Below, one piece after another: positions 1-64,000 of a stretch of DNA of 64,000 nucleotides. The translations under genes were made by a program, and so were the position numbers. The notes under the pieces were generated by a model. It did not search any database. It saw only the letters and a program-made list of their open reading frames with translations, and was not told the origin of the DNA. Numbering within the stretch: the stretch's first letter is position 1; each line of letters opens with the position of its first letter. This DNA is from a virus. Taxonomy: Duplodnaviria; Caudoviricetes. The stretch spans positions 274,511 through 338,510 of the IMG/VR virus record IMGVR_UViG_3300046786_000293. One strand, given 5' to 3'.

Positions 1-8
1 AATGGACT

Positions 9-998
9 TCATTTTGGATAACTGGCGCTTAAAATATCACCAATCGCTGTGGCGTTCTCGCTCAACTTAGTAAGCTCGTACTTGCCGCAGAACTTAAGAA
101 ACTGAGCACCCACCATGGGTCGATTCAAACGTTTTGCACCGTTAGAAATAGTTTCTGCAATCTTAACTTTAATGTCATCAGGTTGTGCAGAAAGATCAAT
201 CAACGTTTTATTGCGATAGTAGTCATCAAGCACTTTGTGCTCGATACCATTGTGGTCGGTCCAAGTCTGCAACATCATGTTGTTCCACGAGAACCCCTTC
301 TTGTCCATGTCTGCAAACGCTTCAATCAAACCAACTTTGTTCTTAGAGCCTTTAGTGCGAACACCTGGATAGGCACTGAACACATTGTCGGTGGAATCTC
401 CACGCATACATTTTTCAAATAGAATAAACTTAGGGTCAGGGATTTTCTTAGGCTCTTTGGTCTTCTTATCAATAACAGGTTTACCTTTTTTGTCAAAGAT
501 TCCTTGCAAGGTGTGAAGTTCGTCTGCAACACCATTGTACTGATTTACATTGTCGGCTAGCAATTGATGGAAGTCGGTGTCTGAACTTACAATGGTATGG
601 TGATCCTCAGGGTGACTTTGGATCCATCCTGCCACCAAGTCATCTGCTTCCAAGTTTTCGTGCCGGAGAACAGTACAATTGGTGCGTTCGGATAGGAATG
701 TTTTAAGTTCGTCAAATGCTTCCCAGAAGAGTTTATCTTCTTCGGCTTCTGCTTCGGTGAGCGCCGCCCGGGCAACTGCTCTGTTCTTTTTGTAGGGCTC
801 ATAGTAATCCTTGCGCCATGAGCGACCTTCGAGACAGAACACAACGTGGTCGGCCTTTTGTTCGCGCCACGCTTTGTTTACGCTGGCTAGGGTGACATGA
901 ATCGCAAAACCTAGTTTATCCCACGTATCGCTTTGGCGATGGGCACTATGTCTTGCACGAAAGAAAGTATTGGCTGTATCAACGATTAAGTAACGCAT
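9..998 (-). CDS. rnh: RNase H / 5'-3' flap exonuclease (T4 rnh-like)
   Basis: N-terminal LIVDTANTFFRA, EADDLVA, IVSSDTDF and GDSTDNV acidic motifs of the FEN/5'-nuclease family. Confidence 0.9.
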   Translation of the reverse strand: MRYLIVDTANTFFRARHSAHRQSDTWDKLGFAIHVTLASVNKAWREQKADHVVFCLEGRSWRKDYYEPYKKNRAVARAALTEAEAEEDKLFWEAFDELKTFLSERTNCTVLRHENLEADDLVAGWIQSHPEDHHTIVSSDTDFHQLLADNVNQYNGVADELHTLQGIFDKKGKPVIDKKTKEPKKIPDPKFILFEKCMRGDSTDNVFSAYPGVRTKGSKNKVGLIEAFADMDKKGFSWNNMMLQTWTDHNGIEHKVLDDYYRNKTLIDLSAQPDDIKVKIAETISNGAKRLNRPMVGAQFLKFCGKYELTKLSENATAIGDILSASYPK

Positions 999-1004
999 AG
1001 AATA

Positions 1005-1033
1005 ATAATAGCATATTATCCATTAAGTGTCAA
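1005..1033 (-). promoter_or_regulatory. sigma70-type promoter upstream of rnh
   Basis: TTGACA (1033-1028), 17 nt spacer, TATTAT (1010-1005) preceded by TGn. Confidence 0.7.
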
Positions 1034-1684
1034 CACATCTTTAACTTTTGGTAAAATGAAGTTAGCCCAGCCTTTATGGGCATCTGCATCGTAGTGATGC
1101 CATTTTGGGTCTACCAAATTGTATCCATTATTTTTTAACCAAAAATAGTAAGTCATATTTTGGTTATAGGGATCGACATAGAAAGGCCCGTATTCTAGTT
1201 TTGATCCGTATTTGTTTTCATCGTAGGCAAGTCTGTACATAAACCAACTAAAACAATTAAAAAACAAATGTGGAATATTCTGACTTAGTAGCTCTATATG
1301 AAAATTCCAGATTTTGTTGTAATTTTCATTTTCTTTTTGACGCTGGTTTTCTTTATCGGCATATTTGATAACCCATTCTTTGTATCTAGTTTTTAGTTCG
1401 TTAGGTACTTCATCTGCGCCGCTAGCAGTTACATGATAACTTTCACCGTTGTAAATCCATTCTTCTCGTTCCCAAGTCGACCACCCGATGATAATAAAGT
1501 CTGGGCGTGTGTGTTGTAGATATTCTCGTGTTCGACGTATGATTCTATCATTACCTACAGCAGGTTCAGCATCGCATACAAATTCCCAACCTAACGCATT
1601 TGCTACATGTCGGCCGTAACTATATTCGGGACCACCCGCATCATGCCCACAACTGTGACTATCACCGTTAACGTAGAGTATCAT
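1016..1684 (-). CDS. SGNH/GDSL hydrolase-like protein
   Basis: NGDSHS near the N-terminus, a GN block and C-terminal HYDADAH. Confidence 0.5.
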   Translation of the reverse strand: MILYVNGDSHSCGHDAGGPEYSYGRHVANALGWEFVCDAEPAVGNDRIIRRTREYLQHTRPDFIIIGWSTWEREEWIYNGESYHVTASGADEVPNELKTRYKEWVIKYADKENQRQKENENYNKIWNFHIELLSQNIPHLFFNCFSWFMYRLAYDENKYGSKLEYGPFYVDPYNQNMTYYFWLKNNGYNLVDPKWHHYDADAHKGWANFILPKVKDVLTLNG

Positions 1685-1926
1685 TCTTTGTATGCTGGAT
1701 TAGGAACTTCTAGTTCAAATATATGATATAAATTAGTAACACCACCAGAGTTATTTGATTGATCTGACAGTATACACATGGTTCTGCCGTACTCAGCTTC
1801 TGTTTGAGTAAGATAAAATCCTAATCCCATACCAGTGGTACTACTACCAGTGGTACTAAACGCTAACCCTGCTTGTCTTAGTAGACAATAGACTTTAATT
1901 AGCTTGGGCTGTGATAAGGATTGCAT
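1681..1926 (-). CDS. hypothetical protein
   Basis: 81 aa ORF tightly packed between neighbouring genes. Confidence 0.6.
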   Translation of the reverse strand: MQSLSQPKLIKVYCLLRQAGLAFSTTGSSTTGMGLGFYLTQTEAEYGRTMCILSDQSNNSGGVTNLYHIFELEVPNPAYKE

Positions 1927-2399
1927 TAGCTTACCTCTGTGCGTCCGCCACCAATATCTCTACGTTGTACTCCAGTAGGCGGCCTAGGATTGTTTGCTTC
2001 TACTTGTTCGTAAGTTTCTAGTACAACATTACGACAAACATCTTGGAACCATTGATCCACAATTTGTTGATCATCGCGACCTTTGTAGCCAGCACGAACA
2101 AGTTTAGCAACAAAGAATTCATTCCAATCTAATTCAAATGCACCTTGCCCGATGTTTTCTGGATCTAGCTCTACGCTGATAATATTAACCCACGGCTCAC
2201 CTTTTTCCGTAGCAAGTTGCTTTGCGGTCTTTTTGGGTTTTGCTTCTTTGGGTTTCTTTACCTTAGGTACATCGGGTGTTTTCTTTGGATCTGGCAATCC
2301 ACGATCCACCGGAATAACTTCTCCTGATGCTTTAATAGCGTCAACTAATTTATCAACGTTAGATTCTTTCTTGCCAAATAGTTTATCAATTAATCCCAT
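1926..2399 (-). CDS. hypothetical phage protein
   Basis: Start moved to MGLIDKLFG (ATG at 2399) after RBS AAGGAAA; the longer ORF overlaps queE. Confidence 0.7.
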   Translation of the reverse strand: MGLIDKLFGKKESNVDKLVDAIKASGEVIPVDRGLPDPKKTPDVPKVKKPKEAKPKKTAKQLATEKGEPWVNIISVELDPENIGQGAFELDWNEFFVAKLVRAGYKGRDDQQIVDQWFQDVCRNVVLETYEQVEANNPRPPTGVQRRDIGGGRTEVS

Positions 2400-2409
2400 A
2401 TAGTTTCCT

Positions 2410-3276
2410 TTATTTGCCCCAACCATTGCCCCAAAGGTCAACGTGTAAGCGAGGACTGTAGTAGTATCCTCGACTACATGCCCAGTCTGCAACTCGCACA
2501 CGGTTTGCCGCATAAGGAGTGACAACACCACCTTGTGGCATAACGTATACAACACCAGTAAATCCGCCTGCTCTAAATTCTTTTACAGCACGCTCTACTT
2601 CTGCAAAGTGTTCTTCTGTTTCTACAACAAACTTAAGATAAACGGTGCCTAGATTTTGATAACTGGCCACAATATCAGGACAAATTGCTTCCTCCCACTT
2701 TTCGCCGCTTGCACTTAGTTTGGCACTTACACTGAATGTGACTTCTCTCTTAAAGTCTATACCAGGCAGTTGCCACAGTAATAGATATTCTGCAAATTTA
2801 TCTTGCAGACGTTGTGTGCCGTTTGTTTCAAATGTGATATTACGAAGATCCTGCATACCTTCGCGACTTAGCAATTCTTCGTAAGCACGTTGCCAACCCA
2901 GTAGCGGCTCACCGCCTGTAATAACAAGATGTACATCGTTACCGTTGTCTTGCACCCACTTGTGATTGGGTGTTAGTGCAAGCATTTTGTCTACTAGTTC
3001 TTTAGTATCATAATTTGGGCTTAGTTCTTTGAATGCGGGGTGCCAGGATGCATAGCTATCACAGCCGGTGTTGACAAGAGGCAGCTCTTCAAATGTTTTA
3101 TAAAGGTGTATGTTCTTTGCCACCTCGTCGGCTTCTTTGCTCTTACTACCAGGAGCGCAGCCAAAGCCTGCACACGTAAAGTTGCATCCAAACGTTCGAA
3201 GGAAAACGCTAGGAACACCAACAAAACGACCTTCGCCCTGTGCAGAGTAGAATAGTTCACTTACTTTAATCTTCAT
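2410..3276 (-). CDS. queE: 7-carboxy-7-deazaguanine synthase (radical SAM)
   Basis: ELFYSAQGEG, VFLRTFGCNFTC, CDS, VITGGEPLL, ETNGT, SAKL, KFVV, YVMPQ, RLHVDLWG. Confidence 0.92.
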   Translation of the reverse strand: MKIKVSELFYSAQGEGRFVGVPSVFLRTFGCNFTCAGFGCAPGSKSKEADEVAKNIHLYKTFEELPLVNTGCDSYASWHPAFKELSPNYDTKELVDKMLALTPNHKWVQDNGNDVHLVITGGEPLLGWQRAYEELLSREGMQDLRNITFETNGTQRLQDKFAEYLLLWQLPGIDFKREVTFSVSAKLSASGEKWEEAICPDIVASYQNLGTVYLKFVVETEEHFAEVERAVKEFRAGGFTGVVYVMPQGGVVTPYAANRVRVADWACSRGYYYSPRLHVDLWGNGWGK

Positions 3277-3541
3277 ATATTTTTGACCAGAGTCTTAATT
3301 TATCTTTTTTGGCTTGTTTTGCTTGTTCAAGCCTTTCCCATGATAATACATTCTGTTCTACTAGAATGTCAATCATAGCCAATACATCACCTATTTCATT
3401 TTCTAGCATCGTTGAATGAGTCAACCCTGTTTTATAGTGTTGACTATCAACACCAAACCTGCGACATTTACTAACTTCAACGATAACTTCAGCACATTCT
3501 TCTTGAAGAATGTCTAGTGTTTCTTGGATTTTTGGATTCAT
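3266..3541 (-). CDS. mazG: MazG-like NTP pyrophosphohydrolase
   Basis: LQEECAEVI...ENEIGDVL acidic helical motif. Confidence 0.75.
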   Translation of the reverse strand: MNPKIQETLDILQEECAEVIVEVSKCRRFGVDSQHYKTGLTHSTMLENEIGDVLAMIDILVEQNVLSWERLEQAKQAKKDKLRLWSKIYED

Positions 3542-3726
3542 GTAGTCTTTTCAATTCTTACCATTTTAAAGCAAACCCAACCATCGGGAGTCTTAACCAT
3601 GGTACCACCCAATACTTCGCACTGATTGACTCGATCATCAAAACGAGCAAGCGCAAAGCCTGCGGCAATAATTGTAAGGGCCAAGAGTCCAAACATAATT
3701 TTTTCAAATAAACCTAAATTAGTCAT
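3538..3726 (-). CDS. small membrane-anchored hypothetical protein
   Basis: One hydrophobic segment followed by a Cys pair; packed in the operon. Confidence 0.55.
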   Translation of the reverse strand: MTNLGLFEKIMFGLLALTIIAAGFALARFDDRVNQCEVLGGTMVKTPDGWVCFKMVRIEKTT

Positions 3727-3729
3727 AGC

Positions 3730-3921
3730 TCACCAATGTCGAATAACACCTGCAATGATAAAACAGTTTGTTATAATGTATGATAGCACAATGGCAGTAC
3801 GAATGCAAGCAATACGGTCTGCTTCCGAATCCGTACTGCCTGCTTTTTCTCCAAGGGCTTTCGCCCAAAGTCTCCAAATTTTAGTTGCTACTTTGAACAA
3901 TGTTTTCGTTCTCGTCGACAT
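3730..3921 (-). CDS. small membrane hypothetical protein
   Basis: 63 aa with a C-terminal hydrophobic helix. Confidence 0.55.
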   Translation of the reverse strand: MSTRTKTLFKVATKIWRLWAKALGEKAGSTDSEADRIACIRTAIVLSYIITNCFIIAGVIRHW

Positions 3922-4522
3922 TAACTTTCTTTTGCAAGAAATTTAGCAACACACCATATGCGGGCAGAATAACAATCAGGCTAACAATAATTTTGCTAAT
4001 GCTATTGTTGGTAGCAACAGTAAACCAATTAGCAGCCATAAATTCATTTGCACCTTTGTAGAATGCTGTGAAGAAGAAGGTGTATGTGTCGATGAACGTG
4101 CTTACGATACTACTTAGAGTAGGAGCAATCCACCAGCTATTATACTTCTCTCGAAAATATTGGAATACATAGACATCTAACAAGTTAGAAACAAAGTATG
4201 CCATACCCGATCCAAGACCAATTCGGAATGCGACGCTATCAGGTGCTCCGCCCAATTTGACTACTGCCATACTAACTAATATGGCAGGAATAAATGCTAA
4301 CGCAATAACTGCACGGCCTGTTTGTTTACCTAGCAATCGAACAGTCAGGTCTGTTAAAACAACAACTAACGGAAAGGTAAATGCCGCTACTGCTAGAGGA
4401 TTTCCAAAAACGTCAATTTTAAATTGAACAACATAGTTACTAATAGCAATAATGATGATATGAGCTAACATCAACTTATACGCTAATGCACGGTCTACGC
4501 CGGCTAAAATTTTGTCAAACAT
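3881..4522 (-). CDS. yhhQ: queuosine-precursor (preQ0/preQ1) transporter, VUT/YhhQ family
   Basis: ISNYVVQ, AAFTFP, LTDLTVR, SNLLDVYVFQ, SIVSTFIDTYTFF; multiple TM helices; located in the que cluster. Confidence 0.88.
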   Translation of the reverse strand: MFDKILAGVDRALAYKLMLAHIIIIAISNYVVQFKIDVFGNPLAVAAFTFPLVVVLTDLTVRLLGKQTGRAVIALAFIPAILVSMAVVKLGGAPDSVAFRIGLGSGMAYFVSNLLDVYVFQYFREKYNSWWIAPTLSSIVSTFIDTYTFFFTAFYKGANEFMAANWFTVATNNSISKIIVSLIVILPAYGVLLNFLQKKVNVDENENIVQSSN

Positions 4523-4533
4523 ATTTTTACTCC

Positions 4534-4866
4534 TTAGTGATTACGTTTGCCGTCAAACACACATACAAAATACAATGTATGAGAATTTGACTTATTATGA
4601 ACACGATGGAACACACCGTCTTCAATTAGGACAACGTCGCCTCCTTGAACGGCCAAACGCTTGTCATCTAATTCCATTTCGCCAACGCCAGAAATAAAAT
4701 AATATACTTCTTCTTGTCCGGCATGGCTATGTCCTCTTGTACTTTGTCCAGGTTTTAAATCTGTTGAACTTAGTACAAGATTCTTTAGTGTTTTGTTGTC
4801 TTTAAGAACATAAGTTTCATTGTCTTTAACAATGTCACCACCTATATCATATATGCTATATTTCAT
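4534..4866 (-). CDS. cupin domain protein
   Basis: GHSHAGQEEVYYFISGVG and IEDGVFHRVHN cupin motifs 1 and 2. Confidence 0.85.
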   Translation of the reverse strand: MKYSIYDIGGDIVKDNETYVLKDNKTLKNLVLSSTDLKPGQSTRGHSHAGQEEVYYFISGVGEMELDDKRLAVQGGDVVLIEDGVFHRVHNKSNSHTLYFVCVFDGKRNH

Positions 4867-4872
4867 AATAAT

Positions 4873-5526
4873 TTAAAATTCTAAAACAAAATGTGAAGTT
4901 TTTCTATAAACAGTACGTTTTGCCTTTAAACTCATGTTATCAAATAATTCGTCGTCGATTATTCTACAATGCATTTTTTCTGCGTCAGGCCATCCGCTTC
5001 CAATTGCTATAGGATGCATACCTGGATGATTCGCAATACACATTAGTCCACTAAATTGTTTACAGATATTATCCCACACAGGCTCGAATTCTTCTTCGAG
5101 TATATGTTCAATTGATTCTACCATGAGAACTGTGTCAAATTTTGAAAAATCTGCTACAAAATTTTTAACATTGGTTTCTATGACCTTTGGCGGAATAAAC
5201 TCGTCTCCAAAGAACTGTTTACCAGTTCGATCAAACCAATTCTGAATGTTGATTGCTATATCCACCGCAGTAACAGGAATACCTAATTTGGATAAAACAC
5301 ATGATATTTCTCCTCTGCCAGGCCCTATTTCCAATACATGGTTGGGAGTTCTAGTTTTATAATTATTTAAAAATTGCAACTGATCTTCAAGTGTATTACA
5401 CTCGATTAAATCATAAATGCCAAATGCATAACACAAGGCCGGAAACTGATCATTCGACCTTAACATTTTTTTATTCCAATTATCTAAATCAGAATAAAAA
5501 TACCCTTCTTGGTATGCAAAACTCAT
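4873..5526 (-). CDS. class I SAM-dependent methyltransferase
   Basis: VLEIGPGRG motif I, VTAVDIA, ESIEHI; ATGA overlap with the queD stop. Confidence 0.8.
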   Translation of the reverse strand: MSFAYQEGYFYSDLDNWNKKMLRSNDQFPALCYAFGIYDLIECNTLEDQLQFLNNYKTRTPNHVLEIGPGRGEISCVLSKLGIPVTAVDIAINIQNWFDRTGKQFFGDEFIPPKVIETNVKNFVADFSKFDTVLMVESIEHILEEEFEPVWDNICKQFSGLMCIANHPGMHPIAIGSGWPDAEKMHCRIIDDELFDNMSLKAKRTVYRKTSHFVLEF

Positions 5527-6026
5527 GCAAATAAATCCTCGTTCCATTCACGATGACCTTCACGGAATGCCATATTGCTTTGTGTTTCACGCACCTCTAC
5601 ACGATAGCACCATAGTCGTTGTGCTTCTCCTGGCCCCCACAGGTCAGGTATATAAACACCATTGACATACTTGTAAAGCATGTCGGCCAGGCCTTCGCAA
5701 CCCAGTCTCGGTAAGACTACAACCTTGGCCATTTTCTTGGCTTCTAGTAGTTTGTATGTTTCCATTTCAGGATCATCTTGTGCCACAATCAACGTGTGGT
5801 CGAACATATCCTCTAATAACTTCTTCAAGTCTTTCAATCCACCGTAGTCAGCGGCCCAGTTGCGTACATCTAGGTCATTAGTACCAAAGTAAAACTTCAT
5901 TGAAAAACTGTAGCCATGAATTAAGTTACAGTGACTATCGGCACGCCATTGACGATACGCACAGGGAAATGCGTCGTGATATTCTTTGGTGCTTGTGTAT
6001 TTGTAGGTAATTGTTTGATTTGCCAT
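5523..6026 (-). CDS. queD: 6-carboxy-tetrahydropterin synthase (QueD/PTPS), variant active site
   Basis: HCNLIHGY, DYGGLKDLK, FDHTLIV, EGLAD, VEVRET; T-fold signature. Confidence 0.85.
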   Translation of the reverse strand: MANQTITYKYTSTKEYHDAFPCAYRQWRADSHCNLIHGYSFSMKFYFGTNDLDVRNWAADYGGLKDLKKLLEDMFDHTLIVAQDDPEMETYKLLEAKKMAKVVVLPRLGCEGLADMLYKYVNGVYIPDLWGPGEAQRLWCYRVEVRETQSNMAFREGHREWNEDLFA

Positions 6027-6065
6027 CTCTAGTCTCCTTTATGTTAGGTAGCAAGTTTGATGGTA

Positions 6066-6103
6066 TGCAGAATCTTTATAGAGGGATGAATGCCAAGTCC
6101 TCT
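6066..6103 (-). ncRNA. candidate preQ1-I-like riboswitch aptamer in the queD leader
   Basis: AGAGG / 14-nt loop ending CAUC / CCUCU stem, then an AUAAA tail and possible loop-tail pairing (GCA/UGC); directly upstream of the queD RBS. Confidence 0.5.
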
Positions 6104-6111
6104 TGAGTAAG

Positions 6112-6117
6112 TATTTA
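6112..6117 (-). promoter_or_regulatory. late-promoter-like TAAATA box
   Basis: AATAAATA overlapping the PRTase stop codon, just 5' of the candidate riboswitch. Confidence 0.5.
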
Positions 6118-6624
6118 TTCCCACCAACGCTCGTAGGGAAAAACAATCCATTCTTTTTTGCTTTTAGTAATCTCTTCGCCACTAAAGTCTATGGTAACGT
6201 GGGACTTACTGCTAACGTTATCGTATACTACTGCAAATTTTACATTATGATTCCAAACATCTTTCCAACTTGGATCCTTGGGTAAACAACTAGATTGCCA
6301 ATCTTCGATAAGCCAATTAATTGTTTTACCTGTATCATTGATGTCGTCGACAATGAGAATCTTTTTGCGAGCAGTTACCTCAGGCTTGCCGTATTCGTAG
6401 CCAAATGCATCTTCAGCCATCCACAAATTACTTTCGTTAGTTTCGGGCTTGCTGGTTACATGTAGTGCATACATAGGAATATCAAAATAGTGACTAATCA
6501 TAACTGCGGGAATAAGACCACCGCGAGTTAGTCCTACAATATAATCGGGGCGCCAATTACTAATAGCAATGCTTCGACAAATTTTAGCGACCCGGCTATT
6601 ATATTCTTTATTAGTAAGATCCAT
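6115..6624 (-). CDS. type I phosphoribosyltransferase (xanthine/guanine PRT-like)
   Basis: VGLTRGGLIPA and ILIVDDINDTGKT PRPP-binding loop; WIVFPYE. Confidence 0.88.
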   Translation of the reverse strand: MDLTNKEYNSRVAKICRSIAISNWRPDYIVGLTRGGLIPAVMISHYFDIPMYALHVTSKPETNESNLWMAEDAFGYEYGKPEVTARKKILIVDDINDTGKTINWLIEDWQSSCLPKDPSWKDVWNHNVKFAVVYDNVSSKSHVTIDFSGEEITKSKKEWIVFPYERWWE

Positions 6625-6949
6625 GTTGTTCTCGTTCCATTTGTTCTTTAAGATTATGATTAGTGATTATATTACTAAACTTAAGTATAAACATACTAGC
6701 AATACTAGCATCTTCACCATTGAAATGCAATCTACTGCCGCCGAGGCCATTTTGATGATGATGACACCATTTACCTTTGCCGTATGATACGTAAGGTACA
6801 TTATTTTCTTTGCCCCGGCTATTCCAAAAGTGTTCGACTTTTTTATTGCCGCCAATTTGGTCGTACCATTCAACAACTTCGTCGTTGAGTTCTTCTATGT
6901 CTATCCAAATTGGATAAACTACTCGACACCCTGGGGGTAGTGCTATCAT
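6611..6949 (-). CDS. hypothetical protein
   Basis: 112 aa ORF packed in the operon. Confidence 0.65.
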   Translation of the reverse strand: MIALPPGCRVVYPIWIDIEELNDEVVEWYDQIGGNKKVEHFWNSRGKENNVPYVSYGKGKWCHHHQNGLGGSRLHFNGEDASIASMFILKFSNIITNHNLKEQMEREQHGSY

Positions 6950-7395
6950 TTTGCCCTTTCAGACAAATATTGTTCCCACTGTACCCATTGTCCTTTGCGT
7001 AGGAATCCCCATTCGCGTTGTTTTGCTCCGGGCATAAACAATGTCCAACAAGTTACATCAGGATCAAGTTCGATACGATGATAACTGTTTGCACTACAAA
7101 TACGAAAGTGTCCGGGGCCACGCCAATGTTGAAATTCGGCAATCTTAACTCCTTGATTGTTAAACACAGGAGTCCATTCCCAATATCCGCCTTTAAGGAT
7201 AATAGTTGCATAGGGCCAAGGATGATCGTGCAAATCGTCGGGGTCGGACTTAAGAAATTTGTGTAGAAATATGTTAAATGGAAACCGTGTTCTGTCTTTG
7301 AGAAACACATAATAGCGTTCCAAGTAAGGTTCGTTGTTGACACGGTCCATAACAATACGTTTACGACCTAACTTTTCTAGCAATTTAAGAAACAT
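6946..7395 (-). CDS. cupin-fold (DSBH) phage protein
   Basis: LHDHPW...ILKGGYWE...YHRIEL metal-binding His pattern. Confidence 0.65.
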   Translation of the reverse strand: MFLKLLEKLGRKRIVMDRVNNEPYLERYYVFLKDRTRFPFNIFLHKFLKSDPDDLHDHPWPYATIILKGGYWEWTPVFNNQGVKIAEFQHWRGPGHFRICSANSYHRIELDPDVTCWTLFMPGAKQREWGFLRKGQWVQWEQYLSERAK

Positions 7396-7422
7396 AATAG
7401 TCCTTTAAAGTTTTGCACATAG

Positions 7423-7451
7423 ATTTTAGTTGAAATAACTTTATAAGTCAA
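7423..7451 (-). promoter_or_regulatory. sigma70-type promoter
   Basis: TTGACT, 17 nt spacer, TAAAAT upstream of 6946..7395. Confidence 0.6.
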
Positions 7452-8682
7452 TGCTTAAAGTTGGTTTGGTAAAATAGACATTTGTTCTATTGCTGTCGTT
7501 TACTGTGTAAACAAAACCCCATTTATTACCAATTCGAATCGGAAGTGTGATTTGTTTATTTGGTATTTGTGTATACGCTCTACGAGTCCAGCGGCCTTGC
7601 CCGCTTATTAACATTTGCGGACTAGTCCAAATATCAGGGATACCGTCGCCATTAAAATCTTGAATCATAGGCATGTAATCAATATCTATATTTGAATTAA
7701 AATCAGTTAAGTTAGTTTGATCTACAAAGTTAAAATTACCTTGATTAATTAAAATTTGTACTCGACCTTCGGCAGTCCATTGATTGTTTCTTGCTGACGC
7801 CCACGGTCTACTAAACACAACAATATCTTGTAGTCCGTCATTGTTCATGTCTGCTACTTTACATCTTACATCGTGACTAATTTCAGTAAGACCAGAATTA
7901 CCAACTTCATAGTGGGGTGGAGTTAATAAATGTTGTGCAACAGGCTTTAAATTTGAATTTAGTTCGAATACAGCAGTATCATTAAATGGCCATTGTCCGT
8001 TGGCAATATTTAAATCGGTAATGACTATCTGTTTGCGTCCGTCGTTTGCAAAATCTCCCACGCATACTCCCATACCATGCATCCAGAACAAACTATTGGC
8101 CCAGGTGTGGTCTTTAAATGTAAAGTTGCCGGAACCGTCGTTGATCCACATTTTGCCTTCTGCATCCACAACGTCTAAATTTCCATCACTATTAATATCG
8201 GCTACAGTTGCACTATGACTCCATGTATATTCTAATAATTGATGACTATGATATGTGCCTGGACGACTTAAAAATAGATGTGTAACAGTAAGTTGGTTTG
8301 AGATATCTACAAAACCTGGCAAAAATATATCGTCTATTCCGTCATTATTAAAATCTGCCACCAACGGTGTTGCTACACTAACTCTAGGTACACTGGGCCC
8401 GAGAATATCTGCCGTTACATCAGTGCCGCCACCATTTTCATTTAATTTAAAAATATTAACGGGCACAGTCCCGCCCATTTCAATCTGACTGCCTGTAACT
8501 AATACGTAAGTATTACTGTCATTTTTAAAATGGCCTTGCACTATTGCAACACCCATAAAATAATCTGTTTGAATGCCTTTAATAAATGTGGAATCAACAG
8601 TAGCAGAACTACTAGAACCTCCACCGCCTCCGCCACAAGCAGACAACAACAGGCTAAAAAGAAAGGGTATGACTAGTTTCAT
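7441..8682 (-). CDS. lipoprotein with FG-GAP/VCBS repeats (beta-propeller)
   Basis: Lipobox LLLSAC followed by a Gly/Ser linker; repeated ADFNNDGIDD, ADINSDGNLD, GDFANDGRKQ, ADMNNDGLQD, QDFNGDGIPD. Confidence 0.85.
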   Translation of the reverse strand: MKLVIPFLFSLLLSACGGGGGGSSSSATVDSTFIKGIQTDYFMGVAIVQGHFKNDSNTYVLVTGSQIEMGGTVPVNIFKLNENGGGTDVTADILGPSVPRVSVATPLVADFNNDGIDDIFLPGFVDISNQLTVTHLFLSRPGTYHSHQLLEYTWSHSATVADINSDGNLDVVDAEGKMWINDGSGNFTFKDHTWANSLFWMHGMGVCVGDFANDGRKQIVITDLNIANGQWPFNDTAVFELNSNLKPVAQHLLTPPHYEVGNSGLTEISHDVRCKVADMNNDGLQDIVVFSRPWASARNNQWTAEGRVQILINQGNFNFVDQTNLTDFNSNIDIDYMPMIQDFNGDGIPDIWTSPQMLISGQGRWTRRAYTQIPNKQITLPIRIGNKWGFVYTVNDSNRTNVYFTKPTLSIDL

Positions 8683-8688
8683 ACCCCA

Positions 8689-8717
8689 ATTATACAGCCA
8701 AAATGAATTTTTGTCTG
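8689..8717 (-). promoter_or_regulatory. possible sigma70-type promoter for the lipoprotein gene
   Basis: CAGACA, 17 nt spacer, TATAAT. Confidence 0.4.
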
Positions 8718-8725
8718 TTGTATTT

Positions 8726-9184
8726 TTACGACGGATTTCTGAGTAATTCCATGCTCACAATTTGGGCAATTGCCGCAGATGCATCTTCGGTGTCGGGAAT
8801 TACATAATTTTGGTATTGATTTCTGTCGTTGCGGTGATCGTAACTACGCATACTCAAGATGATTCCGCCTCGAGCACTAGTTACTTGGAATCGAATTGCG
8901 TGGTCATCTTGGTAACCGAGTTCATCTTCTCTAGTAGAGATAGATACTTTAGCTTCATTTTCCGGGAACATGAATGCGTGTAGTTTGCGACGTAGCCATT
9001 CTTTCATAGTTGATTTTTCTTTGAGTTTAGTTGCTTTAGTTACAGTGGAGTTTCTGTAATTTTTTGGATAGACTTTTCCTGCAGGGATTCCCTGGCTTCC
9101 AATTGCGTTACTTCGAATCCTCGGTACAGAGTATTGCGAGTTCGCGTAGTTTGAGTTCGGCATCTTTAAGACTTTCGATTGCAT
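8726..9184 (-). CDS. hypothetical protein
   Basis: 152 aa ORF; start codon uncertain. Confidence 0.6.
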   Translation of the reverse strand: MQSKVLKMPNSNYANSQYSVPRIRSNAIGSQGIPAGKVYPKNYRNSTVTKATKLKEKSTMKEWLRRKLHAFMFPENEAKVSISTREDELGYQDDHAIRFQVTSARGGIILSMRSYDHRNDRNQYQNYVIPDTEDASAAIAQIVSMELLRNPS

Positions 9185-9473
9185 CTGCCACAGCAGGATG
9201 TTTCTTTGCTAATTCTTGATATTCAAGTTGACGAGCACGTTCTTCTTTGGCCCAGTCTATTGCTTGTTGAGCATCCGGAGTCAGCTCTACAGTTGTATAG
9301 TTTGTGGGCATAGTAATCCACGAATTGCCATCGTAGACTTCTATGTTCTGTGTGCTTGGACTATATCGCATGTTGCCTATACCGGTGGCACCACTATAAG
9401 CATTTAAATACATTGAGCTAGAGCTACCGTTAATAACATTAACGTGCTTGCCGCCCATTATACCTTTAATCAT
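9108..9473 (-). CDS. hypothetical protein
   Basis: 121 aa ORF with a C-terminal helical region. Confidence 0.65.
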   Translation of the reverse strand: MIKGIMGGKHVNVINGSSSSMYLNAYSGATGIGNMRYSPSTQNIEVYDGNSWITMPTNYTTVELTPDAQQAIDWAKEERARQLEYQELAKKHPAVADAIESLKDAELKLRELAILCTEDSK

Positions 9474-9678
9474 CTAGTTCCATCTCGCTGGCTTCGCGAA
9501 CTAGAGCAACTAGCTCGTCTATCGAGCCGACCATAATTTTAGCAGTTTTGTAGTCGCCTTTTTTGTTCCGACCACCAACTTCAAACATAAATCCATTGTC
9601 GTAACGATTGATGGTGAAAGATTCGTTAACCTTGGTCAGTTTGTCGCTGACCTTGGTTACAGGTTTAGCAGTTGCCAT
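9466..9678 (-). CDS. hypothetical protein
   Basis: MATAKPV start after a GGAAA RBS-like sequence. Confidence 0.65.
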   Translation of the reverse strand: MATAKPVTKVSDKLTKVNESFTINRYDNGFMFEVGGRNKKGDYKTAKIMVGSIDELVALVREASEMELDD

Positions 9679-9712
9679 AATTGATTTTTCCAAGTTGGTT
9701 GATTGATTTAAT

Positions 9713-9994
9713 TTACTGTGGATCGCGATCTTTGTTAGCAGCTAATTTAGCATTCACTTCATCGTGAATCTCAGACATGCGAGGTGTACCCAAAGCGTTT
9801 TGCACCCACTGTATCATAGTATCATTAGTAAATGCACTAGCAGGTTGGCCTTGTGCTTCTGCTGGTAAATCAGTAAGTTCTCCTAGCACTTCTTGCATAT
9901 AAGCGCCGTCTCTAACAAAATAACCCCAACGAATGCGGTTTAAATTGCCTTGTTCGTTGTTGAATGTTTCCATAATGTGCCAATGGTAATCCAT
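9713..9994 (-). CDS. hypothetical protein, possibly late/virion-associated
   Basis: RBS AGGAG; preceded by a TAAATA box at 10014-10019. Confidence 0.65.
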   Translation of the reverse strand: MDYHWHIMETFNNEQGNLNRIRWGYFVRDGAYMQEVLGELTDLPAEAQGQPASAFTNDTMIQWVQNALGTPRMSEIHDEVNAKLAANKDRDPQ

Positions 9995-10013
9995 AGATAT
10001 CTCCTAATATTAG

Positions 10014-10019
10014 TATTTA
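10014..10019 (-). promoter_or_regulatory. late-promoter-like TAAATA box
   Basis: GATAAATA; its TAA is the folE stop codon. Confidence 0.45.
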
Positions 10020-10745
10020 TCGTGGTGCAAATTCTTGTTGGAGCTTGATATTGTCAAAGAATTCTTTCTTTGTGCCTGCATCATCTTTAAAAGCACCTCT
10101 TAGAACAGTGGTTTGCGTGAGACTAGAGTGCGCCATAATGCCGCGATTTTCACAGCACCCGTGCGTGGCTTGGATGTAGACCGCAACATCCTTGGAACCA
10201 GTAGCAAACTCAATCTCTCTTGCAATGTCCATGCACAACTCTTCTTGTAGTGTGCCTCGACGAGCGCACCATTGAGCGATGCGACTATACTTCGATAACC
10301 CAATAAGTTTAGGTCCAGCAATAATACCAATATACGCAACACCCGAAACAGGTTGGTGATGATGGCTACACATACTCTTGAGTTCGCTACGAACAACAAG
10401 CATTCCGTCATACTTACCTTCACTATCATTAGGGAACGCAGTAGCATTGGGACTTTGTTCATATCTACCTGCCATAATCTCATTGAAATACATTTTAGCA
10501 AGTCTACGTGCTGTACCTTGACTATTAGGATCAGTCTCTCGATCAATTAGTAGTCGATCAAGCACTAATTCAAATGCTTCTGTTGCTTCGTCGATAAGTT
10601 GGTCCATATGAAACTCATCAACATAATCACTGATGTTGTCTCCAGCCCAGAAACGTTTACCTTCTCGTTTCATTTTAAAACGAAGTACATCTGCCAGGTA
10701 CGCTTCTTCGTAACCACCTGTGTCTAATTCCTTACCGATATCCAT
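10017..10745 (-). CDS. folE: GTP cyclohydrolase I
   Basis: SMCSHH, GLSKYSRIAQW, RGTLQE, ATHGCCENRG, EFF. Confidence 0.95.
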   Translation of the reverse strand: MDIGKELDTGGYEEAYLADVLRFKMKREGKRFWAGDNISDYVDEFHMDQLIDEATEAFELVLDRLLIDRETDPNSQGTARRLAKMYFNEIMAGRYEQSPNATAFPNDSEGKYDGMLVVRSELKSMCSHHHQPVSGVAYIGIIAGPKLIGLSKYSRIAQWCARRGTLQEELCMDIAREIEFATGSKDVAVYIQATHGCCENRGIMAHSSLTQTTVLRGAFKDDAGTKKEFFDNIKLQQEFAPR

Positions 10746-10748
10746 TAA

Positions 10749-11375
10749 TTATTCCTCGATTGTAAATTGCCGCAAATCTGCGTATTCAACATATTTTGGT
10801 TTAGGCTTATTTTCTTTAACGCCCTTTAACAACGCTAACCCCCATTCTGCTTCTTCGGGTCGCGGTTTGTAGTGATAACCTATCTTAAATACTTTTTGAT
10901 CAGTCCACGGTTTAATATTTAGGTCGCGACCGTCATACCGCATACGAATTAATGCTTCATATGCTTGTGCATCGTCTAATAGTATAGCACCACCTCTGCC
11001 TATATGTAAAGGTTTATCGTGTCCAAAACTCAAACATTGAATCATTCCAGGGCGATACATATTTTGTTCTAGTCGACGAGCACTATCCCAAATGCGAGTA
11101 AGTTCGAACTTATACTCGCCAACCCAGTGTTGACGATGTGACACAGTGTCGGGGTAGTACTCGTACTTGATACCTAATTTATGCATGGTCATTGGAATGC
11201 TAATATAGGTATACGGCGTAAATGTACATTGTTTAATGTTGTCGTAGCGCATACACATTTCAATGGCATGGGTACAACAATCAGTCATAATGGCATAAGG
11301 TGCGCCAGTAAACTCTGCCAGTTCTCGTTCGAACTGAAAAATTTTATCAAAACCTGTTAACGAGCTCATTTGCAC
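10749..11375 (-). CDS. short DegT/DnrJ/EryC1/StrS-family PLP-dependent aminotransferase
   Basis: FERELAEFTGAPYAI..DCCTHAI, WDSA, SFGHDKPLHIGRGG (PLP lysine motif); only 208 aa. Confidence 0.75.
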   Translation of the reverse strand: MQMSSLTGFDKIFQFERELAEFTGAPYAIMTDCCTHAIEMCMRYDNIKQCTFTPYTYISIPMTMHKLGIKYEYYPDTVSHRQHWVGEYKFELTRIWDSARRLEQNMYRPGMIQCLSFGHDKPLHIGRGGAILLDDAQAYEALIRMRYDGRDLNIKPWTDQKVFKIGYHYKPRPEEAEWGLALLKGVKENKPKPKYVEYADLRQFTIEE

Positions 11376-12414
11376 TAAAAAACTTTTCCGTTAAATCCAA
11401 TGCCTGTTGTTTAATCAACGGCAAATAACTATCATATTCTTCGATATAGGATGTAATACGATTACAAATATCTGTTTTGTTGGCTACATAACTGTCCCAA
11501 GTAATAGTCCAGTTACTGGGATATTTAAACCGGTCGGTGTACATTTCTGAATAGGACAATCGATCAGGCACCATGGGAATAGCATCTACTAATGCACCTT
11601 CGTAACATCCGATACCCAATGTTTCTTGTAGACTAGCACTGAACACAATCTTTGCTTCGCCGAGAATATTATGATATTCATTCTTTGTTAGTGCTTGATC
11701 CTGACAAACAACAAATTCATACTGGGGCAGTTGTTCTTTAAGATCTCTAAATATTTCAACTTGCTTCTCAGGCGCAATACGATGCGGGAATACAACAAGG
11801 TTGCGCTTAGTCATACCTTTGTATGGAGCAAGAGTTTGGTCCATATACTCCATGGGCCAACCAGTGCGTACAATCTTATCGTTGTCGTGATTTTCTCGCA
11901 AACCAACAATACAACCTAGTAGTTCTTCACAAAACAATTCGATGTGAAAGTCTGTAGCAAAGTAGTTATAATCAATAGCGTGGAAGAAACTCTTCTCTGC
12001 ATGACGTACCCATGGGGTGTTACCAATTAACCGACCTAGAAAGTCGTGGGGATCATAACTACCAGCATGCCACAATGCGTGAATCTTAACTGGTGTGTTA
12101 AGAAGTTCACTCATATACTTTAAGTTTATGATGCCAGGATGCCAAGCATCAGTAAACAAAAAATGATCGCCAGGCTTAACTGCTCCGGAGCAGAATAAAC
12201 GGCCCATTCCTTCAACTTGAGCAGACTTATAGATATTAGTCCCACCAAAGTTAAGAAAAGCACCAGGAGTGGTTGCACTAGGGATATCCGTAGGACCAGC
12301 AAGAATTTGAACATTGTGTCCGGCCTTTCTCAGCAAGTTAGGTACGTGATCTTTCCACTGAGCCGTGTAGCGTGTTTCTACAGGCTCAAGATCTATCAAA
12401 AAGATATTAGCCAT
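11347..12414 (-). CDS. GT-B fold glycosyltransferase (GT4-like)
   Basis: FPHRIAPEKQ and QETLGIGCYEGALVDAIPMVP (EX7E-type C-terminal motif). Confidence 0.8.
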   Translation of the reverse strand: MANIFLIDLEPVETRYTAQWKDHVPNLLRKAGHNVQILAGPTDIPSATTPGAFLNFGGTNIYKSAQVEGMGRLFCSGAVKPGDHFLFTDAWHPGIINLKYMSELLNTPVKIHALWHAGSYDPHDFLGRLIGNTPWVRHAEKSFFHAIDYNYFATDFHIELFCEELLGCIVGLRENHDNDKIVRTGWPMEYMDQTLAPYKGMTKRNLVVFPHRIAPEKQVEIFRDLKEQLPQYEFVVCQDQALTKNEYHNILGEAKIVFSASLQETLGIGCYEGALVDAIPMVPDRLSYSEMYTDRFKYPSNWTITWDSYVANKTDICNRITSYIEEYDSYLPLIKQQALDLTEKFFSANELVNRF

Positions 12415-12610
12415 TTGCTCGTTCGGCTTGTCTCATTTGCCAGTTACGAGTCTTTTCAAATTTGCGATATTGCTCGCTTTTATAAAGATCGCGCTCGTCA
12501 AACTTTAACATATTAAAACGACAGTAATCTTTATACTGCTCAAGATCATCAAAGATCCTGTTGACTTCTGGTTTAATTTTGAGATATTTCTCTACCCATT
12601 TTTCAGCCAT
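12407..12610 (-). CDS. hypothetical protein
   Basis: 67 aa ORF after RBS AAGGA. Confidence 0.65.
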   Translation of the reverse strand: MAEKWVEKYLKIKPEVNRIFDDLEQYKDYCRFNMLKFDERDLYKSEQYRKFEKTRNWQMRQAERANG

Positions 12611-12621
12611 TTTATTTTCCT

Positions 12622-13071
12622 TTAGATTTTAACACTAAGATTAGGTCGGTGAGTTTCATATTTAATAAGTGCGCCGTTTTCACCATCTTCAGCCACTTCA
12701 ATCCAAACTGCCCGATTGGGATACCGTTCAGCAATTTGTAGATATAAGTCATCTGCAATCATTTCGCAGGATTTGTAGTCGAGTTTGAGGATTCCGCCTG
12801 CGTAGAGATTTTCGAGCCAGCGTTTGAATTGGATGAACTCGATGTCTCTGTCATTGTGTACAACATCAATCCACACCCGGAAATGGAAGATATGGCGGTG
12901 AGGACTGCCAAGGAAACTAACGTCATACTCATCGCCCGTCGCAAGTTCGGGTGCTGTTGCGGCTGCTGGATAGCAGTGTATTCCTTCTTTGCGGAAGGTA
13001 ATCCAGATTTTTCGTTCTGCATGTTGCTTGATTCTTTCAACAGTTTCTCGGTCAGTTGCGTTCATTTTCAT
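12622..13071 (-). CDS. dpdL: QueD-paralogue T-fold protein, DpdL-like (putative CDG decarboxylase)
   Basis: EGIH...LGSPHRHIF matches LxxxHRHxF in place of the QueD CxxxHGH motif; DIEFI. Confidence 0.6.
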   Translation of the reverse strand: MKMNATDRETVERIKQHAERKIWITFRKEGIHCYPAAATAPELATGDEYDVSFLGSPHRHIFHFRVWIDVVHNDRDIEFIQFKRWLENLYAGGILKLDYKSCEMIADDLYLQIAERYPNRAVWIEVAEDGENGALIKYETHRPNLSVKI

Positions 13072-13597
13072 CTTCCTCTTCTACTGGAAATACAGTTGTA
13101 TCTCCTACATAATCTTTCCAATCGGTATATACACTACGAGACATTAGTTTATTAAGAGGATGACACCATACGCCAGTATTTGTATCGCCCCAAGTATTAT
13201 CATCAATCTTAACAGTGGCATGGTAGTTATATAGTCTAATATAAGGAATCTTAACACTGATCATGGGAATAAATGTTTTATATTCGCACCATGATTGCTC
13301 ATGTAGATCTCTACAATATTGTACATCAAAGTCTAGTGTAACATAATAGTCTTTAACTAGCAAGGGTTTGATCATGTCATCCCATTGTGCCCAATCGTAA
13401 GGACTGAAGGGATGAAAACTTTGGCTAGTACCAAAGTAGATATGCCGAATCTTATGTTTTTCTGCTAGTTTAACGATTTCGTCTACAGGTTTAATACCTA
13501 CAACGAATAAGGTCGACTCCCCCTTCATGATAGTGTTTTCAACTTCTGTGCCAACGAAGTAATCTACTTGTTGGCGCCCACTTGTATCAATAGCCAT
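13052..13597 (-). CDS. hypothetical protein in the deazaguanine cluster
   Basis: Start moved to MAIDTSG (13597); FVGTEVENT...HIYFGTSQSF. Confidence 0.7.
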   Translation of the reverse strand: MAIDTSGRQQVDYFVGTEVENTIMKGESTLFVVGIKPVDEIVKLAEKHKIRHIYFGTSQSFHPFSPYDWAQWDDMIKPLLVKDYYVTLDFDVQYCRDLHEQSWCEYKTFIPMISVKIPYIRLYNYHATVKIDDNTWGDTNTGVWCHPLNKLMSRSVYTDWKDYVGDTTVFPVEEEDENERN

Positions 13598-14516
13598 TAT
13601 TTTCCCAATAAATGTAGCCCCTGCTATATCCAGCGGGCCTGTTGTTACCGTCTCCGAATGCTTGTTGCCATTCGGTGTTTCTATTATAACCTTTTGTCCA
13701 GAACCTGTCAACTACTAGGTCACCATTTGTAATCCAATATTCGGCATCTTTCATACATTGATAAAATTTATCTGTTCTTGGACTTGGAAATATCATAGTA
13801 CAGGCTTTCCAAAGTAAGTTGCCCCAAGAACCTTCGATTTCTTTTTCGACACCCATAACAATCAATGATTCATTTTTGACAATGTCAAAGTCAAACACTA
13901 TGTTGGTGGGACTAAGATCAATTACAACATCAAATTGACCTGTGTATGTGGGACTCAATTTGTCGCCCCAAAGTTCTTTGTTGCTGTGTCCAAATACAGT
14001 AATTTCGAAATCTAAATGATTAAGCAGGATAGTGTTATAAGCAATCCAAGCAAGAAAGCCACTACCCAGTATTAAGAGTCTGCGGCCTGATCCGCTTCGT
14101 TCGGCAATTTCACGTAAGGGTTGGTGAACAACGTTAATGCCGCAAGCCACTGGTTCCAATATATATCTTGGATGAGCCTCGGGAACAACAACATACTCTC
14201 GATTTCTAACATTGTAAATATCGGCGTAGGCCGGTTCACCTCTTGTTGCAACATAGTCTCCGAATTTGACATCATTTATTTCTGCTCCTATACCAATTAC
14301 TCGGCCTAGTCCTTCATGTCCTTGCATATGCAAAGGTAAAGGACCAAAGTTTCCTAACATCATATCTACATCACTGCGACACACACCAGTCATTACAGCA
14401 CGTACACATATTTCGTCTGGAGCCAATGGCGGAATGTTGTATTCTGTTTCTATAAACTCGCCTTGGCCTGAGGTTGCTAGTACTCTGTTTACAGATTTAT
14501 TCTTTTGTGAATCCAT
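13587..14516 (-). CDS. Zn-dependent alcohol/sugar dehydrogenase (MDR family)
   Basis: GVCRSD, GHEGLG, LEPVAC, ILGSGFLA. Confidence 0.88.
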   Translation of the reverse strand: MDSQKNKSVNRVLATSGQGEFIETEYNIPPLAPDEICVRAVMTGVCRSDVDMMLGNFGPLPLHMQGHEGLGRVIGIGAEINDVKFGDYVATRGEPAYADIYNVRNREYVVVPEAHPRYILEPVACGINVVHQPLREIAERSGSGRRLLILGSGFLAWIAYNTILLNHLDFEITVFGHSNKELWGDKLSPTYTGQFDVVIDLSPTNIVFDFDIVKNESLIVMGVEKEIEGSWGNLLWKACTMIFPSPRTDKFYQCMKDAEYWITNGDLVVDRFWTKGYNRNTEWQQAFGDGNNRPAGYSRGYIYWENNGY

Positions 14517-15364
14517 AGATCCTGCTCAAATTGATTAAGCCAATAGTCGTTATTGGTTCGATTTTCGATGGCTTCTTGAATCATTGCTCGATAAGCATAT
14601 TCAGGACACAAGCCCAGCGGAATCTTGTAATCGTCAAAATAGATAGCAACATCGTCGTGAGTATTACTACGCCAATTTGCTTTAATTGTCCATTTCTTTC
14701 CGTTAACTATACCCTCTAATTCGACACTATCGTCAACATTATAAACACCACTGGGATCAACAGCGCCGTAGTCACTGTCTTTAAGATCATCTAAGTTCCA
14801 GCGTTGCCATACTTGTTTGAATGTCCAGTTGGTATTGTAGTACTGGGGTTCTATAGCAATCATAAGACTTAGTAAATGAGGAAGCAAATCTCTACTTACT
14901 CCGCCGAACGCCATGTCTTTATTAGTAAACCAACTTCCAGGCTTGGGCACACGGTTTTGATTAATCCAATTTAGTTTAATATTATTAGAAGTCTGGTAAT
15001 GCTCGCGCATTTCTTTAAGATTGTCACGCCATTGGTTATTTTTAACCATCATAAAGCGTGTAGTAGTCATATAATCTGTGACCATAGAGCGCCACAGTTC
15101 TGCATCTGGTACACCAGGTTTCTCTACAAATACAATACCTGCTTCGTGAATAGCCGCATGGCGTGCAATGTTTAGATGTGTATAGTTGGGCGTACAGATA
15201 TGTACAGTATCAAATCGACCATGCGCCGAAAAGGCGAACCCATAGTCATAAAAATCTGCGCCCATAGCAGGATTTTGATCCACTGTTATAACTTCGTGGC
15301 CAAGCTCAGTAAGCACGGACTTATAAAGTTGTCCAATGCCCATACCAATAATTAAACTCTTCAT
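14489..15364 (-). CDS. Gfo/Idh/MocA-family NAD-dependent oxidoreductase
   Basis: IIGMGIG, ICTPNYTH, VFVEKP, GGVSRDLLPH. Confidence 0.88.
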   Translation of the reverse strand: MKSLIIGMGIGQLYKSVLTELGHEVITVDQNPAMGADFYDYGFAFSAHGRFDTVHICTPNYTHLNIARHAAIHEAGIVFVEKPGVPDAELWRSMVTDYMTTTRFMMVKNNQWRDNLKEMREHYQTSNNIKLNWINQNRVPKPGSWFTNKDMAFGGVSRDLLPHLLSLMIAIEPQYYNTNWTFKQVWQRWNLDDLKDSDYGAVDPSGVYNVDDSVELEGIVNGKKWTIKANWRSNTHDDVAIYFDDYKIPLGLCPEYAYRAMIQEAIENRTNNDYWLNQFEQDLWIHKRINL

Positions 15365-15582
15365 TTAACTCGTTTTAGTCTAGTAGTTACTTTAGCCCGG
15401 ACTGCCGGTTTCTTTTGACTTAGTTCGTATTGCATTGTAGCATCACGCACCTCTCTTGCCAAGGCTTCATCGTCCCAAACTAATTCAGTTCGCCCATCTT
15501 CGTATGTAGTTACAGTTAAATGTGTGCCTTGTACAATTTTAGGCCAAACTGTATCGTTGCTTTTATTTTTACGTGTTGCCAT
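15361..15582 (-). CDS. hypothetical protein
   Basis: 73 aa basic protein with an RBS. Confidence 0.6.
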   Translation of the reverse strand: MATRKNKSNDTVWPKIVQGTHLTVTTYEDGRTELVWDDEALAREVRDATMQYELSQKKPAVRAKVTTRLKRVK

Positions 15583-15609
15583 TTTCTTTTCCTGAGAAAT
15601 TTTATTAAT

Positions 15610-15822
15610 TTATCGATCATCGCCATAGTCGATTGTTTCGTGATCGTGTTCCCATTGCAGTCGTTCGAGTCTACGGATCTCGTCTTTAAGTGCAAGTTTT
15701 TGTTTTTTCCATTCTTGCATCAATTGACTTTCTGTACCTGGATGTTCGCGTTCGTGTTTAATAATACGTTCATCTAAAACTCTGTGGGATTCTTTTAAAT
15801 GTTTAATTCGGCCTTCATACAT
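15610..15822 (-). CDS. DUF465/YdcH-like coiled-coil protein
   Basis: LKESHRVLDERI...WKKQKLALKDEIRRLE pattern. Confidence 0.6.
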   Translation of the reverse strand: MYEGRIKHLKESHRVLDERIIKHEREHPGTESQLMQEWKKQKLALKDEIRRLERLQWEHDHETIDYGDDR

Positions 15823-16957
15823 AAGGATTCTCCAGATTAAATGTTTGACTAAAACTTTGATTTCGAGATAGATCTAGATCTTTTGTAAATTCTGCAAATT
15901 TTTCGACAATCTTTGGTTCGTCACAGGTATTTAATACATTTAATATATTTCTTAAATCATTAATACTGTGTTCTGGGTTGTTTGTTACAGCAGCTAATAA
16001 TTGTATAGATTTTTCTAATTCTTGTCTAGCCCGATTGGATAACTCGCCAGTTAATACATACGGGTTCAAACGTTTAGGCCATTGGCATGTACCAAACCAA
16101 AGTTCTAATGGTCCTTTAGCAAGTTTTTTGGTTTCTATAAAGAACTCTACTACACGACTAATATCTAATACACTATACGCACTGAGGGTTGCATTCATTG
16201 CGACGCTATGCCCTAATTCTAAAATACTTTTTATATTTTTAATAATCACTGGCCAATTGGAGCCGTATCTGATATATTCAGCTGATTTTTCAACGCCATC
16301 TATACTTAATGTCCAATGTACTCTTTTAAAGTGTTTAATTACTTCTAGCCAATCTTGATTCATAACACTACAATTAGTTGTTATTAAAATTTCACAATTA
16401 GTGTTTCCGATCGCAATTAATTCTTCTAATATTTTTAAATTGTCTTTAATTAGTAAAGGTTCGCCGCCCGTAAACAATATTCTATTAACATTACTTAGAT
16501 TATTTTTAATATCTTCTGCAATGTTTTCATATAAGTTTTTTCTAGGTAGTATATTATTATAATATTTCTGAAGAGAAACATTCTCAGTTACTTCTCGTCC
16601 AATACTAGAACTGAAATCAGGACTACACATCCTACAACTAAAATTACATAGATTATTATATCTTAAATCGTAGTACTGTATTTTATGTTCTATATTATCT
16701 TTGTTAAGTAAAGGATAATCTCTTATAGCACTTTGCCTTACGCTGTTCAACCCTTTACTTTCCAACTCGTAGCAACCGTTACAGTGACTGTGCGGTGTGT
16801 CATTTAAAATATTATTTTTAACTTCTTGTAGTTCGGTACTATGTTCAAATTCTGAGGGACTACAAGATTCTTGATAGCCACTGTTACAACACATTTTAAC
16901 ACCAGTTGTTGTTACAAACTGGTGAATCCAAGGTAAAGGGCACCAAACTTTAGACAT
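15815..16957 (-). CDS. radical SAM protein with an N-terminal SPASM/twitch-like Cys cluster
   Basis: CNFSCRMC, FTGGEPLL, LSIDG; N-terminal CPLPW..CC..CNGC. Confidence 0.85.
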   Translation of the reverse strand: MSKVWCPLPWIHQFVTTTGVKMCCNSGYQESCSPSEFEHSTELQEVKNNILNDTPHSHCNGCYELESKGLNSVRQSAIRDYPLLNKDNIEHKIQYYDLRYNNLCNFSCRMCSPDFSSSIGREVTENVSLQKYYNNILPRKNLYENIAEDIKNNLSNVNRILFTGGEPLLIKDNLKILEELIAIGNTNCEILITTNCSVMNQDWLEVIKHFKRVHWTLSIDGVEKSAEYIRYGSNWPVIIKNIKSILELGHSVAMNATLSAYSVLDISRVVEFFIETKKLAKGPLELWFGTCQWPKRLNPYVLTGELSNRARQELEKSIQLLAAVTNNPEHSINDLRNILNVLNTCDEPKIVEKFAEFTKDLDLSRNQSFSQTFNLENPYV

Positions 16958-18506
16958 TTTGTTCTAATTCATCTAGAGCAGACTCGTCTAATCCGCTGTC
17001 GTCGATGTGATGTTCTTCGGGTTCGACTTGATCAAACAAGGAATTAAACATAGTACCAGCGTTAATAGTTTTCTTACCTACTGCTCCACGAGTACCAATG
17101 ATACTTAACCAATATCTATTGTAGTGTTCGATAAGTTTTTCTGCACGACCACGATCACTAGTAGCAAAGATATCATTAACAATATCTCGGAAGAATGTGC
17201 GATCATAGACTCTAAATCCTTTCTTATCCGATGTAGTTGCAACTAACATCTGCGGATATGAGCCGGCGTCATATTGTCTATTTGCTTCTTGCACCGCATG
17301 AATGTGCGTCCATACGTTATGTCCCATCTGTAAAGTATAACTAAAACTGTCCCAGCTGGTTCGACCTTCTTTACCAATTTTGTTTAAGTCTCCGGGTTTG
17401 TAGTGACAAACATCGTTAACAAGCAATCGTTCACTGACTGGACTTTCTAAGAAAGTATCAAATATCTTGTCTTGCAGTACTGCATCTCTAAATGTACGAG
17501 AATCTGTAGCATACTTTTTATTATCTATGCTAGGTTGCATTTGATAACTCCATTTAGCACGATCCGGAGTAACTACATCATAGTAAATTTGTCCATTAGC
17601 AGTTGCTAAAAATGGACTCGCACAGTCGAAACTAATAGTAAAGTTTTCATTGTGATACTTACGCACCGCACGTTGAACATCGGTAAGCAAAGTTGCCCAT
17701 TCGAGTTTACTTGTGCCTAAGAAATGCATCCAGTCATGTAAGCCTGGTTCTAGCAATCCATCGAATCGTAACGCCACAAGTCTACGCAATAGCAAGTGAA
17801 CATCACACATATTTTGTCCACCCATAGCCCAACCTTCGAATGGCTGTGCGTATTGCTTAGGATCGCAGTATTTTTTCATACGTTCATACCAATCGTCAGC
17901 ATCAGTGTGATTTTCACCTTGTAGAACGTTTAAGAACTTGCAACGACCAGTTCGTTTACGCATGAAGTATTCATTATTAATATATGTAGCGTCGACTGCT
18001 TCCTGATATGTGCTAATACCAGTAGCACGTTGACCTGCAGGACTACGTGCAACCCACGCAGGAATATCCAAAATCATACCTCGATCCATATAAGCATCCA
18101 TCCATGCAAGAACTTGTTCACGTTTCTTTTGTGCTTTTGGACAATTAGGATCTTTCCAGTCGCCTTCCCATACACCCTTACCAATTTGAAATCCGCCCGA
18201 GTCCCCTAGTACAAAACTATTAGGATCACGATTGCGAACCATATCTTCCTTGGCATCAAACTTGTTTACATCTAAATTGGCATGACCTGCACTATACAAT
18301 GCCCATTTATAAGGGAAATAGGCTTCTTTAGGATTAAGCCAATTAAGTCCTTCCATGCCATTTTCGAACTTAGCTGGCATACGTTGGGCATCTACGTAAT
18401 TGGGGTCGTGCCGTTGCTTGCCTACGTAGGTTGCATAGAACCCGCTTAACGCTGGCAAGAACACAGCATAGTCATTTTGTTTGCTGGTTAAATTATCAAT
18501 TCTCAT
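16950..18506 (-). CDS. dpdA: DpdA-like 7-deazaguanine DNA transglycosylase (TGT superfamily)
   Basis: GDSGGFQ, MILDIP, NVLQG, WAMGG, MHFLG, SFDCASP and HN TGT motifs; next to folE/queD/queE. Confidence 0.8.
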   Translation of the reverse strand: MRIDNLTSKQNDYAVFLPALSGFYATYVGKQRHDPNYVDAQRMPAKFENGMEGLNWLNPKEAYFPYKWALYSAGHANLDVNKFDAKEDMVRNRDPNSFVLGDSGGFQIGKGVWEGDWKDPNCPKAQKKREQVLAWMDAYMDRGMILDIPAWVARSPAGQRATGISTYQEAVDATYINNEYFMRKRTGRCKFLNVLQGENHTDADDWYERMKKYCDPKQYAQPFEGWAMGGQNMCDVHLLLRRLVALRFDGLLEPGLHDWMHFLGTSKLEWATLLTDVQRAVRKYHNENFTISFDCASPFLATANGQIYYDVVTPDRAKWSYQMQPSIDNKKYATDSRTFRDAVLQDKIFDTFLESPVSERLLVNDVCHYKPGDLNKIGKEGRTSWDSFSYTLQMGHNVWTHIHAVQEANRQYDAGSYPQMLVATTSDKKGFRVYDRTFFRDIVNDIFATSDRGRAEKLIEHYNRYWLSIIGTRGAVGKKTINAGTMFNSLFDQVEPEEHHIDDSGLDESALDELEQNV

Positions 18507-19155
18507 ATTGTATTGAATTAATTAAGTCGTAGTCTTTTTTATAGTAAGATTTTATTTTTTCTACGGCGCTGATATTATTATTTAGATTTTTTAAAAGTTC
18601 TTCTTTAAAAAACTTATGACTATAGTCCAACTGGGAATTGTTCAGTAGTCCTATATCTATAAAAGGAGTATTATTTTCGGAGAATTTTTCTATTAGAGTT
18701 TTGTTTAACCAACCTCGAATATTATCCTTGGCATTTAAAAAAACACAATCATTTGTATCTATCCCGTTTAGGTAATAAGATTGCAGTTCAGTATGGTCGT
18801 CAAATACCACTTTGTCGACTAGTAATTCGAAAATGTCTTTAGTTATACTTTTAATGGTATCGCCGTGATACATGCTCAAATATTGAACCATACCCGAGAT
18901 CCAACGTTGATAAGGATCGCGAAGTATTACTAATACTTTTTGATTTCTGTTGGGTTTGTATATTTCTTGGTAATAGGCACTGGACCACCCCATGTTCCTA
19001 AGCCCGTCAGTTACAAAAGAACTGGCGTTCTTTGGTATTACAACGTATAAAAATCTTTCAACGCCTGGGCGATGATTGGCTAAACAAAAACCAGCAGTAG
19101 GACCAAATCTGTCATCCCGCTGCCAGTATTTGTTAAAGTCAAAATCAATCAGCAT
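18496..19155 (-). CDS. sulfotransferase-family-2-like protein
   Basis: IPKNASS (5'-PSB-like) and LRDPYQRWISG (3'-PB-like). Confidence 0.6.
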   Translation of the reverse strand: MLIDFDFNKYWQRDDRFGPTAGFCLANHRPGVERFLYVVIPKNASSFVTDGLRNMGWSSAYYQEIYKPNRNQKVLVILRDPYQRWISGMVQYLSMYHGDTIKSITKDIFELLVDKVVFDDHTELQSYYLNGIDTNDCVFLNAKDNIRGWLNKTLIEKFSENNTPFIDIGLLNNSQLDYSHKFFKEELLKNLNNNISAVEKIKSYYKKDYDLINSIQYEN

Positions 19156-19886
19156 TACTTAGTTTGTGCAGGTAAGATATAGTTGTAGTCAGCAATACCG
19201 CTGTCTACAGTAATCATTGCGGCACCTTCGTCACTGATTTTAAATGTCTTGTCTCCAGGCAAACTTAAAATACTGATGACAACTCCTACAGGCCATGCCC
19301 ACGCTTTAGTAAGATTTCCACTAACACCAGTTTGAAACACAAAGTTACCAGCATGGCTACTATGATCCCCGAAGAAGAATTTCAATTCCCCGTTTTCTGT
19401 TTTAGCAATAAATGTGTTTTCTTCGCTATTGGCACTAGCTTGGAAACGTAGACGTTGAATACTAGCATTTGTTGGCACAATATCAACACTCCACTTAACG
19501 CCTTTGAACTTAACAGTCTTGAGTTTGTCGTTAACAATCTCTGCACTCATAAAACGATAGTCGTTCTTAAAATCGCCTGCTTTGTTTTCAAAGTGTACAC
19601 CGACTGGAATCTTATCTCCGTTTTTGTCTTGTTTGTTAACAGTAATGCTGGCATCTTCTTTATATTCTGGAATATTAAGAATAGTGTTTAGTTTGCTCAG
19701 GTTAGGCATGCCAAATGTGCCCACAAACTCTCCTACGACGCCTTTAAATTTGGCTTGTAAAATAACGCTACGATCTTCAGCAATTGCTTCTAGCGCAGTT
19801 TCATTTTCTGTACCTGTAATTTTAACTAGGTCGATTACGCCTAGATTATGTGTATGCTGTACAATGTCTAATAGATGGTCTTTCAT
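19155..19886 (-). CDS. probable sliding clamp / DNA polymerase processivity factor
   Basis: 243 aa with a two-domain alpha/beta pattern ending YNYILPA; near the DNA polymerase; RBS GGAG. Confidence 0.55.
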   Translation of the reverse strand: MKDHLLDIVQHTHNLGVIDLVKITGTENETALEAIAEDRSVILQAKFKGVVGEFVGTFGMPNLSKLNTILNIPEYKEDASITVNKQDKNGDKIPVGVHFENKAGDFKNDYRFMSAEIVNDKLKTVKFKGVKWSVDIVPTNASIQRLRFQASANSEENTFIAKTENGELKFFFGDHSSHAGNFVFQTGVSGNLTKAWAWPVGVVISILSLPGDKTFKISDEGAAMITVDSGIADYNYILPAQTK

Positions 19887-19906
19887 AAGTTCTCCGATTA
19901 ATAGTG

Positions 19907-19935
19907 ATTTTATATGTTTTATTTAGAAAAATCAA
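19907..19935 (-). promoter_or_regulatory. sigma70-type promoter with a nested TAAATA box
   Basis: TTGATT, 17 nt spacer, TAAAAT; TAAATA at 19925-19920 lies in the spacer. Confidence 0.55.
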
Positions 19936-20876
19936 CGGCTATAGTTTTTTATTTCACCTAATGCCTGATGAGTTTTTACCGTTTTTAGTGCCCCAGGTTT
20001 TTTAATACAAACCCAAGATTCGTTTTCTATAGTGTTTATTTCTATCTCAAATCCAAGTTCTGTACATATAGATAAAATAAGTTCGTCGGTCATCCAACTT
20101 TTATTTCCTATCTCTGCAAAATTTACACCTATCACGGTATTGCAATTATTATAAGAAAATAACATTCTGCCCCCGGGTCTTAGTATTTTAAAACAAGATT
20201 CTAAATATTGTTTAGTTTGCTGTGCAGGAAAATAATCGAATACATTCCAACTAAAAATAAATCCGAATTGATTTTGGGGAAGTTTATCTAAATTATATGG
20301 GTCGCTAAAATCTAATAGGTACTGTCTTAATCTTCTACGATACTGTTCTGGAAATTTAATAGATGTAGAATCTAAAAACTCTTGATGTATATCTACTAGA
20401 TATAACGGATCACTGGCAACTAACAGAGGAGTCCACTCTCCATCTCCGGGTCCTATTTCTAAACAAGCATAACTAGGATTGGTATATTTTTGTATAACCG
20501 ACAGAACTTTTTGTTTTGACGAATCTGATGGAATAGTAATTCTATTAGATCTTTCCAGCTCATAAGTAGTACAAGCTGAATATTGATTACCGTTATCTGT
20601 AGTATAACCTTCAGTATCCCATGTATTGATTTTTCTGTCAATGTCCTGTTTAATTTTACTGTTCAGATCATTGAGCAAGGATTTAGTATGACTTAAGACA
20701 TTTTTTAGATCATTTAAATCTTGGTTTAATTTTTCAACAAATTCAGTGTACTCGGGGTCGCAGGTTACAACTACGTTTACTAAAGAACTTATATATTTTT
20801 CGTATTCGGCAATAAGACGACTATCGTTAATAACGGATATTTGATTTTTGTTTTTAACTAAGTTAACTAATTTCAT
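19932..20876 (-). CDS. class I SAM-dependent methyltransferase with an N-terminal coiled coil
   Basis: CLEIGPGDG, LVDI, FSWNVFDY, ILRPGG. Confidence 0.8.
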   Translation of the reverse strand: MKLVNLVKNKNQISVINDSRLIAEYEKYISSLVNVVVTCDPEYTEFVEKLNQDLNDLKNVLSHTKSLLNDLNSKIKQDIDRKINTWDTEGYTTDNGNQYSACTTYELERSNRITIPSDSSKQKVLSVIQKYTNPSYACLEIGPGDGEWTPLLVASDPLYLVDIHQEFLDSTSIKFPEQYRRRLRQYLLDFSDPYNLDKLPQNQFGFIFSWNVFDYFPAQQTKQYLESCFKILRPGGRMLFSYNNCNTVIGVNFAEIGNKSWMTDELILSICTELGFEIEINTIENESWVCIKKPGALKTVKTHQALGEIKNYSR

Positions 20877-20877
20877 A

Positions 20878-23559
20878 TTATTCCCAACTAAACAAAGAAT
20901 CAAATGTTGTTTTAATATCGGTACTTTCGGCTATTTTCCACTCAAGTACCCCTAACAAGTTCTCTACCTTTTGATCTACGATGCCAGCTTCCATTAAATC
21001 TTGATCGAATGGCAAATCTTTGAACCATTGTGGTATATGTGTTTCGTCTGTAGGATAACCTACAGATGTATAACCTAATGGATTATCTCGTAGTTTACAC
21101 ACAATAGTTTTCATACCGTCAACGATCTGCATACTGTAATTGTCGCTATGCATACGGCGTAGACTGTTCCAGTTCATTGCCGCACGAACGTGTCCGGGCA
21201 TATTAGCTTTGCCTAGCCGTTGTTCGTCAGCAGTATACTTGGTCAAATTATTAACACGCTTAGGTGTGCCCTTTTCCCATGCAGGTCTCTTTTGAAACTC
21301 TAGTTTAAAGTTGCGTACCTTCTCGATAACACTTTCACGTTCTGCACCTGTTAGTACATCTAATAGAATCTCACTTAAAAAGTCCTGTACAACCTTTGGA
21401 GTATCACTGCGCTTCAAGTCCAAGCCCATAGCTTTTACTTTACCTGGTTTGCCACCGATATCTTGACGTTTTCCTTCTTTGTCAATAATAAGAACCGCAT
21501 AACGTTTCTTTTTAATAAACAATCCCTTACTGGCAACAAGCTCTCGGCCGCCTTTGATAATAGCACCATTTTGTCGGGGACAATGAAATGCCTTTTCCAT
21601 AAATCCTGGGAACGATTCATTTACTTGATCTGCAATAGTATCATAGAGTTGAATACAAGTGTCATTATTCCATTCCATGCGACCTGCTTCAATATCTGCT
21701 TTGAGTGCAGGATAAGCACTAAAATAAACAGAGTCAGTATCACCATAGATAATTGCATCGCCCACATGATCATATGTACCATGAATACATTCGTTAACAA
21801 AACTATCCATATGCTTGGCAATACTGCGGCCAGTTAGTGTAGTCGATTGACCAATTCTGTGATCAAAGAAACGACAGCCTGGATTTAGAATAGCACCATA
21901 CAAACTGTTCAAGTTAATCTTTTTAACTAACTGACGTTTATCCCAATATTCCTGATCCTCGGGAGTTGTGGACTCTTTAAGTTTGGCCTGCATCTGCTTA
22001 CGTTCAGCATACCAACGTTCCAACAAGCCTGGAACAATACCTTTACGTTCATTGGTAAAGATAGTACCGTTGGCACTCAATACCCACGATTTGTTGCTAT
22101 CGAATATAATACGCCAAACATCTGCGGCGCTGACTACATCGCTAGTACCATCTGCTTCCCAGTCGATAGTAATCTCTGTTCCTACATCTCCACGCATTAC
22201 TGCCTCATATTCTAAACTGGCAAACAAACCTTCCCACGCCGCGGCAAAACTCATACCTTGTGCCATACGGTCGGCAATGAGTTTGTCAGTCATTATAGGT
22301 CTTAGTTGTCCGACAATTGTTTCTGGTCCCATGTTAAGGGCACGAATAGCCGAGGGATAGAGTGAGTTAATGTCAATGGCTCCAATGTCTCTGTGCATTC
22401 CTTTTTTGGGATGAGCAACGTAGGCACCTGCGGCCTGCGTTTCGCTGGGCCCGTCATCGTCTGTGGGCTCGATTCTTGCTTTGCGGTTAGGTACGACCAA
22501 TCCTTGACTGTGTGCTTCATTGATAATTGCCTGTTCAGTGGTTGCTACGGCCCCCATTGTTGTCTGCAATAACACCGTGTTATCGTGAGCAATGGTATTT
22601 GCCAAATCTAAGAAACGAAGTTTCTTATCCAGTTTCGCAATCAAGCGAGTATCTTGTCTGTTGTATTCTAAGAACTTTTCGAAGTCTTTGTTATACAGTT
22701 GATCCAATGTACCTTCATAAGGAGTCTTGCGCTCGTCTAGTTCGTATTCCCCGATGGCATCCAAACTATAACTGTGACGTTCTTCATAGGTATACTTACG
22801 ATACAGTTGCATATAGTCCATATGGACACGACCAATCAAGTCGAATGTAATGTTTGTTGCACCATATCGTGCAAACTCACGCTGTTTAGGAAACTGTCCC
22901 CACAAGCACAAACGACGAGTGTCGTCTTTACTTAGTACCCGGGTAATACGTCCAATAGTATACGGAATATCGTAGCCTTCACTATTCCAGCCAGTTACAA
23001 TATCTGCATCATCAATTAAATTTAAGAATGTATCTAATAGATCTTCTTCCCGTTCAAAAATATAGCAGTCAGTATGTTTACGTGAAATTTCCTCCGCAGT
23101 TTCCCACGACATCGACTTTGGGGGGATAGCCAAGGTGACCAGTTTATCCAGCCAGTCTAAGTATACCGAAATAGCAGTAATATTATTAAATGGATCGGTG
23201 GTAGGAGCGAATCCTTTGACAGGGTCAAAGTTCGCCTCGATGTCGAAAAATGCTGTTTGTAACCGAGGCGGTTCTGCACCGAGATAGTTTTCTTCGAGAC
23301 AGCGAAATACTGGCTTAAAGTCACTTTCCCACAGTCTTTTGTTACCCTGGATACGAATCTCTTTCTGAAATTCTTTGCCGTTGCGAGTGGCAAATCTTGA
23401 AACGGGAGTTCCATAGATAGTGCGATGTTTGCCCTTGGGGTCATCGTAATAGAATATGTAATTGGCAGGATATTCCTTATATTCTCTAATGCCGTTTACA
23501 CGTTCTACAACATGAATACGATCACGTTGCTTGTCAAATAGTGCGTCTACGTAACTCAA
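20878..23559 (-). CDS. polB: family B DNA polymerase (T4 gp43-like)
   Basis: Exonuclease FFDIEA, GWNSEGYDIPY, YNRQD; polymerase DINSLYPS, KINLNSLYG, YGDTDS, KKRYA. Confidence 0.97.
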   Translation of the reverse strand: MSYVDALFDKQRDRIHVVERVNGIREYKEYPANYIFYYDDPKGKHRTIYGTPVSRFATRNGKEFQKEIRIQGNKRLWESDFKPVFRCLEENYLGAEPPRLQTAFFDIEANFDPVKGFAPTTDPFNNITAISVYLDWLDKLVTLAIPPKSMSWETAEEISRKHTDCYIFEREEDLLDTFLNLIDDADIVTGWNSEGYDIPYTIGRITRVLSKDDTRRLCLWGQFPKQREFARYGATNITFDLIGRVHMDYMQLYRKYTYEERHSYSLDAIGEYELDERKTPYEGTLDQLYNKDFEKFLEYNRQDTRLIAKLDKKLRFLDLANTIAHDNTVLLQTTMGAVATTEQAIINEAHSQGLVVPNRKARIEPTDDDGPSETQAAGAYVAHPKKGMHRDIGAIDINSLYPSAIRALNMGPETIVGQLRPIMTDKLIADRMAQGMSFAAAWEGLFASLEYEAVMRGDVGTEITIDWEADGTSDVVSAADVWRIIFDSNKSWVLSANGTIFTNERKGIVPGLLERWYAERKQMQAKLKESTTPEDQEYWDKRQLVKKINLNSLYGAILNPGCRFFDHRIGQSTTLTGRSIAKHMDSFVNECIHGTYDHVGDAIIYGDTDSVYFSAYPALKADIEAGRMEWNNDTCIQLYDTIADQVNESFPGFMEKAFHCPRQNGAIIKGGRELVASKGLFIKKKRYAVLIIDKEGKRQDIGGKPGKVKAMGLDLKRSDTPKVVQDFLSEILLDVLTGAERESVIEKVRNFKLEFQKRPAWEKGTPKRVNNLTKYTADEQRLGKANMPGHVRAAMNWNSLRRMHSDNYSMQIVDGMKTIVCKLRDNPLGYTSVGYPTDETHIPQWFKDLPFDQDLMEAGIVDQKVENLLGVLEWKIAESTDIKTTFDSLFSWE

Positions 23560-23846
23560 TTAATTAACATCCTTGCTAGTGCTACACTATCAATTGTAAC
23601 AAGTAATAGATAATTTGCAAGCATTCCGGAACTTCGACGAGTCCACGCTGCCCAACCAAATATAGCACATTGTAAAATAAAAAGGGGATAAAGAATTAAA
23701 AATGGTGGAGTGGGAACGGTAAGCATCATAGTAAAGCTACATGCAATACTCAATACCCATGCCACAATTTCTAAAAAACATCTGACGGGATTTGATTTCC
23801 AATCTTGTTTAATCCAATCTAATGTACCTATTAGGATATCGTTCAC
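23556..23846 (-). CDS. small multi-pass membrane protein
   Basis: About three hydrophobic segments in 96 aa. Confidence 0.65.
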   Translation of the reverse strand: MNDILIGTLDWIKQDWKSNPVRCFLEIVAWVLSIACSFTMMLTVPTPPFLILYPLFILQCAIFGWAAWTRRSSGMLANYLLLVTIDSVALARMLIN

Positions 23847-24109
23847 AGAGTCTTGCCAACAGTTTCTAAGATAGTGTTAAGTTCGTCGTGATCTCGATTG
23901 GTTTCGCCCAGTTTAGCTTTGTGAGCAATTTTGATTGCTTTTTTCAAGGTACCTGATTTAATTTCAAGTTCTTCTGCTACGGCTTTGATAGTATCATTGA
24001 GGCCTGCGTTTAGGTCTTCGACTTCTTGAAGAACTTGCATGCCTTCATTGATAAGTTGAGTAAGTTTAATTTTGGCGTCGCCGTTGAAACTACGATTGTA
24101 ATCTGACAT
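23843..24109 (-). CDS. small helical dsDNA-binding protein (T4 DsbA/GapR-like)
   Basis: Size and amphipathic helical pattern (LTQLINEG..LNDTIKAVAEELEIK..LKKAIKIAHK); lies upstream of the polymerase. Confidence 0.45.
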   Translation of the reverse strand: MSDYNRSFNGDAKIKLTQLINEGMQVLQEVEDLNAGLNDTIKAVAEELEIKSGTLKKAIKIAHKAKLGETNRDHDELNTILETVGKTL

Positions 24110-24120
24110 ATTTTCTCCTA

Positions 24121-25251
24121 TTAGTTGCTAGATAAACTTGTTCCATGATTATTATACACTTTTTCAACCGACAATTGCAATACTTTCATTGCTCGTTGTG
24201 GCCAGTGTTCGGGCACTTTATTTTGATCAGTCATATGAATACCAAAATGGTTCCATGGGAAATTAATTTGTGTTTTGTCCAAATAGTGCTGATCCCTTGC
24301 TATGTTCATTACGTTATGGTCTATATTGGGTGCGACAATAATTTCTTTAATGTAAGGTTTCCAAAACGCCGGCAAGTCTTCTAAAGTGAATTTATAGTCT
24401 GCACCGTTAACAGGATCTACAGAGTATAAATTGCTAGCCATAGGATTAATGTTTACACAGTCAGGATCTCTGTCGTCAAAGCCATATCGAATAGTCATTC
24501 CGTCAAAAAAATGGGGAGGTAATTCAACAGGCGGACAAACTTCCGCTCCAATTTCACAGCACCAATAGCCGTCGTAGTGTCTGAACTGTTCGTTGATTGC
24601 ACTATAAATTTTGTTGCGAGGCTGTGCTACTCTATTCCAATCTTCAAATCTAAAAAACTTATTTTCGGGACGTTGTTGTTTAATGTACCAGTATAAAAAT
24701 TGTTTTTTAATTACACGTATACTATCATTGTTTACTTGTTCGTATACTGTGAATTTTCCATCTGCTGTTAGATAACCACCGAATACATAACTTGTCCTAA
24801 CATGTTCGGGATAGTGGCTAGTCATTAATACTGCGGCTGGATTCGGATCATTTAAAATAGTTTTAAGTCCATCTTCAAATAATTCTGTATTGCTGTCCAT
24901 GAAGATATGATCTTCGTTGGCATTAAAGAAGACTAAGTCATCGGGAATAGTATCAATTAGTTGCGCTATTTCCATCCATTGGTTCATATAATCACAACGA
25001 TGCCAATAGATAATAACTTTATCTTCGGTTAACTTAGATTTTATCCATTCTTCCATTTCCTGTTCTCTACCCGTAAACTCAGCTAGGTCCAAACAAAAAA
25101 TATATTTGGATACTAAATGATCTAAAGGCGCAAGGCTTGCAAAACTGTACTTGGCGATATCGAACCGACAGTCGGTGCGTAATGTATATCTTTTATTTAA
25201 ATGGGGGTGTAGACGAACGTCTGTGATTTTACAATTAAACCAAACTATCAT
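24121..25251 (-). CDS. hypothetical protein, possibly GT-A glycosyltransferase-like
   Basis: FFNANEDHIF resembles a DxH/DxD motif after a beta strand; weak support. Confidence 0.45.
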   Translation of the reverse strand: MIVWFNCKITDVRLHPHLNKRYTLRTDCRFDIAKYSFASLAPLDHLVSKYIFCLDLAEFTGREQEMEEWIKSKLTEDKVIIYWHRCDYMNQWMEIAQLIDTIPDDLVFFNANEDHIFMDSNTELFEDGLKTILNDPNPAAVLMTSHYPEHVRTSYVFGGYLTADGKFTVYEQVNNDSIRVIKKQFLYWYIKQQRPENKFFRFEDWNRVAQPRNKIYSAINEQFRHYDGYWCCEIGAEVCPPVELPPHFFDGMTIRYGFDDRDPDCVNINPMASNLYSVDPVNGADYKFTLEDLPAFWKPYIKEIIVAPNIDHNVMNIARDQHYLDKTQINFPWNHFGIHMTDQNKVPEHWPQRAMKVLQLSVEKVYNNHGTSLSSN

Positions 25252-25265
25252 AATATTATTGAAAA

Positions 25266-25345
25266 GTGCTCACTCTAGAGTATACAGTAGCGAATTGTAT
25301 ATGTCAAGGCAGCAGCCGCCTACCCGGTCCTAAGGCACAGGTCTA
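25266..25345 (-). ncRNA. candidate structured RNA (three hairpins plus a pseudoknot)
   Basis: ACCUG/CGGGU, GGCGG/CUGCC and UAUACA/UGUAUA stems; loop UUCGCU can pair with downstream AGUGAG; starts just after TAAATA at 25357-25352. Confidence 0.35.
25279..25307 (-). promoter_or_regulatory. sigma70-type promoter
   Basis: TTGACA (25307-25302), 17 nt spacer, TATACT (25284-25279). Confidence 0.65.
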
Positions 25346-25346
25346 G

Positions 25347-26342
25347 TTAAGTATTTAGTAGATTGTAATCGGTCAATCGAGAGACCAAATTTGCTCTAAA
25401 TGAATCTGACAAAAAGTATTCTCTATTATACTCTATTTCTTTAATTTTGGCAGCGAATAAATCTGCCAGATTATTGTAAATTTTATCTAATAGCTCTAAC
25501 ATACAATCTATTCTAACCATCATATCGCTATGTGATTCGTAAGCATGATTATCTAGTATATCGTCGAAGCATTCAAACCCCAATGATCGCAATGTGTCTA
25601 GACTATTCTTGCCGTTTACTGAAAGAAACAATTGGCCTGCGGCTAATGGCTTACAAGTTTTTTCACTAAAGAACGTATATGTATATGCAGACTCTGTGAT
25701 TAAATTTAAATAGCAATCTGCAAATGCCGGGTGATAAAATGAATGATCGTTGTCCCAGTGATTATCGCCAGGCACACATTCTTTATACATTTGTGTTTTT
25801 GATATTTTATCGCATACTTCTAAAGGCAAATGATTTACACCCAATTGAAACGCAGTTAACTCTTGTCCATTGTAGGGATTTTTAAAACCATAACAACTTA
25901 CTAAGTTATTTTTGTCTAATTCTTTTTCCAATAGTCGATATACCAAATACAGTCTATGTGGTGCGGGATATCTATTTAAACTACTAAAATTATATTTTCT
26001 ATTAGACGATATAGTGTAATCATGCTTAGAATATTCTAGACTAGATGCATATAGCCATCCGGGAAAAAATATAATGCGGTCTTCTTGATAAGTTGCATCA
26101 GCAGTTAGATAATAAACATCTGCGCCTATTTGTTGATCTAATATATTTTTTACATCTATTAGATTTGGCGGTTGAACGCTACGATCATGATCTTTGGTAA
26201 AATCTAAAATGACTGGACCATTGATCTTATTAAGAATATCTTTGTGATTTAAGTTATTGGATTGATCGAAGAGTTGTTGTGTTTGAAAATCAAAAATTAC
26301 CGGTATGCATGTATACCGGTAATCGGGGCGCCTAAAAATCAT
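25347..26342 (-). CDS. glycosyltransferase-like protein (GT-B, GT10/exostosin-like)
   Basis: FSSLNRYPAPHR...LNLITES...FFSEKTCKPL pattern. Confidence 0.5.
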   Translation of the reverse strand: MIFRRPDYRYTCIPVIFDFQTQQLFDQSNNLNHKDILNKINGPVILDFTKDHDRSVQPPNLIDVKNILDQQIGADVYYLTADATYQEDRIIFFPGWLYASSLEYSKHDYTISSNRKYNFSSLNRYPAPHRLYLVYRLLEKELDKNNLVSCYGFKNPYNGQELTAFQLGVNHLPLEVCDKISKTQMYKECVPGDNHWDNDHSFYHPAFADCYLNLITESAYTYTFFSEKTCKPLAAGQLFLSVNGKNSLDTLRSLGFECFDDILDNHAYESHSDMMVRIDCMLELLDKIYNNLADLFAAKIKEIEYNREYFLSDSFRANLVSRLTDYNLLNT

Positions 26343-26777
26343 TTATTTTAAACTAGAACGTAACATCCATGCATGTTTGTCATGAGCGTCCATGCGCTCT
26401 GCCAAGAAGTTGCTTAAGCCATGCTTGCCTTCGCGTTCGGATAAGTCATAGACTAGTTTTAGTACTCTAACAATTTTTCCGCTGTCTTCTAATAGTTCCG
26501 CTACCATTGCTTCTTTTGGTGGAACTTGTGTTTCGTCGTCGATTTGACTTAGCATACTTAGACGACTAAAACTAGCAGGAGTATAACTGCCTAACTTACG
26601 AATATTCTCTCCAAATGGATCGATGCTGTCCAACACTTCTTCGTATATCTTACCAAATAAATCATGATATTCTAAAAAGTCAGATCCTTCTACGTTGAAG
26701 TGGAAGAAATGTGCTTTTAGATAAAATGCAAATTCTGTACTGTATGCAATTTTCATTGCTTTAATTAGTTCATCCAT
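26343..26777 (-). CDS. dps: Dps / mini-ferritin
   Basis: KAHFFHFNVEG..FLEYHDLFGKIYEE..DPFGENIR, HAWML. Confidence 0.9.
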   Translation of the reverse strand: MDELIKAMKIAYSTEFAFYLKAHFFHFNVEGSDFLEYHDLFGKIYEEVLDSIDPFGENIRKLGSYTPASFSRLSMLSQIDDETQVPPKEAMVAELLEDSGKIVRVLKLVYDLSEREGKHGLSNFLAERMDAHDKHAWMLRSSLK

Positions 26778-28755
26778 TTTTCTTTACCTTCTTAACTCGT
26801 TGTTGTCCACGTGGTACGCTACCTACAGGGCTAACGAAATTATCATCGCCTATTGTAGCCGCACTAACTGTATGCTTACTTAAATCATATTCAGTAAATG
26901 TGCGTGTTGCTTCTAAATATAATTTTTTAAAGTTTTGGTTGCTTTCACTTAGGAACCAACCATTATTGTCTTTTCTAAGTCCGAACTTGTTGCGTAGTTC
27001 TCCTGCGCTGGTTCCGGATATTTTAAAATAGCGACGACTTTCGCTGATACTATTGTTTGTTCTTTGTAGTCTTTCCAGTACATCTTGTACAGCCAGATCT
27101 AAGTCGCTCATGCTGCCGATTTCGCCGTATTTGTCTACAACGTCCATAATAGCGTCTCCGACTACTTCGTGTCCAAATTGACGTACAACATCCCCCTCTA
27201 TTTGATTTAGTGCCTTGAAAATAGCATCGGCTAAATCTAGTCCGCTGATTGTTTCGCTAATTGGAATGTTTTGAATATCTAATATAGCCGCTGGCTTAGG
27301 ACCACCACCGCCCGAAGTTGGTGGCTTAGGTGGAGTACGTTGTCCGCTTGGTGGTACATACACTTGTTGTGGTGGATATGTTCTGGTAGGTTGTGTGCTT
27401 AGTACAGGAGTAACAGGACCTATACGTTGTTCCGCCATGCTTTGCTTCTGACGCCACACACTGGAATTCTTTAGTCTGCTGGTTGAACCCCAAGCAATGC
27501 TACGACCGTTGAATACAAAAATCAATTTGTTCAACACCACAGCAGGGCTATGTGGATCTGAGCCAAACTCGCCAGAAACATCACCTATCTTACGAGCACC
27601 CTTGGACTCCAAGAACTTCCAAAACTTTTCAACTGCTTTGGCTTTATGCCACTTGGGTTGATCCTCTGGTTTCAAATCACGGTCAATAAAAATGTATCCT
27701 GGGTCTTTGTATCGTGAGCCATCACCACGAGTCCACATTCTCATACCGGGATTTTTATAATCCATTGGATAGTATGGGCTCCCGCTCATTTGTTTATTAA
27801 ATTCAGAGATTAGGCCTCTAATAAAATCAATGGTAGGAGATTCGGTTATAGTATCTTCCGCCACACCTGAATCAGGTCTTGCTGTCATCATGGCACCGGG
27901 ATCAATATTGCCCTTGTTGTCATAACGATGCTGAACACCCTTCTTACCTGCTTTGACTAGTCTTTCCATTGCGGCTTTGGCATCACGATAGTTATCGTGT
28001 GTGGTGGTCTTGATCCAATCACCACTTGAATTGCGATAGCCTACATGAATTTTGCCTTCCGCCACACCTTTAACATCCCAGGTTTTATGGCACTGGTGAC
28101 ATTCCTTCTCGCCATCACTGTATGTTTTTATGTCGGTGGAATGACAACGCGGGCACTGGTATTGTTTGCCCAGACGACCTTCGTTGCCATCATCGCGGAT
28201 TGGGTGTTCTTCGTCATCGTAGCCTTCCGCCACACCTTGACTTTTACTACGATTAAAATCTCTTGTTGCTTGACGACTTCTGGCGCGGGTGCTCGGTTCT
28301 TTGTATGCTCTCCAACGATCAACCTTTGTGCCACACTTGGTGCAATGTAATACACCATCCATGTCATCGTGGATGCTGGTTTCTTGATACTTGCCCTTCT
28401 TACACTTTTCGCAAGTCTGACCAGTCATATCTTTTTGTGTAGAGCCTTCCTCCACACCTTGCTTGGTTCTAATAATCTCACGGTCAAGGGCTCTGATCTC
28501 TGATTTCAAATCAACTAATCTTAACTCACCATTTTCTAATGCTCGTTTAATCCCCAATTTAGTATCAACTAAATCAGTAACTGACATATTTTGAATCTGA
28601 CTTAGTAGGTCTGCATAATACCCAGCATAATAATCATTGGTATCGTCATCGTCTAAACCTTCAGACACACCTTCATTTAAATGTGTGCAATTGCAAGGCG
28701 TTTGCCCGCACACATTACACATATCTCTACTTTCAAAAAAATCAAATAATTTCAT
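26770..28755 (-). CDS. modular putative internal head (cargo) polyprotein with Zn-ribbon cassettes
   Basis: Leader MKLFDFFE; modules separated by GVSE/GVEE/GVAE linkers; several CxxC pairs. Confidence 0.7.
   Translation of the reverse strand: MKLFDFFESRDMCNVCGQTPCNCTHLNEGVSEGLDDDDTNDYYAGYYADLLSQIQNMSVTDLVDTKLGIKRALENGELRLVDLKSEIRALDREIIRTKQGVEEGSTQKDMTGQTCEKCKKGKYQETSIHDDMDGVLHCTKCGTKVDRWRAYKEPSTRARSRQATRDFNRSKSQGVAEGYDDEEHPIRDDGNEGRLGKQYQCPRCHSTDIKTYSDGEKECHQCHKTWDVKGVAEGKIHVGYRNSSGDWIKTTTHDNYRDAKAAMERLVKAGKKGVQHRYDNKGNIDPGAMMTARPDSGVAEDTITESPTIDFIRGLISEFNKQMSGSPYYPMDYKNPGMRMWTRGDGSRYKDPGYIFIDRDLKPEDQPKWHKAKAVEKFWKFLESKGARKIGDVSGEFGSDPHSPAVVLNKLIFVFNGRSIAWGSTSRLKNSSVWRQKQSMAEQRIGPVTPVLSTQPTRTYPPQQVYVPPSGQRTPPKPPTSGGGGPKPAAILDIQNIPISETISGLDLADAIFKALNQIEGDVVRQFGHEVVGDAIMDVVDKYGEIGSMSDLDLAVQDVLERLQRTNNSISESRRYFKISGTSAGELRNKFGLRKDNNGWFLSESNQNFKKLYLEATRTFTEYDLSKHTVSAATIGDDNFVSPVGSVPRGQQRVKKVKKNG
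27855..28674 (-). repeat. five in-frame copies of AGGTGTGGCGGAAG (G-V-A-E linker)
   Basis: Cores at 27855, 28056 and 28224 (exact), 28446 (1 mismatch) and 28659 (degenerate); spacings 201, 168, 222 and 213 nt. Confidence 0.9.
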
Positions 28756-28756
28756 A

Positions 28757-31048
28757 TTACTTTCCTTGCCTTGCCAACATTGCTGCATTACTTAGTGCTG
28801 TTTTTAGAGCAGGTGCAGATTGCGGACTTTCTGCAGCCTTGGCAATTAACGGTGTTAGTGCGCTCATAGACATAGATTCAGGCGAAGTTAATGGTTTATT
28901 ATCGCTTATTTTTGTAACTGCACTGCTTAATGTATTTGTATCTACTTTTGGACCTAGTACACTAGATAAACCGCTCATCGTGCTTTTGGCAGTAGATACA
29001 TCTTGCATTTGGTCTAATTGTTGTTGTTTTACAGCAGCAGGATCTTGTTGTACGCTTGTTTGGCTTGTGATTTGTATATCTGGATCCTGTTTATTAACTG
29101 CGGGATCTTCTACTTCATTTGTCTTTTTGCGATCTAACGCACGTAATTTTTGTGCAAGTTTGGCTATATCTACTGGACCATGTTCACGTTCTTGTTTTTG
29201 TACAAGTTTTTTAACACGAGCAATCATGTTATCAAAATCATCTGGATCATAGCGGCTTGCTATTAAATTGTCATCTTTGTTTTCTTTCATTCCTGAACGA
29301 TACCCTGTGTGTTGTACGTGTACTGGATCATTGGGGAGAAATCCTAAATTATACTTATCACCCTTTGGATCATTTTTTGCCAACCAATTGCGTAATGCCG
29401 CAATTTGGTCTGCTCTTGCGTCAATTGCATGGGCTTTGTGGCTTTCGGGATCTTTAGGAGGAGCCCCGTAAACACCAGGTCTTCCTGCTTTATAATCTCG
29501 ATGAAGTTTTTCCTGTTCTGCGGCTGTTCTTGCTGAGCTAGTAACGGTTATTGGTATACCCGAATCTTTGCTGGCACGTTCTAAATTAGATCTGAATGTT
29601 GAATCTAATTTTGTATAACGATCAGCTTGTTTAGCATCGGCGAATCCGAAGTGACTAGGAGAAGTATCTAATGCTTCGATGTTTTTTGGATTTTTTACGT
29701 GCCAACGACCGTCGTCTGACTTGTAAGTACCGTCAGATTGTTTAGTGAAACTTACGTTAATATTTTTTGTTGGATCTGAAGGATCCTTTACATCTCTGAA
29801 TAACTTGGTTCCTGGAAGATGTCCAGTAATCTTAGTAGGAGTTTGTTGATCTGCAGGAGTAGATGCAGCAGCCGAGGCCTGGCTTGGGACTGTTTGAGTA
29901 GAAGCGGGTGCAGGTGCGGCTGTTTTAGTTGCCGGTTGAGTAGCAGTAGGCGTAGGTGCAGAACTTGCGGCGGTTTTGTTAACAACTCGTTCACCGGGTG
30001 ACAAAGAATCTGCCGTGCTCACCGAAGGAGTTGGTGTTGTACTTCTTGTAGTCGGTGCCGCCGAAGTGTTTGTTCGTGTAGATGTTGCAGGAGTTTGAGC
30101 ATTGGGGTCAACGCTACTACCACCAATTTCACCTCTTCGTACTTTTGCAGCAATTTTTTCTAATGTGTCCCCGGGACTAACTATATGCTTTTCGGTGCTT
30201 CCAGGTAATTTAATTTCTTGCCCGGGATAAATTTTATTAGGATTCTTGATAGCTGGATTACTCTTCCAAACTTCTTGCCAACTTCCTGGAGCAGGATTTT
30301 TTGGCATTTGTGGAATAACTGGAGCAGCAGGTTTGGTTGGTGCTGGCGCGGTTGCAGTTGTGGCTGGGGGCAAAGGTTGTGAAGTAATTTTAACGGGCTC
30401 TGCGACAGGTTTAACTTCTGGACCAGGTACAACGGTGCTAGGTGCAGGTTGTGCTACAGGTTGTTGTGCTACGGTAGTTCCTGGTTCGCGTGCTATACTT
30501 TGATCTCTGTCCGGACTTACTAGATCTGCTGCCTTTGCTACATTAATTTGACCACCAGAGCCAACTGGTGCGCCTGAGCCACTTCTAACTGGCTCACCGG
30601 TACTTGTTTGTACTACAGGGGGATTTTTATCTAAGTATGTTCTTATTTCATCTTGTGTAGCAGGTTGCATACCCATACGTTGACGAACGATAGGATCTAT
30701 TCCTGTATATGTAGGAGTCTTACTGGCATTCCATTGTTTATCTAATTCTGCTTTAGGTAAATCAGGACCACTGGAGGCTCTTAACGCTGCCCAATCATTT
30801 GCTGTATTATTGGTTTCTTCTTTAAACTTATTAAATTTTTCTAATAAGGACCACTCGGTGACTTTTTCTTTAGCAGTATTGTGTAGATCTTTTATTATAC
30901 TTTCTTCGCAGCCACCGACCATTTTAGATTTGGCTTTGCTAGCAGGATCAGTACCTTTCCAGTAGCCGGGAAATTTAGGACCTGTAGATTTTTTAGCAGC
31001 CTTTTCCATGCTATCTACTGCTTCTAAAAGTTTACGCATATTGGTCAT
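28757..31048 (-). CDS. putative virion/ejected protein with permuted LysM and M15 (D-Ala-D-Ala/L-Ala-D-Glu) peptidase domains
   Basis: Leader MTNMRKLLE; NPNKIYPGQEIKLP/VSPGDTLEKIA; VTSSARTAAEQ..SHKAHAID..PVH; long Pro/Thr/Ala linkers. Confidence 0.75.
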   Translation of the reverse strand: MTNMRKLLEAVDSMEKAAKKSTGPKFPGYWKGTDPASKAKSKMVGGCEESIIKDLHNTAKEKVTEWSLLEKFNKFKEETNNTANDWAALRASSGPDLPKAELDKQWNASKTPTYTGIDPIVRQRMGMQPATQDEIRTYLDKNPPVVQTSTGEPVRSGSGAPVGSGGQINVAKAADLVSPDRDQSIAREPGTTVAQQPVAQPAPSTVVPGPEVKPVAEPVKITSQPLPPATTATAPAPTKPAAPVIPQMPKNPAPGSWQEVWKSNPAIKNPNKIYPGQEIKLPGSTEKHIVSPGDTLEKIAAKVRRGEIGGSSVDPNAQTPATSTRTNTSAAPTTRSTTPTPSVSTADSLSPGERVVNKTAASSAPTPTATQPATKTAAPAPASTQTVPSQASAAASTPADQQTPTKITGHLPGTKLFRDVKDPSDPTKNINVSFTKQSDGTYKSDDGRWHVKNPKNIEALDTSPSHFGFADAKQADRYTKLDSTFRSNLERASKDSGIPITVTSSARTAAEQEKLHRDYKAGRPGVYGAPPKDPESHKAHAIDARADQIAALRNWLAKNDPKGDKYNLGFLPNDPVHVQHTGYRSGMKENKDDNLIASRYDPDDFDNMIARVKKLVQKQEREHGPVDIAKLAQKLRALDRKKTNEVEDPAVNKQDPDIQITSQTSVQQDPAAVKQQQLDQMQDVSTAKSTMSGLSSVLGPKVDTNTLSSAVTKISDNKPLTSPESMSMSALTPLIAKAAESPQSAPALKTALSNAAMLARQGK

Positions 31049-33015
31049 TTTATTTTTCTTTTATCGTACGGTACTTTAAAGTCATTGATAAATTCTTTAA
31101 ATTCTTTAACAGCTCCAGGTATACCTCCAGGAGTTATTCTATGTAAACGTTCAATCCAGTCGTCATTTTTTGAACTACCAGATCCTACTCCTGGCCCAGT
31201 ACCTGTTCCTACACCGCCACCGGTACCTCCGCCGGACCCACTGCTTTGTTGTGAATCTTTTTCTTTATCTTTACCAGACGCTGCGGGCGCAAAGGTAGGC
31301 TCGCTTGCTGGTTTTTGCTGTGGTGTTGCTTGTGGCTTAACAGGCTCAGGTTGCGGCTTTACTTGAGGTTTAGTAGGCTCAGGTTGCGGTTTTACTGGTT
31401 CAGGCTCAACGGCAATGTCTGCGGGTTTTGTAACTGGAGGCAAATCTTCTGGTCTCCATATTTCGACAGGCATCGGTACAGTTTGTGATGTTGGTTCTGC
31501 GGCAGGTTCTTGATCTACTTTGCCTTGCCCTTGTCCTTCTTTACCGCCGCCGCCTGTAGTCATTGAAGCACCCACAGGCACAGCCGCTGGGCTCCACATT
31601 TTTTTATCGCCTTGCATTTTGGGCGGTAAAGGTTCGTCAGCTCTTGACGTCGATGTTGGAGGTTTAATTGGCTGGTCATCCCCTGGTCTTGTTTGCATTA
31701 ATTCTTGATCTCGGCGACGGGCCTGTGCTTGTGTGCGTGCGGGATTAATTCGAATTGGATTGGCTATAATAGGAGCATTGGCTGAGGTTGTTGCTCCCGG
31801 TGCAACTTGAGAAGGCTCATTAACAACTTTTAATCTAGGTTTTGGCCCTGCAGGAACTTCTGCACCTTGTGGCATAGCTGAAGGTTGTCCCGCTCTTTGA
31901 TAAGCAGGAACTTCAACATTTGCTGGTGTGCGAGGCACAGGTCCCGGAGTAACTCTTGGTCCACTTACTACAGCCCCGCCAGCTCCGCCTGGCGGAAACT
32001 CTAAAGGTATTGTAGTTGGTTTAAAAGGACCTTTGGTTTGTTCTTTTAACTTTCGGCTGCTAATAGGAAAGTTTGTACTTAAAAATTCTTCAAATTCTTC
32101 AGCAACCTTTTTAGTTGCTTGCTCTTTGATCGCTCCAGGTATACCACCCGGTGTTATTCTATGTAAACGTTCAATCCAATCCCCGTCGGGAGTTTTATAA
32201 TATGTTGGTTCTTGTTGTGCAACTGCTACCGGCGCCGCAGCTAATTGCCCAGGTCTACCCGGACCTGATGGTTCGTTAGGTCTTGTTGCTAGTTGTGTCT
32301 GCGGGGCAAGTTCGGGCTCGGTGTCGGGCTGCGATGATGTTGCTATACCACGCTGTTGTAATAAATTTAATTCTGCTTTTAAATTGGGATCATCGGGAGT
32401 CTTTTCGAGTTCACGTCGGACGTCCTTGGCATACTGTTGATCAGCAAATGATGGTTTGTTCCCACCGCCTGCGGCAGTAGAATACACGTTTGAGTATTCA
32501 CTTCCTGCGCCAACTTTTACACGAGGTTGTGGCTTTGTTAAAGTAGATACTGTGGCAGATTGTTTTGGTATGCTAGGTTCATTTGCTGCAACCGGTGCAG
32601 CCTTTGCAAATTTAGTGTCCGGTCCAGTACCGCCAATTACACCCAACGGTTGCGGCGGAGTTGTACCAGCAGCCTTTCGCATATAGGCCGGTTCTTTAGC
32701 ACCTTTTGGATCTAACCATGGTTGCTTAGGTGTATATGCTGGAGTTTCTGGATCTATAGAGGGCGGTAATGTAAGTGGTAATGATTTTTGCCCAGGTGCA
32801 GGTGTTGTTGCCCCGGTAGCAGGCTTCTGTGTTGGCTCGACAGGTTTTGTTAATTGCTGACCCATCATATTGAATGCTTTATTACCGGCTGGTATGTTAG
32901 TTAATGTACCTATGGGTAACTTTTGTTGAGAGGGAAAATCATAGACTTTTTTCGCCGCCTGTCCTTGTTCGGCAAGTTTATCTAATGACTCTAACAAACG
33001 ACGGATGTCTGACAT
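31045..33015 (-). CDS. Pro/Gly-rich putative internal head protein
   Basis: Leader MSDIRRLLE; low complexity; duplicated DWIERLHRITPGGIPGA(I/V)KE. Confidence 0.7.
   Translation of the reverse strand: MSDIRRLLESLDKLAEQGQAAKKVYDFPSQQKLPIGTLTNIPAGNKAFNMMGQQLTKPVEPTQKPATGATTPAPGQKSLPLTLPPSIDPETPAYTPKQPWLDPKGAKEPAYMRKAAGTTPPQPLGVIGGTGPDTKFAKAAPVAANEPSIPKQSATVSTLTKPQPRVKVGAGSEYSNVYSTAAGGGNKPSFADQQYAKDVRRELEKTPDDPNLKAELNLLQQRGIATSSQPDTEPELAPQTQLATRPNEPSGPGRPGQLAAAPVAVAQQEPTYYKTPDGDWIERLHRITPGGIPGAIKEQATKKVAEEFEEFLSTNFPISSRKLKEQTKGPFKPTTIPLEFPPGGAGGAVVSGPRVTPGPVPRTPANVEVPAYQRAGQPSAMPQGAEVPAGPKPRLKVVNEPSQVAPGATTSANAPIIANPIRINPARTQAQARRRDQELMQTRPGDDQPIKPPTSTSRADEPLPPKMQGDKKMWSPAAVPVGASMTTGGGGKEGQGQGKVDQEPAAEPTSQTVPMPVEIWRPEDLPPVTKPADIAVEPEPVKPQPEPTKPQVKPQPEPVKPQATPQQKPASEPTFAPAASGKDKEKDSQQSSGSGGGTGGGVGTGTGPGVGSGSSKNDDWIERLHRITPGGIPGAVKEFKEFINDFKVPYDKRKIK
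31103..32181 (-). repeat. ~59 nt direct repeat (31103-31161 and 32123-32181), 1020 nt apart
   Basis: Both copies encode DWIERLHRITPGGIPGA(V/I)KE; differences are mostly synonymous. Confidence 0.9.
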
Positions 33016-33785
33016 TACTTTGCCTTTGTTTGCTTTTGCTTGTATGTACCGCCAAACAACGAACCTACTTTGGCTTTGTTCTTTGCTGGGGGATTCACTA
33101 CAGTGGCCACGCTGCCTGCTGACATTTCATTCACTGTTGCTTCCGCCACACCTTTCCAGTCAGTTTCGCCGCCCAAATCATCAATATACATTGCTTGTTT
33201 GATAATGTTCAGTAGATACTTCTTTGCTTCTGGTGTAGGTGCCATCTTAGCATATTGCTTTGCTGTGTAGTCGTCACCATTCTCTAACGCATCTCTAACA
33301 TCTTGCTCAAGGCGTGTTGTGTCAGGATCCCATCCTTCTGCCACACCTTGTTCACGCTCTGCCTGACGCTTTGCCCAACGCTCTTTGTTGCGCTGAACTT
33401 GTTGAGGACTTGCTTTCTTTTCTTTGCTTAGGTCACGATGCAGTGCTTTACCTAGTGCGCTAGTATGCGGATTCTTTTCAGACTCCGCCACAGGCATAGC
33501 ATCGCCAACTACGGCAACTACTTCTTCAGCAGGACCACCGCTCATTAATTGATATTCTAAGTGTTCACGGACGGTGTTTAGATAGTCTGCAGCCAGGGTA
33601 ATTTTACTGCTTACCCAACCTTCTAAGCCTTGTTGTTCACTAACATGGCGTAGTAGTTTGTGTAATGCAATTGCGTCTTCTGCAGCATGATACAGTTCTT
33701 TTCGAGCCATTTGCACTTCATGATCTAAGTGCATTTCGTGTGCATCTTCGGCAATGCCTTCATTTAAAAAATCTAAACTTTTCAT
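33015..33785 (-). CDS. modular putative internal head protein
   Basis: Leader MKSLDFLNEGIAE; PVAE, QGVAEG and KGVAEA linkers. Confidence 0.72.
   Translation of the reverse strand: MKSLDFLNEGIAEDAHEMHLDHEVQMARKELYHAAEDAIALHKLLRHVSEQQGLEGWVSSKITLAADYLNTVREHLEYQLMSGGPAEEVVAVVGDAMPVAESEKNPHTSALGKALHRDLSKEKKASPQQVQRNKERWAKRQAEREQGVAEGWDPDTTRLEQDVRDALENGDDYTAKQYAKMAPTPEAKKYLLNIIKQAMYIDDLGGETDWKGVAEATVNEMSAGSVATVVNPPAKNKAKVGSLFGGTYKQKQTKAK
33140..33348 (-). repeat. two further copies of the AGGTGTGGC(G/A)GAAG linker repeat
   Basis: 33140-33153 exact, 33335-33348 one mismatch; 195 nt apart. Confidence 0.9.
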
Positions 33786-33808
33786 AGTATGTTTCCGTGA
33801 TTATAGTA

Positions 33809-33814
33809 TATTTA
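33809..33814 (-). promoter_or_regulatory. late-promoter-like TAAATA box
   Basis: AATAAATA overlapping the stop of 33812..34123, upstream of the internal-protein genes. Confidence 0.55.
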
Positions 33815-34123
33815 TTCGCTGATAACGAATCGACCTTTTGATGGGGATTCCACAATAATATCGTCTACCATTAAGTTGGTGAAGTAAAACCCTCTAAAAC
33901 TTGGATCTAGTGATTCTAATTTGACTTCATGATTCCCTGCAGTTAAATTAACCCATATGTTTTCTTTTACAAATTGTCCATTAGTTGTAGTAGGAGGTTT
34001 TGCATTAGACCAAATATATGTACGTTCAGTAATTAAATCACCGTCTAAATAAATTCTATAAACTGGATTTTCGTTGCCGTGTTTATGACAAAAAACATCT
34101 ATATTGATTTTATATTCTTTCAT
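33812..34123 (-). CDS. hypothetical beta-rich protein
   Basis: MKEYKINID start with an ATGA overlap to the upstream stop. Confidence 0.65.
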   Translation of the reverse strand: MKEYKINIDVFCHKHGNENPVYRIYLDGDLITERTYIWSNAKPPTTTNGQFVKENIWVNLTAGNHEVKLESLDPSFRGFYFTNLMVDDIIVESPSKGRFVISE

Positions 34124-36726
34124 TTTTCTCTGCCTCGACGCATATTTGCTTGCCAATGTGCTAATTGTTTTTTACGGGGACTAGCAGTTTTTGAACGTGT
34201 AATTTTATCTAGAGTAGACAAACTTGCTTTTTTGGGAATACCATGTCTTGCTGAATCGCCTTTGTCTTGGGGATTACGACCGTCAGCAAAGTTTTCTGCC
34301 ACGTTGAATGTTGGATCTACTTTTTGACGCGGCATATTTTTAGGCTGATTAGGATCAACGGGATCTATATCTGTAGTAGTTAGTCCAGTTTTTTCTAAAT
34401 CTTTAATATACTTGTGTTCTTCTTCTTCGCTACCAAAAGAAAACATGGTGCTAGGAGGTCCCTTTCCAAAGTCATGTTTGCCTAACCCTTTTAAGTTACT
34501 AATATGCTGTCCTAGCTTATACCAATCATAAACGTCCGATACATCTACTCTGACAGATCCTTGAGGCATAGTGGGTTTAAATTCTGGGCCGTAGGGAGTG
34601 TCGTTTGGGTGTCTATCTTCGTTCTTCTTTCTGCCAGCACAGTGAGCTTTTTGACTAAAGCCTTTGGGATCGGAGCAATTAATAGAACTCTTATATTCTT
34701 TGCTCCACGATTCGTCTAACTCTAACGGCTTAGATTTAATAGCGTTGGGATACTTCTTGTTGAAGTGCCGCATAATAATACCAGCGACCCAATGTGCTTC
34801 GTTTTCAATTGGACTTCCAGTATCACCTGCACCGTCATACATTTTACCTTGTTCGTATTGTTTGAAGTGTACCATTTCATGTGCTAGTGTTCTTAGAATA
34901 TCTACAGGGTGCCTATCGGCAATGCCAAGATATATTTTTTCTTCTTCATTAACAAAACGACCGAATGTTGCTTGCCCGTCGTTGGATTTGATGTGCGGTT
35001 GTAAAACAATATGTGGGATTTCTTTAAGTTTAAGTTCTTTCATTGCCAAGGGCATAAACTCTTTAATCATCGCCATCATATCTTCTTCAGTAACACTACG
35101 ATTATTTTTTGCTTCTTCTTTAACAACATTGCCTAAAAATGTACGGGCAAATGTTTTACACATTTTTACAATAGCAGGATTACGTGTTTGCATAACATGA
35201 AATGTTTTATTCATGTCTTCTTCTTGTGTAGGGTCTTTATATCCGCAATATACTTTGTGGCAGTCTGTATCGTTAATGATCTCTGTGCAACTGTCTCCGT
35301 AACGATCGTCCATCGGGTGACAGCATGGACTTAGAGTTGTAAGAATAATACTGCCTGCAGGTACACGACCGTGCTCTGCTTCGTAGTTCATTATTGCGGC
35401 ACGTTCGGCATGTATACGTTTGTCCTTACCGTCGTCGAAGTAGTTAATACCAAAGGCGAAATTATTATCAGGATCAAGTACACAGGCTGCAACCATGCCA
35501 AATGCATCGGCGTTTAGTTTTTGTCCCTCTACTACCATTTCGCATAAGTTAACTAGGATATGATCCAATTTGTCAAAGTTTTTAATTTCAAAATCTTCGG
35601 GGTTTATTCGCGCTGAGAAATCTTCTGCCAGTCTAAAATCACGTAGCATATTTTTTGGTGTGCGAGGCTTAACATCTTTAGTAATGCTCATCGAATATCT
35701 TGGGTCTTTGGCCATCTTCTTATTCTTAGCCACAACACCGACTCCGGCAGCATCCTCTGACATTTCTTGCTTTAATGCACGAATAACATCTCCTGCGAGC
35801 TGAGTTAAACTACGTTGGGGTCCTGCTTGAAAAACTTTTTGGGCTAAGTTTTCAACATACTCGTTGCCAAATTTTTCAAATATACCAGGTTGCATTTCAC
35901 GCAAAAATTCTAATATCTGTGCAGTTCTATCTTGGTCGAATTCTTTCCAATCGTGATAATGTTTTTCGTCTGTTTCTTCTATGTCAGCAATTTCATGAAA
36001 TACCCTTGCACCGCTAATAGGACTAGAACTATAGTTACTGTCAACTTGTCCTATGTCTTCACTGACTGCGGCAGGAATCTTATTAAAAATATGTACTAGT
36101 TCAGACGTAGCACGGCCATATAATCCTGCCAAAAATTCTTTTGAGGATTCCGGATCATTCCGTACCATATTCCACAAATTACGACATTCTGTGCCGTGAC
36201 TCACATCATATGTTTTGCCTTTGATGTTTACCGCTTTTTTAATTTCGGGGATAACAATCACATAACCGTGTTGGTCGGCAGTCATCGGGGCGTGACTTTC
36301 ATCCCATGTTTTGTAATAGCTTGCGCTGCCTGCAGGCTTGATTACGTTTCCGTCTTTGTCTTTTTGATCACGCTTTGTAAATGTATCGGGATTTAAGCGA
36401 TCTTTATCGGGGGCACCTACAGCAGTAACAAATATAGTACTGGAAGGATCAAATCCTGCAGGTAGCTTGTACATTTGATTTGTTTCAATGATGCGATCAC
36501 CGGGCACGCCGGCTGCTGTCATTAATTGGTATTTGTCGGAAAAGTTAAATGGACTTTTAGCGCTAGACTGGTCATTACTAGTTAAAATGTAGACGCTGTC
36601 GCGACCAAATTGCTTTTGTAATTTTGCAAAAACTCCGGCGTGCCCTTGGTGAAAAGGCTGAAAACGTCCAGGATAAGTTACAACAACTTGTGGCTTACCA
36701 GCCTCATATAATTCGTGTGCGTACAT
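34120..36726 (-). CDS. multidomain putative cargo polyprotein: HIGH nucleotidyltransferase, Zn-deaminase and HExxH metallopeptidase
   Basis: YPGRFQPFHQGH; HAE...SPC(x11)C; LAHEMVH; domains delimited by VSE, MSE, LAE, VTEE, LDE and VAE. Confidence 0.75.
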   Translation of the reverse strand: MYAHELYEAGKPQVVVTYPGRFQPFHQGHAGVFAKLQKQFGRDSVYILTSNDQSSAKSPFNFSDKYQLMTAAGVPGDRIIETNQMYKLPAGFDPSSTIFVTAVGAPDKDRLNPDTFTKRDQKDKDGNVIKPAGSASYYKTWDESHAPMTADQHGYVIVIPEIKKAVNIKGKTYDVSHGTECRNLWNMVRNDPESSKEFLAGLYGRATSELVHIFNKIPAAVSEDIGQVDSNYSSSPISGARVFHEIADIEETDEKHYHDWKEFDQDRTAQILEFLREMQPGIFEKFGNEYVENLAQKVFQAGPQRSLTQLAGDVIRALKQEMSEDAAGVGVVAKNKKMAKDPRYSMSITKDVKPRTPKNMLRDFRLAEDFSARINPEDFEIKNFDKLDHILVNLCEMVVEGQKLNADAFGMVAACVLDPDNNFAFGINYFDDGKDKRIHAERAAIMNYEAEHGRVPAGSIILTTLSPCCHPMDDRYGDSCTEIINDTDCHKVYCGYKDPTQEEDMNKTFHVMQTRNPAIVKMCKTFARTFLGNVVKEEAKNNRSVTEEDMMAMIKEFMPLAMKELKLKEIPHIVLQPHIKSNDGQATFGRFVNEEEKIYLGIADRHPVDILRTLAHEMVHFKQYEQGKMYDGAGDTGSPIENEAHWVAGIIMRHFNKKYPNAIKSKPLELDESWSKEYKSSINCSDPKGFSQKAHCAGRKKNEDRHPNDTPYGPEFKPTMPQGSVRVDVSDVYDWYKLGQHISNLKGLGKHDFGKGPPSTMFSFGSEEEEHKYIKDLEKTGLTTTDIDPVDPNQPKNMPRQKVDPTFNVAENFADGRNPQDKGDSARHGIPKKASLSTLDKITRSKTASPRKKQLAHWQANMRRGREK

Positions 36727-36749
36727 ACTACAATTTTAGGTTATTGTAG

Positions 36750-36755
36750 TATTTA
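36750..36755 (-). promoter_or_regulatory. late-promoter-like TAAATA box
   Basis: GCTAAATA about 24 nt upstream of the 868 aa gene. Confidence 0.5.
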
Positions 36756-36759
36756 GCGA

Positions 36760-37242
36760 TTAAATATTTTCCAACAACCACAAATAAAATGGACTTGTAA
36801 ATTCGAGAATGTAAGTGCCGTTCCACCCCAAATTTACACACTGTTTTAACACAGGACGAGCGGGATCGTCGGCGACAAATTCACTAGAGTCCCACATTAG
36901 TTGTTCTAAAGAAATATCGTCTATTTCTATACTATTGATATTAAGCAACAAGTCCTTAATGATGGCTGTTTTGTCATCATTTTCAATAGTATCATTATCT
37001 TCCTTATTCTCTAGTCTTATTTGTAGTCTATTCTTAGAATCTTCTTCTAACTCGGCTGCAAATTCTATATATTTTATAGGACTTACTTTTTGTTCGCCGC
37101 CCGGATCTATGTCAAATTTTATAAAATTTCTTTCTATTAGAACATCATTTAATAAAATAGAGTATTCTGGGAACTTGTCCCAGAATACTGCACTTAATCC
37201 GATTTTAAAAGTTAGTTTTTCTTTAGGCTGACTGTTCGGCAT
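36760..37242 (-). CDS. hypothetical protein
   Basis: 160 aa; C-terminal NLGWNGTYILEFTSPFYLWLLE. Confidence 0.7.
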   Translation of the reverse strand: MPNSQPKEKLTFKIGLSAVFWDKFPEYSILLNDVLIERNFIKFDIDPGGEQKVSPIKYIEFAAELEEDSKNRLQIRLENKEDNDTIENDDKTAIIKDLLLNINSIEIDDISLEQLMWDSSEFVADDPARPVLKQCVNLGWNGTYILEFTSPFYLWLLENI

Positions 37243-38146
37243 TTTCTTTTGCGGCGGTCAATGCTTCTTCTGCTGCCTTCTTTTGTGCCTCTAATGCAGC
37301 CTTACCTTCGGCACTATTGGCATCTACACGCTTTAGACCTTTACGCTCTAATGCAGCCAAGTCGCCTTTGAATTCATAGTGTCCAATGTGATTCAATAGT
37401 ACACGACTGTCGGCCCAAATATCCCCGCCCATTGCTTGCCAACGACGGCAGAATGTCCAGTCTTCGCTCAAGTAGTGACCACGTTCGTCAATGATAGTAT
37501 CAAAAATACTATACATAAATGGTTCAAACTGCTTACCAAGACCAATATCATCAACATACTTGCACTCGGGGTGTGCGGCGATTAGTTTTTCATAAACGTG
37601 TTTCTTGAACAACAAGAATCCTGTACCTTGTGTGTCGACTTGAAAAATAGGACCTTCGATTCGTCCGCCATTCTTCAAATTAATAACATAGTCAATAGGT
37701 AGGCTCTTCTTAGGATATAGTCCACCAATCACATCTTTATCTGCGGCAATCATACCAAAGATTGCTTCAGGTTCAAAACGAATGTCTGCATCAATAAACA
37801 TAAAATGTGTAGCTTGTGCATTAGTCATCATCTTGGCACATAGGTTGTTACGTGCTCTAGTCACCAATGATTCGTTAACCATGGTGTCTAAACTCCAATT
37901 AAGACCAACTTTTCCAGCTAACAAAGTAAAACGCAAGAAACTAGTCATTGTTGGTTCACTAACCATACCACCGTAGCAAGGTACTGCAAAGTGGACATGA
38001 ACTTTACTAAAGTCAAATTGTCCTTGTTGTACTTGCGCCTGTGTTTTAGCCAATTGTGGTACTGGCATAATAGGTTTAGTTAGTTTTGGTGCAGGTTTAT
38101 TTCCGCTAGATTGGGGCGTAACTTGTTTTGGAGTATTATTGCTCAT
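37223..38146 (-). CDS. GT-A fold glycosyltransferase (GT2-like)
   Basis: FAVPCYGG, SLVTRARN, FMFIDADI (DxD), TGFLL, SEDWTFC, HIG. Confidence 0.8.
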   Translation of the reverse strand: MSNNTPKQVTPQSSGNKPAPKLTKPIMPVPQLAKTQAQVQQGQFDFSKVHVHFAVPCYGGMVSEPTMTSFLRFTLLAGKVGLNWSLDTMVNESLVTRARNNLCAKMMTNAQATHFMFIDADIRFEPEAIFGMIAADKDVIGGLYPKKSLPIDYVINLKNGGRIEGPIFQVDTQGTGFLLFKKHVYEKLIAAHPECKYVDDIGLGKQFEPFMYSIFDTIIDERGHYLSEDWTFCRRWQAMGGDIWADSRVLLNHIGHYEFKGDLAALERKGLKRVDANSAEGKAALEAQKKAAEEALTAAKENAEQSA

Positions 38147-38166
38147 TGATTTCTTTCTTAAAATGA

Positions 38167-38334
38167 TTAGGCTGGTTGAATTTCTACAATAATGCCTGAG
38201 CCTGCCAGTTCTTCGGCTACAGCATTAAGACTTTCTAGCATTTCTGCTGTAATGATACCTTCATCGGATGAAGATTGATCTTTAACTAGTTTACTAAAAG
38301 TAATTACTAATGATTCTGATTGAATTTTAGCCAT
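38167..38334 (-). CDS. 55 aa hypothetical protein (not in the ORF track)
   Basis: MAKIQSESLVITFSKLVK...IVEIQPA; fills the gap between genes and has an AAGGA RBS. Confidence 0.6.
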   Translation of the reverse strand: MAKIQSESLVITFSKLVKDQSSSDEGIITAEMLESLNAVAEELAGSGIIVEIQPA

Positions 38335-38356
38335 ATAGGATCCTTGAATATGCTAT

Positions 38357-38364
38357 TATTTATA
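38357..38364 (-). promoter_or_regulatory. T4-type late promoter TATAAATA
   Basis: Exact T4 late consensus overlapping the stop of 38360..39118. Confidence 0.6.
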
Positions 38365-39118
38365 GATCGGGATTACTTAGTTTATAAATTCCGGCAATGC
38401 ATTCGGGTGCTATTAGATTAATAAAAGTTACAATTTTTTCATCTTTGGCATAAAAATATCCGCCGGGGAACCACATATGATTGCTACCTAAATGTTTTAC
38501 CAAACTTTTAGTAAGGCATACTTCGTCGTCGCCAAGATTGTACAAATAGTCTAATAGAGTCCGTTTAGTTTCGACGTCTTTAATTTTATTTTCCCTAAGC
38601 ATAATTTTATATTGAAATTCGGGATAACTCTTAAAGATAATCTCTCCTCGATTTAATATTTCTATACTTTTTTCATTTGCAGGAGAATGTATTTCTTCAA
38701 CTCTTTCGGGATAGTTTTTCACTAATAAACAGTACAATAGTTCTTGATCATTGCAATAAACTGATAAATTAGGTTCCTCTAATCTAAGTTTAATTGAACC
38801 TTTTAGTGCATTTCTAATAGATATCCAATATTCAAGTTGATCTATTCTTGCATGAACTTTCAAATATTCTACACGTCTTTGAGTATAACTACTAGACCAA
38901 GATCCAATTCTATAATTAGCAGTTGACTCCAATAAGTTTATTCGTTGATTGAGTAGATGTTCTACTCCTTTATACAGAATTTTATTGTCGTTTATAATTC
39001 TACACCCAGGTGTATGAACTACTGCTTTGTATAGATATTGATTAAAAAATTTCTTTTTTGTCTCTATACATTTAACAGTTGGATTTAATTGCGTCCAGAA
39101 CGATGTATCCATTTTCAT
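38360..39118 (-). CDS. hypothetical protein
   Basis: 252 aa ORF downstream of clpA. Confidence 0.7.
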   Translation of the reverse strand: MKMDTSFWTQLNPTVKCIETKKKFFNQYLYKAVVHTPGCRIINDNKILYKGVEHLLNQRINLLESTANYRIGSWSSSYTQRRVEYLKVHARIDQLEYWISIRNALKGSIKLRLEEPNLSVYCNDQELLYCLLVKNYPERVEEIHSPANEKSIEILNRGEIIFKSYPEFQYKIMLRENKIKDVETKRTLLDYLYNLGDDEVCLTKSLVKHLGSNHMWFPGGYFYAKDEKIVTFINLIAPECIAGIYKLSNPDL

Positions 39119-41366
39119 CCGTTAACGATTGTGTAGGGAAAACTATGTATTCGTTTTCTTTAATTTCAAATTCTAATTTATCTTTATAGTCAACATTAAC
39201 TAAACAGTTAGCAACATTTTCAAATAGAATCTTTTTACTCAAAGGCACTTTAATTAGTTCGTTAATCTTTCGACCCAACGGACGAGCACCCATTTTACTA
39301 TCATACCCTTGACTAATGATATAATCTGTAGCTGCTTCTGACAAAGTAACACGTATACGTTTATCGCTAAGTAGTTCATTCATTTCACTAACAAACTTAT
39401 AAACAATCTTACGAACATTAACAGAATCTAGTTTGTTAAACTTGATAATACCATCTAATCGATTACGAAACTCTGGCTTAAAGAAATCTTTAACAGCCTT
39501 GTCATCTTCACCTGTCTTCTCTAGACTACGACCAAAACCGATACTGTTGCGTTCGTTGTCAGCGGCTCCTAAGTTACTTGTTAGAATAACTACAGCATTA
39601 CGGCAATCTGCCTTCTTGCCGTTGCTACTAGTAATCATGCCCTCATCCATTAAACTAAGAAGCAAATTGCTAACATCCGGGTGGGCTTTTTCAATCTCGT
39701 CGAAAAGAATAATACAATTAGGATTCTTTTCAACATCACTAATAAGCAATCCGCCGCCTAAATTACCATCATCATAGCCGATATACCCGGGGGGAGCGCC
39801 AATCAGTTTTGCAACCGAGTGGCGTTCTTGGTACTCACTCATGTCATATCTTAATAGTTTCATCCCGAGATTCTCTGCCAGCAACTTTGCTAGTTCAGTT
39901 TTACCTGTGCCAGTTGGACCTAAGAATAGGAATGATCCAACCGGTTTATTCAGTGCTTTAAGGCCAGCACGTGACACATAAATTTTATCCAGCACATCTA
40001 TTACAGCCTGATCTTGTCCGTAAAGTTTACCTTTAATATTACCTTCAAGGTCTCCTAGATTTTTAACTGCATCAGTGTCTAATTGTTCTACTGGAATTTT
40101 AGTAAACTTACTTAACGAATCGATAATATGACTCTTACGAACCACAAACCCTGTAGTGGAAATTTTTAGTTTAGCAGCCGCAGTATCAATTAAATCAATG
40201 GCTTTGTCGGGTAATCTCTTATCTGTTTGATAACGAACACTAAGATCCACTGAGGCATCGATTGCTTCGTCGCTGATATCGCCGCCATGAAATTCTTCAA
40301 AATACTCTTTAAGTCCTTTAAGAATCTGTTTTGCAACTTCTGGTGTCGGTTCCTCTACAGTCATACGATAGAAGCGACGCATCAATGCACGGTCCTTTTC
40401 GAAGCTTTGACTGTATTCTTCCCAAGTGGTGCTAGCAATAACTTTAACGCGGCCCTTAGTTAATGCAGGCTTAATAATATTAGCAAAGTCTGGCCCGCTT
40501 TGGCTACCACTACCAGCGCCTCGCATAGTATGTGCTTCGTCGATAAACAAAATGGCTTTACCTTTGGCATTTAAAGCCTTGATAATTTCTTTAATTTTTT
40601 CTTCAAAGTCTCCGCGATATTTACTACCTGCAAGAATACTGCTAATATCTAAATTATATACTGTGTGATCTTTAAGATATTCAGGTACTTCACCTTTAGT
40701 AATATTAAGGGCAAGTCCTTCTGCAATTGCAGTCTTACCTACACCAGGATCGCCGACCATTAGAACGTTACTCTTATTGCGCTTGGCTAGTACCTGTGTA
40801 ATTTCGTCGATTTCGTTATTACGACCAATGATGGGATCAATACGACCTTGTTCTGCTGCATCGTTCAGGTTATCGCAGTATTCTTCTAAAATAGTATCTG
40901 CTGTGCTTCTGGTTTTCTTTTTAGTTTTGTTTTCTGCAAAATTCTTATTCCAAAAGTTAACAACTTTGGCTCGTTCTAGTCCAAATCTAACTAACAGATA
41001 TCGAGCATAACTCTTATCTTCTGCCATAATACTAAGGAATAAGTCAATAGTTTGCAAGTTTTGTCGTCCACTAAACAGGACTTGTGTAAATGCTCTATTA
41101 AACACACGTTCTAAACTGTGCGTTTTTTTCGGAACAATGTCGTATCCTTTACTAATTAGAAATGTTTGAGTAGTTAAATAATCATCTATTTCTTTTATAA
41201 GTAGATCTACATCACAACCAAAGTTGACTAGTATTTCTTTAAAGGACTCATTAGTAACCATTGCATGAAGCAAATGTTCTAACGTCACATATTCGTGGTT
41301 TTTATTGGCTGCATATTGTGTAGCCGATTCGATCATTAGATCAATCTCTGGACTTGTTTGTAGCAT
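39072..41366 (-). CDS. clpA: ATP-dependent Clp protease ATPase subunit
   Basis: Clp N-domain (HEYVTLEHLL), AAA1 GDPGVGKT, AAA2 GPTGTGKT, IGF loop, GARPL. Confidence 0.95.
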   Translation of the reverse strand: MLQTSPEIDLMIESATQYAANKNHEYVTLEHLLHAMVTNESFKEILVNFGCDVDLLIKEIDDYLTTQTFLISKGYDIVPKKTHSLERVFNRAFTQVLFSGRQNLQTIDLFLSIMAEDKSYARYLLVRFGLERAKVVNFWNKNFAENKTKKKTRSTADTILEEYCDNLNDAAEQGRIDPIIGRNNEIDEITQVLAKRNKSNVLMVGDPGVGKTAIAEGLALNITKGEVPEYLKDHTVYNLDISSILAGSKYRGDFEEKIKEIIKALNAKGKAILFIDEAHTMRGAGSGSQSGPDFANIIKPALTKGRVKVIASTTWEEYSQSFEKDRALMRRFYRMTVEEPTPEVAKQILKGLKEYFEEFHGGDISDEAIDASVDLSVRYQTDKRLPDKAIDLIDTAAAKLKISTTGFVVRKSHIIDSLSKFTKIPVEQLDTDAVKNLGDLEGNIKGKLYGQDQAVIDVLDKIYVSRAGLKALNKPVGSFLFLGPTGTGKTELAKLLAENLGMKLLRYDMSEYQERHSVAKLIGAPPGYIGYDDGNLGGGLLISDVEKNPNCIILFDEIEKAHPDVSNLLLSLMDEGMITSSNGKKADCRNAVVILTSNLGAADNERNSIGFGRSLEKTGEDDKAVKDFFKPEFRNRLDGIIKFNKLDSVNVRKIVYKFVSEMNELLSDKRIRVTLSEAATDYIISQGYDSKMGARPLGRKINELIKVPLSKKILFENVANCLVNVDYKDKLEFEIKENEYIVFPTQSLTDENGYIVLDAIKSNC

Positions 41367-41371
41367 AAAAA

Positions 41372-41377
41372 TATTTA
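41372..41377 (-). promoter_or_regulatory. late-promoter-like TAAATA box before clpA
   Basis: GGTAAATA; its TAA is the dnaJ stop codon. Confidence 0.45.
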
Positions 41378-42199
41378 CCGCTGAGTTGTTATTGTATAAA
41401 TTAACTGTTTTTGATCTTCTGTCAGGTTAGTGGGAATTTTTATATTCACAGAAATGTATAAACTACCTTTAATATCATTCTGGAATCCGTTTAATCCTTC
41501 TCCAGAAATCTTTAATTTTGTTCCATGTTGGCAACCTTGCGGAGTTTGAATTATAAATTCTTTACCATCGAGACCTACAACAGTTTGTTCACTACCTAGT
41601 ATAGCCTGAAAACAATCTATTGTCAAGCTAGTAATTAAATCCAATCCGCTTACTTGAAAAGCAGGATCTGCCATAACTTGAATTATAATATATAAGTCGC
41701 CCCTGGGCAAGTTATCAAACATGTTGTCTCCCATTCCGGGATACTTCATAGTTGTGCCACTGGTAATACCTTTAGGGACAACAATATCTACGTTTTGTCT
41801 AGTGCCGTTTGCTGTTTTAATACTTAGAGTTTTATTTTGATCTGTTAATGTATCTCTAAGAGTAATAACTAATTCGGACTTAATATCTTTGTTTCTGCGC
41901 GGTGCAGGCGGTTGCCTACGACCAAACATATCAAATCCAAACTGAGCGAAAATGTCTTCCATATTTCCATTATTAAAATTAAAATGGAAATGATTTGGCC
42001 CCATTTGTTGAACAGGATTATCGTATTCTGCTCGTTTTTGCGAATCACTTAATACACGATATGCTTCTTCTACTTGTTGGAATTTGGCCGTATCGCCACC
42101 CTTGTCAGGATGATGCTGACTAGCTAACTTTCGATAAGCACGTTTAATTTCGTCGGGTGTTGCAGTTTTGGATATGCCCAAAACTTCATAATAATTCAT
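41375..42199 (-). CDS. dnaJ: DnaJ/CbpA-type co-chaperone (class II, no Zn finger)
   Basis: [19 protein letters not shown]-domain, G/F-rich region, C-terminal DnaJ_C. Confidence 0.93.
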
Positions 42200-42205
42200 A
42201 TGTAT

Positions 42206-42234
42206 ATTATATAGCGAAAAAAGGCAGTGGTCAA
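42206..42234 (-). promoter_or_regulatory. sigma70-type promoter for dnaJ-clpA
   Basis: TTGACC, 17 nt spacer, TATAAT. Confidence 0.7.
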
Positions 42235-42243
42235 CTGCCTTTT
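42217..42243 (-). terminator. intrinsic terminator (possibly bidirectional)
   Basis: AAAAGGCAG-TTGACCA-CTGCCTTTTTT hairpin with a U-tract; the loop contains the dnaJ -35 box. Confidence 0.75.
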
Positions 42244-42264
42244 AAACCTAAGTACAAGAAAGAA

Positions 42265-42468
42265 TTATTTCTTGCCGTCAGGTACTTTTTCGCCTTCTAC
42301 CTTTTTGTGAACTTTGATAGTCTTGCAAACTTGCTCGGGCTTGCCGTCTTTGCCGTTTACAACTTTACCGGCTTTGTCTTTTTTGTCTTCGCAGACTTTC
42401 TTTTCTTCACCTCCGGCAAAGGCTGTTGATGCAAGTGCTAATGTTAATAGTGCGATTAAATGTTTCAT
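42265..42468 (-). CDS. small secreted protein
   Basis: Signal peptide MKHLIALLTLALASTAFA, a Cys pair, Lys-rich. Confidence 0.7.
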   Translation of the reverse strand: MKHLIALLTLALASTAFAGGEEKKVCEDKKDKAGKVVNGKDGKPEQVCKTIKVHKKVEGEKVPDGKK

Positions 42469-42481
42469 TTTATTTTCCTTA

Positions 42482-43036
42482 TTAAATTAATGGTTGTTGT
42501 TCTTCTGGAACAATTTTCTTACCGCTGGCTGTAAATGCCGGTTGTTGTGCCGGGAAATTATTTCCAAACCCACTTCCGTTTCCCAAAGGTTGTGAGCCAA
42601 AGGAATTAGTGACTGGTGCTGGAGAACCGAATCCTCCTGCTGCCGTAGAGCCAAATGCTGAAGCCCCGCCTGATGAAAAGGATGTTGCTGAACCATTTCC
42701 AAATCCTCCACTGGTTGGTGTAGTAGGTGCAGGAGGTTTATCCCACCCTTTGTTTGCTGCTGCTAAGGCCTGCTTTTGAGCATCTTTATCGCCGCCCGCT
42801 AGCATAATACCAGATAGTGTACCTGTCAAGAATGTAGCAATAGGAACAATTAATTCAAAGAATTTTTGGTCTATTGGACTTATGGCATTAAGTGGCTGTG
42901 TTACAAATATTAATGAATATAACACGACAAAAACAATACCAGTTAATGTCATTGCAAGACAAACTCCGATAAAGAATTTTAGACGAGCCATTAACTGCTC
43001 TTCTGTATAGATAAATGGTGTTGTATTATTTTCCAC
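42482..43036 (-). CDS. membrane protein with a Gly/Ser/Phe-rich tail (lysis-region accessory)
   Basis: GTG start after AAGGAG; two TM segments; FG-rich C-terminus. Confidence 0.65.
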   Translation of the reverse strand: MENNTTPFIYTEEQLMARLKFFIGVCLAMTLTGIVFVVLYSLIFVTQPLNAISPIDQKFFELIVPIATFLTGTLSGIMLAGGDKDAQKQALAAANKGWDKPPAPTTPTSGGFGNGSATSFSSGGASAFGSTAAGGFGSPAPVTNSFGSQPLGNGSGFGNNFPAQQPAFTASGKKIVPEEQQPLI

Positions 43037-43325
43037 AATTTGCTCCTTGGATTGTTGCGGGGGCACATGCCGGCGCAGTCGAAATATTAGTTGTTTGAGT
43101 CGGTTCATCTTTTGGTAATCCTAATCTTGGGTCCCTTTGACCTTTAAAAATATGCTCAGGACAAGTTCTTGTCACATCGCATTTTGGTTTTTGACAAAAT
43201 TCTTTATCCCAGTTTTCAGGGTCCTGACAAGGATATCGAAATCTGTCGCCGCTGCACATAGCCATGCCAATTGGTAATGCCAGTAATACTAAAAGGTACT
43301 TAACTAGCTTATGGTCATCGTTCAT
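43026..43325 (-). CDS. Cys-rich membrane-anchored or lipoprotein-like protein
   Basis: N-terminal TM followed by CQDP..CQKPKCDVTRTC. Confidence 0.65.
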   Translation of the reverse strand: MNDDHKLVKYLLVLLALPIGMAMCSGDRFRYPCQDPENWDKEFCQKPKCDVTRTCPEHIFKGQRDPRLGLPKDEPTQTTNISTAPACAPATIQGANCGK

Positions 43326-43348
43326 AGTTAACTCCCTGCCCTTTTTTA

Positions 43349-43687
43349 TTATACATCTTTAGATCCTATTTTATTATTTAAATATTTGTCCATGATTGCG
43401 TTACCTACCCATATGGCCATATATCCTGTAAAATACCATTCTGTAAATTTATCATCTAATATTAAATAGACAAATCCCCAAGTACTAACAATCCATGCTC
43501 CTAAACGTGTAAATTTCTTTTCGTCCAAATGGCCGTCTTTACAAATAAGGTCTTTAAGATCTACCCTACTTTGACTGTCTTTGTGCCATAGGTATAATAG
43601 TGCTAGTAAAAAAAATACAACAATAGCAAGCACAGCGCTCATACTAAGATGCATTTTAGATATTGAAGCCCAATCTATGTTAAACAT
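43349..43687 (-). CDS. putative holin-like membrane protein
   Basis: Three TM segments in 112 aa within the lysis cassette. Confidence 0.45.
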   Translation of the reverse strand: MFNIDWASISKMHLSMSAVLAIVVFFLLALLYLWHKDSQSRVDLKDLICKDGHLDEKKFTRLGAWIVSTWGFVYLILDDKFTEWYFTGYMAIWVGNAIMDKYLNNKIGSKDV

Positions 43688-43695
43688 TTGTATTA

Positions 43696-43959
43696 TCAGT
43701 TTTTATTAAATATTTTTTTTTGTTCAGCATACCAGTCTTGCCAGCCGTGTGTTTTTTCAGCACACTGATAATATGTGGCGTAATTTTGTATTACTACTTT
43801 TAACATTTCTCTCAGTGAATTTTTTCCGTCATCTACGGTTAGCAGATCTGGGCAACGTTCTAATAGAATTTGCGGAGCAACAGGAAAGTCTTGCTTAACA
43901 GGGACCACTGTAGAACAAGCACTGAAAAATAACACACAAACTAGAACCAAGTATTTCAT
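43696..43959 (-). CDS. o-spanin (Rz1-like lipoprotein)
   Basis: Lipobox FFSAC, Pro-rich segment, directly after the i-spanin. Confidence 0.7.
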   Translation of the reverse strand: MKYLVLVCVLFFSACSTVVPVKQDFPVAPQILLERCPDLLTVDDGKNSLREMLKVVIQNYATYYQCAEKTHGWQDWYAEQKKIFNKN

Positions 43960-44450
43960 TTGCTTGCCCCTTTGCGTTGTTCTTCTATAATTTTATTCAT
44001 GCGGGCTGCTTCATTGTGAACATCGATTGCTTCTTTGGGAATAGGACAAGTCTCTTCGAATTTCACTATCTCTTTAACCCTGTCAACATATTGAACAATG
44101 GTATCCGCTTTTTCTTTAATTACTTTTGTCTTTGTAACAACTTTAGTTTCTACTACCGTATTGACTTTAGCAGATTCTTTTTTTGCTTCCTCTAATTGTG
44201 CTTCTACTTCTTTGACACGTTCGCGCCATTCCATTTCGGTACTATAACCACCTTTAAGATATAGTCCAGTGGCTAAAATTATTACACTAACGACTTGTAA
44301 AAGTAAATGATAATTTGCCAGTACTGGAAATAATCTTAGTAATCTATTAAGTACAAAAAATGTTAAAATGGTACTTATAATACCGATAATCAATATAGTG
44401 TTAACTATAAAGAGCAAAAAGCTGTCAGGCAAAAAGTGCAGGATCCACAT
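43956..44450 (-). CDS. i-spanin (Rz-like)
   Basis: N-terminal TM segments, a coiled coil, C-terminal CPIP; follows the endolysin. Confidence 0.65.
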   Translation of the reverse strand: MWILHFLPDSFLLFIVNTILIIGIISTILTFFVLNRLLRLFPVLANYHLLLQVVSVIILATGLYLKGGYSTEMEWRERVKEVEAQLEEAKKESAKVNTVVETKVVTKTKVIKEKADTIVQYVDRVKEIVKFEETCPIPKEAIDVHNEAARMNKIIEEQRKGASK

Positions 44451-45089
44451 TTAATGTGCTCCGAGAACGTGTAAAGCGTGATTGTAATGTTTTATGCGAT
44501 CTTCTAATCCGATAGTTCCGCCATTGATACGCTTAGTTAATGTTAAGATGTCGCCTTTGTCAGCCCACTGATTTAAGTTATTAGCTTCCCAAAACCAAGC
44601 TGCACTTTGCACACAGCCTTCGAATGTTGTTAAATGCTCTGAAGCTTCTTCAACAGTTTGCTCTGTAGATTGGGCATAACGTGTATAGTTATCTTTGCCT
44701 GTTAATTGAATCAGTCCTCGACCACAATAACGATATCCGTCACCGCTTTCTTCGGGCCCATTGCCCATACGATTGGCGTATATACGATTGGCAATAGCTT
44801 CTTGTTTGTTAGGCTTGGCACAATATTCTTCTGCTAGTGCGTCAGTGGGAAAGTATTTTGCAAATAGTTTGCGTAATGTCGGTGGGCGATAGTTTAAGTT
44901 TTCTTTAATAGCTCTAAAGCTGCCCGACTCATGGGCACATTGCGCTAAAAATGCTGCAACACGCTCTTTAGTATCAATATCGTAGTCTGGCAAAATTATG
45001 CATAATGCTTCGTACCAGTGATCTATATAAGGGTTGTTTGGAACAATTTGTTTTAATTGGGCTAAGGTAAATTCAAATTTGAAGCTCAT
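44451..45089 (-). CDS. glycoside hydrolase family 19 endolysin
   Basis: AAFLAQCAHES, ENLNY, YCGRGLIQLTGKDNY, INGGTIGLEDR. Confidence 0.92.
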   Translation of the reverse strand: MSFKFEFTLAQLKQIVPNNPYIDHWYEALCIILPDYDIDTKERVAAFLAQCAHESGSFRAIKENLNYRPPTLRKLFAKYFPTDALAEEYCAKPNKQEAIANRIYANRMGNGPEESGDGYRYCGRGLIQLTGKDNYTRYAQSTEQTVEEASEHLTTFEGCVQSAAWFWEANNLNQWADKGDILTLTKRINGGTIGLEDRIKHYNHALHVLGAH

Positions 45090-45110
45090 TCATATCTCCG
45101 TTGACATGAA

Positions 45111-45116
45111 TATTTA
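45111..45116 (-). promoter_or_regulatory. late-promoter-like TAAATA box before the lysis cassette
   Basis: GATAAATA about 22 nt upstream of the endolysin ATG. Confidence 0.55.
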
Positions 45117-45134
45117 TCGAATTTTTGGTAAAAT

Positions 45135-45713
45135 TTACTTCAACCCAGCAGCCACTCTTAGACTTTCAGTAAAATCATTAACTGGGGCTTTTTTGTTCAT
45201 TGGAACTCTTGCGGTTTCTTTCATTGCGTCAATTTCGTCAGATTCTACTTCATCTGTTTCACCAAATTTAGCAACATATGCTTCGGGGCTAGTTGGAACT
45301 ATACGATTTATGTTCTCGACGGTGAGGTCATATTCTGAACTATCTTTACGATATTGGAACTTCCACTCGGATATTTTTTGATCTGTTAAGTTCAAAATGT
45401 CTTTTATTAAAGTTTGAATGTTTTTTGCAGATTTCATATCTCTTGCTAGTTCTGCAAAAACTAGATATTCGCCGTCTTCTAATTCACCTGCACTGATATC
45501 TGCATCTAAAATCCATTCGTAGCCTCGCTCAATGAAATTCATTAAATCTTTTGCAGGTTCTTTATTATCGGTTTTAAAACTTAAAACAATAATATCGGCA
45601 TCATCGCCCATTTTGCTTTTAAATTCATCTATATGCAACTTAGGATGTATTAGGCGTTTGAGATCGCCGTGCTCCAGTCCCTCAAACAACTGGCTGTTCT
45701 GGTGCTTGTGCAT
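45135..45713 (-). CDS. hypothetical protein
   Basis: Start MHKHQNSQLFE; IDEFKSKMG motif. Confidence 0.7.
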   Translation of the reverse strand: MHKHQNSQLFEGLEHGDLKRLIHPKLHIDEFKSKMGDDADIIVLSFKTDNKEPAKDLMNFIERGYEWILDADISAGELEDGEYLVFAELARDMKSAKNIQTLIKDILNLTDQKISEWKFQYRKDSSEYDLTVENINRIVPTSPEAYVAKFGETDEVESDEIDAMKETARVPMNKKAPVNDFTESLRVAAGLK

Positions 45714-46227
45714 TTTGCTGTTCCTGATCCTGTTGTACAACATCGTCGTCTAATCCTTGTTCATAGGCTGTCTCGATGTCTTCTGTATCCAATGTTTCGT
45801 TTTCTAATTCGATACTGCCTTGTTGAATGTCACTCATTAACTTCTTAGGCATTGTAATGGTAACGATCCAAATTGGAGTGCTTACTAGTTTAGGCACTTT
45901 TGTTCCAGGTTTAAAATCGTCGGGAGTTTTAACTTTAACTGGATACTCTAAATGGTCACGTTTGAAAGTAATTTCGCAACCGTAGTTTAATAAACGCTCA
46001 CCACCAGCTGGGTCGGGCATTTTTCTAAATGGATACATCCAACTACATGTAACGAAATATTTTTCGTAGATTGGACCTTCAATTAGTTCGCCTAATTTCC
46101 AATTCTTAAACGTATAAACGTCAAGATTATCTAGTACACGTTCGTAGTCTAGTAAAGATTCTAGACTACTATCAGTCATATAGATATCTTTAACGTTTTC
46201 AATAATATCTTTAATATTTGCCGGCAT
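45682..46227 (-). CDS. hypothetical protein
   Basis: 181 aa; preceded by TAAATA at 46238-46233. Confidence 0.7.
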   Translation of the reverse strand: MPANIKDIIENVKDIYMTDSSLESLLDYERVLDNLDVYTFKNWKLGELIEGPIYEKYFVTCSWMYPFRKMPDPAGGERLLNYGCEITFKRDHLEYPVKVKTPDDFKPGTKVPKLVSTPIWIVTITMPKKLMSDIQQGSIELENETLDTEDIETAYEQGLDDDVVQQDQEQQNAQAPEQPVV

Positions 46228-46238
46228 ATAGTTATTTA

Positions 46239-46856
46239 TTATTTTATACCACTTACATGTCTTACAAAGTGGTCCAAATCCTGTGTTTCCGACTGCTGAA
46301 AGTACTTGGCATTGGGATCTTTGATAAGAATTTCGTCTAATACTGCGTCTTCTATATGTATAGGAAATTCTAACTGTCTTGATATACTACGAACATAATC
46401 CCTGCGGTACAGATATAGTAACTCTGTACTTAGGTACACAGGATGTAGAGACTGCAAATAAGGCAAATGCTGCTCAAAACGGTTATAACTAACTGCTCCA
46501 CGCACTCTCGTTTGTTGATACTGTAAGACGTTTTTATCTCTTCCAATAATTGCGATTTTAACGCAATAACCCAATTGACGAGCTTCATTAATAAATTCAA
46601 CATATTTCGGTTCTATTGCTTGACCATCTCTTGCATAAGGACAACTAATGCTAGTCACAGCATAGTTGCCAAAATCAATGTCTTTAAGTAGTTGTGGATT
46701 ATCCCACGCCGCGGCGAACGGTTCTGCACTATGTGGAATCCAATAGGATGTTAACAACTGTTTCCATCCCCACACGCTGTTGTCGGCACTAAACACTTTG
46801 CTCCACAGGTGGTTTCCTGAACCTTGTGGGCCTGTTAGTATTAATAATGTTTTCAT
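46239..46856 (-). CDS. P-loop/sulfotransferase-like protein
   Basis: LILTGPQGSGNHLW N-terminal P-loop-like strand and loop; IIGRD. Confidence 0.45.
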   Translation of the reverse strand: MKTLLILTGPQGSGNHLWSKVFSADNSVWGWKQLLTSYWIPHSAEPFAAAWDNPQLLKDIDFGNYAVTSISCPYARDGQAIEPKYVEFINEARQLGYCVKIAIIGRDKNVLQYQQTRVRGAVSYNRFEQHLPYLQSLHPVYLSTELLYLYRRDYVRSISRQLEFPIHIEDAVLDEILIKDPNAKYFQQSETQDLDHFVRHVSGIK

Positions 46857-47512
46857 CTAGTAGATTTTAGTTCTTGTAAAAACTGTTCAGTTTTTTCGGT
46901 CTTTACCCCAGTCAACTGAAATGTAACTCTAGGATAATGACCGGCATTTGCTGTGCTGTGCGGCATATTAGCCCAGTCAAAAGTTGATACATCCCCGGCA
47001 CGCCATTGGTTCCAGTGATAGTTGCCGTACTCCCAAAACTGTCCAGGTTGCCAGTCTGTTAATTGAATAAAATATCTAGCAACTTTACTTGGATCATCGG
47101 GGCTCCACTTCTGTAGTTTATCGATATGTAAATTCCATACTTGTCCAGGTAACTGTACATGAATACGAGTCATACAATCATCTAGTCCAAATCGATCTAC
47201 GATTTGTTGTAAACTAGCGGGTAATTGCCAGTTTAGATTTGTAATGACCATTTTAGGATCTGCACCTACACGCTCGATGTCATACTCTTCGGCAATCAAG
47301 TCTTCACGAGGAGGTGGAACGCCTTCACCCTTATAACCACGTGTTTCCCATGTTGCAGGTTTACTAGAGTTAACAATTTCTGCAACATCACTGGACCAAG
47401 ATACTCCCGTAATTCGACCAAGATGAGTTAATACATCTTCGGGGTTATCTTTTCTAGTAGAGTCAAAGTGATATGTGCTACGTTCTTTAGTATAATCCCA
47501 ACTTGATTTCAT
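46853..47512 (-). CDS. 2OG-Fe(II) oxygenase (Asp/Asn beta-hydroxylase-like)
   Basis: LHID (HxD) ... HSTAN ... RVTFQLTG facial triad and 2OG-binding Arg. Confidence 0.7.
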   Translation of the reverse strand: MKSSWDYTKERSTYHFDSTRKDNPEDVLTHLGRITGVSWSSDVAEIVNSSKPATWETRGYKGEGVPPPREDLIAEEYDIERVGADPKMVITNLNWQLPASLQQIVDRFGLDDCMTRIHVQLPGQVWNLHIDKLQKWSPDDPSKVARYFIQLTDWQPGQFWEYGNYHWNQWRAGDVSTFDWANMPHSTANAGHYPRVTFQLTGVKTEKTEQFLQELKSTR

Positions 47513-48132
47513 ATTACTACTACCTTTACATCCGCCAATTCGTATACTTGACTGTATTCTTTTGGAGGAGGTTCTAAGCCTAACAACTTACATAACTCAA
47601 GATTATCGTACGGAGCATTAGTTGAATTCATCCCGGCATTGACAATGGCAAGATTTTGACGTTTGATTAATTTCGCCATATGTTTAAGATCTTTAAAGTA
47701 CTCGTGATAATCGGGATAGGTAATATCAAAGTGTCCGCATTTAACCCACCAACCTAAACAAGCATCGTCCCCTCTGTACACTAACACAATGGGAACGTCA
47801 GGGAACAGTTTACGAAGATGTGGTATATGTTCGCTGAAGCAATGACTTTTAATAATACGTATTCCTTGAGGCTCTTTGCTTTGAAAAGGATCTGCAAATA
47901 TTTCTTCAAGTTGCTCGCGATTGAGTGCAGTTAGGTCTTCAGGTAAAGAACTAGCCATGCCTGGATCAAAGTATGCACCTAGATGCATTAGTTCCATTTT
48001 ACCACTAGCATCGTGGTAGTAAGTCCATTCGTCTCGATAATCACTACGGTCGATGCTAGGGCTATAATAGATATTTTTAACCACACTGCTCCATTTACTG
48101 CCCGGGGCTCCAGCAACAAAAATATACTTCAT
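47509..48132 (-). CDS. sulfotransferase/P-loop-like protein
   Basis: IFVAGAPGSKWSSV, IIKSH, LVYR. Confidence 0.45.
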   Translation of the reverse strand: MKYIFVAGAPGSKWSSVVKNIYYSPSIDRSDYRDEWTYYHDASGKMELMHLGAYFDPGMASSLPEDLTALNREQLEEIFADPFQSKEPQGIRIIKSHCFSEHIPHLRKLFPDVPIVLVYRGDDACLGWWVKCGHFDITYPDYHEYFKDLKHMAKLIKRQNLAIVNAGMNSTNAPYDNLELCKLLGLEPPPKEYSQVYELADVKVVVI

Positions 48133-49100
48133 TCTTTACTTAAGTCTATTTTGCTTAGTACTGGGATAAATGTGGTTCTTAGATCATCCATATGCTTTCT
48201 AAGACCTGTAGGAGTAAGTTCGTCTTCTTCAAAGAATACTACTTGTTGTTGACGCCAATCTCTATATTCTTGACTACGAACAGCCGTGCTAAATGTTTTT
48301 TGATACCAATCAACAATATTTTTATCAGTACCAGGGGGAAGTTGTATACTCCATGCAGCATATACATTTATGCCTGGAGCAACATCACGCAACAACGGTA
48401 CATTGGGAAATTGGCTCATTTTACGTGTACCCGTGAAACCTACTGCTTTTACCTTGCCGGCATCCACTAGACCCTTGGCAACAGCAATAGGCATAATACC
48501 AAATTCTGTTCCAGTCTTGCCGTCCCACTGGGCTACACTTTGTACTGCCGGCACAGGCCCATTAAATTTAATTGGCTTTACTTGATTTCTGTTACCGTTT
48601 CCCTTTTCCATGAGATATTCAAAAGCAGTTCTATGTGCACCACCGCCTACAGCAATATTAATAGGTTTACCTGATCCAATATATTTTACAAATTCTTGCG
48701 GCGTATTAATATCGCTTTTGGGATTAGCTACAAGAACTAAAGGACTTTTGCCCATGGTTAATACATCAATAAATGAATCATAGTTGTATTTTTTAATATT
48801 CTTCTCCCAAATATCATTGGTAACATAACTGCTCATATGACTTGGTAAGTTTATTGTATACCCATTTGGGTCTGATTCTAAAAATTTGTTATTAGCAATA
48901 GTACTATCGGCGCCTGGTATATTTTGTACAACATAGACAAATTTAGGATTGTCTTTTTGTACAATTTCTGCTAGTTTACGAAATGCCATTTCGTTGCCAG
49001 CGCCTGGGGTATTGCCCACAATGACTGTTACTGGTTTTGTTGGTTCCCATGCAAATGCAAGGGCAGGTAGTAGTGCTAAAATTGTTAGTATTTTTTTCAT
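48129..49100 (-). CDS. tctC: Bug/TctC tripartite tricarboxylate transporter substrate-binding protein
   Basis: Signal peptide, KPVTVIVGNTPGAG, VQNIPGADS, PLVLVANP, FPNVPLL, PPGT. Confidence 0.85.
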   Translation of the reverse strand: MKKILTILALLPALAFAWEPTKPVTVIVGNTPGAGNEMAFRKLAEIVQKDNPKFVYVVQNIPGADSTIANNKFLESDPNGYTINLPSHMSSYVTNDIWEKNIKKYNYDSFIDVLTMGKSPLVLVANPKSDINTPQEFVKYIGSGKPINIAVGGGAHRTAFEYLMEKGNGNRNQVKPIKFNGPVPAVQSVAQWDGKTGTEFGIMPIAVAKGLVDAGKVKAVGFTGTRKMSQFPNVPLLRDVAPGINVYAAWSIQLPPGTDKNIVDWYQKTFSTAVRSQEYRDWRQQQVVFFEEDELTPTGLRKHMDDLRTTFIPVLSKIDLSKE

Positions 49101-49115
49101 GTTGGTCCTTTGATG

Positions 49116-49175
49116 TAAATACATGTAGAATTTGTAATATCCAAAAAATTTTTTGATAATCTACAAAATTATTTA
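49116..49175. promoter_or_regulatory. divergent pair of TAAATA boxes
   Basis: Plus-strand TAAATA at 49116-49121 (for the 49197 gene); minus-strand TAAATA at 49175-49170 (for tctC). Confidence 0.45.
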
Positions 49176-49196
49176 TCAATTACGGAAAAAAACTCA

Positions 49197-49919
49197 ATGA
49201 ATATGAAAATTTTTAATCTTTTAGTAAAAAATTTAAAAGAGTCATTTAATTTACCAAAGTATCAAGATATAACTATAGACGAAAATACTGTAGTGGACAA
49301 ACTACCTTGGACGCCTGCTCGTTACCGCAAGTTTAAAGATGCGGTAGAAGAAGAACTTAGTTTACCTTGTGACTACGTTGGCACATTAAAAGAAATTACC
49401 CATGATTTAAGCGAGCGATATATACATCGTTTTTTTGCTGAAATTTGGAAACCAAGGACAAATGACTATGATTACACAGGGTGGGGACTTGCAGAAGAAA
49501 TTAACAAACTTAATCCGCGAAGCGTTCTCGATGTTGGCTGCGGCTATCATCCTTTTAAAGGACGCATTAATAACATCGTTGGTATTGATCCTTATAATAA
49601 CTGCGCTGATTACATGGTGGATATTTTGGATTATGTTGGGTCCCACGATGTTATTGTTGCTTTAGGATCTATTAACTTTAACAGCCAAGACGAAATAGAA
49701 TCACGTTTTAAGAAATGTGTTGACTTATTAGATGTTGGGGGTAAATTCTATCTTAGAGCTAACCCTGGCATTACACATAAAACTGGGCCTTATGTGGAGA
49801 TTTTTCCATGGAGTTTTGCTGTAGTTAAAGAATTTGCAGACAAATATAATTTAAAGTTAGAAACTTTTAAACAAGACGCTAACGATAGATTATATTTTGT
49901 TTATACCAAGTTAGCCTAA
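49197..49919 (+). CDS. acyl-carrier-like N-terminal segment fused to a class I methyltransferase
   Basis: VLDVGCG, GIDP, ALGSI; one of two plus-strand genes in the window. Confidence 0.7.
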   Translation: MNMKIFNLLVKNLKESFNLPKYQDITIDENTVVDKLPWTPARYRKFKDAVEEELSLPCDYVGTLKEITHDLSERYIHRFFAEIWKPRTNDYDYTGWGLAEEINKLNPRSVLDVGCGYHPFKGRINNIVGIDPYNNCADYMVDILDYVGSHDVIVALGSINFNSQDEIESRFKKCVDLLDVGGKFYLRANPGITHKTGPYVEIFPWSFAVVKEFADKYNLKLETFKQDANDRLYFVYTKLA

Positions 49920-50046
49920 TACTTATGTCTATGATTCTAAAATTATAGTATCTGATTGCTTTAGTTCTTTGTTTGTAAATACTTCGTGGATTGCATTGTT
50001 GGCAAGTCCGCTAATAATGAAATAACAGTCCGCATAGGAGGACACA

Positions 50047-50781
50047 TTGTCAAAGAGAAGAAGTAGAGATTTTCAGGCACAAGCCATAGAAAATAATGTA
50101 ATAAGTCTAAACACTTATTACAACAACAAAAAGCGTCAAGTTCATCTTTTACCTAAAACCCTAAACCAAGAAGCATATATTAATCTTCTGACAGATCCGT
50201 CAAAGATTATTATTTTTGCCACGGGTCCAGCGGGCACAGGAAAAACGATGCTTGCCATGCTAGCCGGAATCAAAGCGTTAAAAGAGGGGGTGATTACTAA
50301 ACTGGTGCTAACCAGACCGGCAGTTGGTGTAGATGATGAAAAACACGGTTTCCTACCTGGAGATTTAAATCAAAAGATGGAACCATGGACCAGGCCTTTA
50401 TTTGATGTACTTGCTGAGTATTACGACCGTAAGGACATAGCCAGAATGCTAGATGAACAAATCATAGAGATATCTCCCCTAGCATTCATGCGTGGACGGA
50501 CATTTAAAAACTCGTGGATTATTGCAGACGAAATGCAAAACGCGACACCAAATCAGATGAAAATGCTGCTCACACGTTTAGGCGAAAATAGCAAGATGAT
50601 TGTCACAGGTGACACACGTCAAGCAGATAGAAAGGATCCTGACAATGGTCTACTAGACTTTAAAGCCTTAGTAGAAGGCTACAAGCATTGCCAATACGTG
50701 GCAGGCGTCGAATTAACTGGAAAGGATATTCAACGCCACCCCGCGGTAATCGAAGTCTTAAAAATTTATCGGGAGATATAA
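50047..50781 (+). CDS. phoH: PhoH-family ATPase
   Basis: GPAGTGKT, LTRPAV, GFLPGD, LAFMRGRTF, DEMQN, GDTRQAD; TTG start after AGGAG. Confidence 0.95.
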   Translation: MSKRRSRDFQAQAIENNVISLNTYYNNKKRQVHLLPKTLNQEAYINLLTDPSKIIIFATGPAGTGKTMLAMLAGIKALKEGVITKLVLTRPAVGVDDEKHGFLPGDLNQKMEPWTRPLFDVLAEYYDRKDIARMLDEQIIEISPLAFMRGRTFKNSWIIADEMQNATPNQMKMLLTRLGENSKMIVTGDTRQADRKDPDNGLLDFKALVEGYKHCQYVAGVELTGKDIQRHPAVIEVLKIYREI

Positions 50782-50782
50782 T

Positions 50783-51382
50783 TTATTGGTGGGGAGGAAG
50801 ACTCCCCACCACAATCATATTGTAAATATCACGCCAATTTTTAACACGGGGAATATCTGGATGCTCAAATTCCATGTTATGTCCGTGTTCAACTAGTAAA
50901 CTTTTTAGTCCTAGATTATTACCAACTTGGCAGTTTACAATTTTATCCTCTATCCACCAATATCCAGTATTTCGATATTGTTCCAAAACTTCATCTTTAT
51001 CTGCACCAGTATCTAGAAAAATAAACTTTTCAAATGCTGTATTACCGAATAATTTACGCAAATTCATTTTACGTAATTCACATGCATTTTCGTCTCGAGT
51101 GAGACTAGTGATGCAGTGGAACACATATCCATGTTCTTCGTGCAATCGCTTGACATAATACATCGCATCACGTAAGGGAGGTAAGAATCCCATGTGTGCC
51201 GATTCGTTGAAAATTTTGATTAGTTTACGACCTTGGGCTTCGTCGATATCATATCGTTTGCCTATGTTGTATTTAAGTGCATCAACTTTGGTGAAACCAT
51301 GTTGACTCATCCAAACATCAAAAGCATATTCCCAATCTAAAAGTACACCGTCTGCGTCAGTAAGAATAATTTTATTTTTCAT
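50783..51382 (-). CDS. HAD-family 5'-nucleotidase-like phosphatase
   Basis: LTDADGVLLDW (DxDGV), ITS, WIEDK. Confidence 0.8.
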   Translation of the reverse strand: MKNKIILTDADGVLLDWEYAFDVWMSQHGFTKVDALKYNIGKRYDIDEAQGRKLIKIFNESAHMGFLPPLRDAMYYVKRLHEEHGYVFHCITSLTRDENACELRKMNLRKLFGNTAFEKFIFLDTGADKDEVLEQYRNTGYWWIEDKIVNCQVGNNLGLKSLLVEHGHNMEFEHPDIPRVKNWRDIYNMIVVGSLPPHQ

Positions 51383-51388
51383 GTGCTA

Positions 51389-51417
51389 ATTATAGCACAA
51401 TATTAATTCACTGTCAA
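51389..51417 (-). promoter_or_regulatory. consensus sigma70 promoter
   Basis: TTGACA, 17 nt spacer, TGn-TATAAT; the -10 sits inside the inverted repeat TGTGCT/AGCACA. Confidence 0.8.
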
Positions 51418-51653
51418 CGCATACTGCGTTTAACAATGCCAGTAACTGCATCGATTTGACTTTCTAGTCTATTGATTTTTCGTTTTAATTGTGCTATTTC
51501 GATTGCTTGTTGGGTGTTTGTTTGGGCAAGTTGCCCGAACTGCTCACGCCAAGTTTTCATTTCTTTTTCGTGCCCTAGCAATGTGGGACGAGGGGGAGCA
51601 TTAGGATCTACTTCCCGTTTCTTCTTCTTTGCTTGGTACATCGATGGATTCAT
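51414..51653 (-). CDS. hypothetical coiled-coil protein
   Basis: 79 aa ORF. Confidence 0.6.
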   Translation of the reverse strand: MNPSMYQAKKKKREVDPNAPPRPTLLGHEKEMKTWREQFGQLAQTNTQQAIEIAQLKRKINRLESQIDAVTGIVKRSMR

Positions 51654-51963
51654 CTAACTCGTCCTTGTATAATTGTGCTATCAACGGGTTAATATATTTT
51701 GGATAACCTTCTTGATAGTGGGCCAGTAAAGTTACAAAATCTTTATTTTCATTAAAAGTATTCTTAGTAACAATTTGTTCGGTTAAATTAAGAATAACTC
51801 TAGCTAGATTTTGGTCCCTTGTTTTAAGACCTCTAGTAATATTTATAGATTCGTCGTAGTCAAAGTTGGCAGGATCTCGCATATATCCTGCCTCTTTAGT
51901 ACGATTAGGATCTTTAGGTTTGGCACTATAGTAGGCTACTAGATATATATGTTTAGGCTTCAA
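51601..51963 (-). CDS. hypothetical protein
   Basis: 120 aa ORF downstream of the clamp loader. Confidence 0.65.
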   Translation of the reverse strand: MKPKHIYLVAYYSAKPKDPNRTKEAGYMRDPANFDYDESINITRGLKTRDQNLARVILNLTEQIVTKNTFNENKDFVTLLAHYQEGYPKYINPLIAQLYKDELDESIDVPSKEEETGSRS

Positions 51964-52876
51964 TTTGTGCTAACTCCGTAATCGTGGCACTTAGATTAAT
52001 CTCTGGGTCGCCGCACAGGCTATGATTTACATATCCTTTACGGATGATTATTAGCGCTTCGTCCTGTCCTTGATCAGTAGAACTCCAAAGATCCAAGTTA
52101 TCGTACATCCAACGGAATACATCTTCCATTTCTTCTGGACGAGCCTGTTCGCACAAAACTTTTCTAGCCTGTTTAATTTTGCGCTGTTTGAACAAATCAA
52201 CCATTACTAATTTCCAGTCTTGAGTGCCGGCATCTTCTTCTTTAGGATCTAACAACTTGCCGTCTTTACAGTTTGGCTGTAACAGATTCAAACATTTACG
52301 CAAATCCGGATATGTGGCTTTTACATACTTGTCTAGGGTATCTAAGTCAAATTCCATGCCTTCAGTGACTAATACTGTTGCGGCTCGTGCAGTAAATTCA
52401 ACAGGATCGGTTTTATGGATCAACAATTCTGTGCATCGAGATTTCAACGGAGCAATAATCCTATGTGCCAAATTGCAAGTAAGAATAAAACGTGCTTGTG
52501 CTTGGTAAGTTTCCATCAATCCACGCAACAAACCTTGTGCGTTTGGACTTAGATAATCTGCTTCATCTAACAATACAATTTTAAGATGTCCGAAAGGCAA
52601 TGTACTTACAAAGCCTTCGATTTTTGTTTTAAGAAATTCTACTCCGTTATCGCGACTTGCGTTAACTTGTAAAAAGTCATAGTCGTCAATACCAAGTTGG
52701 TTTACTAAGATTTTAGCCAAGGTAGTTTTGCCAGTGCCTGCAGGTCCATGGAGCAATAAGTGCGGGATTGCACCTTCTTTAATCCAGTCTTCTACCTGTT
52801 CTTTTACAGCTATGTCAGTAAACACATATCCGCTGACCTCTTTAGGTCTATATTTTTCAGTCCACAATTCTTTCAT
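51953..52876 (-). CDS. gp44: clamp loader AAA+ subunit (RFC small / T4 gp44-like)
   Basis: WTEKYRP, GPAGTGKT, NASRD, LDEADYL, SRC motif. Confidence 0.93.
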   Translation of the reverse strand: MKELWTEKYRPKEVSGYVFTDIAVKEQVEDWIKEGAIPHLLLHGPAGTGKTTLAKILVNQLGIDDYDFLQVNASRDNGVEFLKTKIEGFVSTLPFGHLKIVLLDEADYLSPNAQGLLRGLMETYQAQARFILTCNLAHRIIAPLKSRCTELLIHKTDPVEFTARAATVLVTEGMEFDLDTLDKYVKATYPDLRKCLNLLQPNCKDGKLLDPKEEDAGTQDWKLVMVDLFKQRKIKQARKVLCEQARPEEMEDVFRWMYDNLDLWSSTDQGQDEALIIIRKGYVNHSLCGDPEINLSATITELAQIEA

Positions 52877-53166
52877 ACGTATACGTCCAAGTTTGTTCCT
52901 AAGCTAGTATTATATCGATACATGTAATAAAATAGATTCTTTTTGAGATTTTCGTAGTTTTTAATAGTTTCAATATCTTTAACTAAGTTATAATGTTTTA
53001 GTTTTTGTTTAGATTGTACAAGATCTTGCTGTTTAATGCCATAGTAATCTGCCCAATCGTCTTGCCATTTCTTCTGCATTTCTGCTCGTTTTTCATTTTT
53101 ACGTGCAGCCATTTCTACAGTGTCAAATTTGAAATGAGGATATGCAATTAAAGGAACAGTCATCAT
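52873..53166 (-). CDS. hypothetical protein
   Basis: 97 aa AT-rich ORF. Confidence 0.55.
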   Translation of the reverse strand: MMTVPLIAYPHFKFDTVEMAARKNEKRAEMQKKWQDDWADYYGIKQQDLVQSKQKLKHYNLVKDIETIKNYENLKKNLFYYMYRYNTSLGTNLDVYV

Positions 53167-53351
53167 ACATTGTTTCTTCCGATTCTACTATAGCCAAGTT
53201 CGCTTTTAATTTCTCGTCGAGATTCTTTAAGTTCCTTATTATATGCTTCTATGACTAACATAGCAAACTTTTCGGCGTTATCTACACTCATCCATTTGCC
53301 GCTAATATCGGTGCCGGCTTTTTGCATAAGGTCTTTAATTGTTTGATTCAT
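53163..53351 (-). CDS. hypothetical protein
   Basis: 62 aa ORF with overlapping start and stop. Confidence 0.6.
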   Translation of the reverse strand: MNQTIKDLMQKAGTDISGKWMSVDNAEKFAMLVIEAYNKELKESRREIKSELGYSRIGRNNV

Positions 53352-53638
53352 TAGTATCTACTTCCTGGTTGTCCGGGATCATTACTGCCAGTACACGCTA
53401 GATTATGATCTGTGCTATGCGGACAACGTTTGTTGCCACACTCAGGGCATAAAATCATACGTGTCATTACATAAGGAAAATTGGTTCCTTCGGCTGTCTT
53501 ATCCTTGTTGCAATTGTAGCAATAACATTGATAAGTGTCTTGCTTCTTTTTACCAAAAATACGATCAAAGTTATTGGCAAAGTCGTCGTATTTTACTGCC
53601 ATAGGTCTTGGTGTAGACCCTTTTCCGCCATCACTCAT
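53351..53638 (-). CDS. Cys-rich (Zn-binding) hypothetical protein
   Basis: CYCYNC...CPECGNKRCPH..H..C. Confidence 0.7.
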   Translation of the reverse strand: MSDGGKGSTPRPMAVKYDDFANNFDRIFGKKKQDTYQCYCYNCNKDKTAEGTNFPYVMTRMILCPECGNKRCPHSTDHNLACTGSNDPGQPGSRY

Positions 53639-54290
53639 TGTTTGTCCTTAACCATGAAATATTATCCCAAAGTATTCCATTGGGATTTATTTTTGTTTTT
53701 ACTCTTTCGAACAATTCTATATCTTCACTTAACAATAGTTGATATGATATATGTTTAACTTTAGAATTTAAAATATTAAACATGCGTTGTTCTAATTCTT
53801 TTTTATAGCTAGTGCCAATATGTGGATCGACCATATCTCCATAATGACTTAACACTACTCGATGATGATCTAATAAAGTTAGCAATATACTATGATGATT
53901 AAATCCCGTATCTATAGGAATCCAATCAATTTTGTTTACATATTGTTTTAGACTAGTACAAATTGGTATACTATGATATGTAAGTAATGTAGAACGAGTT
54001 AATGCTTTTTCTAAATATGTGAACAGTATCTGTTCGAAGTCTGTGTTTTCTTCGTTAATATAATCTTCTGCCAATGCTTTTACGTATCGAGTAACTGGAT
54101 CTATTAAAAATCCAAATGTATGATCTCTATTCCAATCTATATCATCCCACTGTATTCTACTCCAGCCGTTACTTTGTAGTAATGTTGTATAATAGGTAGA
54201 AGCGCACTTAAATGTTGCTATATAAACTAGATTTTGATATCTGTATACGTGAACGTTATACTCTTTAAGTGCTTGTTCGATTTGATTCAT
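53631..54290 (-). CDS. sulfotransferase-family-2-like protein
   Basis: TFKCAST and IDPVTRYVKA resemble the PAPS-binding motifs; similar to 18496..19155. Confidence 0.5.
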   Translation of the reverse strand: MNQIEQALKEYNVHVYRYQNLVYIATFKCASTYYTTLLQSNGWSRIQWDDIDWNRDHTFGFLIDPVTRYVKALAEDYINEENTDFEQILFTYLEKALTRSTLLTYHSIPICTSLKQYVNKIDWIPIDTGFNHHSILLTLLDHHRVVLSHYGDMVDPHIGTSYKKELEQRMFNILNSKVKHISYQLLLSEDIELFERVKTKINPNGILWDNISWLRTNNE

Positions 54291-54742
54291 TTTTGTGCTT
54301 CTGCTACCCGTTTACGCAGACTGCTAGAACTAAAACTGTGATCTCTACCATTGTAGACAATCTCGATGTTTCTATGAACACATTCTGATTTACCAGTAAA
54401 GTTTTTGTCTTGGTACTCAACACCTAGAATGCGAACGTCGACGGGGAGGATGAGTAAAAGGTCAATAAGATCCTGTTCGGTTTGATACACAACAACCTCA
54501 TCCACGTAACGGCACGCCGCCAATTGTATTTGTCGCTCCACCACGGATTGAATTGGTTTATTCTTCGTATCAGGGCGATCGATGGTGGGGTCAGTTTGGA
54601 GCCCCGCAATAAGATAATCACAATGATTTTTAGCCTCAGATAGCATAGCAATGTGCCCTGCGTGAAGTAAGTCGAAAGTGCTGAAAGTAATCCCAACTCG
54701 CTTTCCTTCCTTTTTTAGTTCTTTAATTTTATTGAATATCAT
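54287..54742 (-). CDS. cytidylyltransferase (TagD/RfaE-like)
   Basis: FDLLHAGH (HxGH), LIAGLQTD, ER, YVDEV, SSSSLR. Confidence 0.9.
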   Translation of the reverse strand: MIFNKIKELKKEGKRVGITFSTFDLLHAGHIAMLSEAKNHCDYLIAGLQTDPTIDRPDTKNKPIQSVVERQIQLAACRYVDEVVVYQTEQDLIDLLLILPVDVRILGVEYQDKNFTGKSECVHRNIEIVYNGRDHSFSSSSLRKRVAEAQK

Positions 54743-55320
54743 TCTCTTTCCCAAACGCCCATCCAGATATTGTCCTTCCAAAAATCCGGTACTGACATTG
54801 TTTCATGCTTTAGCAATTTATAACCTAGTAGAGACATAATTTTTTTAATTTCTCCGAACGGTAAGAGCAAACTTAAATTAGTTTTTCTTTCTAATTGATT
54901 AAAGTTAGTGTACTTGTAGCCTAACGGATCTTCGTAATACATATATTGATCACTGACTGCACCGTCCAAAATAATTATTTTTGCCCTGGTAGCATTAACA
55001 ATAAGTTCCAATAATTTAATAGGACTGTGCAAGTGATATATTAGTCCCAAGCATACAACCACATCTACAAAATGCTCTCGTTCTAAAAATTGCATGATAT
55101 CGGCATTTATAATATTTCTTAAATTTTTATACTTACCGAGGTGCATTAAATCCTTACAAACATCGGGATCTATGTCTAATAGATCTAAGCTAGTGCATTC
55201 TTTTTTTAAAATAAGTTCACTATGTTCGCCATGCAACGGACCTATTTCTAATACGTGCTTATCCGTGCAATGGAAAAAATATTCCCATGTCAGTAAATGG
55301 AAATATTCATTCTTTGTCAT
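54739..55320 (-). CDS. class I SAM-dependent methyltransferase
   Basis: VLEIGPLHG, LLDID, LGLIYHL. Confidence 0.8.
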   Translation of the reverse strand: MTKNEYFHLLTWEYFFHCTDKHVLEIGPLHGEHSELILKKECTSLDLLDIDPDVCKDLMHLGKYKNLRNIINADIMQFLEREHFVDVVVCLGLIYHLHSPIKLLELIVNATRAKIIILDGAVSDQYMYYEDPLGYKYTNFNQLERKTNLSLLLPFGEIKKIMSLLGYKLLKHETMSVPDFWKDNIWMGVWERE

Positions 55321-55538
55321 AGTACTCGACCTGTAACTACGTAGATAAGTTCGTCCAATTCATAATTAAAATCTTTTCCTAGTCTACGTTTTTGAAAAAT
55401 CTTTTCAACTAGTTCTGTACCCAATGTATCGCTAACTTCTAAGGTTCGGCCTCTACGTTCAAGTTCATCGATTAAATCGTCGGTGTCGAAATCTTCTAAA
55501 TCAACATCAACTTCTACTTCCGTATATACTGTTGGCAT
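55317..55538 (-). CDS. hypothetical acidic protein
   Basis: EVEVDVDLEDFDTDDLIDELERRG. Confidence 0.7.
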   Translation of the reverse strand: MPTVYTEVEVDVDLEDFDTDDLIDELERRGRTLEVSDTLGTELVEKIFQKRRLGKDFNYELDELIYVVTGRVL

Positions 55539-55705
55539 TATACAATCTCCTCAACGATGCCTAGCACTTCTGCTAGGATAAGCAATGCACCTGCGGTGAC
55601 TAACTCTCCGCGAACCAACGCAATGCCTGCGCCAATTCTGAAACCACTTTTTACAAGGCTCACATAAAAATGGCCTTTACTTGTATCTTTAGGTTGAATT
55701 TCCAC
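55538..55705 (-). CDS. 55 aa membrane protein (not in the ORF track)
   Basis: GTG start after AAAGGA; MEIQPKDTSKGHFYVSLVKSGFRIGAG...LGIVEEIV. Confidence 0.6.
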   Translation of the reverse strand: MEIQPKDTSKGHFYVSLVKSGFRIGAGIALVRGELVTAGALLILAEVLGIVEEIV

Positions 55706-55850
55706 GTTTAAATAGTCCTTTAATAAAATTAAATAGATTCAAATATCTAAAATGATAATCAGTTAGCATAGGCTGATGCATAGGACAGCGTCCTTGATTA
55801 TAGTCACAATCTGGGGTGTAATCTTTGTTACAGGTATTACATTTTGTCAT
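55689..55850 (-). CDS. 53 aa Cys-rich protein (not in the ORF track)
   Basis: MTKCNTC..DCDYNQGRCPMH; exactly fills the gap between genes. Confidence 0.55.
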   Translation of the reverse strand: MTKCNTCNKDYTPDCDYNQGRCPMHQPMLTDYHFRYLNLFNFIKGLFKRGNST

Positions 55851-56082
55851 TAAGAGTTTTCCAAGTTTTTTGTTTGGCTATTTCTTCGTGAAACTTTTCT
55901 TCTTCGTGAGAAAAGTCAGGGCACATTTCAAGCATTTCATCTAATGCATATTTTACAAGAAGTAAATCTCTTTTGCAACCCCATGCACTAAAGCCATCGT
56001 TGTATGCACTAGATGCTTGTGCAGTACAGGCGTGAAGTTCGCTAATTATTTTAGCAGTGTCCCATGTTATTCTGAAACTCAT
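55837..56082 (-). CDS. hypothetical protein
   Basis: 81 aa ORF. Confidence 0.6.
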   Translation of the reverse strand: MSFRITWDTAKIISELHACTAQASSAYNDGFSAWGCKRDLLLVKYALDEMLEMCPDFSHEEEKFHEEIAKQKTWKTLNDKM

Positions 56083-56246
56083 TTTTTACGAATAATAATA
56101 GAATCGTCTTCTTGAACTTCCCAAATCAGAGTATCTCCAGTTTTCCAACCTACCTTTTCCAAAAGTTCATCTGGAAACTGTAAAATTAGAGATTCGGGAT
56201 CTTCTGGATCATCTAAGATTTCTGCTATCCAAGAATTAGTCATCAT
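56079..56246 (-). CDS. AbrB/MazE-like (swapped-hairpin) small protein
   Basis: LILQFPDELLEKVGWKTGDTLIWEV..SIIIRK. Confidence 0.65.
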   Translation of the reverse strand: MMTNSWIAEILDDPEDPESLILQFPDELLEKVGWKTGDTLIWEVQEDDSIIIRKK

Positions 56247-56652
56247 ACCCTCTTGATTTACGTTCTGCATGTACTGATGTACTAATTACATCGTCTGCAG
56301 GTTCTTCGTCGGATACCATCATGATAGCATCGGGGTCAACTCGACGCACAGTCATACGTTCGCCGTCGATATCAACTTCAATGCCACGAGTCCATCGACC
56401 GTGTTCTACCATGACCCATTGGCCCGGGACAACATCTGTTTGCTCGGGACCAATAGCATATACTTTACTCCAACGTGGTCGAATTCCATCAGTCTTTCCG
56501 TCGTCTCCTAATAGCAATACTCCGCTAGTTAATTGACGTTGTCCAAAATTCATGTCTTTCACAATGACATGATTCTTAAGAGGAATCAATCGTTTAAAGT
56601 AATTGACCATCCTAAGTTTGTTTGATTCCGCAAAGGGATTTTCCATTGCCAT
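56236..56652 (-). CDS. groES: co-chaperonin GroES (cpn10-like)
   Basis: LIPLKNHVIV, SGVLL, VYAIGP, VVPGQWV. Confidence 0.85.
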   Translation of the reverse strand: MAMENPFAESNKLRMVNYFKRLIPLKNHVIVKDMNFGQRQLTSGVLLLGDDGKTDGIRPRWSKVYAIGPEQTDVVPGQWVMVEHGRWTRGIEVDIDGERMTVRRVDPDAIMMVSDEEPADDVISTSVHAERKSRGYDD

Positions 56653-56658
56653 AAGTTA

Positions 56659-56877
56659 TTACCTCTTTTTGTTTGGATTATATTTTACAACTGGTTCAGT
56701 ATAATGCTCTCGCATTTTTTGATTACGTGGTGTAACAATACTGCCATCGGGTGCAATCTCATCACCGCGAGCATTTACACTCATGTTACCAACAGCCGGC
56801 TGACGTTCATTTATTAATCGTAGTTTATCCATATCGATTAATTGACCCATTGCTGTTTTATATACATTCTTAGACAT
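56659..56877 (-). CDS. hypothetical protein
   Basis: RBS AAGGAG; preceded by TAAATA at 56901-56896. Confidence 0.7.
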   Translation of the reverse strand: MSKNVYKTAMGQLIDMDKLRLINERQPAVGNMSVNARGDEIAPDGSIVTPRNQKMREHYTEPVVKYNPNKKR

Positions 56878-56894
56878 TTGTATTCTCCTTTAAG

Positions 56895-57410
56895 TTATTT
56901 AAGAAACTCAGTGATGTCTAAATCATAATATAGGCTATTAATTTTGTGTACACCTATCAAATAAAGAACATAACTAGCCACACTACTTCCGCGCCCCACA
57001 CCCCATACAATATTATGCTTTCTAAGTGTATCAACTAGATATTTCATAAATTGTAATAATTTAAATAAGTCTCGTTCTTGATATAGAAGTAACTCTTGCC
57101 CTACACGTTGCAGTTCTTCTTCGGTTTTACATTGATTTAAAATCCATTGAGCAATATCTAGTTCATTGTATTCTTTAGGTATGTGCCAATGTTGTTGTTG
57201 ATGCTTATCGAAATCTTCAGTGCCTGCATAGTCTATAGACACATAACGTTCTAGTTTGGTCCACTCTAAATATAAATTGCGAACAGCTTTGTTGTAAGAA
57301 TCTGGGTCCTCTAGTTTAAATTTAGTCAAATCTAAATCAGGATTCACATAGAGTAAATCACATAATTCTTGCTCGTCAGTGTAGGCTTGCCCGTAGGCAT
57401 CGTACTTCAT
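56895..57410 (-). CDS. stand-alone fragment of DNA polymerase III alpha (DnaE palm N-part)
   Basis: GVGRGSSVASYVLYLIGVHKINSLYYDLDITEFL matches the DnaE GRGS block; the ORF stops before the PDxD motif. Confidence 0.7.
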   Translation of the reverse strand: MKYDAYGQAYTDEQELCDLLYVNPDLDLTKFKLEDPDSYNKAVRNLYLEWTKLERYVSIDYAGTEDFDKHQQQHWHIPKEYNELDIAQWILNQCKTEEELQRVGQELLLYQERDLFKLLQFMKYLVDTLRKHNIVWGVGRGSSVASYVLYLIGVHKINSLYYDLDITEFLK

Positions 57411-57643
57411 TTAATTTCGATAATATCTTTAAACTTGTCGTCTTTCTTTAACAAGTCGTCCATTAGTTTTTGTTGACGTCGTTGCAGTTCCCATCCGTAA
57501 TCTTCTGCAATCATTTGTATCTGACTAACTAATGCATAATTACCCATTTTATATGCTGAACTTAACTTTGTGGTAATTTCATTATGTTTTTTTTGTAATT
57601 CCGAATCAGATAAACCGGACAAGTCTGGAGTAAGTGGGTGCAT
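57407..57643 (-). CDS. hypothetical helical protein
   Basis: 78 aa ORF. Confidence 0.65.
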   Translation of the reverse strand: MHPLTPDLSGLSDSELQKKHNEITTKLSSAYKMGNYALVSQIQMIAEDYGWELQRRQQKLMDDLLKKDDKFKDIIEIK

Positions 57644-57795
57644 TATGCTTTTTCCTTTTGAGGATCTACACCTAGGATAAATTCTAGTTTTTCCCTTGCA
57701 AGAAAAACTCTCCCATCATTCAAGTAACTTAAAATTTCTTCAAGAGTCATAAAAGTTACTTCATTCATTTTAAATAATGGGTTTTCGTTATCCAT
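57643..57795 (-). CDS. 50 aa hypothetical protein (not in the ORF track)
   Basis: MDNENPLFK...PQKEKA; overlaps both neighbours by 1 nt. Confidence 0.5.
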   Translation of the reverse strand: MDNENPLFKMNEVTFMTLEEILSYLNDGRVFLAREKLEFILGVDPQKEKA

Positions 57796-58208
57796 TATAG
57801 ATCCCCGTCTTTGCGATTCTCTGAGTAGTGAGCATCAAACTTACCACCAGGATATCGACTTTCTAATTTATTTACATTTTCTGCAATAACATCGTTTGGA
57901 TCTAAGTCCAACGCTCTACATGCATTTACCCAGTACCACATAATGTCGCCTAGTTCTCGTTTCATATGGAATCTGGCTTCCTCATTGAATGGTTTACCTT
58001 GGAAGAAAATCTTCTTGGGAATTTCAGCGAATTCGCCACCCTCTGCGGCCAAACCAATGGCAGCAGTTAGTAGCAAACTTGTATTAAAACTAGGGTCACT
58101 GTTTCTCAATTCTGCAATGCGACGCTGTAGATAATCGAAGTTGTTTGATTCGTTGCTAGTTACAGCATCTACGAATTTGGTATATTTGTTAAGGTCAATC
58201 TGTTTCAT
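57795..58208 (-). CDS. mazG: MazG-like NTP pyrophosphohydrolase
   Basis: GLAAEGGEFAEIPKK...KRELGDIMWY...NVNKLESRYP. Confidence 0.9.
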   Translation of the reverse strand: MKQIDLNKYTKFVDAVTSNESNNFDYLQRRIAELRNSDPSFNTSLLLTAAIGLAAEGGEFAEIPKKIFFQGKPFNEEARFHMKRELGDIMWYWVNACRALDLDPNDVIAENVNKLESRYPGGKFDAHYSENRKDGDL

Positions 58209-58225
58209 AGTATCTCCTGGATACT

Positions 58226-58254
58226 ATTTTATAAGATATTTGTTTTAAAATCAA
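58226..58254 (-). promoter_or_regulatory. sigma70-type promoter upstream of mazG
   Basis: TTGATT, 17 nt spacer, TAAAAT. Confidence 0.55.
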
Positions 58255-59477
58255 CCTATCTTATACCAAACGTTTGAGTAGAATGCCCAAGTTCCGCCTG
58301 CAGATGTGTTTGCAGTTGATAAACCTGCCAATAAGGTTTGACCGCCGGTAACTGTATGAGTTAAGGTGGTAATAGTATTACTGAATCCGATGCGTATTAC
58401 TTGCCCTGTGTAAGGAGTTTGCGGCATAGTTATAGTATAAGACGAAATGACTGCATTGGGATCAATGATACACAAACCGACATTACTCAAAATTTGTGTA
58501 CTGCTACCATTTGCCGCATTGCCTACGTACTGTACACCAACAGCATCTCCGCCGCAGAAGTCTGACAAACCACTAACCGTTAAGTTTCCAACGTTAGCAT
58601 TACCGCTTACGCTCAAGCTAGATAGTGTTCCTACTAGGGTAATGTTGCTTTGAATGGGAGTTAAAATATTGCCATAGATTGCACTATTGGCTGTGACGAT
58701 ATTAGCAGTAACATTTCCGGTATAAGTAGCATTGTTACTACCAGTAGTGATAATGTTACCAATAAAGTTTGTTGCAGTAATATTGCCAACTGTAACTCCG
58801 CCTACATTGTTGACCGTCATTGAAATACCGGTGGTAGTTACATTACTATTACTAGTTCTTAGATATAAATTACCCTGTACAACTTCTCGGTTTCTATACA
58901 AGTCTTGAATATAGATATTAGTTGCACCGTCGCTACTACTAATTTCGAATATATAAGTACCGGGCTGTGCAAATTGAATTATCCCGCCGCCTTTGTACCC
59001 TGCAATAGTAACAATATTTTGATAAGTTGCAGTGCCCGAGAATCCTAATGTATAATTGGTATCGGTAACAGTTATTGCTAATGTTAACGAAGCAAAACCT
59101 GTAGCAGGCCAATTACTAGATGCAGTATTGATGTTTAAAACAGACGATCCAGTTAGTGTTCCTGTTTGAAAACTACCTAAACTAAAGTCTAATACATAAG
59201 AGTTTGAATTTAAATTACCAAGATCATAAGTTAATAATCTAAATCCACTTACACTTGCATTATATATAGATGTGCCTTGCATATCATTAACTGACGATAC
59301 GCCAGTTAACGCACTTTTTAGTAGTGCTTTGTTTTGAAGATCTGTAATTTCTACACTAGCATAGGAAAAATTAGTTGCGATATTGCTGAAGTTATTTCTG
59401 AAACCGGCTGAACTATTGTCCTTACCTGCAACTGGAAAACTGCCATTGATGGTACTTGAATTTATCTGACTTGTCAT
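58251..59477 (-). CDS. tail/baseplate-associated structural protein
   Basis: Asn/Thr/Gly/Ser-rich beta-structure; N-terminal FPVAGKDNSSAGFRNNF; follows the baseplate gene. Confidence 0.6.
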   Translation of the reverse strand: MTSQINSSTINGSFPVAGKDNSSAGFRNNFSNIATNFSYASVEITDLQNKALLKSALTGVSSVNDMQGTSIYNASVSGFRLLTYDLGNLNSNSYVLDFSLGSFQTGTLTGSSVLNINTASSNWPATGFASLTLAITVTDTNYTLGFSGTATYQNIVTIAGYKGGGIIQFAQPGTYIFEISSSDGATNIYIQDLYRNREVVQGNLYLRTSNSNVTTTGISMTVNNVGGVTVGNITATNFIGNIITTGSNNATYTGNVTANIVTANSAIYGNILTPIQSNITLVGTLSSLSVSGNANVGNLTVSGLSDFCGGDAVGVQYVGNAANGSSTQILSNVGLCIIDPNAVISSYTITMPQTPYTGQVIRIGFSNTITTLTHTVTGGQTLLAGLSTANTSAGGTWAFYSNVWYKIG

Positions 59478-62354
59478 TTAGGGTAATACTCCGACTTGGG
59501 GGAACTTAAGATATTTATCCCCCTGTCCAGGTACGGTATAAGGATCTCTATAGGTATGAGTATACGTCGCCGCAGTAACGTTAGCAGTAGATATAGCACT
59601 TAAACTTAACTGGGTATTGCTAGTTATCGAACTTACAGTACCAATGCTATTCCCGGCTACATAAATTACATCACCTACATGTAGTTCATTGATAAACACA
59701 GTGCTAACACCATTAACAATAAGGCTTCCAGTGTTGGCAGTTATAGTTCCAGTGCCTGCTTGGGTAGCTATATTAAATTGGTTACTATAACTAAACCCTT
59801 CATTAAAGATTGCAGCAGAACCGTTTGCAGTAAGGGTCAATTGATTATTTGAATCCACTGTGTCAACTGCACCTATAAATGTATTTCCTACATATATGTG
59901 AGCATTGGGACTTACCTCTGATGTAAAAGAAGAATTAGATCCAAAATAAAATTCGGTAAGATCTATGGTGGCCCCAGTTGAATCTACTGGTAATACTATT
60001 AAGTCTGCATCTATAGCAACATTTGAGCCAGTACCTAGTACTGTTGTTGTATAACCCGATGAGGCAATATTTCCAGTACCTGCCACAGGTGTAGTGATCC
60101 AGTTATCACTCAATACTCCGTCTAATTCGTATCTATCTACAGTAAAATCTATTAGATTAAAATCGGTATTAAGTTGATTTAATCTATATACACATTCTTT
60201 ACCACGACCTGGTTTAACGTAAGCTAATATTAGTGCTCTGGTAAAACCTAATACAGTACCGTTTTCTTGTCTACTAGTCATCCAACCTGGAAGAATGCTT
60301 CGGTTTTCATAACCAATACCGTCGCCCACACGTTGAATCATATTTGGGAAACTATTAGGGTAAATGGTTATTCCTTCAACTGCTGCATCGGCTGTTATAA
60401 TAGTAGAATCGTCAATGATATCAGTACTATCTGAAGTTCTCCACGGCCCGGTGGTCCAGGCGCTATCTTCAAGATACACACTTAATGGAGGGCCGTCGCC
60501 GTCACTGTTTACTTGGCGATCGATTAGTTCTATGTAAACGACATCGTAAATAGAGTTAAAATTGCTATCGACTGCTCGTGCTGTTTTAAAACTACCAAAA
60601 TTTAAAGTTTTCCAATAATGGTTAAATGTCATGGCATCGATGTAGTTTGCCATTTCATCGGTATTCAATCCAGTCATAAACAATACACGTCGTAAAATAT
60701 TTTTTCCGAACCAGGGATCATTCATTCTATAAATGTAGTTGTCTGGAAATATATCTGTGTTATTAATTACAGCATCGTAAATATCTCGTTGTGTTCGGTC
60801 AGGTAATATTTGTAGATAAAGGTTTTCGTAGGGTGCATTATCACGTTTGATTACAGTAACTGTAAATGTTTTTTCGCCATAAGCAAATAAGTTTTCGTCG
60901 TAGGCTGCTATAGTAAAGGTATAAGTCTGTTGGGTTGATGCTAATTCAAAACTTACACGACCAGATATAGTTCCGTCGGACAATAATTCCAATCCTATAG
61001 GTAATGCTCCATAACTACCCGATACTAAATGATATGTCAATGACAAGCCGCTAGGAGTAGTTGCTTCTACCGCCAGAGTACTTATGTCTCCGTTATAAAT
61101 GTTGCCAAGATCGGCACTAGTGGTCCAATTTACAGTGTCGGATATATCGCCTTTAACTGTAACACTAAAATATTTTGGCCCGGTAGTAAATCCCGGGTCT
61201 GCTGTTTCATATACCTCAATAGCAAAATCGTATGTAATAGTTTTTAGTCCTACTGTATATGAATATGTTGAACTAGAGAGATTTGCTGTAGAAACATTAC
61301 TTAAAATTAACTGTGTATTACTAACAATGTTACTCACTGTGCCTACAGCAGAATTAGAAACAAATAATACATCATTTTCCTGCAACTCGCTGACAAATAA
61401 CGTACTAGATCCTGTAACTATATTACTTAATATATTCGCCGTAATAGTTCCTGTACCCACAGCAGTATTTGAAATATAACCAGTTAACCACCCTGTGTTA
61501 GCATTCAATGTCAATCCATCAGGTATACCATCACCATAAGGATAAACACTATATGTTAAGTCCGCACCGTTATAATCTACAGCAACAAATTCATATGCAA
61601 AGTTTGTATTTTGCCTAATACTCCCGATACTGCCTTCTGTGTTGAATAGCACAGGATTGTAACCTGCAGGGTTAACTTGCACTAACAAAGTGTAGGTGTT
61701 TACATCAATGCTTGTTCCATCGGTTACTTGAATACTAAATTGATAGTTTACATCACTGTAAGAACCTGTATAGTCAAACCCTATAATGTCAAACGGTGTA
61801 GCAAATAAATTTAAACTAGGATTTGCCGCGGCATCAAAACCTGGTGCATAAGGACTAGAAAATACATTTGGTGCTTCTAGATACCCATATAATCTTCCAT
61901 CTGGACTTAGAGTGAGACCTACTGGCAGTGTACCGTTTTGCAAAGTATAAACCATGGGGAGACTATTTTCAGGGTCGGGCTCAGCTGGTACTGTATAAAA
62001 TTGTATATCTATATAATCTGTAATATAATAGCTACCTAATGTTCCTGGATCTGGTTTTAATTCAGGTAGTATACTATTAGTTACTGTAAGGCTAAATGTT
62101 CTATCAGTAACAACAATTCCGTTAGTCGCTCGGATAGCAAATGTAAATTCTTCTCCTACTCTAATTGAACTAGGAATTCCGCTCAATAACCCAGATGTTG
62201 ATAGTGTTAATCCCGAAGGTAATGATCCTGCTGTTACTTTATAGGTAACTACTCCACCTTCAGAGTTATACGCATCGAACTGCTTTTCGTAGTATGCTAG
62301 TTCGGGTATAACTCCCAAATCACCTGCAGGGGTTAACCATATAATTTTCGCCAT
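59478..62354 (-). CDS. baseplate wedge-like structural protein with putative Ig (He_PIG) repeats
   Basis: Repeated GSLPSGLTLSTSGLLSG / GTLPVGLTLSPDGRLYG / LPIGLELLSDGTISG Ig-like units. Confidence 0.7.
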   Translation of the reverse strand: MAKIIWLTPAGDLGVIPELAYYEKQFDAYNSEGGVVTYKVTAGSLPSGLTLSTSGLLSGIPSSIRVGEEFTFAIRATNGIVVTDRTFSLTVTNSILPELKPDPGTLGSYYITDYIDIQFYTVPAEPDPENSLPMVYTLQNGTLPVGLTLSPDGRLYGYLEAPNVFSSPYAPGFDAAANPSLNLFATPFDIIGFDYTGSYSDVNYQFSIQVTDGTSIDVNTYTLLVQVNPAGYNPVLFNTEGSIGSIRQNTNFAYEFVAVDYNGADLTYSVYPYGDGIPDGLTLNANTGWLTGYISNTAVGTGTITANILSNIVTGSSTLFVSELQENDVLFVSNSAVGTVSNIVSNTQLILSNVSTANLSSSTYSYTVGLKTITYDFAIEVYETADPGFTTGPKYFSVTVKGDISDTVNWTTSADLGNIYNGDISTLAVEATTPSGLSLTYHLVSGSYGALPIGLELLSDGTISGRVSFELASTQQTYTFTIAAYDENLFAYGEKTFTVTVIKRDNAPYENLYLQILPDRTQRDIYDAVINNTDIFPDNYIYRMNDPWFGKNILRRVLFMTGLNTDEMANYIDAMTFNHYWKTLNFGSFKTARAVDSNFNSIYDVVYIELIDRQVNSDGDGPPLSVYLEDSAWTTGPWRTSDSTDIIDDSTIITADAAVEGITIYPNSFPNMIQRVGDGIGYENRSILPGWMTSRQENGTVLGFTRALILAYVKPGRGKECVYRLNQLNTDFNLIDFTVDRYELDGVLSDNWITTPVAGTGNIASSGYTTTVLGTGSNVAIDADLIVLPVDSTGATIDLTEFYFGSNSSFTSEVSPNAHIYVGNTFIGAVDTVDSNNQLTLTANGSAAIFNEGFSYSNQFNIATQAGTGTITANTGSLIVNGVSTVFINELHVGDVIYVAGNSIGTVSSITSNTQLSLSAISTANVTAATYTHTYRDPYTVPGQGDKYLKFPQVGVLP

Positions 62355-62355
62355 A

Positions 62356-64000
62356 TTATAATATCACTGCTTCAATCATTTTTTCACCGATATCGTCGCT
62401 CGATTCTAATGCTATACCAAATACATCATTAGAGTGAGGTACACCTGCAACTGCACATCCGTTATTGTGAGCAATAAGTCGTTGACCTTTTCTAACTATG
62501 CCAACCACTCTTACTGGTACACGACCCTTTAGTGCAACTGCTTGACCATTTGCTTCGTTATTCATTAAGTAAGCAGGTTTTTCGCTGATTACACCAATTG
62601 CTCGGTCCCCGTAATTACTAGAAGTTACTTCGGCATCGCCACCCACAACTATTACAGTGCCCACTGGATATTCTTTATCTGTAACATATTTTTCTGCCAA
62701 GTCGGCATAGTTTGCTTGATTACTAACTGTAGTTAATATACCAGAACTAGGATTAAAACTTAATTTGGTAGTCGATGCTGTAGCAGTCTGGTTACTGCCT
62801 GTTGATCCCACAAATACTGGATAGAAAGCTGCATTAGTTGTTATGTCGTTAGTAGCATTAATTGTTGTACTTGGCCCAGTGGGTCCTTGTGGTCCAGTAT
62901 TTCCGATTGGTCCAATTGGGCCCTGTGGTCCTTGCGGCCCTGTATTACCGATTGGTCCAATAGGTCCTTGTGGCCCTTGTGGCCCTGTATTACCGATTGG
63001 TCCAATTGGGCCCTGTGGTCCTTGCGGCCCTGTATTACCGATTGGTCCAATAGGTCCTTGTGGCCCTTGTGGACCTGTATTACCGATAGGTCCAATTGGT
63101 CCTTGTGGCCCTTGTGGCCCTGTATTACCGATTGGTCCAATTGGGCCCTGTGGACCTTGTGGTCCGCGTGGCCCTTGTGGTCCTGTATTACCGATAGGTC
63201 CAATTGGTCCTTGTGGTCCTGTGTTACCGATAGGCCCAATTGGTCCTTGTGGTCCTTGTGGCCCTGTATTACCGATAGGCCCAATTGGTCCTTGCGGTCC
63301 TATAGGTCCTTGTGGTCCTTGTGGTCCTTGCGGCCCTGTGTTACCGATAGGACCAATTGGTCCTTGCGGTCCAGTTGGTCCTTGTGGTCCTTGTGGCCCT
63401 GTGTTACCAATAGGCCCAGTTGGCCCTTGCGGCCCGGTTGGTCCTTGCGGCCCGGTGCTTCCTATTGGTCCTTGTGGTCCTTGTGGTCCTTGCGGCCCGG
63501 TGCTTCCTATTGGTCCTTGTGGCCCTTGTGGTCCCTGAGGTCCTGTATTGCCGATAGGTCCGATAGGACCTTGTGGACCTTGTGGTCCAGTTGGCCCTTG
63601 TACACCCTGATTACCTTGCGGACCTTGTGGGCCAGTGGGTCCCTGTGGTCCTAAATCACCTTGTGGTCCTTGCGGACCTGTGCTACCTTGTGGGCCAGTA
63701 GGTCCTTGTGGGCCGGGAACGTTACTTACACCGCTAGGTCCTTGTGGTCCTTGCGGGCCCTGTGGCCCTTGAGGTCCTCCTGCAGGACCAATTGGTCCCT
63801 GTGGCCCTTGCGGGCCCTGTGGACCAGAACCAGATCCTTCGGGACCTTGTGGCCCTTGTACACCCTGTGGTCCGTGCGGCCCAGTTTCGCCCTGTGGGCC
63901 TTGTGGACCGGTATTACCAATCGGTCCTTGAGGTCCTTGGACACCTTGATTTCCTTGTGGTCCTTGCGGGCCAACTGTTCCTTGTGGTCCTTGCACACCT
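62356..64000 (-). CDS. collagen-like tail fibre with a C-terminal chaperone/peptidase-like domain (5' end outside the window)
   Basis: Uninterrupted G-X-Y run; C-terminal [34 protein letters not shown]; frame open to the window edge. Confidence 0.85.
62878..64000 (-). repeat. collagen triplet repeat ([12 protein letters not shown])
   Basis: Tandem 9-nt codon units; higher-order unit [15 protein letters not shown]. Confidence 0.95.

Follow-up and report, generated by a model that had tools for sequence, protein, structure and literature searches.

A conserved pseudoknot in the queD leader of uncultured freshwater jumbo phages, a candidate ON-type translational riboswitch with a preQ1-I-like layout

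What does the 88-nt spacer between a phosphoribosyltransferase gene and queD contain in an uncultured jumbo phage, and how might it act on queD? The window, which is the whole 64,000-nucleotide stretch analyzed here, is the final 64 kb of a 338.5-kb IMG/VR jumbo-phage record that is 97% complete. Almost all genes in the window are on the minus strand. The genes that bear on the question are as follows.

6115-6624: phosphoribosyltransferase (PRTase) gene, upstream of the queD leader
5523-6026, minus strand: queD (6-carboxytetrahydropterin synthase type), the first gene after the element (PF01242, E = 1.5e-14; phrog_2389, QueD-like, E = 3e-36)
4873-5547: methyltransferase gene, behind queD
4534-4866: cupin gene, behind queD
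3881-4522: YhhQ/Vut_1 transporter gene, behind queD in the same operon
3266-3541: MazG-like gene, behind queD
2410-3276: queE, behind queD
10017-10745: folE

The spacer houses a pseudoknot element that a sequence-only reading of this DNA had described as a variant preQ1-I-like riboswitch. That interpretation was right about the kind of element and wrong in pairing details, family membership, and regulatory direction. The element is almost certainly a conserved cis-regulatory pseudoknot placed before queD.

The leader is read from the minus strand, where the elements described in the sequence-only reading were confirmed: a 5-bp stem (AGAGG at 6103-6099 with CCUCU at 6084-6080), a 14-nt loop (ACUUGGCAUUCAUC), an A-rich tail (AUAAAGA, then UUCUGC), and a promoter-like box upstream. 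The aptamer is approximately 45-50 nt in size, and the leader has the following parts, all on the minus strand.

6112-6118, minus strand: ATAAATA promoter-like box, overlapping the TAA stop of the PRTase gene and 8 nt from P1
6099-6103, minus strand: P1 5' strand AGAGG, pairing with 6080-6084
6095-6098, minus strand: L1, ACUU (family consensus NCUU, then 0-9 variable nt)
6087-6094, minus strand: P2 5' strand GGCAU-U-CA (outer strand GGCAU; U6089, mismatch partner; C6088 and A6087, inner pairs)
6085-6086, minus strand: L2, UC (C6085 is at the position of the preQ1-I specificity cytosine)
6080-6084, minus strand: P1 3' strand CCUCU, pairing with 6099-6103
6070-6079, minus strand: L3 linker of 10 nt, AUAAAGA plus UUC (family consensus WUAYAAA plus YUC)
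6061-6069, minus strand: P2 3' strand UG-C-AUACC(A) (U6069 and G6068, inner pairs; C6067, mismatch partner; AUACC(A), outer strand)
6059-6063, minus strand: anti-AUG strand CCAUC, pairing with GAUGG (6027-6023) in the minimum free energy (MFE) fold
6023-6037, minus strand: ribosome site, with GGAG (6037-6034), a 7-nt spacer, AUG (6026-6024), and G6023 of the second codon

Folding of the 106-nt leader as a single sequence gave an MFE of -14.6 kcal/mol, compared with -13.8 +/- 2.9 kcal/mol for shuffled sequences (z = -0.29). By itself the window hairpin is no better than chance, and its support comes from relatives. In the window, P2 (6094-6087 with 6069-6062) has an extra C.A mismatch (C6092 with A6064) besides the U.C opposition, and its nearest-neighbor duplex energy is -2.9 kcal/mol versus -5.9 kcal/mol for the helix that covers the AUG. 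One relative (L044) has an identical GGCAU loop strand and the tail AUGCC, which together form a perfect P2.

Relatives were collected in two scans. More than 594 relatives emerged from a QueD-based scan of viral contigs, and 80 of these were retained; another scan relied on a degenerate motif pattern alone, ignored queD, and supplied 80 further loci. Under a strict parse, the motif is present in 144 of the 160 related viral loci (107 distinct aptamers), and the H-type pseudoknot, which the sequence-only reading had likened to the layout of class I preQ1 aptamers before a deazaguanine gene, is conserved. The motif lies directly before a QueD homologue in 138 of the 144 instances. The remaining six precede another ORF (85-243 aa) or no called ORF, with a QueD match further along each locus. 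Eight pattern matches failed the parse. Six of them are real copies with a 4-bp P1, located before QueD genes with a different N-terminus (MAK.YSTK.Y), and two are GC-rich chance matches. Apart from these two, the motif-only scan of all viral contigs found queD leaders only. Within the 338-kb genome, the element is single-copy (56 bits; runner-up, 13.8 bits).

Alignment of queD leaders from related phages, which the sequence-only reading had named as a check, revealed conservation together with covariation of both helices. In 52 distinct relatives, all five pairs of P1 are 100% paired, with compensating changes at two positions (pair 1, A-U to U-A; pair 3, C-G to A-U or U-A). P1 occurs in five versions, AGCGG/CCGCU, AGAGG/CCUCU, AGUGG/CCACU, UGCGG/CCGCA, and, in the larger set, GGCGG/CCGCU. 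Its top two G-C pairs are invariant (52/52 sequences), and P1 was also predicted independently by RNAalifold. The unpaired positions are equally constrained in places. The first nucleotide of L1 is U, C, or A in comparable numbers, and the CU at positions 2-3 is nearly invariant. All 107 distinct aptamers have C as the last base of L2 (UC in 76, CC in 14, AC in 10, and others in 7), and in L3 three A positions and the terminal UC are invariant (92 sequences). These invariant unpaired positions (CU of L1, the U.C mismatch, C of L2, and the A's and UC of L3) neighbor spacers that vary freely. Covarying helices, invariant unpaired positions, a 5' leader location, and association with one pathway are features of riboswitch-type aptamers, and all are present here.

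The sequence-only reading had also proposed pairing between the loop and the tail. A second helix does exist, and the proposed pairs (GCA/UGC and AUC/GAU) are not the ones that covary. The GCA/UGC register was rejected because the loop base varies opposite an invariant tail UGC, and because a tail CGC is compensated by UCA to UCG rather than within GGCN. The covarying helix is formed by the loop strand GGCAU-U-CA and the tail strand UG-C-AUACC, which lies beyond the 10-nt A-rich linker. In family terms, the loop reads outer strand, U, C, A directly 5' of L2, and the tail reads U, G, C, outer strand after the invariant YUC. The inner A-U pair switches to G-C in a ratio of 95:12 among the 107 aptamers with zero mixed combinations, in a set assembled with no pairing filter. 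The inner C-G pair and the U.C opposition are invariant. The outer 4-7 pairs covary (GGCA/UGCC, GGCG/CGCC, GGCU/AGCC, GACGU/AUGUC, GACGC/GUGUC, and GGCAU/AUGCC).

The test of helix P2 used 92 distinct sequences aligned without gaps over 35 columns. Pairing was found in 81.5% of cells versus 61.8% in shuffles (reached by 0 of 500), and the covariation score was 0.543 versus 0.216 (0 of 500); the sequences are mutually related, so these shuffle controls exaggerate significance. When the partner strand was slid as a control, at most 42% of cells were paired, against the 81.5% observed. Double changes occur at seven of the eight P2 pairs among the 92 distinct sequences. Permuting tails among sequences left 3.34 +/- 0.125 outer pairs, compared with 4.83 observed. 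G.U pairs are frequent in P2 and would be A.C on the opposite strand, so the RNA is sense to queD; the same pairs exclude a function on the plus strand.

Promoter-like sequences accompany the element. In the window, ATAAATA occurs nine times, always on the minus (coding) strand, where chance expects 28.8 copies on both strands; the copies that were compared with the ORF list are located at gene ends or close to them. Of 121 distinct relatives, 106 have a box of the TAAATA, TAAGTA, or TATAAT type ahead of P1, most often at a distance of 8 nt, so transcription probably begins a few nucleotides ahead of P1. Contigs from RNA libraries that span the leader come from relatives of 85-95% identity and cannot show transcript start or regulation; one of them extends upstream past P1 into the promoter region. 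Two other leader types were considered and rejected: a terminator, since the leader is without a U tract, and a leader peptide, since there is no suitable ORF.

The region between the aptamer and queD varies in design. At least four platform designs were distinguished, each with a P2 3' strand that overlaps or abuts the anti-SD or anti-AUG strand. The AUG of the window is buried by pairing of CCAUC (6063-6059) with GAUGG (6027-6023), and C6063, C6062, and A6061 are common to the anti-AUG strand and the P2 3' strand. One platform is a CCUAUG/CAUAGG hairpin, in which the SD GG is buried and the CC belongs to P2 as well (exact arms in 60 of 119 distinct leaders). Other platform helices are GUCAUC/GAUGGC, GUCAUUG/CAAUGGC, GUCAUC/GAUGAC, UGUCU/AGACA, and ACUCC/GGAGU. 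One aptamer on several competing platforms is the usual riboswitch signature. A different platform had been proposed in the sequence-only reading, in which CUCUA of the stem pairs with UAGAG between the ribosome-binding site and the AUG. It does not hold up among relatives, because leaders whose P1 3' strand reads CGCUU, CGCUA, or CACUU retain the same UAGAG, and the pairing is present in only 2 of 28 distinct leaders of the window's platform type.

The cost of opening positions -13 to +3 was computed with and without the P2 strands engaged, using an energy model that ignores tertiary contacts of the pseudoknot. Engagement of P2 lowered the mean from 7.3 to 4.0 kcal/mol in 119 distinct leaders (average drop 3.3; drop above 1 kcal/mol in 91%) and lowered the window value from 8.1 to 5.2 kcal/mol. 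The strand masking the ribosome site or AUG shares nucleotides with the P2 3' strand, so formation of the pseudoknot should free the start site. We infer the ON direction from this platform geometry: the element probably switches translation ON rather than OFF.

The proposed mechanism has few steps. Transcription would start from a dedicated ATAAATA promoter located a few nucleotides ahead of P1. Without effector, a downstream sequestering helix would take up the P2 3' strand and cover the AUG or, in other members of the family, the Shine-Dalgarno GG. An effector would stabilize the pseudoknot, which would capture the shared nucleotides. The sequestering helix would then lose its G-C pairs, opening the ribosome site of queD and the coupled downstream genes. 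ON-type translational purine riboswitches, such as the add adenine riboswitch, work by a ligand-stabilized aptamer that withdraws a strand from a helix masking the SD or AUG. The element resembles them in that folding of the aptamer is predicted to pull a strand out of a start-site-masking helix. The purine riboswitches differ in having a three-way junction and another ligand pocket, and they are not known from phage DNA-modification clusters. With moderate confidence, we favor a small-molecule translational ON riboswitch as the function of the element.

Pathway genes in the same genome help narrow the candidate ligands. The genome encodes FolE, QueD, QueE, and YhhQ. A convincing QueC was not found in the genome (the match is a 62-residue PP-loop of 25.5 bits), nor was a Pfam TGT match, and DpdA identity of the ORF at 16950-18506 was unsupported by Pfam or PHROGs. 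A second T-fold protein carries LGSPHRHIF, which fits LxxxHRHxF, the signature given by Cui et al. (2023; PMC10516641) for DpdL, the enzyme proposed to decarboxylate CDG in dDG phages. The gene set thus resembles the DpdL-type dDG pathway of Cellulophaga phage phiST, in which FolE, QueD, and QueE occur without QueC and with a second T-fold protein of the LxxxHRHxF type (PMC10516641). Five large motif-bearing relatives (236-382 kb) are likewise without a full QueC, and all have a DpdL-like gene. If the pathway is of the QueC-less FolE/QueD/QueE/DpdL kind, a phage-made effector would be CDG or 7-deazaguanine.

The proposed effector is a heterocycle with a guanine face that the invariant C beside P1 would read, and candidates are CDG, 7-deazaguanine, imported preQ0 or preQ1, and a guanine or pterin precursor. 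Since the clade has these pathway genes and no QueC, CDG, 7-deazaguanine, or a guanine/pterin precursor is a more likely ligand than phage-made preQ1; preQ0 or preQ1 could be available only through the host or YhhQ import. The suggestion of the sequence-only reading that the ligand might not be preQ1 agrees with a QueC-less, DpdL-type pathway. An ON switch driven by its own product would be unusual on a biosynthetic gene, which means that the predicted direction or the proposed ligand may be mistaken. With an ON switch, a precursor (a guanine nucleotide or the pterin substrate of QueD) would also be logical as the effector. Small-molecule binding and the class of ligand are both putative. Tentatively, and with somewhat less than even confidence, the element may represent a new riboswitch class, preQ1-I-like with a longer, mismatched P2, that senses CDG, unsubstituted 7-deazaguanine, or the pterin used or made by QueD (compounds sensed by no known riboswitch) and turns ON the genes for a hypermodified base.

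Phages also regulate translation with RNA-binding proteins, and T4 RegA and gene 32 offer examples of such operators. In the present leader, an RNA-binding protein of the phage or its host, which might be an enzyme of the pathway, could recognize the conserved pseudoknot loops and set the balance between the pseudoknot and the sequestering helix. The invariant unpaired nucleotides and the conserved fold would suit protein recognition equally well. This is an unlikely explanation, given that no candidate protein is consistently adjacent, that the size and layout match small-molecule pseudoknot aptamers, and that the single genomic copy is tied to one metabolic gene with no regulon.

Known preQ1 riboswitches are the natural point of comparison for a small-molecule aptamer at this locus. 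Three classes are described in a 2024 review, with gene-off (repressing) mechanisms only and with phages unmentioned (PMC11625349). They control queCDEF and yhhQ (PMC11625349). In class I, a G-C pair forms the floor of the pocket, and the P1 3' strand is immediately preceded by a strictly conserved specificity C (C17 in the Can aptamer), with a U in front of that C in type I (PMC11625349). Further hallmarks are U6 of L1, which contacts the ligand; an A-rich L3, the final A of which (A30) does so too; and a P2 that buries SD bases (PMC11625349). Type I, the Carnobacterium antarcticum type with two stacked ligands, adds a conserved tail C (PMC11625349).

The present element shares several of these features. 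Like preQ1-I (RF00522), it is an H-type pseudoknot upstream of a queuosine/7-deazaguanine gene, with a 5-bp P1 and an invariant G-C closing pair. A cytosine lies right before the P1 3' strand in all 107 distinct aptamers, and it is part of UC in 71%, as in type I. L3 is A-rich and could line the minor groove of P1. A conserved C of the 3' tail that immediately precedes the P2 3' strand recalls type I. The run A(P2)-U-C-C(P1) could stack as pair, ligand layer, ligand layer, and pair, as in the two-ligand pocket of type I. P1 and the first tail bases (AGAGG...CCUCUAUAAA) appear to resemble the B. subtilis queC aptamer.

The differences are at least as numerous. The first L1 base is U, C, or A rather than a conserved U6, and L1 has at least 4 nt. 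L3 of class I is approximately 6-8 nt, A-rich, and leads straight into the P2 3' strand, whereas the present L3 spans 10 nt, its A-rich part being followed by an invariant YUC. L2 is shortened to 2 nt, and P2 is longer, with 6-9 layers and a fixed U.C mismatch. P2 here holds the anti-SD or anti-AUG strand and not the SD, hence the predicted ON logic. The element also occurs in phages without QueC.

Rfam searches place the element outside described families. With cmscan and Rfam 15 (4227 families), there was no match at the gathering threshold in the whole window. At E<=10, no preQ1 model matched in the 351 nt from 5900 to 6250, and 10 relatives gave no relevant match; weak DnaX, RAGATH-26, and JPX matches were dismissed as noise. 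Rfam preQ1 models had been named in the sequence-only reading as a means of checking it, and they leave the leader unmatched. RF00522 had seven matches in the whole genome and none on the leader, the best reaching 14.1 bits elsewhere against a gathering cut-off of 39, which in a control search was passed in 1 of 14 named control genomes. The preQ1-II (RF01054) and preQ1-III (RF02680) models had no cmscan match in the window or 10 relatives. These two classes are likewise pseudoknotted RNAs of the same pathway in which a cytosine reads out a guanine-like face. They are HLout pseudoknots of approximately 80-100 nt with different conserved cores.

These comparisons bear on whether the leader is an ordinary divergent preQ1-I riboswitch (type I-like) that binds preQ1 or preQ0 and represses queD when 7-deazaguanine is plentiful. 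The H-type layout, G-C floor, frequent UC, A-rich L3, and tail C are type I features (PMC11625349), and yhhQ, a known preQ1 riboswitch target, is in the operon. Such an identity is nevertheless quite improbable. RF00522 is silent on the leader, the L3, L2, P2, and L1 features listed above depart from the class, folding of a P2 that contains the anti-SD or anti-AUG strand opens the start site, and the phage clade is without QueC. Of the sequence-only assignment to a variant of preQ1-I, the similarity in layout stands; the RF00522 result and the opposite predicted logic speak against the rest. We infer that the element works like preQ1-I while lying outside that family as defined by the Rfam model.

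A constitutive structural leader would require no sensing at all. It might be a 5' stabilizer, a folding or standby-site element that fixes the level of translation, or an RNA thermometer. The pseudoknot is at the extreme 5' end of the inferred transcript, as a stabilizer would be, and SD and AUG hairpins alone can act as thermometers. We give such a role little credence, because a stabilizer needs neither invariant loop nucleotides nor overlap of P2 with four sequestering helices. A chance hairpin in an AT-rich intergenic spacer, to which the shuffle result for the window fold would be no obstacle, is refuted by conservation and covariation in more than 100 distinct sequences and has a negligible probability.

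A new ON-type class would have consequences for riboswitch and phage biology alike. If the tentative assignment is true, the element would be the first case of an ON-type preQ1-like fold and also the first of a riboswitch that controls hypermodification of phage DNA. A full-text literature search found no paper on a riboswitch in a phage 7-deazaguanine cluster, and no RNA regulator is described in the work on dDG phages, where the word riboswitch is absent (Cui et al., 2023; PMC10516641). If a ligand is bound, the element would provide a new aptamer architecture for one of the best-studied small riboswitch folds and would show rewiring of that preQ1-like fold from OFF to ON. It would also mean that phages time or meter the synthesis of anti-restriction DNA bases with an RNA sensor. 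A small aptamer with more than 100 natural variants may be a possible compact sensor for 7-deazapurines.

Such a class would be confined so far to uncultured freshwater jumbo phages. DNA searches of the collection of cultured phages with the locus or with a 72-nt aptamer sequence gave no true match. The nearest cultured QueD is from Acidovorax phage ACP17 (52% identity), where the gene overlaps the upstream gene and is without a leader. According to their labels, the sequencing runs with the locus are metagenomes from freshwater, estuary, aquatic, and drinking-water sources, with small shares in most of the four examined. A pattern scan of approximately 186,000 prokaryote genomes gave five matches, where approximately four chance matches were estimated. 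Two Lachnospiraceae matches fall inside coding sequence and have neither P1 nor P2 partners, and an Akkermansiaceae match reaches only 15 bits; these three are consistent with the chance expectation. The real copies in this set are on two MAG contigs, assigned to Haliscomenobacter and Chitinophagales, with 57 bits each. They may be mis-binned phage DNA or a hint of a Bacteroidota host. The Haliscomenobacter contig (L218) carries a phage-like queD together with a sugar-tailoring cluster.

The queD-leader pseudoknot varies in its helices among related contigs. Six variants (in L122, L138, L142, L148, L151, and L165) have a broken first P1 pair, leaving a 4-bp P1 (GAGG/CCUC or GUGG/CCAC), and for five of the six, the QueD encoded downstream has a different N-terminus (MAK.YSTK.Y). 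The copy at L100:7440-7530 (-) is also divergent, its P2 being interrupted by an asymmetric internal loop. Approximately 13 extra nucleotides separate this P2 from a 7-bp anti-SD helix (CUUCUAU/AUAGGAG), and there is no direct overlap between the aptamer and the sequestering helix.

Full-scoring motif copies are present in two contigs that are both binned into Bacteroidota metagenome-assembled genomes (MAGs):

L218:1260-1309, full-scoring motif copy in a Haliscomenobacter MAG contig
L220:110-163, full-scoring motif copy in a Chitinophagales MAG contig

Gene order in L218 is queD, then a B12-radical SAM enzyme, a C-methyltransferase, a cupin, an SDR, and a UDP-glucose dehydrogenase. The copies in these contigs either come from phage DNA that was mis-binned or point towards the host.

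An LxxxHRHxF signature has been reported for DpdL, the proposed 7-carboxy-7-deazaguanine (CDG) decarboxylase (PMC10516641). The window encodes a second T-fold protein (12622-13071, minus strand) containing LGSPHRHIF, which fits this signature. Each of the five large motif-bearing relatives examined has a homologue of the protein, and a full QueC was found in none of them. The QueD signature described by Cui et al. is CxxxHGH (PMC10516641). Phage QueD (5523-6026, minus strand) reads CxxxHGY in the residues around CNLIHGY, and a tyrosine would replace the second zinc-binding histidine.

A 518-aa ORF (16950-18506, minus strand) had no match in Pfam (including PF01702 searched on the whole genome) or in PHROGs, and these searches do not confirm a dpdA assignment for it. 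The gene at 6115-6624 (minus strand) encodes a purine-type phosphoribosyltransferase, and its 3' end lies within the queD leader's probable promoter box. Located beside the 7-deazaguanine pathway, this enzyme could convert a free base to a nucleotide.

ATAAATA is probably a late-type promoter box of this phage. Its copies in the window are as follows:

6112, 10014, 33809, 38357, 45111, 46233, 49170, 51840, and 59512, all minus strand, ATAAATA

Overall, the sequence is three-fold rarer in the window than expected by chance. All nine copies are on the coding strand, and those that were compared with the ORF list are located at or near gene ends.

Follow-up and report, generated by a model that had tools for sequence, protein, structure and literature searches.

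What does a glycosyltransferase do among phage genes for 7-deazaguanine DNA modification? The question is raised by a 64,000-nt stretch of a Caudoviricetes jumbo-phage genome (IMG/VR record IMGVR_UViG_3300046786_000293), hereafter the window. The initial annotation had placed a glycosyltransferase (GT), a PLP aminotransferase, a Zn-dependent dehydrogenase (ADH), a Gfo/Idh/MocA dehydrogenase, DpdL and one unknown between folE and dpdA, and had read them as one amino-sugar module. All of these genes were confirmed; they occupy 10749–15364 of the minus strand, in a run from dpdA (16950–18506) to folE (10017–10745) in which neighbors overlap by 4–29 nt or lie no more than 27 nt apart. Additional ORFs in the cluster encode proteins of 67 aa (12407–12610) and 73 aa, a DUF465 protein and a twitch-domain radical SAM protein (15815–16957), and the cluster as a whole is embedded in the replication module. 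The analysis below shows which genes are present, how their products fold and how the neighborhood is conserved.

The deazaguanine core

FolE (GTP cyclohydrolase I; 10017–10745; PF01227, 133 bits), the enzyme of the first pathway step, is accompanied on the minus strand by QueD (6-carboxytetrahydropterin synthase; 5523–6026; PF01242, 54 bits), 52% identical to ACP17 QueD, and by QueE (7-carboxy-7-deazaguanine synthase; 2410–3276), which tblastn aligns with annotated QueE of BUCT-ZZ01 (46% identity) and of PAC2 and X1 (29–33%). The 380-aa radical SAM protein, encoded on the same strand between the Gfo gene and dpdA, is not QueE; it matches twitch-domain family NF033640 (NCBIfam, 283.6 bits), and its gene is an insert specific to this phage, with a 29%-identical gene in only two (L080 and L081) of 80 related loci. 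The queuosine side-chain genes QueC, QueF, QueA and QueG are absent here.

DpdL (12622–13071, minus strand), a QueD-like T-fold protein and proposed 7-carboxy-7-deazaguanine decarboxylase, is 38–69% identical to DpdL of phiST, ACP17, PA5oct and Phosso, and its LGSPHRHIF motif fits the published LxxxHRHxF (Cui et al. 2023). The 518-aa dpdA product, by comparison, gave no significant match by Pfam, PDB profile search or hhalign against the annotated TGT of Xanthomonas phage X1; we label it DpdA-like because it carries a DSGGFQ motif (LGDSGGFQ) with an invariant D102 and resembles TGT clusters (0.94, 209 shared features) and DpdA PF23859 (0.89) in the language-model similarity of an Atlas feature search. 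The system of Cellulophaga phage phiST, whose DNA contains plain dDG (Cui et al. 2023, NAR), resembles the window in its FolE, QueD, QueE, LxxxHRHxF-bearing DpdL and divergent DpdA, in having no QueC and in its location beside DNA polymerase genes, but it lacks the GT, the 181-aa protein described below and the sugar enzymes, whereas the window has the GT as a fixed member amid variable tailoring genes.

Two more minus-strand genes recur in such clusters. A purine-type phosphoribosyltransferase (6115–6624; PF00156, 49.8 bits), nearest to xanthine and hypoxanthine-guanine enzymes, is also kept in PA5oct and BUCT-ZZ01, and a conserved 149-aa protein (6946–7395), possibly a cupin (HDHPW...H) and with a weak Atlas lead (0.82) to cysteine-dioxygenase-type cupins, is encoded by the gene that immediately follows the GT in many relatives' loci (60–85% identity, tblastn). 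Elsewhere the genome has a single canonical ThyA with no further TS-like gene, and a Tet/JBP search of it gave no match, a result of little weight as control genomes likewise gave none; thus no hydroxymethyl-pyrimidine acceptor is evident.

The glycosyltransferase and its neighborhood

The 355-aa GT (11347–12414, minus strand) has no Pfam match. AF2 confidently predicts a GT-B fold (pLDDT 94, pTM 0.91), as the initial annotation had proposed; the Foldseek neighbors of the model are glycogen synthase, BshA, MshA and PglA (TM 0.61–0.70), and an EX7E motif (E264...E272) is conserved in the alignment, so that the protein appears to be a GT4-like, retaining-type enzyme. Its family comprises 1188 clusters at 50% identity. 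Among the nearest structures are the small-molecule glycosyltransferases BshA, MshA and LmbT; the window GT is acidic (pI 5.5) and has no likeness to known DNA glycosyltransferases beyond the common fold.

Co-occurrence and synteny with dpdA and dpdL, the test proposed for this GT in the initial annotation, proved strongly positive. GT and DpdL share a cluster, mostly as adjacent genes, in seven highly divergent lineages (the window's group, Phosso, PA5oct-like phages, ACP17, Xanthomonas X1/BUDD, Burkholderia BCSR5 and cyanophage BUCT-ZZ01), between which GT identity falls to 24–25%, and DpdA and QueE accompany the GT in every one. DpdL occurs in just 28 of 50,697 phage records, yet all 18 records with a full-length GT match have it. 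In IMG/VR, each of the 80 GT-bearing loci has DpdL/dpdA genes alongside, most often arranged as dpdA, 181-aa gene, DpdL, 67-aa gene, GT; in ACP17 and PA5oct dpdA directly precedes the GT. Among 185,579 prokaryote genome representatives there were four GT matches, all on short phage-like MAG contigs, and the three contigs that extend past the GT gene all have DpdL, folE or dpdA beside it. Across phage records, IMG/VR loci and prokaryote representatives we found no full-length GT homolog outside DpdL-type deazaguanine clusters, and none independent of dpdA. The GT is probably, therefore, a functional part of the deazaguanine pathway, although part of the linkage may be positional because the cluster lies among replication genes. 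Six DpdL lineages lack the GT, and phiST has DpdL and plain dDG without it; the GT is thus not needed for the basic modification.

Of the genes first read as one module, only those for the GT, DpdL and the 181-aa protein form the core. The 67-aa gene (12407–12610, minus strand), whose product has no family match, separates the DpdL and GT genes in the majority of loci from the window's phage group, as judged by tblastn synteny in the 80 IMG/VR loci. The 181-aa protein (13052–13597, minus strand) probably starts at 13597, although its ORF is open to 13711. It is core in the window's group, PA5oct and ACP17, and its alignment has 36 invariant columns, several of them acidic. Its AF2 model (pLDDT 75), a partial beta/alpha barrel, matches no fold clearly; QueE and other radical-SAM half-barrels come closest among named structures (Z 5.5–5.7, TM 0.54–0.57), but the protein has no Cys cluster. 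Upstream of its gene, within the 3' end of the ADH gene, a candidate promoter (13683–13711, minus strand) matches the sigma-70 consensus perfectly (TTGACA-17-TATAAT, 12/12), the only such match in 16 kb, where roughly 0.01 would be expected by chance.

Optional, putative sugar-tailoring enzymes

The predicted aminotransferase (10749–11375, minus strand; PF01041, 51 bits) is DegT/DnrJ/EryC1-like and retains the PLP lysine (SFGHDK) and Asp (WDSA); at 208 aa, however, it is shortened, and its activity is only putative because the C-terminal domain is missing. Lacking a whole domain, it may be inactive. Its profile matches and closest relatives, perosamine synthetase, NtdA and WbpE, are enzymes for 3-keto or 4-keto sugars. 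Homologs also occur in large phage glycosylation clusters elsewhere, as in Flavobacterium phage immuto_2-6A and Synechococcus phage S-SCSM2R, where the multi-GT clusters are unrelated to deazaguanine genes; further sugar genes lie elsewhere in the window's own genome.

The 309-aa medium-chain ADH (13587–14516, minus strand; ADH_N, 38 bits) has invariant catalytic-zinc motifs (GVCRSD and GHEG), lacks the structural-zinc lobe and has a 37%-identical homolog in PA5oct. Its gene is always paired with that of the 291-aa Gfo oxidoreductase (14489–15364, minus strand), which scores just under the Pfam cut-off (22.6 bits), has invariant EKP and D-x-x-x-H motifs and by its profile is closest to glycoside 3-dehydrogenases: its best PDB match is DgpA (7xr9, E 8.9e-12; next best 9e-8). 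The match matters for the reading below, as DgpA oxidizes sugars that an aglycone already carries.

These likenesses make the proposed tailoring logic of dehydrogenase, DegT enzyme and GT plausible, but the genes do not behave as the single module first envisaged. The Gfo/ADH pair, present in 21 of 65 related loci, and DegT, present in 7 of 56 scorable ones, are separate optional add-ons found in about a third and about a tenth of loci. Gfo/ADH often occurs without DegT, and DegT once without Gfo/ADH (L025), so an oxidize-then-aminate pairing is not obligatory. The slot beside the GT, held by DegT in the window, is occupied by a UDP-glucose/GDP-mannose dehydrogenase in four relatives (L010, L030, L033 and L078), as expected if the sugar donor is being customized, and other relatives have UDP-sugar dehydrogenases, oxygenases or a halogenase where the window has its add-on genes; variable tailoring genes of the clusters also include methyltransferases and radical SAM enzymes. 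DgpA, NtdC/NtdA (kanosamine) and WbpB/WbpE, the best PDB matches of the window pair, likewise combine a Gfo/Idh/MocA oxidoreductase with a DegT-family aminotransferase; in the window, by contrast, the aminotransferase is half-length, its pairing varies among relatives, and the cluster has no phosphatase (NtdB) or nucleotidyltransferase. The suggested analogy with aminocyclitols gained no specific support.

A proposed pathway and its alternatives

We propose that FolE, QueD and QueE would convert GTP to 7-carboxy-7-deazaguanine, with no QueC step, that DpdL would turn this into C7-unsubstituted, or otherwise altered, 7-deazaguanine, and that the DpdA-like transglycosylase would exchange guanine in DNA for the product. 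The GT would add a hexose from a nucleotide sugar, either to the free base before insertion or to the base in DNA, plausibly at N2, C7 or an added hydroxyl. In this phage the DgpA-like Gfo enzyme could then oxidize a hydroxyl of the attached sugar, probably at C3, to a ketone, the shortened DegT-type enzyme could convert the keto-sugar to an amino-sugar, and the ADH could catalyze another redox reaction; the scheme predicts an amino-hexose-bearing DNA base that would block restriction enzymes. We infer acceptor, donor, attachment atom and order of steps. Unsubstituted 7-deazaguanine has no hydroxyl, so an O-glycoside presupposes an additional hydroxylation, and N- or C-glycosides are unusual products for a GT4-type retaining enzyme, which counts against the scheme, as do the acidic GT, the truncated DegT, the GT-less DpdL phages and the variable DegT–Gfo pairing. 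We give even odds to a GT-added hexose on a DpdL-dependent 7-deazaguanine followed by lineage-specific tailoring (here 3-oxidation and amination), and likewise to a sugar on the final DNA base; that this is an amino sugar in this phage is a tentative suggestion, and rather doubtful.

Described systems match parts of the scheme. For mannosyl- and galactosyl-queuosine in animal tRNA, where QTMAN/GTDC1 is a GT4-type enzyme, a GT-B enzyme acts on a 7-deazaguanine derivative in nucleic acid, as proposed here, but in tRNA the sugar goes onto queuosine's cyclopentenediol, and the window lacks the side-chain genes. The T-even alpha- and beta-glucosyltransferases are likewise phage GT-B enzymes that use a nucleotide sugar on a non-canonical base to evade restriction; they have no detectable sequence relationship to the window GT, and their acceptor is a hydroxymethyl on a pyrimidine made before replication, whereas the one proposed here is a purine analog without an obvious hydroxyl, inserted after replication. 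Huimycin and dapiramicin are precedents for glycosylated 7-deazapurines with an N2-linked sugar (PMC7439116); as described, their FolE/QueD/QueE core and GT (HuiG), which puts the sugar directly on the base, resemble the window, but they are free actinomycete metabolites, derived from QueC-dependent preQ0 after O-methylation, with no DNA transglycosylase.

The GT could instead act on a small-molecule intermediate, leaving plain dDG in DNA, which we regard as unlikely. The sugar could protect or activate free deazaguanine transiently and be removed before or during insertion, or the product could be a pterin glycoside, with a PTPS-like DpdL producing a pterin whose side chain is hydroxylated and the dehydrogenases in a role similar to that of sepiapterin reductase. 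FolE, a PTPS-like T-fold, reductases and a GT4-like GT do follow the gene logic of tetrahydrobiopterin glycosides, pteridine glycosyltransferases are members of this broad GT-B group (PMC5683033), and the decarboxylase activity of DpdL is itself a proposal (Cui et al. 2023); an acidic GT whose nearest structural neighbors take small-molecule acceptors would also fit. A phage has no obvious use for a pterin glycoside, however, the dehydrogenases are missing from two thirds of loci, a canonical QueD is present as well, and DpdA and QueE accompany the GT in all seven lineages.

It is quite improbable that the sugar genes serve virion proteins, the host envelope or another non-DNA target and are co-located through expression timing or genome position: the GT is missing from phages without DpdL and stays in DpdL-type clusters, directly after dpdA in ACP17 and PA5oct, though the surrounding gene order is reshuffled between lineages. 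What speaks for such targets is that DegT homologs sit apart from deazaguanine genes in immuto_2-6A and S-SCSM2R and that this genome has sugar genes elsewhere. We consider it very unlikely that the cluster makes a diffusible, huimycin-like nucleoside analog poisoning the host or competing phages; huimycin and dapiramicin do show that a deazapurine base and a GT can yield such compounds (PMC7439116), and the variable halogenase, oxygenase, methyltransferase and radical SAM genes recall natural-product clusters, but a DpdA-like DNA transglycosylase is never missing, the cluster lies among replication genes, and PA5oct DNA itself resists G-specific restriction enzymes (PMC12191111).

PA5oct, which carries the GT, Gfo, ADH and a 181-aa gene directly following Gfo-ADH, has a modified G of unknown structure and is subject to restriction by nucleases that recognize hypermodified bases (PMC12191111). 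Further enzymes are perhaps needed beyond DpdL and DpdA, as dDG was not reconstituted with the ACP17 pair (Cui et al. 2023). We found no published description of a glycosylated-deazaguanine module of this kind; a GT fixed in the cluster, together with amino-sugar tailoring enzymes, points to an undescribed sugar-decorated DNA base.

Gene content of the deazaguanine run

The 338.5-kb source record is estimated to be 97% complete, and the window forms its right end. The initial annotation's observation of a deazaguanine run with embedded sugar genes is real: the genes of the region all lie on the minus strand in a nearly gap-free series, adjacent ORFs overlapping by 4-29 nt or standing at most 27 nt apart. 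In transcription order, the run opens with a dpdA-like gene (16950-18506) and continues with a twitch-domain radical SAM gene (15815-16957), a DUF465 ORF and a 73-aa ORF, a Gfo/Idh/MocA oxidoreductase (Gfo; 14489-15364), a Zn-dependent medium-chain dehydrogenase (ADH; 13587-14516), a conserved 181-aa protein of no assigned function (13052-13597, in an ORF open to 13711), the 149-aa DpdL (12622-13071), a 67-aa ORF, a 355-aa glycosyltransferase (GT; 11347-12414), a 208-aa DegT-like protein (10749-11375) and FolE (10017-10745; Pfam). Downstream of folE, on the same strand, are genes for a conserved cupin-like 149-aa protein (6946-7395) and a xanthine/guanine-type phosphoribosyltransferase (6115-6624), followed by QueD (Pfam) and QueE (2410-3276; tblastn to annotated QueE genes). 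The gene list of the initial annotation holds for the genes that it named but has no entry for the small ORFs or for the radical SAM gene. The 380-aa product of the latter was considered as QueE and rejected, being a twitch-domain radical SAM protein (NF033640, 283 bits), with QueE proper encoded at 2410-3276. The gene is almost unique to the window's phage; in Synechococcus phage S-SCSM2R a radical SAM gene directly follows the short DegT homologue, and in two uncultured relatives (L017 and L079) a 600-aa B12-binding radical SAM gene follows DegT.

DpdL is a QueD-like T-fold protein proposed to decarboxylate 7-carboxy-7-deazaguanine (CDG). That of the window is 38% identical to DpdL of Cellulophaga phage phiST and carries LGSPHRHIF, an instance of the LxxxHRHxF that replaces the CxxxHGH of QueD (Cui et al. 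2023). Further marks of a DpdL-type cluster are present too, FolE, QueD and QueE being encoded in the window and QueC missing from the 338.5-kb genome, whose best match to the QueC profile (25.5 bits, partial, profile positions 2-63 of 210) falls in a 323-aa ORF far from the cluster (G000:C1:108345-108527, in coordinates of the whole record) that is probably another PP-loop ATPase. We call the first gene of the run dpdA on the strength of an invariant DSGGFQ motif and of ESM Atlas language-model features that place its product nearest TGT and DpdA clusters, a putative assignment, with no significant match from the sequence-profile methods (Pfam, a PDB profile search and hhalign against the TGT of Xanthomonas phage X1). 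PHROGs and NCBIfam offered no name for DpdL, the 181-aa protein or dpdA. The phosphoribosyltransferase is conserved in the clusters of the window's group, Pseudomonas phage PA5oct and cyanophage BUCT-ZZ01; it could recycle guanine freed by DpdA exchange or make a deazaguanine nucleotide. The cupin-like protein, with an HDHPW...H pattern that is 60-85% conserved, is encoded directly after GT in many relatives, and a weak ESM Atlas lead connects it to cysteine-dioxygenase-type cupins; it may be a cupin acting as a hydroxylase or a sugar isomerase.

Acidic residues are frequent among the 36 invariant positions of the 181-aa protein, which is predicted to form a partial beta/alpha barrel. Fold searches (PDB-wide VIA-align, AFDB clusters, ESM Atlas) returned tied middling matches with no clear best, among which a QueE-like half-barrel recurs, a lead but no assignment. 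Its homologues in loci L007-L086 of IMG/VR (alignment A1) fall into two sequence subtypes, LDFD and LDIP: Gfo and ADH accompany 11 of the 15 LDFD proteins and none of the 28 LDIP proteins, a suggestive association (Fisher p 2e-7, uncorrected for relatedness).

Promoter and terminator counts in the region are no higher than in shuffled controls. A perfect TTGACA-17-TATAAT lies at 13683-13711 on the minus strand, within the end of the ADH gene and just upstream of the core genes for the 181-aa protein, DpdL, GT, DegT and FolE; this sigma-70-like consensus would be consistent with insertion of Gfo-ADH upstream of an older core operon. Rfam found no match anywhere in the window at gathering thresholds; upstream of queD, at 6024-6117, relaxing the threshold to E <= 1 over 351 nt brought up nothing either.

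A GT4-like enzyme that travels with DpdL

Sequence searches said little about GT: the single sequence matched nothing in Pfam (E <= 0.01), PHROGs, NCBIfam or the PDB, and its profile found in the PDB only a weak best match, the glucoside glucosyltransferase 8xsg (E 2.5e-4). We therefore placed it by fold. AlphaFold2, given an alignment of 30 diverse homologues, predicts a GT-B fold of two Rossmann domains (pLDDT 94), and Foldseek pairs this model with glycogen synthase, BshA, MshA and PglA at probability 1.00 and TM 0.61-0.70; with LmbT also among them, the nearest structures are retaining GT4-type enzymes. The C-terminal domain contains an EX7E motif, E264-TLGIGCY-E272, in which, across the 30 homologues, E272 never varies and E264 is conserved to 90% or more. 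Since GT does not match Glycos_transf_1 (PF00534) or any other Pfam family, we label it GT4-like, a distant outlier, rather than a GT4 member. Outside the window the genome encodes another glycosyltransferase, this one a canonical Glycos_transf_1 protein (72 bits), and a nucleotidyltransferase-domain protein (G000:C1:165920-166309 and G000:C1:20912-21253); the sugar metabolism of the phage therefore extends beyond the deazaguanine cluster to genes unconnected with it. Glycosylation of a hydroxymethyl-pyrimidine by GT was considered and rejected: a single, canonical ThyA (365 bits) is encoded, and a Tet/JBP search found no match, though it matched nothing in control genomes either.

The distribution of GT ties it to deazaguanine genes. 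tblastn of 50,697 phage records found it in 23, with 18 full-length matches from six cultured lineages: Sinorhizobium phage Phosso, PA5oct-like Pseudomonas jumbo phages, Acidovorax phage ACP17, Xanthomonas phages X1 and BUDD, Burkholderia phage BCSR5 and cyanophage BUCT-ZZ01. In all six, GT is clustered with DpdL, FolE, QueE and a TGT-like gene, mostly abutting DpdL or dpdA, even where GT identity has fallen to 24-25% and gene order has been reshuffled. The remaining five matches are partial (65% coverage) and represent a different glycosyltransferase beside GlmS-like and deacetylase genes. DpdL itself occurs in 28 phage records, 18 of them with GT; six DpdL lineages do without it, including the Cellulophaga phages whose DNA was measured to contain plain 7-deazaguanine (dDG), so that GT is a feature of a subset of DpdL clusters. 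Rhizobium phage RHph_I1_18 likewise has DpdL and lacks GT. IMG/VR holds 350 stretches encoding GT relatives, and in all 80 loci examined from these GT adjoins deazaguanine genes, the order in loci long enough to display it being clamp, dpdA, 181-aa gene, DpdL, 67-aa gene, GT. Among 185,579 prokaryote species representatives, the only matches, obtained with a 7-sequence GT alignment (the single protein matched nothing), are four short MAG contigs, and the three that reach past the GT gene all show a deazaguanine context. The check proposed in the initial annotation was whether GT keeps company with dpdA and dpdL; the phage records, the IMG/VR loci and the prokaryote representatives all bear this out, and no full-length GT independent of dpdA turned up among them. 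As far as we searched, the literature does not describe this linkage.

Variable sugar-tailoring genes around a conserved core

The genes flanking GT in the window encode plausible sugar enzymes. The DegT-like protein matches PF01041 (51 bits, cut-off 19.8), and its invariant K121, the PLP lysine, and D97 line up with the catalytic motif in enzymes of known structure. At 208 aa it departs from the two-domain architecture of ~360-400 aa, lacking ~40 large-domain residues and the entire C-terminal domain; all homologues (196-215 aa) share this shortness and thus form a distinct short subfamily of putative aminotransferases. The best solved relatives of the profile are perosamine synthetase, NtdA and WbpE, and the short homologues in phages immuto_2-6A and S-SCSM2R sit in large glycosylation clusters, not deazaguanine clusters. 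Manufacture of preQ1 from a 7-formyl intermediate by the aminotransferase and dehydrogenases is unsupported, given these sugar-cluster relatives and sugar-aminotransferase matches. The Gfo enzyme has features invariant in 12 homologues (a G7/G9/G11 Rossmann motif, E81-K82-P83 and D159...H163); its single sequence scores 22.6 bits against a Pfam cut-off of 24, and its profile finds DgpA as the best PDB match (E 8.9e-12), four orders of magnitude ahead of the next. DgpA, itself a dehydrogenase, works on C- and O-glycosides, whose sugar it oxidises at the 3-hydroxyl. ADH matches the GroES-like domain ADH_N (38 bits, cut-off 23.5), retains invariant catalytic-zinc ligands (C46, H67, E68) and lacks the structural-zinc lobe.

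These genes come and go between relatives. In 65 loci spanning dpdA to GT, closely related loci included, 34 have no Gfo, ADH or DegT, and nine more lack Gfo and ADH but are too short for DegT to be scored; 13 have Gfo and ADH only, with two more carrying the pair and DegT unscorable; six have all three, and one (L025) has DegT alone. Gfo and ADH always occur together, between dpdA and the 181-aa gene, and in PA5oct they form with the 181-aa gene a trio 26 kb from the dpdA-GT-DpdL cluster. Phage PAC2 also carries GT, Gfo, ADH and the 181-aa gene, whereas ACP17 is listed with GT and the 181-aa gene. The DegT slot, directly after GT, is taken in four loci by a short UDP-glucose/GDP-mannose dehydrogenase of 258-307 aa (L010:11915-12721, L030:8234-9031, L033:11948-12871, L078:11101-11877), which suggests a uronic-acid donor in those phages. 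In other uncultured relatives, a flavin-dependent halogenase (L054:6026-7567, identical in L058; PF04820, 332 bits) with GGGSSG and WLWNIP motifs (GxGxxG and WxWxIP) or a weaker homologue (L068:6759-7979, also in L071 and L076) is encoded between dpdA/ADH and the 181-aa gene and may halogenate the pyrrole carbon of 7-deazaguanine. Further variable inserts are 2OG-Fe(II) oxygenases, a B12-binding radical SAM enzyme, methyltransferases and, in some relatives, an IMPDH/GMP-reductase homologue (L022:11905-13011, 228 bits), another link to guanine nucleotide supply. This distribution describes a conserved deazaguanine and GT core ringed by tailoring genes that differ between lineages, several of them for enzymes with nucleotide sugars or glycosides as substrates. 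The amino-sugar reading of the initial annotation is partly supported, in a sharper form with GT as the conserved element; the module as a single unit does not hold, Gfo/ADH and DegT being accessories. In the kanosamine pathway NtdABC, to which the initial annotation pointed, an NtdC-type dehydrogenase, an NtdA-type aminotransferase and the NtdB phosphatase jointly act on glucose-6-phosphate: NtdA is among the best PDB matches of the aminotransferase profile, but no phosphatase is seen in the window cluster, and Gfo and DegT are not obligatorily paired in relatives.

A predicted glycosylated deazaguanine

From the observed gene content, folds and conserved neighbourhood we infer the following steps. 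FolE, QueD and QueE would convert GTP to CDG, DpdL would remove or alter its C7 carboxyl, and DpdA would put the resulting base into DNA; GT would move a hexose from a nucleotide sugar onto the deazaguanine, either as the free base or within DNA. In the window's phage, the DgpA-like Gfo enzyme would then oxidise the sugar once attached, with C3 the probable site, amination of a keto-sugar would fall to the short DegT, and the Zn-dehydrogenase would supply a further redox step, while the phosphoribosyltransferase may return exchange-released guanine to GMP and hence to the pathway substrate. That GT belongs to the deazaguanine pathway is likely; whether the DNA base carries a sugar we regard as evenly balanced, and an amino sugar on that base in the window's phage as doubtful. 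A glycosylated base is at this stage a prediction from sequence and predicted folds. To our knowledge, each of the eight 7-deazaguanine bases described from phage DNA is small and lacks a sugar, and glycosylated DNA bases are known only for the pyrimidines hmC, hmU and base J. Our literature searches found no glycosylated deazaguanine in phage DNA.

GT could instead act on a pterin or a transient base intermediate, in the manner of pteridine glycosyltransferase, leaving plain dDG in the DNA, an explanation that we consider unlikely. We think it quite unlikely that the sugar genes act on something other than DNA, which would be hard to reconcile with the exclusive and deep synteny of GT with the deazaguanine cluster. 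Production of a diffusible, huimycin-like compound would leave the ever-present DpdA hard to explain, as it would the DNA of PA5oct, which resists cleavage at several restriction sites containing G and is attacked by nucleases sensing hypermodified G (PMC12191111, END-nuclease preprint); we hold it to be very improbable. The modified base of PA5oct was not identified in that preprint (PMC12191111).

If a sugar is attached to the deazaguanine, its position could be (i) N2, which has precedent in huimycin and dapiramicin (PMC7439116), (ii) an added hydroxyl, or (iii) C7. An O-link would require a hydroxylase, for which the cupin-like protein or the 2OG oxygenases of relatives are candidates. Attachment at C7 would account for the dependence of GT on DpdL, the C-glycoside-dehydrogenase relative and the halogenase in some clusters; we know of no retaining GT4-type C-glycosyltransferases. 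At its boldest, this argument would make DpdL-type clusters a combinatorial source of DNA 7-deazaguanines derivatised at C7: loss of the carboxyl group would lay open an electron-rich pyrrole carbon, which phages would variously glycosylate (possibly as a C-glycoside), halogenate or hydroxylate, the window's phage ending with C-linked 3-amino-hexosyl-7-deazaguanine. It fits a Gfo nearest a C-/O-glycoside 3-dehydrogenase, a halogenase in some relatives and 2OG oxygenases in others, and remains a speculative proposal to which we give a small chance.

The eight deazaguanine derivatives in the list of Cui et al. (2023) are all free of sugar; these authors mention no glycosyltransferase and, having failed to reconstitute dDG from DpdL and DpdA of either phiST or ACP17, suggest that extra enzymes may be required. 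GT offers a lead on that failure with the ACP17 proteins and on the G modification of PA5oct, a therapeutic-candidate jumbo phage. Since the module is present in at least six phages in culture, the prediction is directly testable; the phenomenon would be widespread, given a GT family that comprises more than 1000 clusters at 50% identity (1188) and was found only in phage-type clusters. A glycosylated deazaguanine, if real, would add a new chemical class to the known DNA modifications, relevant to restriction and CRISPR evasion, to defences that sense hypermodified G, to the sequencing of such DNA and to enzymatic DNA labelling. Were derivatisation at C7 to prove correct, a purine analogue bearing a sugar would be known from DNA for the first time, and the window's phage would belong to a large family of uncultured jumbo phages that is abundant and has diverse variants.

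Follow-up and report, generated by a model that had tools for sequence, protein, structure and literature searches.

Leader-bearing modular genes as candidate head cargo of a T4-like jumbo phage, with a joint conserved as protein and as DNA

A 338-kb T4-like jumbo phage encodes about 17 proteins that begin with a short leader ending in hydrophobic-x-Glu, and three of the five carriers in the DNA analysed here (a window of 64,000 nt) are bead-like strings of unrelated modules. By analogy with T4, we think it moderately probable that the leader-bearing proteins are head cargo and that the three bead-like ones are cut at their joints by a gp21-type protease. The phage belongs to a Rak2/PA5oct-like lineage with a T4 core, its capsid protein being 65-70% identical to those of Vibrio phage 2.275.O, PA5oct and GAP32, and about 75 related loci are available in IMG/VR, on contigs from lakes and estuaries. 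Against cultured phages, megablast of the region gave no match, and tblastn of the five proteins gave scattered single-module matches or none; the match in a Variovorax phage is a single zinc ribbon with no joint.

The five large ORFs named by a previous sequence-only reading of this DNA are all present, and all lie on the minus strand (Table 1). Its leader sequences were also quoted correctly. In the first ORF as listed (26770-28788, 672 aa), MKLFDFFE begins at an internal Met, and the likely true start at 28755, which has AAGGAAAG ahead of it and lies one base past the stop of the gene upstream, gives a protein of 661 aa. The claim of a single late-promoter-led run did not survive, as two late-promoter-like motifs were found. 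A 103-aa ORF without a leader breaks the run of leader-bearing genes; this ORF and a 160-aa neighbour were considered as paralogues, and this was rejected. Upstream of the leader genes of the window there is no T4 late promoter of canonical form (TATAAATA); a looser xTAAATAy is present instead. Within 45 nt upstream of the start, the motif [ACT]TAAATA[CT] occurs in 8 of 17 leader genes vs. 37 of 374 other genes, and the portal and tail-fibre genes have the same late-promoter-like motif upstream.

Table 1. Positions of genes, modules, joints and promoter-like motifs in the window (a slash marks the proposed cut after Glu)
Feature	Position	Strand	Remarks
868-aa enzyme polyprotein	34120..36726	minus	leader MYAHELYE; nucleotidyltransferase, helical, deaminase, zincin, Cys and D modules; basic tail
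868 aa: leader, residues 1-8, LYE/A	36703..36726	minus	pLDDT <50 at residues 1-7
868 aa: cytidylyl/adenylyltransferase-like domain, residues 9-223	36058..36702	minus	PFHQGH; PF01467 6.8e-8; folded 8-220; end AVSE/D
868 aa: disordered stretch and helical module, residues 224-324	35755..36057	minus	helices 260-322; end EMSE/D
868 aa: cytidine/dCMP-type zinc deaminase, residues 369-547	35086..35622	minus	HAE, PCC...C; PF00383 1.7e-10
868 aa: minimal zincin metallopeptidase, residues 548-672	34711..35085	minus	HEMVH; fold match; end ELDE/S
868 aa: small Cys module, residues 673-702	34621..34710	minus	WSKEYK...CAGRKKNE; recurrent in related loci
868 aa: conserved D module, residues 703-811	34294..34620	minus	in most of 65 related loci; alpha/beta in model; end NVAE/N
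868 aa: basic C-terminal tail module, residues 812-868	34123..34293	minus	NFADGRNP...; recurrent; pLDDT <50 at joint
763-aa protein	28757..31048	minus	leader MTNMRKLLE; LysM; M15-like peptidase motif; conserved C-terminal domain
656-aa Pro-rich protein	31045..33015	minus	leader MSDIRRLLE; Gly tract; 20-aa internal repeat
661-aa bead polyprotein	26770..28755	minus	leader MKLFDFFE; two zinc-ribbon modules; basic C-terminus
256-aa bead polyprotein	33015..33785	minus	leader MKSLDFLNE; basic C-terminus
661-aa gene: DNA joint (GVSEG)	28658..28671	minus	2 mismatches to consensus 14-mer
661-aa gene: DNA joint (GVEEG)	28445..28458	minus	1 mismatch, GCG to GAG
661-aa gene: DNA joint GGTGTGGCGGAAGG	28223..28236	minus	exact
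661-aa gene: DNA joint GGTGTGGCGGAAGG	28055..28068	minus	exact
661-aa gene: DNA joint (GVAED)	27854..27867	minus	1 mismatch
256-aa gene: DNA joint GGTGTGGCAGAAGG (GVAEG)	33334..33347	minus	
256-aa gene: DNA joint GGTGTGGCGGAAGC (GVAEA)	33139..33152	minus	
Late-promoter-like motif CTAAATAC	36749..36756	minus	22 nt upstream of 868-aa gene
Second late-promoter-like motif ATAAATAT	33808..33815	minus	22 nt upstream of 256-aa gene

The leaders are 8-10 residues long, and those of the five window proteins end in FFE/S, LLE/A, LLE/S, LNE/G and LYE/A. They are more frequent than chance predicts, 10 proteins of the genome having an N-terminus of the strict form M[KR]xx[DE][ILVF][ILVFK]x(1-3)E, vs. 0.15 expected, and the carriers genome-wide (the five in the window and about 12 others) total about 7,700 aa. 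Judged by their sequences, the leaders are one genome-wide family, beyond chance. A basic C-terminal tail accompanies the leader in 13 of the 17 proteins and is found in 28 of 374 others. The proposed likeness to the T4 capsid targeting sequence, MKTYQEFIAE, which is present twice in the T4 record NC_000866, is borne out as a comparison of sequences. A Sec-type signal peptide was rejected, the leaders being short, acidic and non-hydrophobic.

Joints within the proteins require a narrower definition than the hydrophobic-x-Glu junctions listed in the sequence-only reading. Because the generic triplet [ILVM]-x-E is so common (1581 occurrences in 103,459 aa of proteome, or 15 per 1000 aa), that list is not significant as such. 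What stands is the form GV[AES]E[GDA], which occurs seven times in the whole proteome, each time (7/7) inside the 661-aa (listed as 672-aa) or the 256-aa protein; the joint consensus, Gln-Gly-Val-Ala-Glu-Gly (QGVAEG), is near-invariant. Given how often hydrophobic-x-E occurs, chance could account for many of the joints that are not of the GVAE type. Ahead of the D module, and likewise of the tail, the Glu never varies and might be part of the module itself; the P3 residue ahead of the D module is often non-hydrophobic. A crude test for hydrophobic-x-E at the limits of BLAST blocks was noisy and gave a modest enrichment (24% vs. 17.5% at block starts, 44% vs. 20% at block ends), and was replaced by anchored module comparisons.

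Across related loci (L009-L083) the same modules stand in new combinations, and modules that are internal here directly follow a leader elsewhere with the position of the Glu unchanged, as in the zincin and in all 12 contexts (12/12) of the Cys module. Because the same modules occur as single genes right behind a leader, the leader Glu and the joint Glu are positionally equivalent. In the 661-aa protein the joints are at E32, E103, E177, E233, E300, E442 (SMAE) and E501 (PISE); its modules are reshuffled in L009-L018, and E501 aligns with the leader Glu in L041. Those of the 256-aa protein are at E101 (PVAE/S), E150 (GVAE/G) and E215 (GVAE/A), and in L009, L012 and L013 single ORFs combine modules of both proteins.

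The joint is conserved as DNA as well. Its 14-nt coding sequence occurs seven times in the window vs. 0.09 expected, and its synonymous sites are fixed on rare codons, with GTG (12% of genome usage) in 26 of 30 and GCG (8%) in 26 of 30; variants differ from the consensus by single bases, and module exchange falls exactly at the joint. The DNA joint is absent from the two cultured relatives that were checked, Vibrio phage 2.275.O and S-CREM2, and a full-text literature search for GVAEG returned no phage paper. This DNA-level conservation shows that the joint is constrained by something besides protease recognition, and its fixation as GGTGTGGCGGAAGG on rare codons suggests a second role as a recombination seam. 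More tentatively, QGVAEG may have a dual use, serving as a head-protease site in the protein and, as DNA, supplying the microhomology CAAGGTGTGGCGGAAGG for cargo swaps between co-infecting phages. If so, an entire aquatic lineage of jumbo phages would have in common a combinatorial pool of mini-proteins for injection, re-dealt in ways that keep frame and processing.

The fixed rare codons, the single-base variants and the precision of the swaps would also suit uncut, polyvalent multidomain proteins, in which the joint is no more than a flexible linker and DNA swap seam, with a Glu that plays no part in proteolysis; polyvalent proteins of phages have, moreover, been proposed to be delivered large (PMC5512222). 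We nevertheless regard this as unlikely: A seam leaves unexplained the single-module genes whose leaders end at the same hydrophobic-x-E position; joints of different DNA (LDE, LNE, FEE, VTE) still keep the P1 Glu; and the match to gp21-family cutting after Glu (PMC5694885) would be left without a cause.

The modular construction extends to the 868-aa protein, where the blocks of homology to 65 related loci stop at E8, E223, E324, E368, E537/547, E672, about E702 and E811. When all fragments were aligned by MAFFT to the full-length protein, the N-terminal ones were misaligned; the two halves of the protein were therefore folded separately (AlphaFold), and all proposed joints fall in coil or at pLDDT <50. 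Sequence searches of the protein against the PDB gave no match, and Pfam searches on single modules were largely empty. At residues 9-223, NMN adenylyltransferase models match weakly, under their cut-offs, and the helical module (residues 224-324) has no family match. The deaminase is preceded by RLAE/D and ends in SVTE/E, with pLDDT <50 at residues 322-370 and 532-548. Fold matches of the zincin module (Wss1, Z 9.1; AQ_1354/YbeY, Z 9.2; ArdC peptidase domain, Z 6.5) have middling Z values, and almost all of the top structural matches are zincins; it is a stand-alone gene behind the leader MKVTEILTE or MRAKEFLAE in L070-L076 and L010. The Cys module comes immediately after leaders in L030, L032, L040, L051 and L059, has hydrophobic-x-E two residues ahead of its Trp in each of its contexts, and also forms the C-terminus of SSM2_108 of phage S-SM2. 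Among distinct upstream contexts of the tail module, a Glu stands directly ahead of NFADG in 29 of 29, with a hydrophobic P3 in 23 of 29.

The contention that all five proteins are polyproteins holds for those of 868, 661 and 256 aa, which are bead-like, but not for those of 763 and 656 aa, in which comparison of homologues showed no shuffled modules. The 35 homologues of the 763-aa protein (LysM, 7.9e-7; similarity to VanY just E 0.18) have common N- and C-termini, a lytic transglycosylase replacing the hydrolase in two of them, and the five homologues of the 656-aa protein (621-701 aa) have an invariant N-terminus. Both look like single, conserved families of leader-bearing cargo, the 763-aa one with a swappable hydrolase.

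The prohead protease invoked by the sequence-only reading is represented in the same genome by a gp21-family gene (genome positions 192276-192869; Peptidase_S77, 4e-27; 37% identical to T4 gp21). The catalytic His and Ser motifs, LGELxHP and GVSSRG, are kept around His85 and Ser140. The genes for a gp22-type scaffold and for gp23 adjoin the protease gene, which is encoded in all five large related contigs (5/5). The phage's own capsid propeptide contains LLE/G, LLE/G, ILE/N and LAE/N upstream of the region that aligns to mature T4 gp23. Proteases of the gp21 family cut after Glu (PMC5694885), and the joint, as read from its sequence, conforms to the rule by which the head protease encoded in this genome would cut.

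Packaging, cutting, ejection and the roles of the modules in the host are what we infer from these features, with cutting and packaging in this phage argued from analogy. Under the cargo model, the genes would be made late, and the leader (M-[KR]-x-x-[DE]-hydrophobic-hydrophobic-x-E) would dock each protein to the prohead's scaffolding core, which is of gp22 type. The activated gp21-type protease would then clip the leader after its Glu and, in the proteins of 868, 661 and 256 aa, would also cut after exposed joint Glu residues, at (Q)GVAE/G or at a looser site consisting of hydrophobic-x-E followed by a small or acidic residue. The modules so freed, each about 30-220 aa long, would include a nucleotidyltransferase, a deaminase, a zincin peptidase, zinc ribbons and many that are uncharacterised; they would remain inside the head alongside the DNA and probably exit with it. 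The LysM/cell-wall hydrolase (763 aa) and the Pro-rich protein (656 aa), with the same type of leader, would be carried as single proteins. An experimental hint comes from a distant relative, the cultured T4-like cyanophage S-CREM2: mass spectrometry of its purified virions found the cytidylyltransferase gp154 and the small module protein gp160 (PMC10665884). The leader of gp154 is MKNFSSFLTE, and this protein is distant from the cytidylyltransferase domain here (E 0.006); gp160 shares 65% identity in its last module with the end of a GVAEG polyprotein of L018.

Proteins that are packaged and cut could instead serve the virion itself, as extra scaffold or inner-body mass or as basic peptides for condensing DNA or adjusting the pressure within a very large head. 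The excess of basic tails among leader proteins and the many tiny modules without an enzyme signature agree with such a service, and T4 core proteins are cut to small peptides (PMC5694885). But the intact catalytic motifs of the nucleotidyltransferase, deaminase, zincin and cell-wall hydrolase are ill-suited to filler, and fast turnover of modules among related phages is typical of conflict genes and not of structural parts, which makes this explanation improbable. Processing by the embedded zincin or some other protease in place of the prohead protease is very improbable: a Wss1/ArdC-like zincin does lie inside the 868-aa protein, and self-processing has been proposed for polyvalent proteins such as P1 DdrB (PMC5512222), but the 661- and 256-aa proteins, with the clearest joints, do not carry a peptidase, the zincin frequently stands on its own as a small gene, and the gp21 family is marked out by its P1 Glu.

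If the cargo model is right, the address tag and protease site of T4 have been scaled up in jumbo phages into a modular delivery system, by which enzymes and dozens of uncharacterised mini-proteins would enter the host just as infection begins. The combination of leader, joint and basic tail would then be a sequence rule for predicting which proteins uncultured T4-like phages inject, and would open a large pool of candidate early-acting factors of host takeover or counter-defence, as well as a natural model for designs in which a single gene supplies phage heads with several proteins. For the evolution of such cargo sets, the joint fixed in the DNA would be a concrete point of entry.

The nearest precedent is T4 itself, whose internal proteins, as reportedly described by Mullaney and Black in 1996, pair a capsid targeting sequence with gp21 processing. 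Similarities include a short N-terminal leader, alike in composition and ending in hydrophobic-x-Glu, an encoded gp21-family protease and gp22-type scaffold, late-promoter-like signals, and diverse, fast-changing cargo. Internal proteins IPI-III and Alt of T4, with their targeting sequence and gp21 processing (PMC3012670, PMC5694885), are single small proteins, whereas the predicted system here has up to eight unrelated modules per ORF with internal joints, a far larger cargo set, and a joint with an extended, DNA-fixed consensus of its own.

Polyvalent proteins (Iyer, Burroughs, Anand, de Souza and Aravind 2017, PMC5512222) likewise join unrelated effector-type domains in one mosaic polypeptide, are predicted to be packaged and injected, and include zincins, peptidoglycan hydrolases and enzymes of nucleic acids or nucleotides. 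At least two unrelated effector-type domains occur in the 868-aa protein (nucleotidyltransferase, deaminase and zincin) and in the 763-aa protein (LysM and hydrolase), and the HEMVH module of the former is a zincin of the ArdC/Wss1 type. Unlike the candidate cargo proteins, those in that paper are described with no capsid-targeting leader, prohead-protease joints or conserved joint DNA, and in phages they usually come with MuF or portal domains; a domain search found neither in the proteins here, whose genes are separated from the head module by about 110 kb. Among jumbo phages, phiKZ, 201phi2-1 and SPN3US pack tens of proteins in their heads, where a T4-related protease cuts after Glu at A/S/G-x-E (Thomas et al.; PMC5694885, PMC7411985, PMC10052503). 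Their propeptides are long (about 100 residues or more), unlike the leaders here, and they have no strings of shuffled modules; searches by PHROG, Pfam and tblastn gave no homologues in the phiKZ group.

Polymorphic toxins have junction motifs (VENN of CdiA, PxxxxDPxGL of Rhs) that are conserved as protein and as DNA and act as recombination points for variable modules. Those motifs mark a single boundary, between a constant part for delivery and a variable toxin tip, whereas the joint of this phage repeats many times per protein and matches a protease site.

The leaders, joints and modules of these proteins form a feature set that is real and statistically solid, and by analogy with T4 it is probably best read as head cargo that bears an address of T4 type and joints that a protease can cut. 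Established or published work already covers T4 capsid targeting with gp21 processing, the diversity of T-even internal proteins, giant-phage ejection proteins matured by a protease, and polyvalent proteins; our literature search found neither an account of shuffled cargo polyproteins that open with leaders and are punctuated by joints nor a mention of the QGVAEG joint in any phage paper.

The window forms the final 64 kb of a 338.5-kb IMG/VR record (estimated completeness 97%). The phage encodes a T4-type DNA polymerase, and outside the window its head genes, also of T4 type, run portal, acidic protein, Peptidase_S77 protease, scaffold and gp23 capsid protein. Among cultured phages, comparison of the capsid protein places it closest to Vibrio phage 2.275.O (70%), PA5oct and GAP32, all of them T4-core jumbo phages of the Rak2/PA5oct-like kind. 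With T4 gp21 the protease shares 37% identity, and it retains the LGELxHP and GVSSRG motifs, aligned with the T4 catalytic residues His85 and Ser140; Peptidase_S77 is also encoded by all five large related contigs tested. Four hydrophobic-x-E sites lie within the N-terminal 42 residues of the capsid protein, preceding the region aligned to mature T4 gp23, and the T4 site LTE65/A66 is seen in the same comparison.

All five ORFs named by the sequence-only reading are present on the minus strand, the first having a better start at 28755, where an ATG one base past the upstream stop and behind AAGGAAAG gives the N-terminus MKLFDFFE. A 103-aa ORF without a leader lies between the 868-aa and 256-aa genes. 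Rather than the single late promoter proposed to lead the run, there are two late-promoter-like motifs (see table), and the canonical T4 late promoter TATAAATA was not found at the place of either. The looser motif to which both belong lies no more than 45 nt upstream of 8 of the 17 leader genes vs 37 of 374 other genes, and also upstream of many tail genes. The late-promoter-like octamer HTAAATAY is depleted on both strands of the window (24 copies vs 39 expected), which fits avoidance of stray late promoters. Directly after the 661-aa gene comes a leaderless Dps/ferritin-like gene (PF00210, 2e-17) that probably closes the same late transcript, with a terminator-like hairpin past it. An unfoldase gene lies 2.3 kb upstream of the cargo genes, and a tail-fibre gene runs off the record end.

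Coordinates of the cargo genes and neighbouring features (window positions unless stated)
Feature	Position	Strand	Remark
661-aa protein	26770-28755	-	bead polyprotein
763-aa protein	28757-31048	-
656-aa protein	31045-33015	-
256-aa protein	33015-33785	-	bead polyprotein
868-aa protein	34120-36726	-	bead polyprotein
Late-promoter-like motif CTAAATAC	36749-36756	-	motif search
Late-promoter-like motif ATAAATAT	33808-33815	-	motif search
Bead polyprotein, 461 aa, leader MKVNDVITE, DUF6321 module	genome 139301-140686 (L007:501-1886)	-	SVAEG, GLAEG joints
Dps/ferritin-like gene	26343-26777	-
Terminator-like hairpin	26295-26324
ClpA/ClpB-type double AAA+ unfoldase	39072-41366	-	Clp_N, AAA, AAA_lid_9, AAA_2, ClpB_D2-small
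Collagen-like (Gly-X-Y) tail-fibre gene	62356-63996	-
Gly-X-Y-like repeats similar to those of the tail-fibre gene	genome 180186-181802
T4 capsid targeting sequences	NC_000866, 65689-65718 and 66386-66415

A loose search of the whole genome returned 64 N-termini with some hydrophobic-x-E, a count that carries no information. The strict pattern M[KR]xx[DE][ILVF][ILVFK]x(1-3)E begins 10 proteins vs 0.15 expected, and about 17 leader proteins were judged by eye genome-wide (e.g., MKINEVITE, MKVNDVITE, MRFTEIITE, MRASDIIQE), including two amidoligase proteins and one DUF6267 protein. Among these 17, chosen by leader alone, 13 have a basic tail (net charge of +3 or more over the last ten residues), vs 28 of 374 others (Fisher 5e-11); the basic C-terminus may thus add a further signal to the leader, for sorting or for binding DNA.

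At 15 occurrences per 1000 residues, generic [ILVM]-x-E is so common that the hydrophobic-x-Glu junctions first listed are without weight on their own; what stands is GV[AES]E[GDA], found exactly seven times in the proteome and in cargo proteins only (five in the 661-aa and two in the 256-aa protein). Outside the window, the 461-aa bead polyprotein, likewise a leader protein, carries SVAEG and GLAEG as variants, and its modules recur in the related loci L009-L014. The claim that all five ORFs are polyproteins holds for the 868-, 661- and 256-aa proteins; the 763- and 656-aa proteins belong to conserved families and are candidate single cargo proteins. Throughout the 763-aa family (35 homologues) the N-terminus (MSDIKKLLE...PKFPGYWKGTD) and the C-terminal domain are invariant and a LysM domain is shared; the hydrolase in the middle is swappable, being M15-like here, as judged by its motif alone, and replaced in two relatives by a lytic transglycosylase. 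The 656-aa protein, whose leader is of the same type, represents a Pro-rich family that is likewise conserved; it carries the 20-residue repeat DWIERLHRITPGGIPGA[IV]KE twice, about 350 residues apart, the second copy preceded by a Gly-rich tract.

The strongest argument for processing, drawn from comparison of related loci, is that leader and joint occupy the same position. The zincin module, internal in the 868-aa protein after SVTE, stands alone in L070-L076, L073 and L010 directly behind MKVTEILTE, MRAKEFLAE or MRAKEFLYE. Similarly, the small Cys module, there internal after ELDE, elsewhere follows MRAYEFINE, MRATEFITE, MKINEIITE, MRAFEFLNE or MLLRELISE, and hydrophobic-x-E stands two residues ahead of its Trp in 12 of 12 distinct contexts. 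In every one of 29 contexts the residue before the recurrent basic tail module is Glu (hydrophobic P3 in 23 of 29). Raw BLAST block ends, used as a cruder test, gave only a modestly positive result. The joints are not all equally convincing, since P3 of the D module is often non-hydrophobic.

Homology blocks of the 868-aa protein, across 65 related loci, end at E8, E223, E324, E368, E537/547, E672, about E702 and E811. In two AlphaFold models (mean pLDDT 78.7 and 67.6), all its proposed joints lie between compact units, in coil or where pLDDT drops below 50; the recognisable units include a cytidylyl/adenylyltransferase-like domain, a zinc deaminase and the HEMVH module, modelled as a minimal zincin fold (Wss1 Z 9.1, YbeY-like Z 9.2, ArdC Z 6.5). 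ORFs of the same build, 500-1100 aa long, occur in ten IMG/VR loci that are related to the 661-aa protein; in them (Q)GVAE(G) or one-step variants separate a wide variety of modules, each about 50-150 aa. Modules from different genes here fall within one ORF in related loci, and in L009-L012 a common upstream module is joined to four others downstream that are unrelated to one another.

Purified virions of S-CREM2, a cultured T4-like cyanophage, contain the gp154 cytidylyltransferase, gp155, gp156 and gp160 (PMC10665884). Its gp154 begins MKNFSSFLTE and gp156 MKKLISE, and gp160 closes with a module that shares 65% identity (E 2e-20) with the end of the GVAEG polyprotein in the related locus L018; because gp154 matches the cytidylyl/adenylyltransferase-like domain of this phage only at E 0.006, the link is indirect. 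The S-SRM01 gp258 cytidyltransferase begins MKNFHQFITE, and S-SM2 SSM2_108, between tail-fibre and terminase genes, begins MKTLKQFLKE and ends in the small Cys module. An anti-defence role for the cargo is plausible but unsupported.

The joint is also conserved as DNA. At 30 GVAE sites, sampled via protein homology, the codons are GGT (28), GTG (26), GCG (26) and GAA (30), and genome-wide GTG makes up 12% of Val and GCG 8% of Ala codons. Third-position information over 46 distinct sites is 1.5, 1.36, 1.15 and 2.0 bits, vs 0.1-0.3 in flanking codons, and the variants GVEE, GVVE and GVSE use GAG, GTG and TCG, each one base from GCG. The joint 14-mer occurs seven times in the window vs 0.09 expected. 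Copies of the exact 17-mer are present in no fewer than 119 IMG/VR stretches; across 80 loci inspected, 103 of 103 copies read in frame as QGVAEG, in ORFs of median 527 aa with a median copy spacing of 79 aa and leader-like starts in 36 of 51. Protease recognition cannot account for this fixation at synonymous sites. Read most simply, the joint would also serve as microhomology for module exchange; a translational pause as the reason for the fixed codons fits less well, because the joint's Gly codon is the commonest Gly codon. The microhomology reading likens the joint to the junction motifs of polymorphic toxins, which serve as microhomology for module exchange. The T4 tag MKTYQEFIAE is present twice in the T4 record, and the two capsid targeting sequences are identical across all 30 nucleotides, a parallel to the nucleotide-level conservation of this phage's joint.
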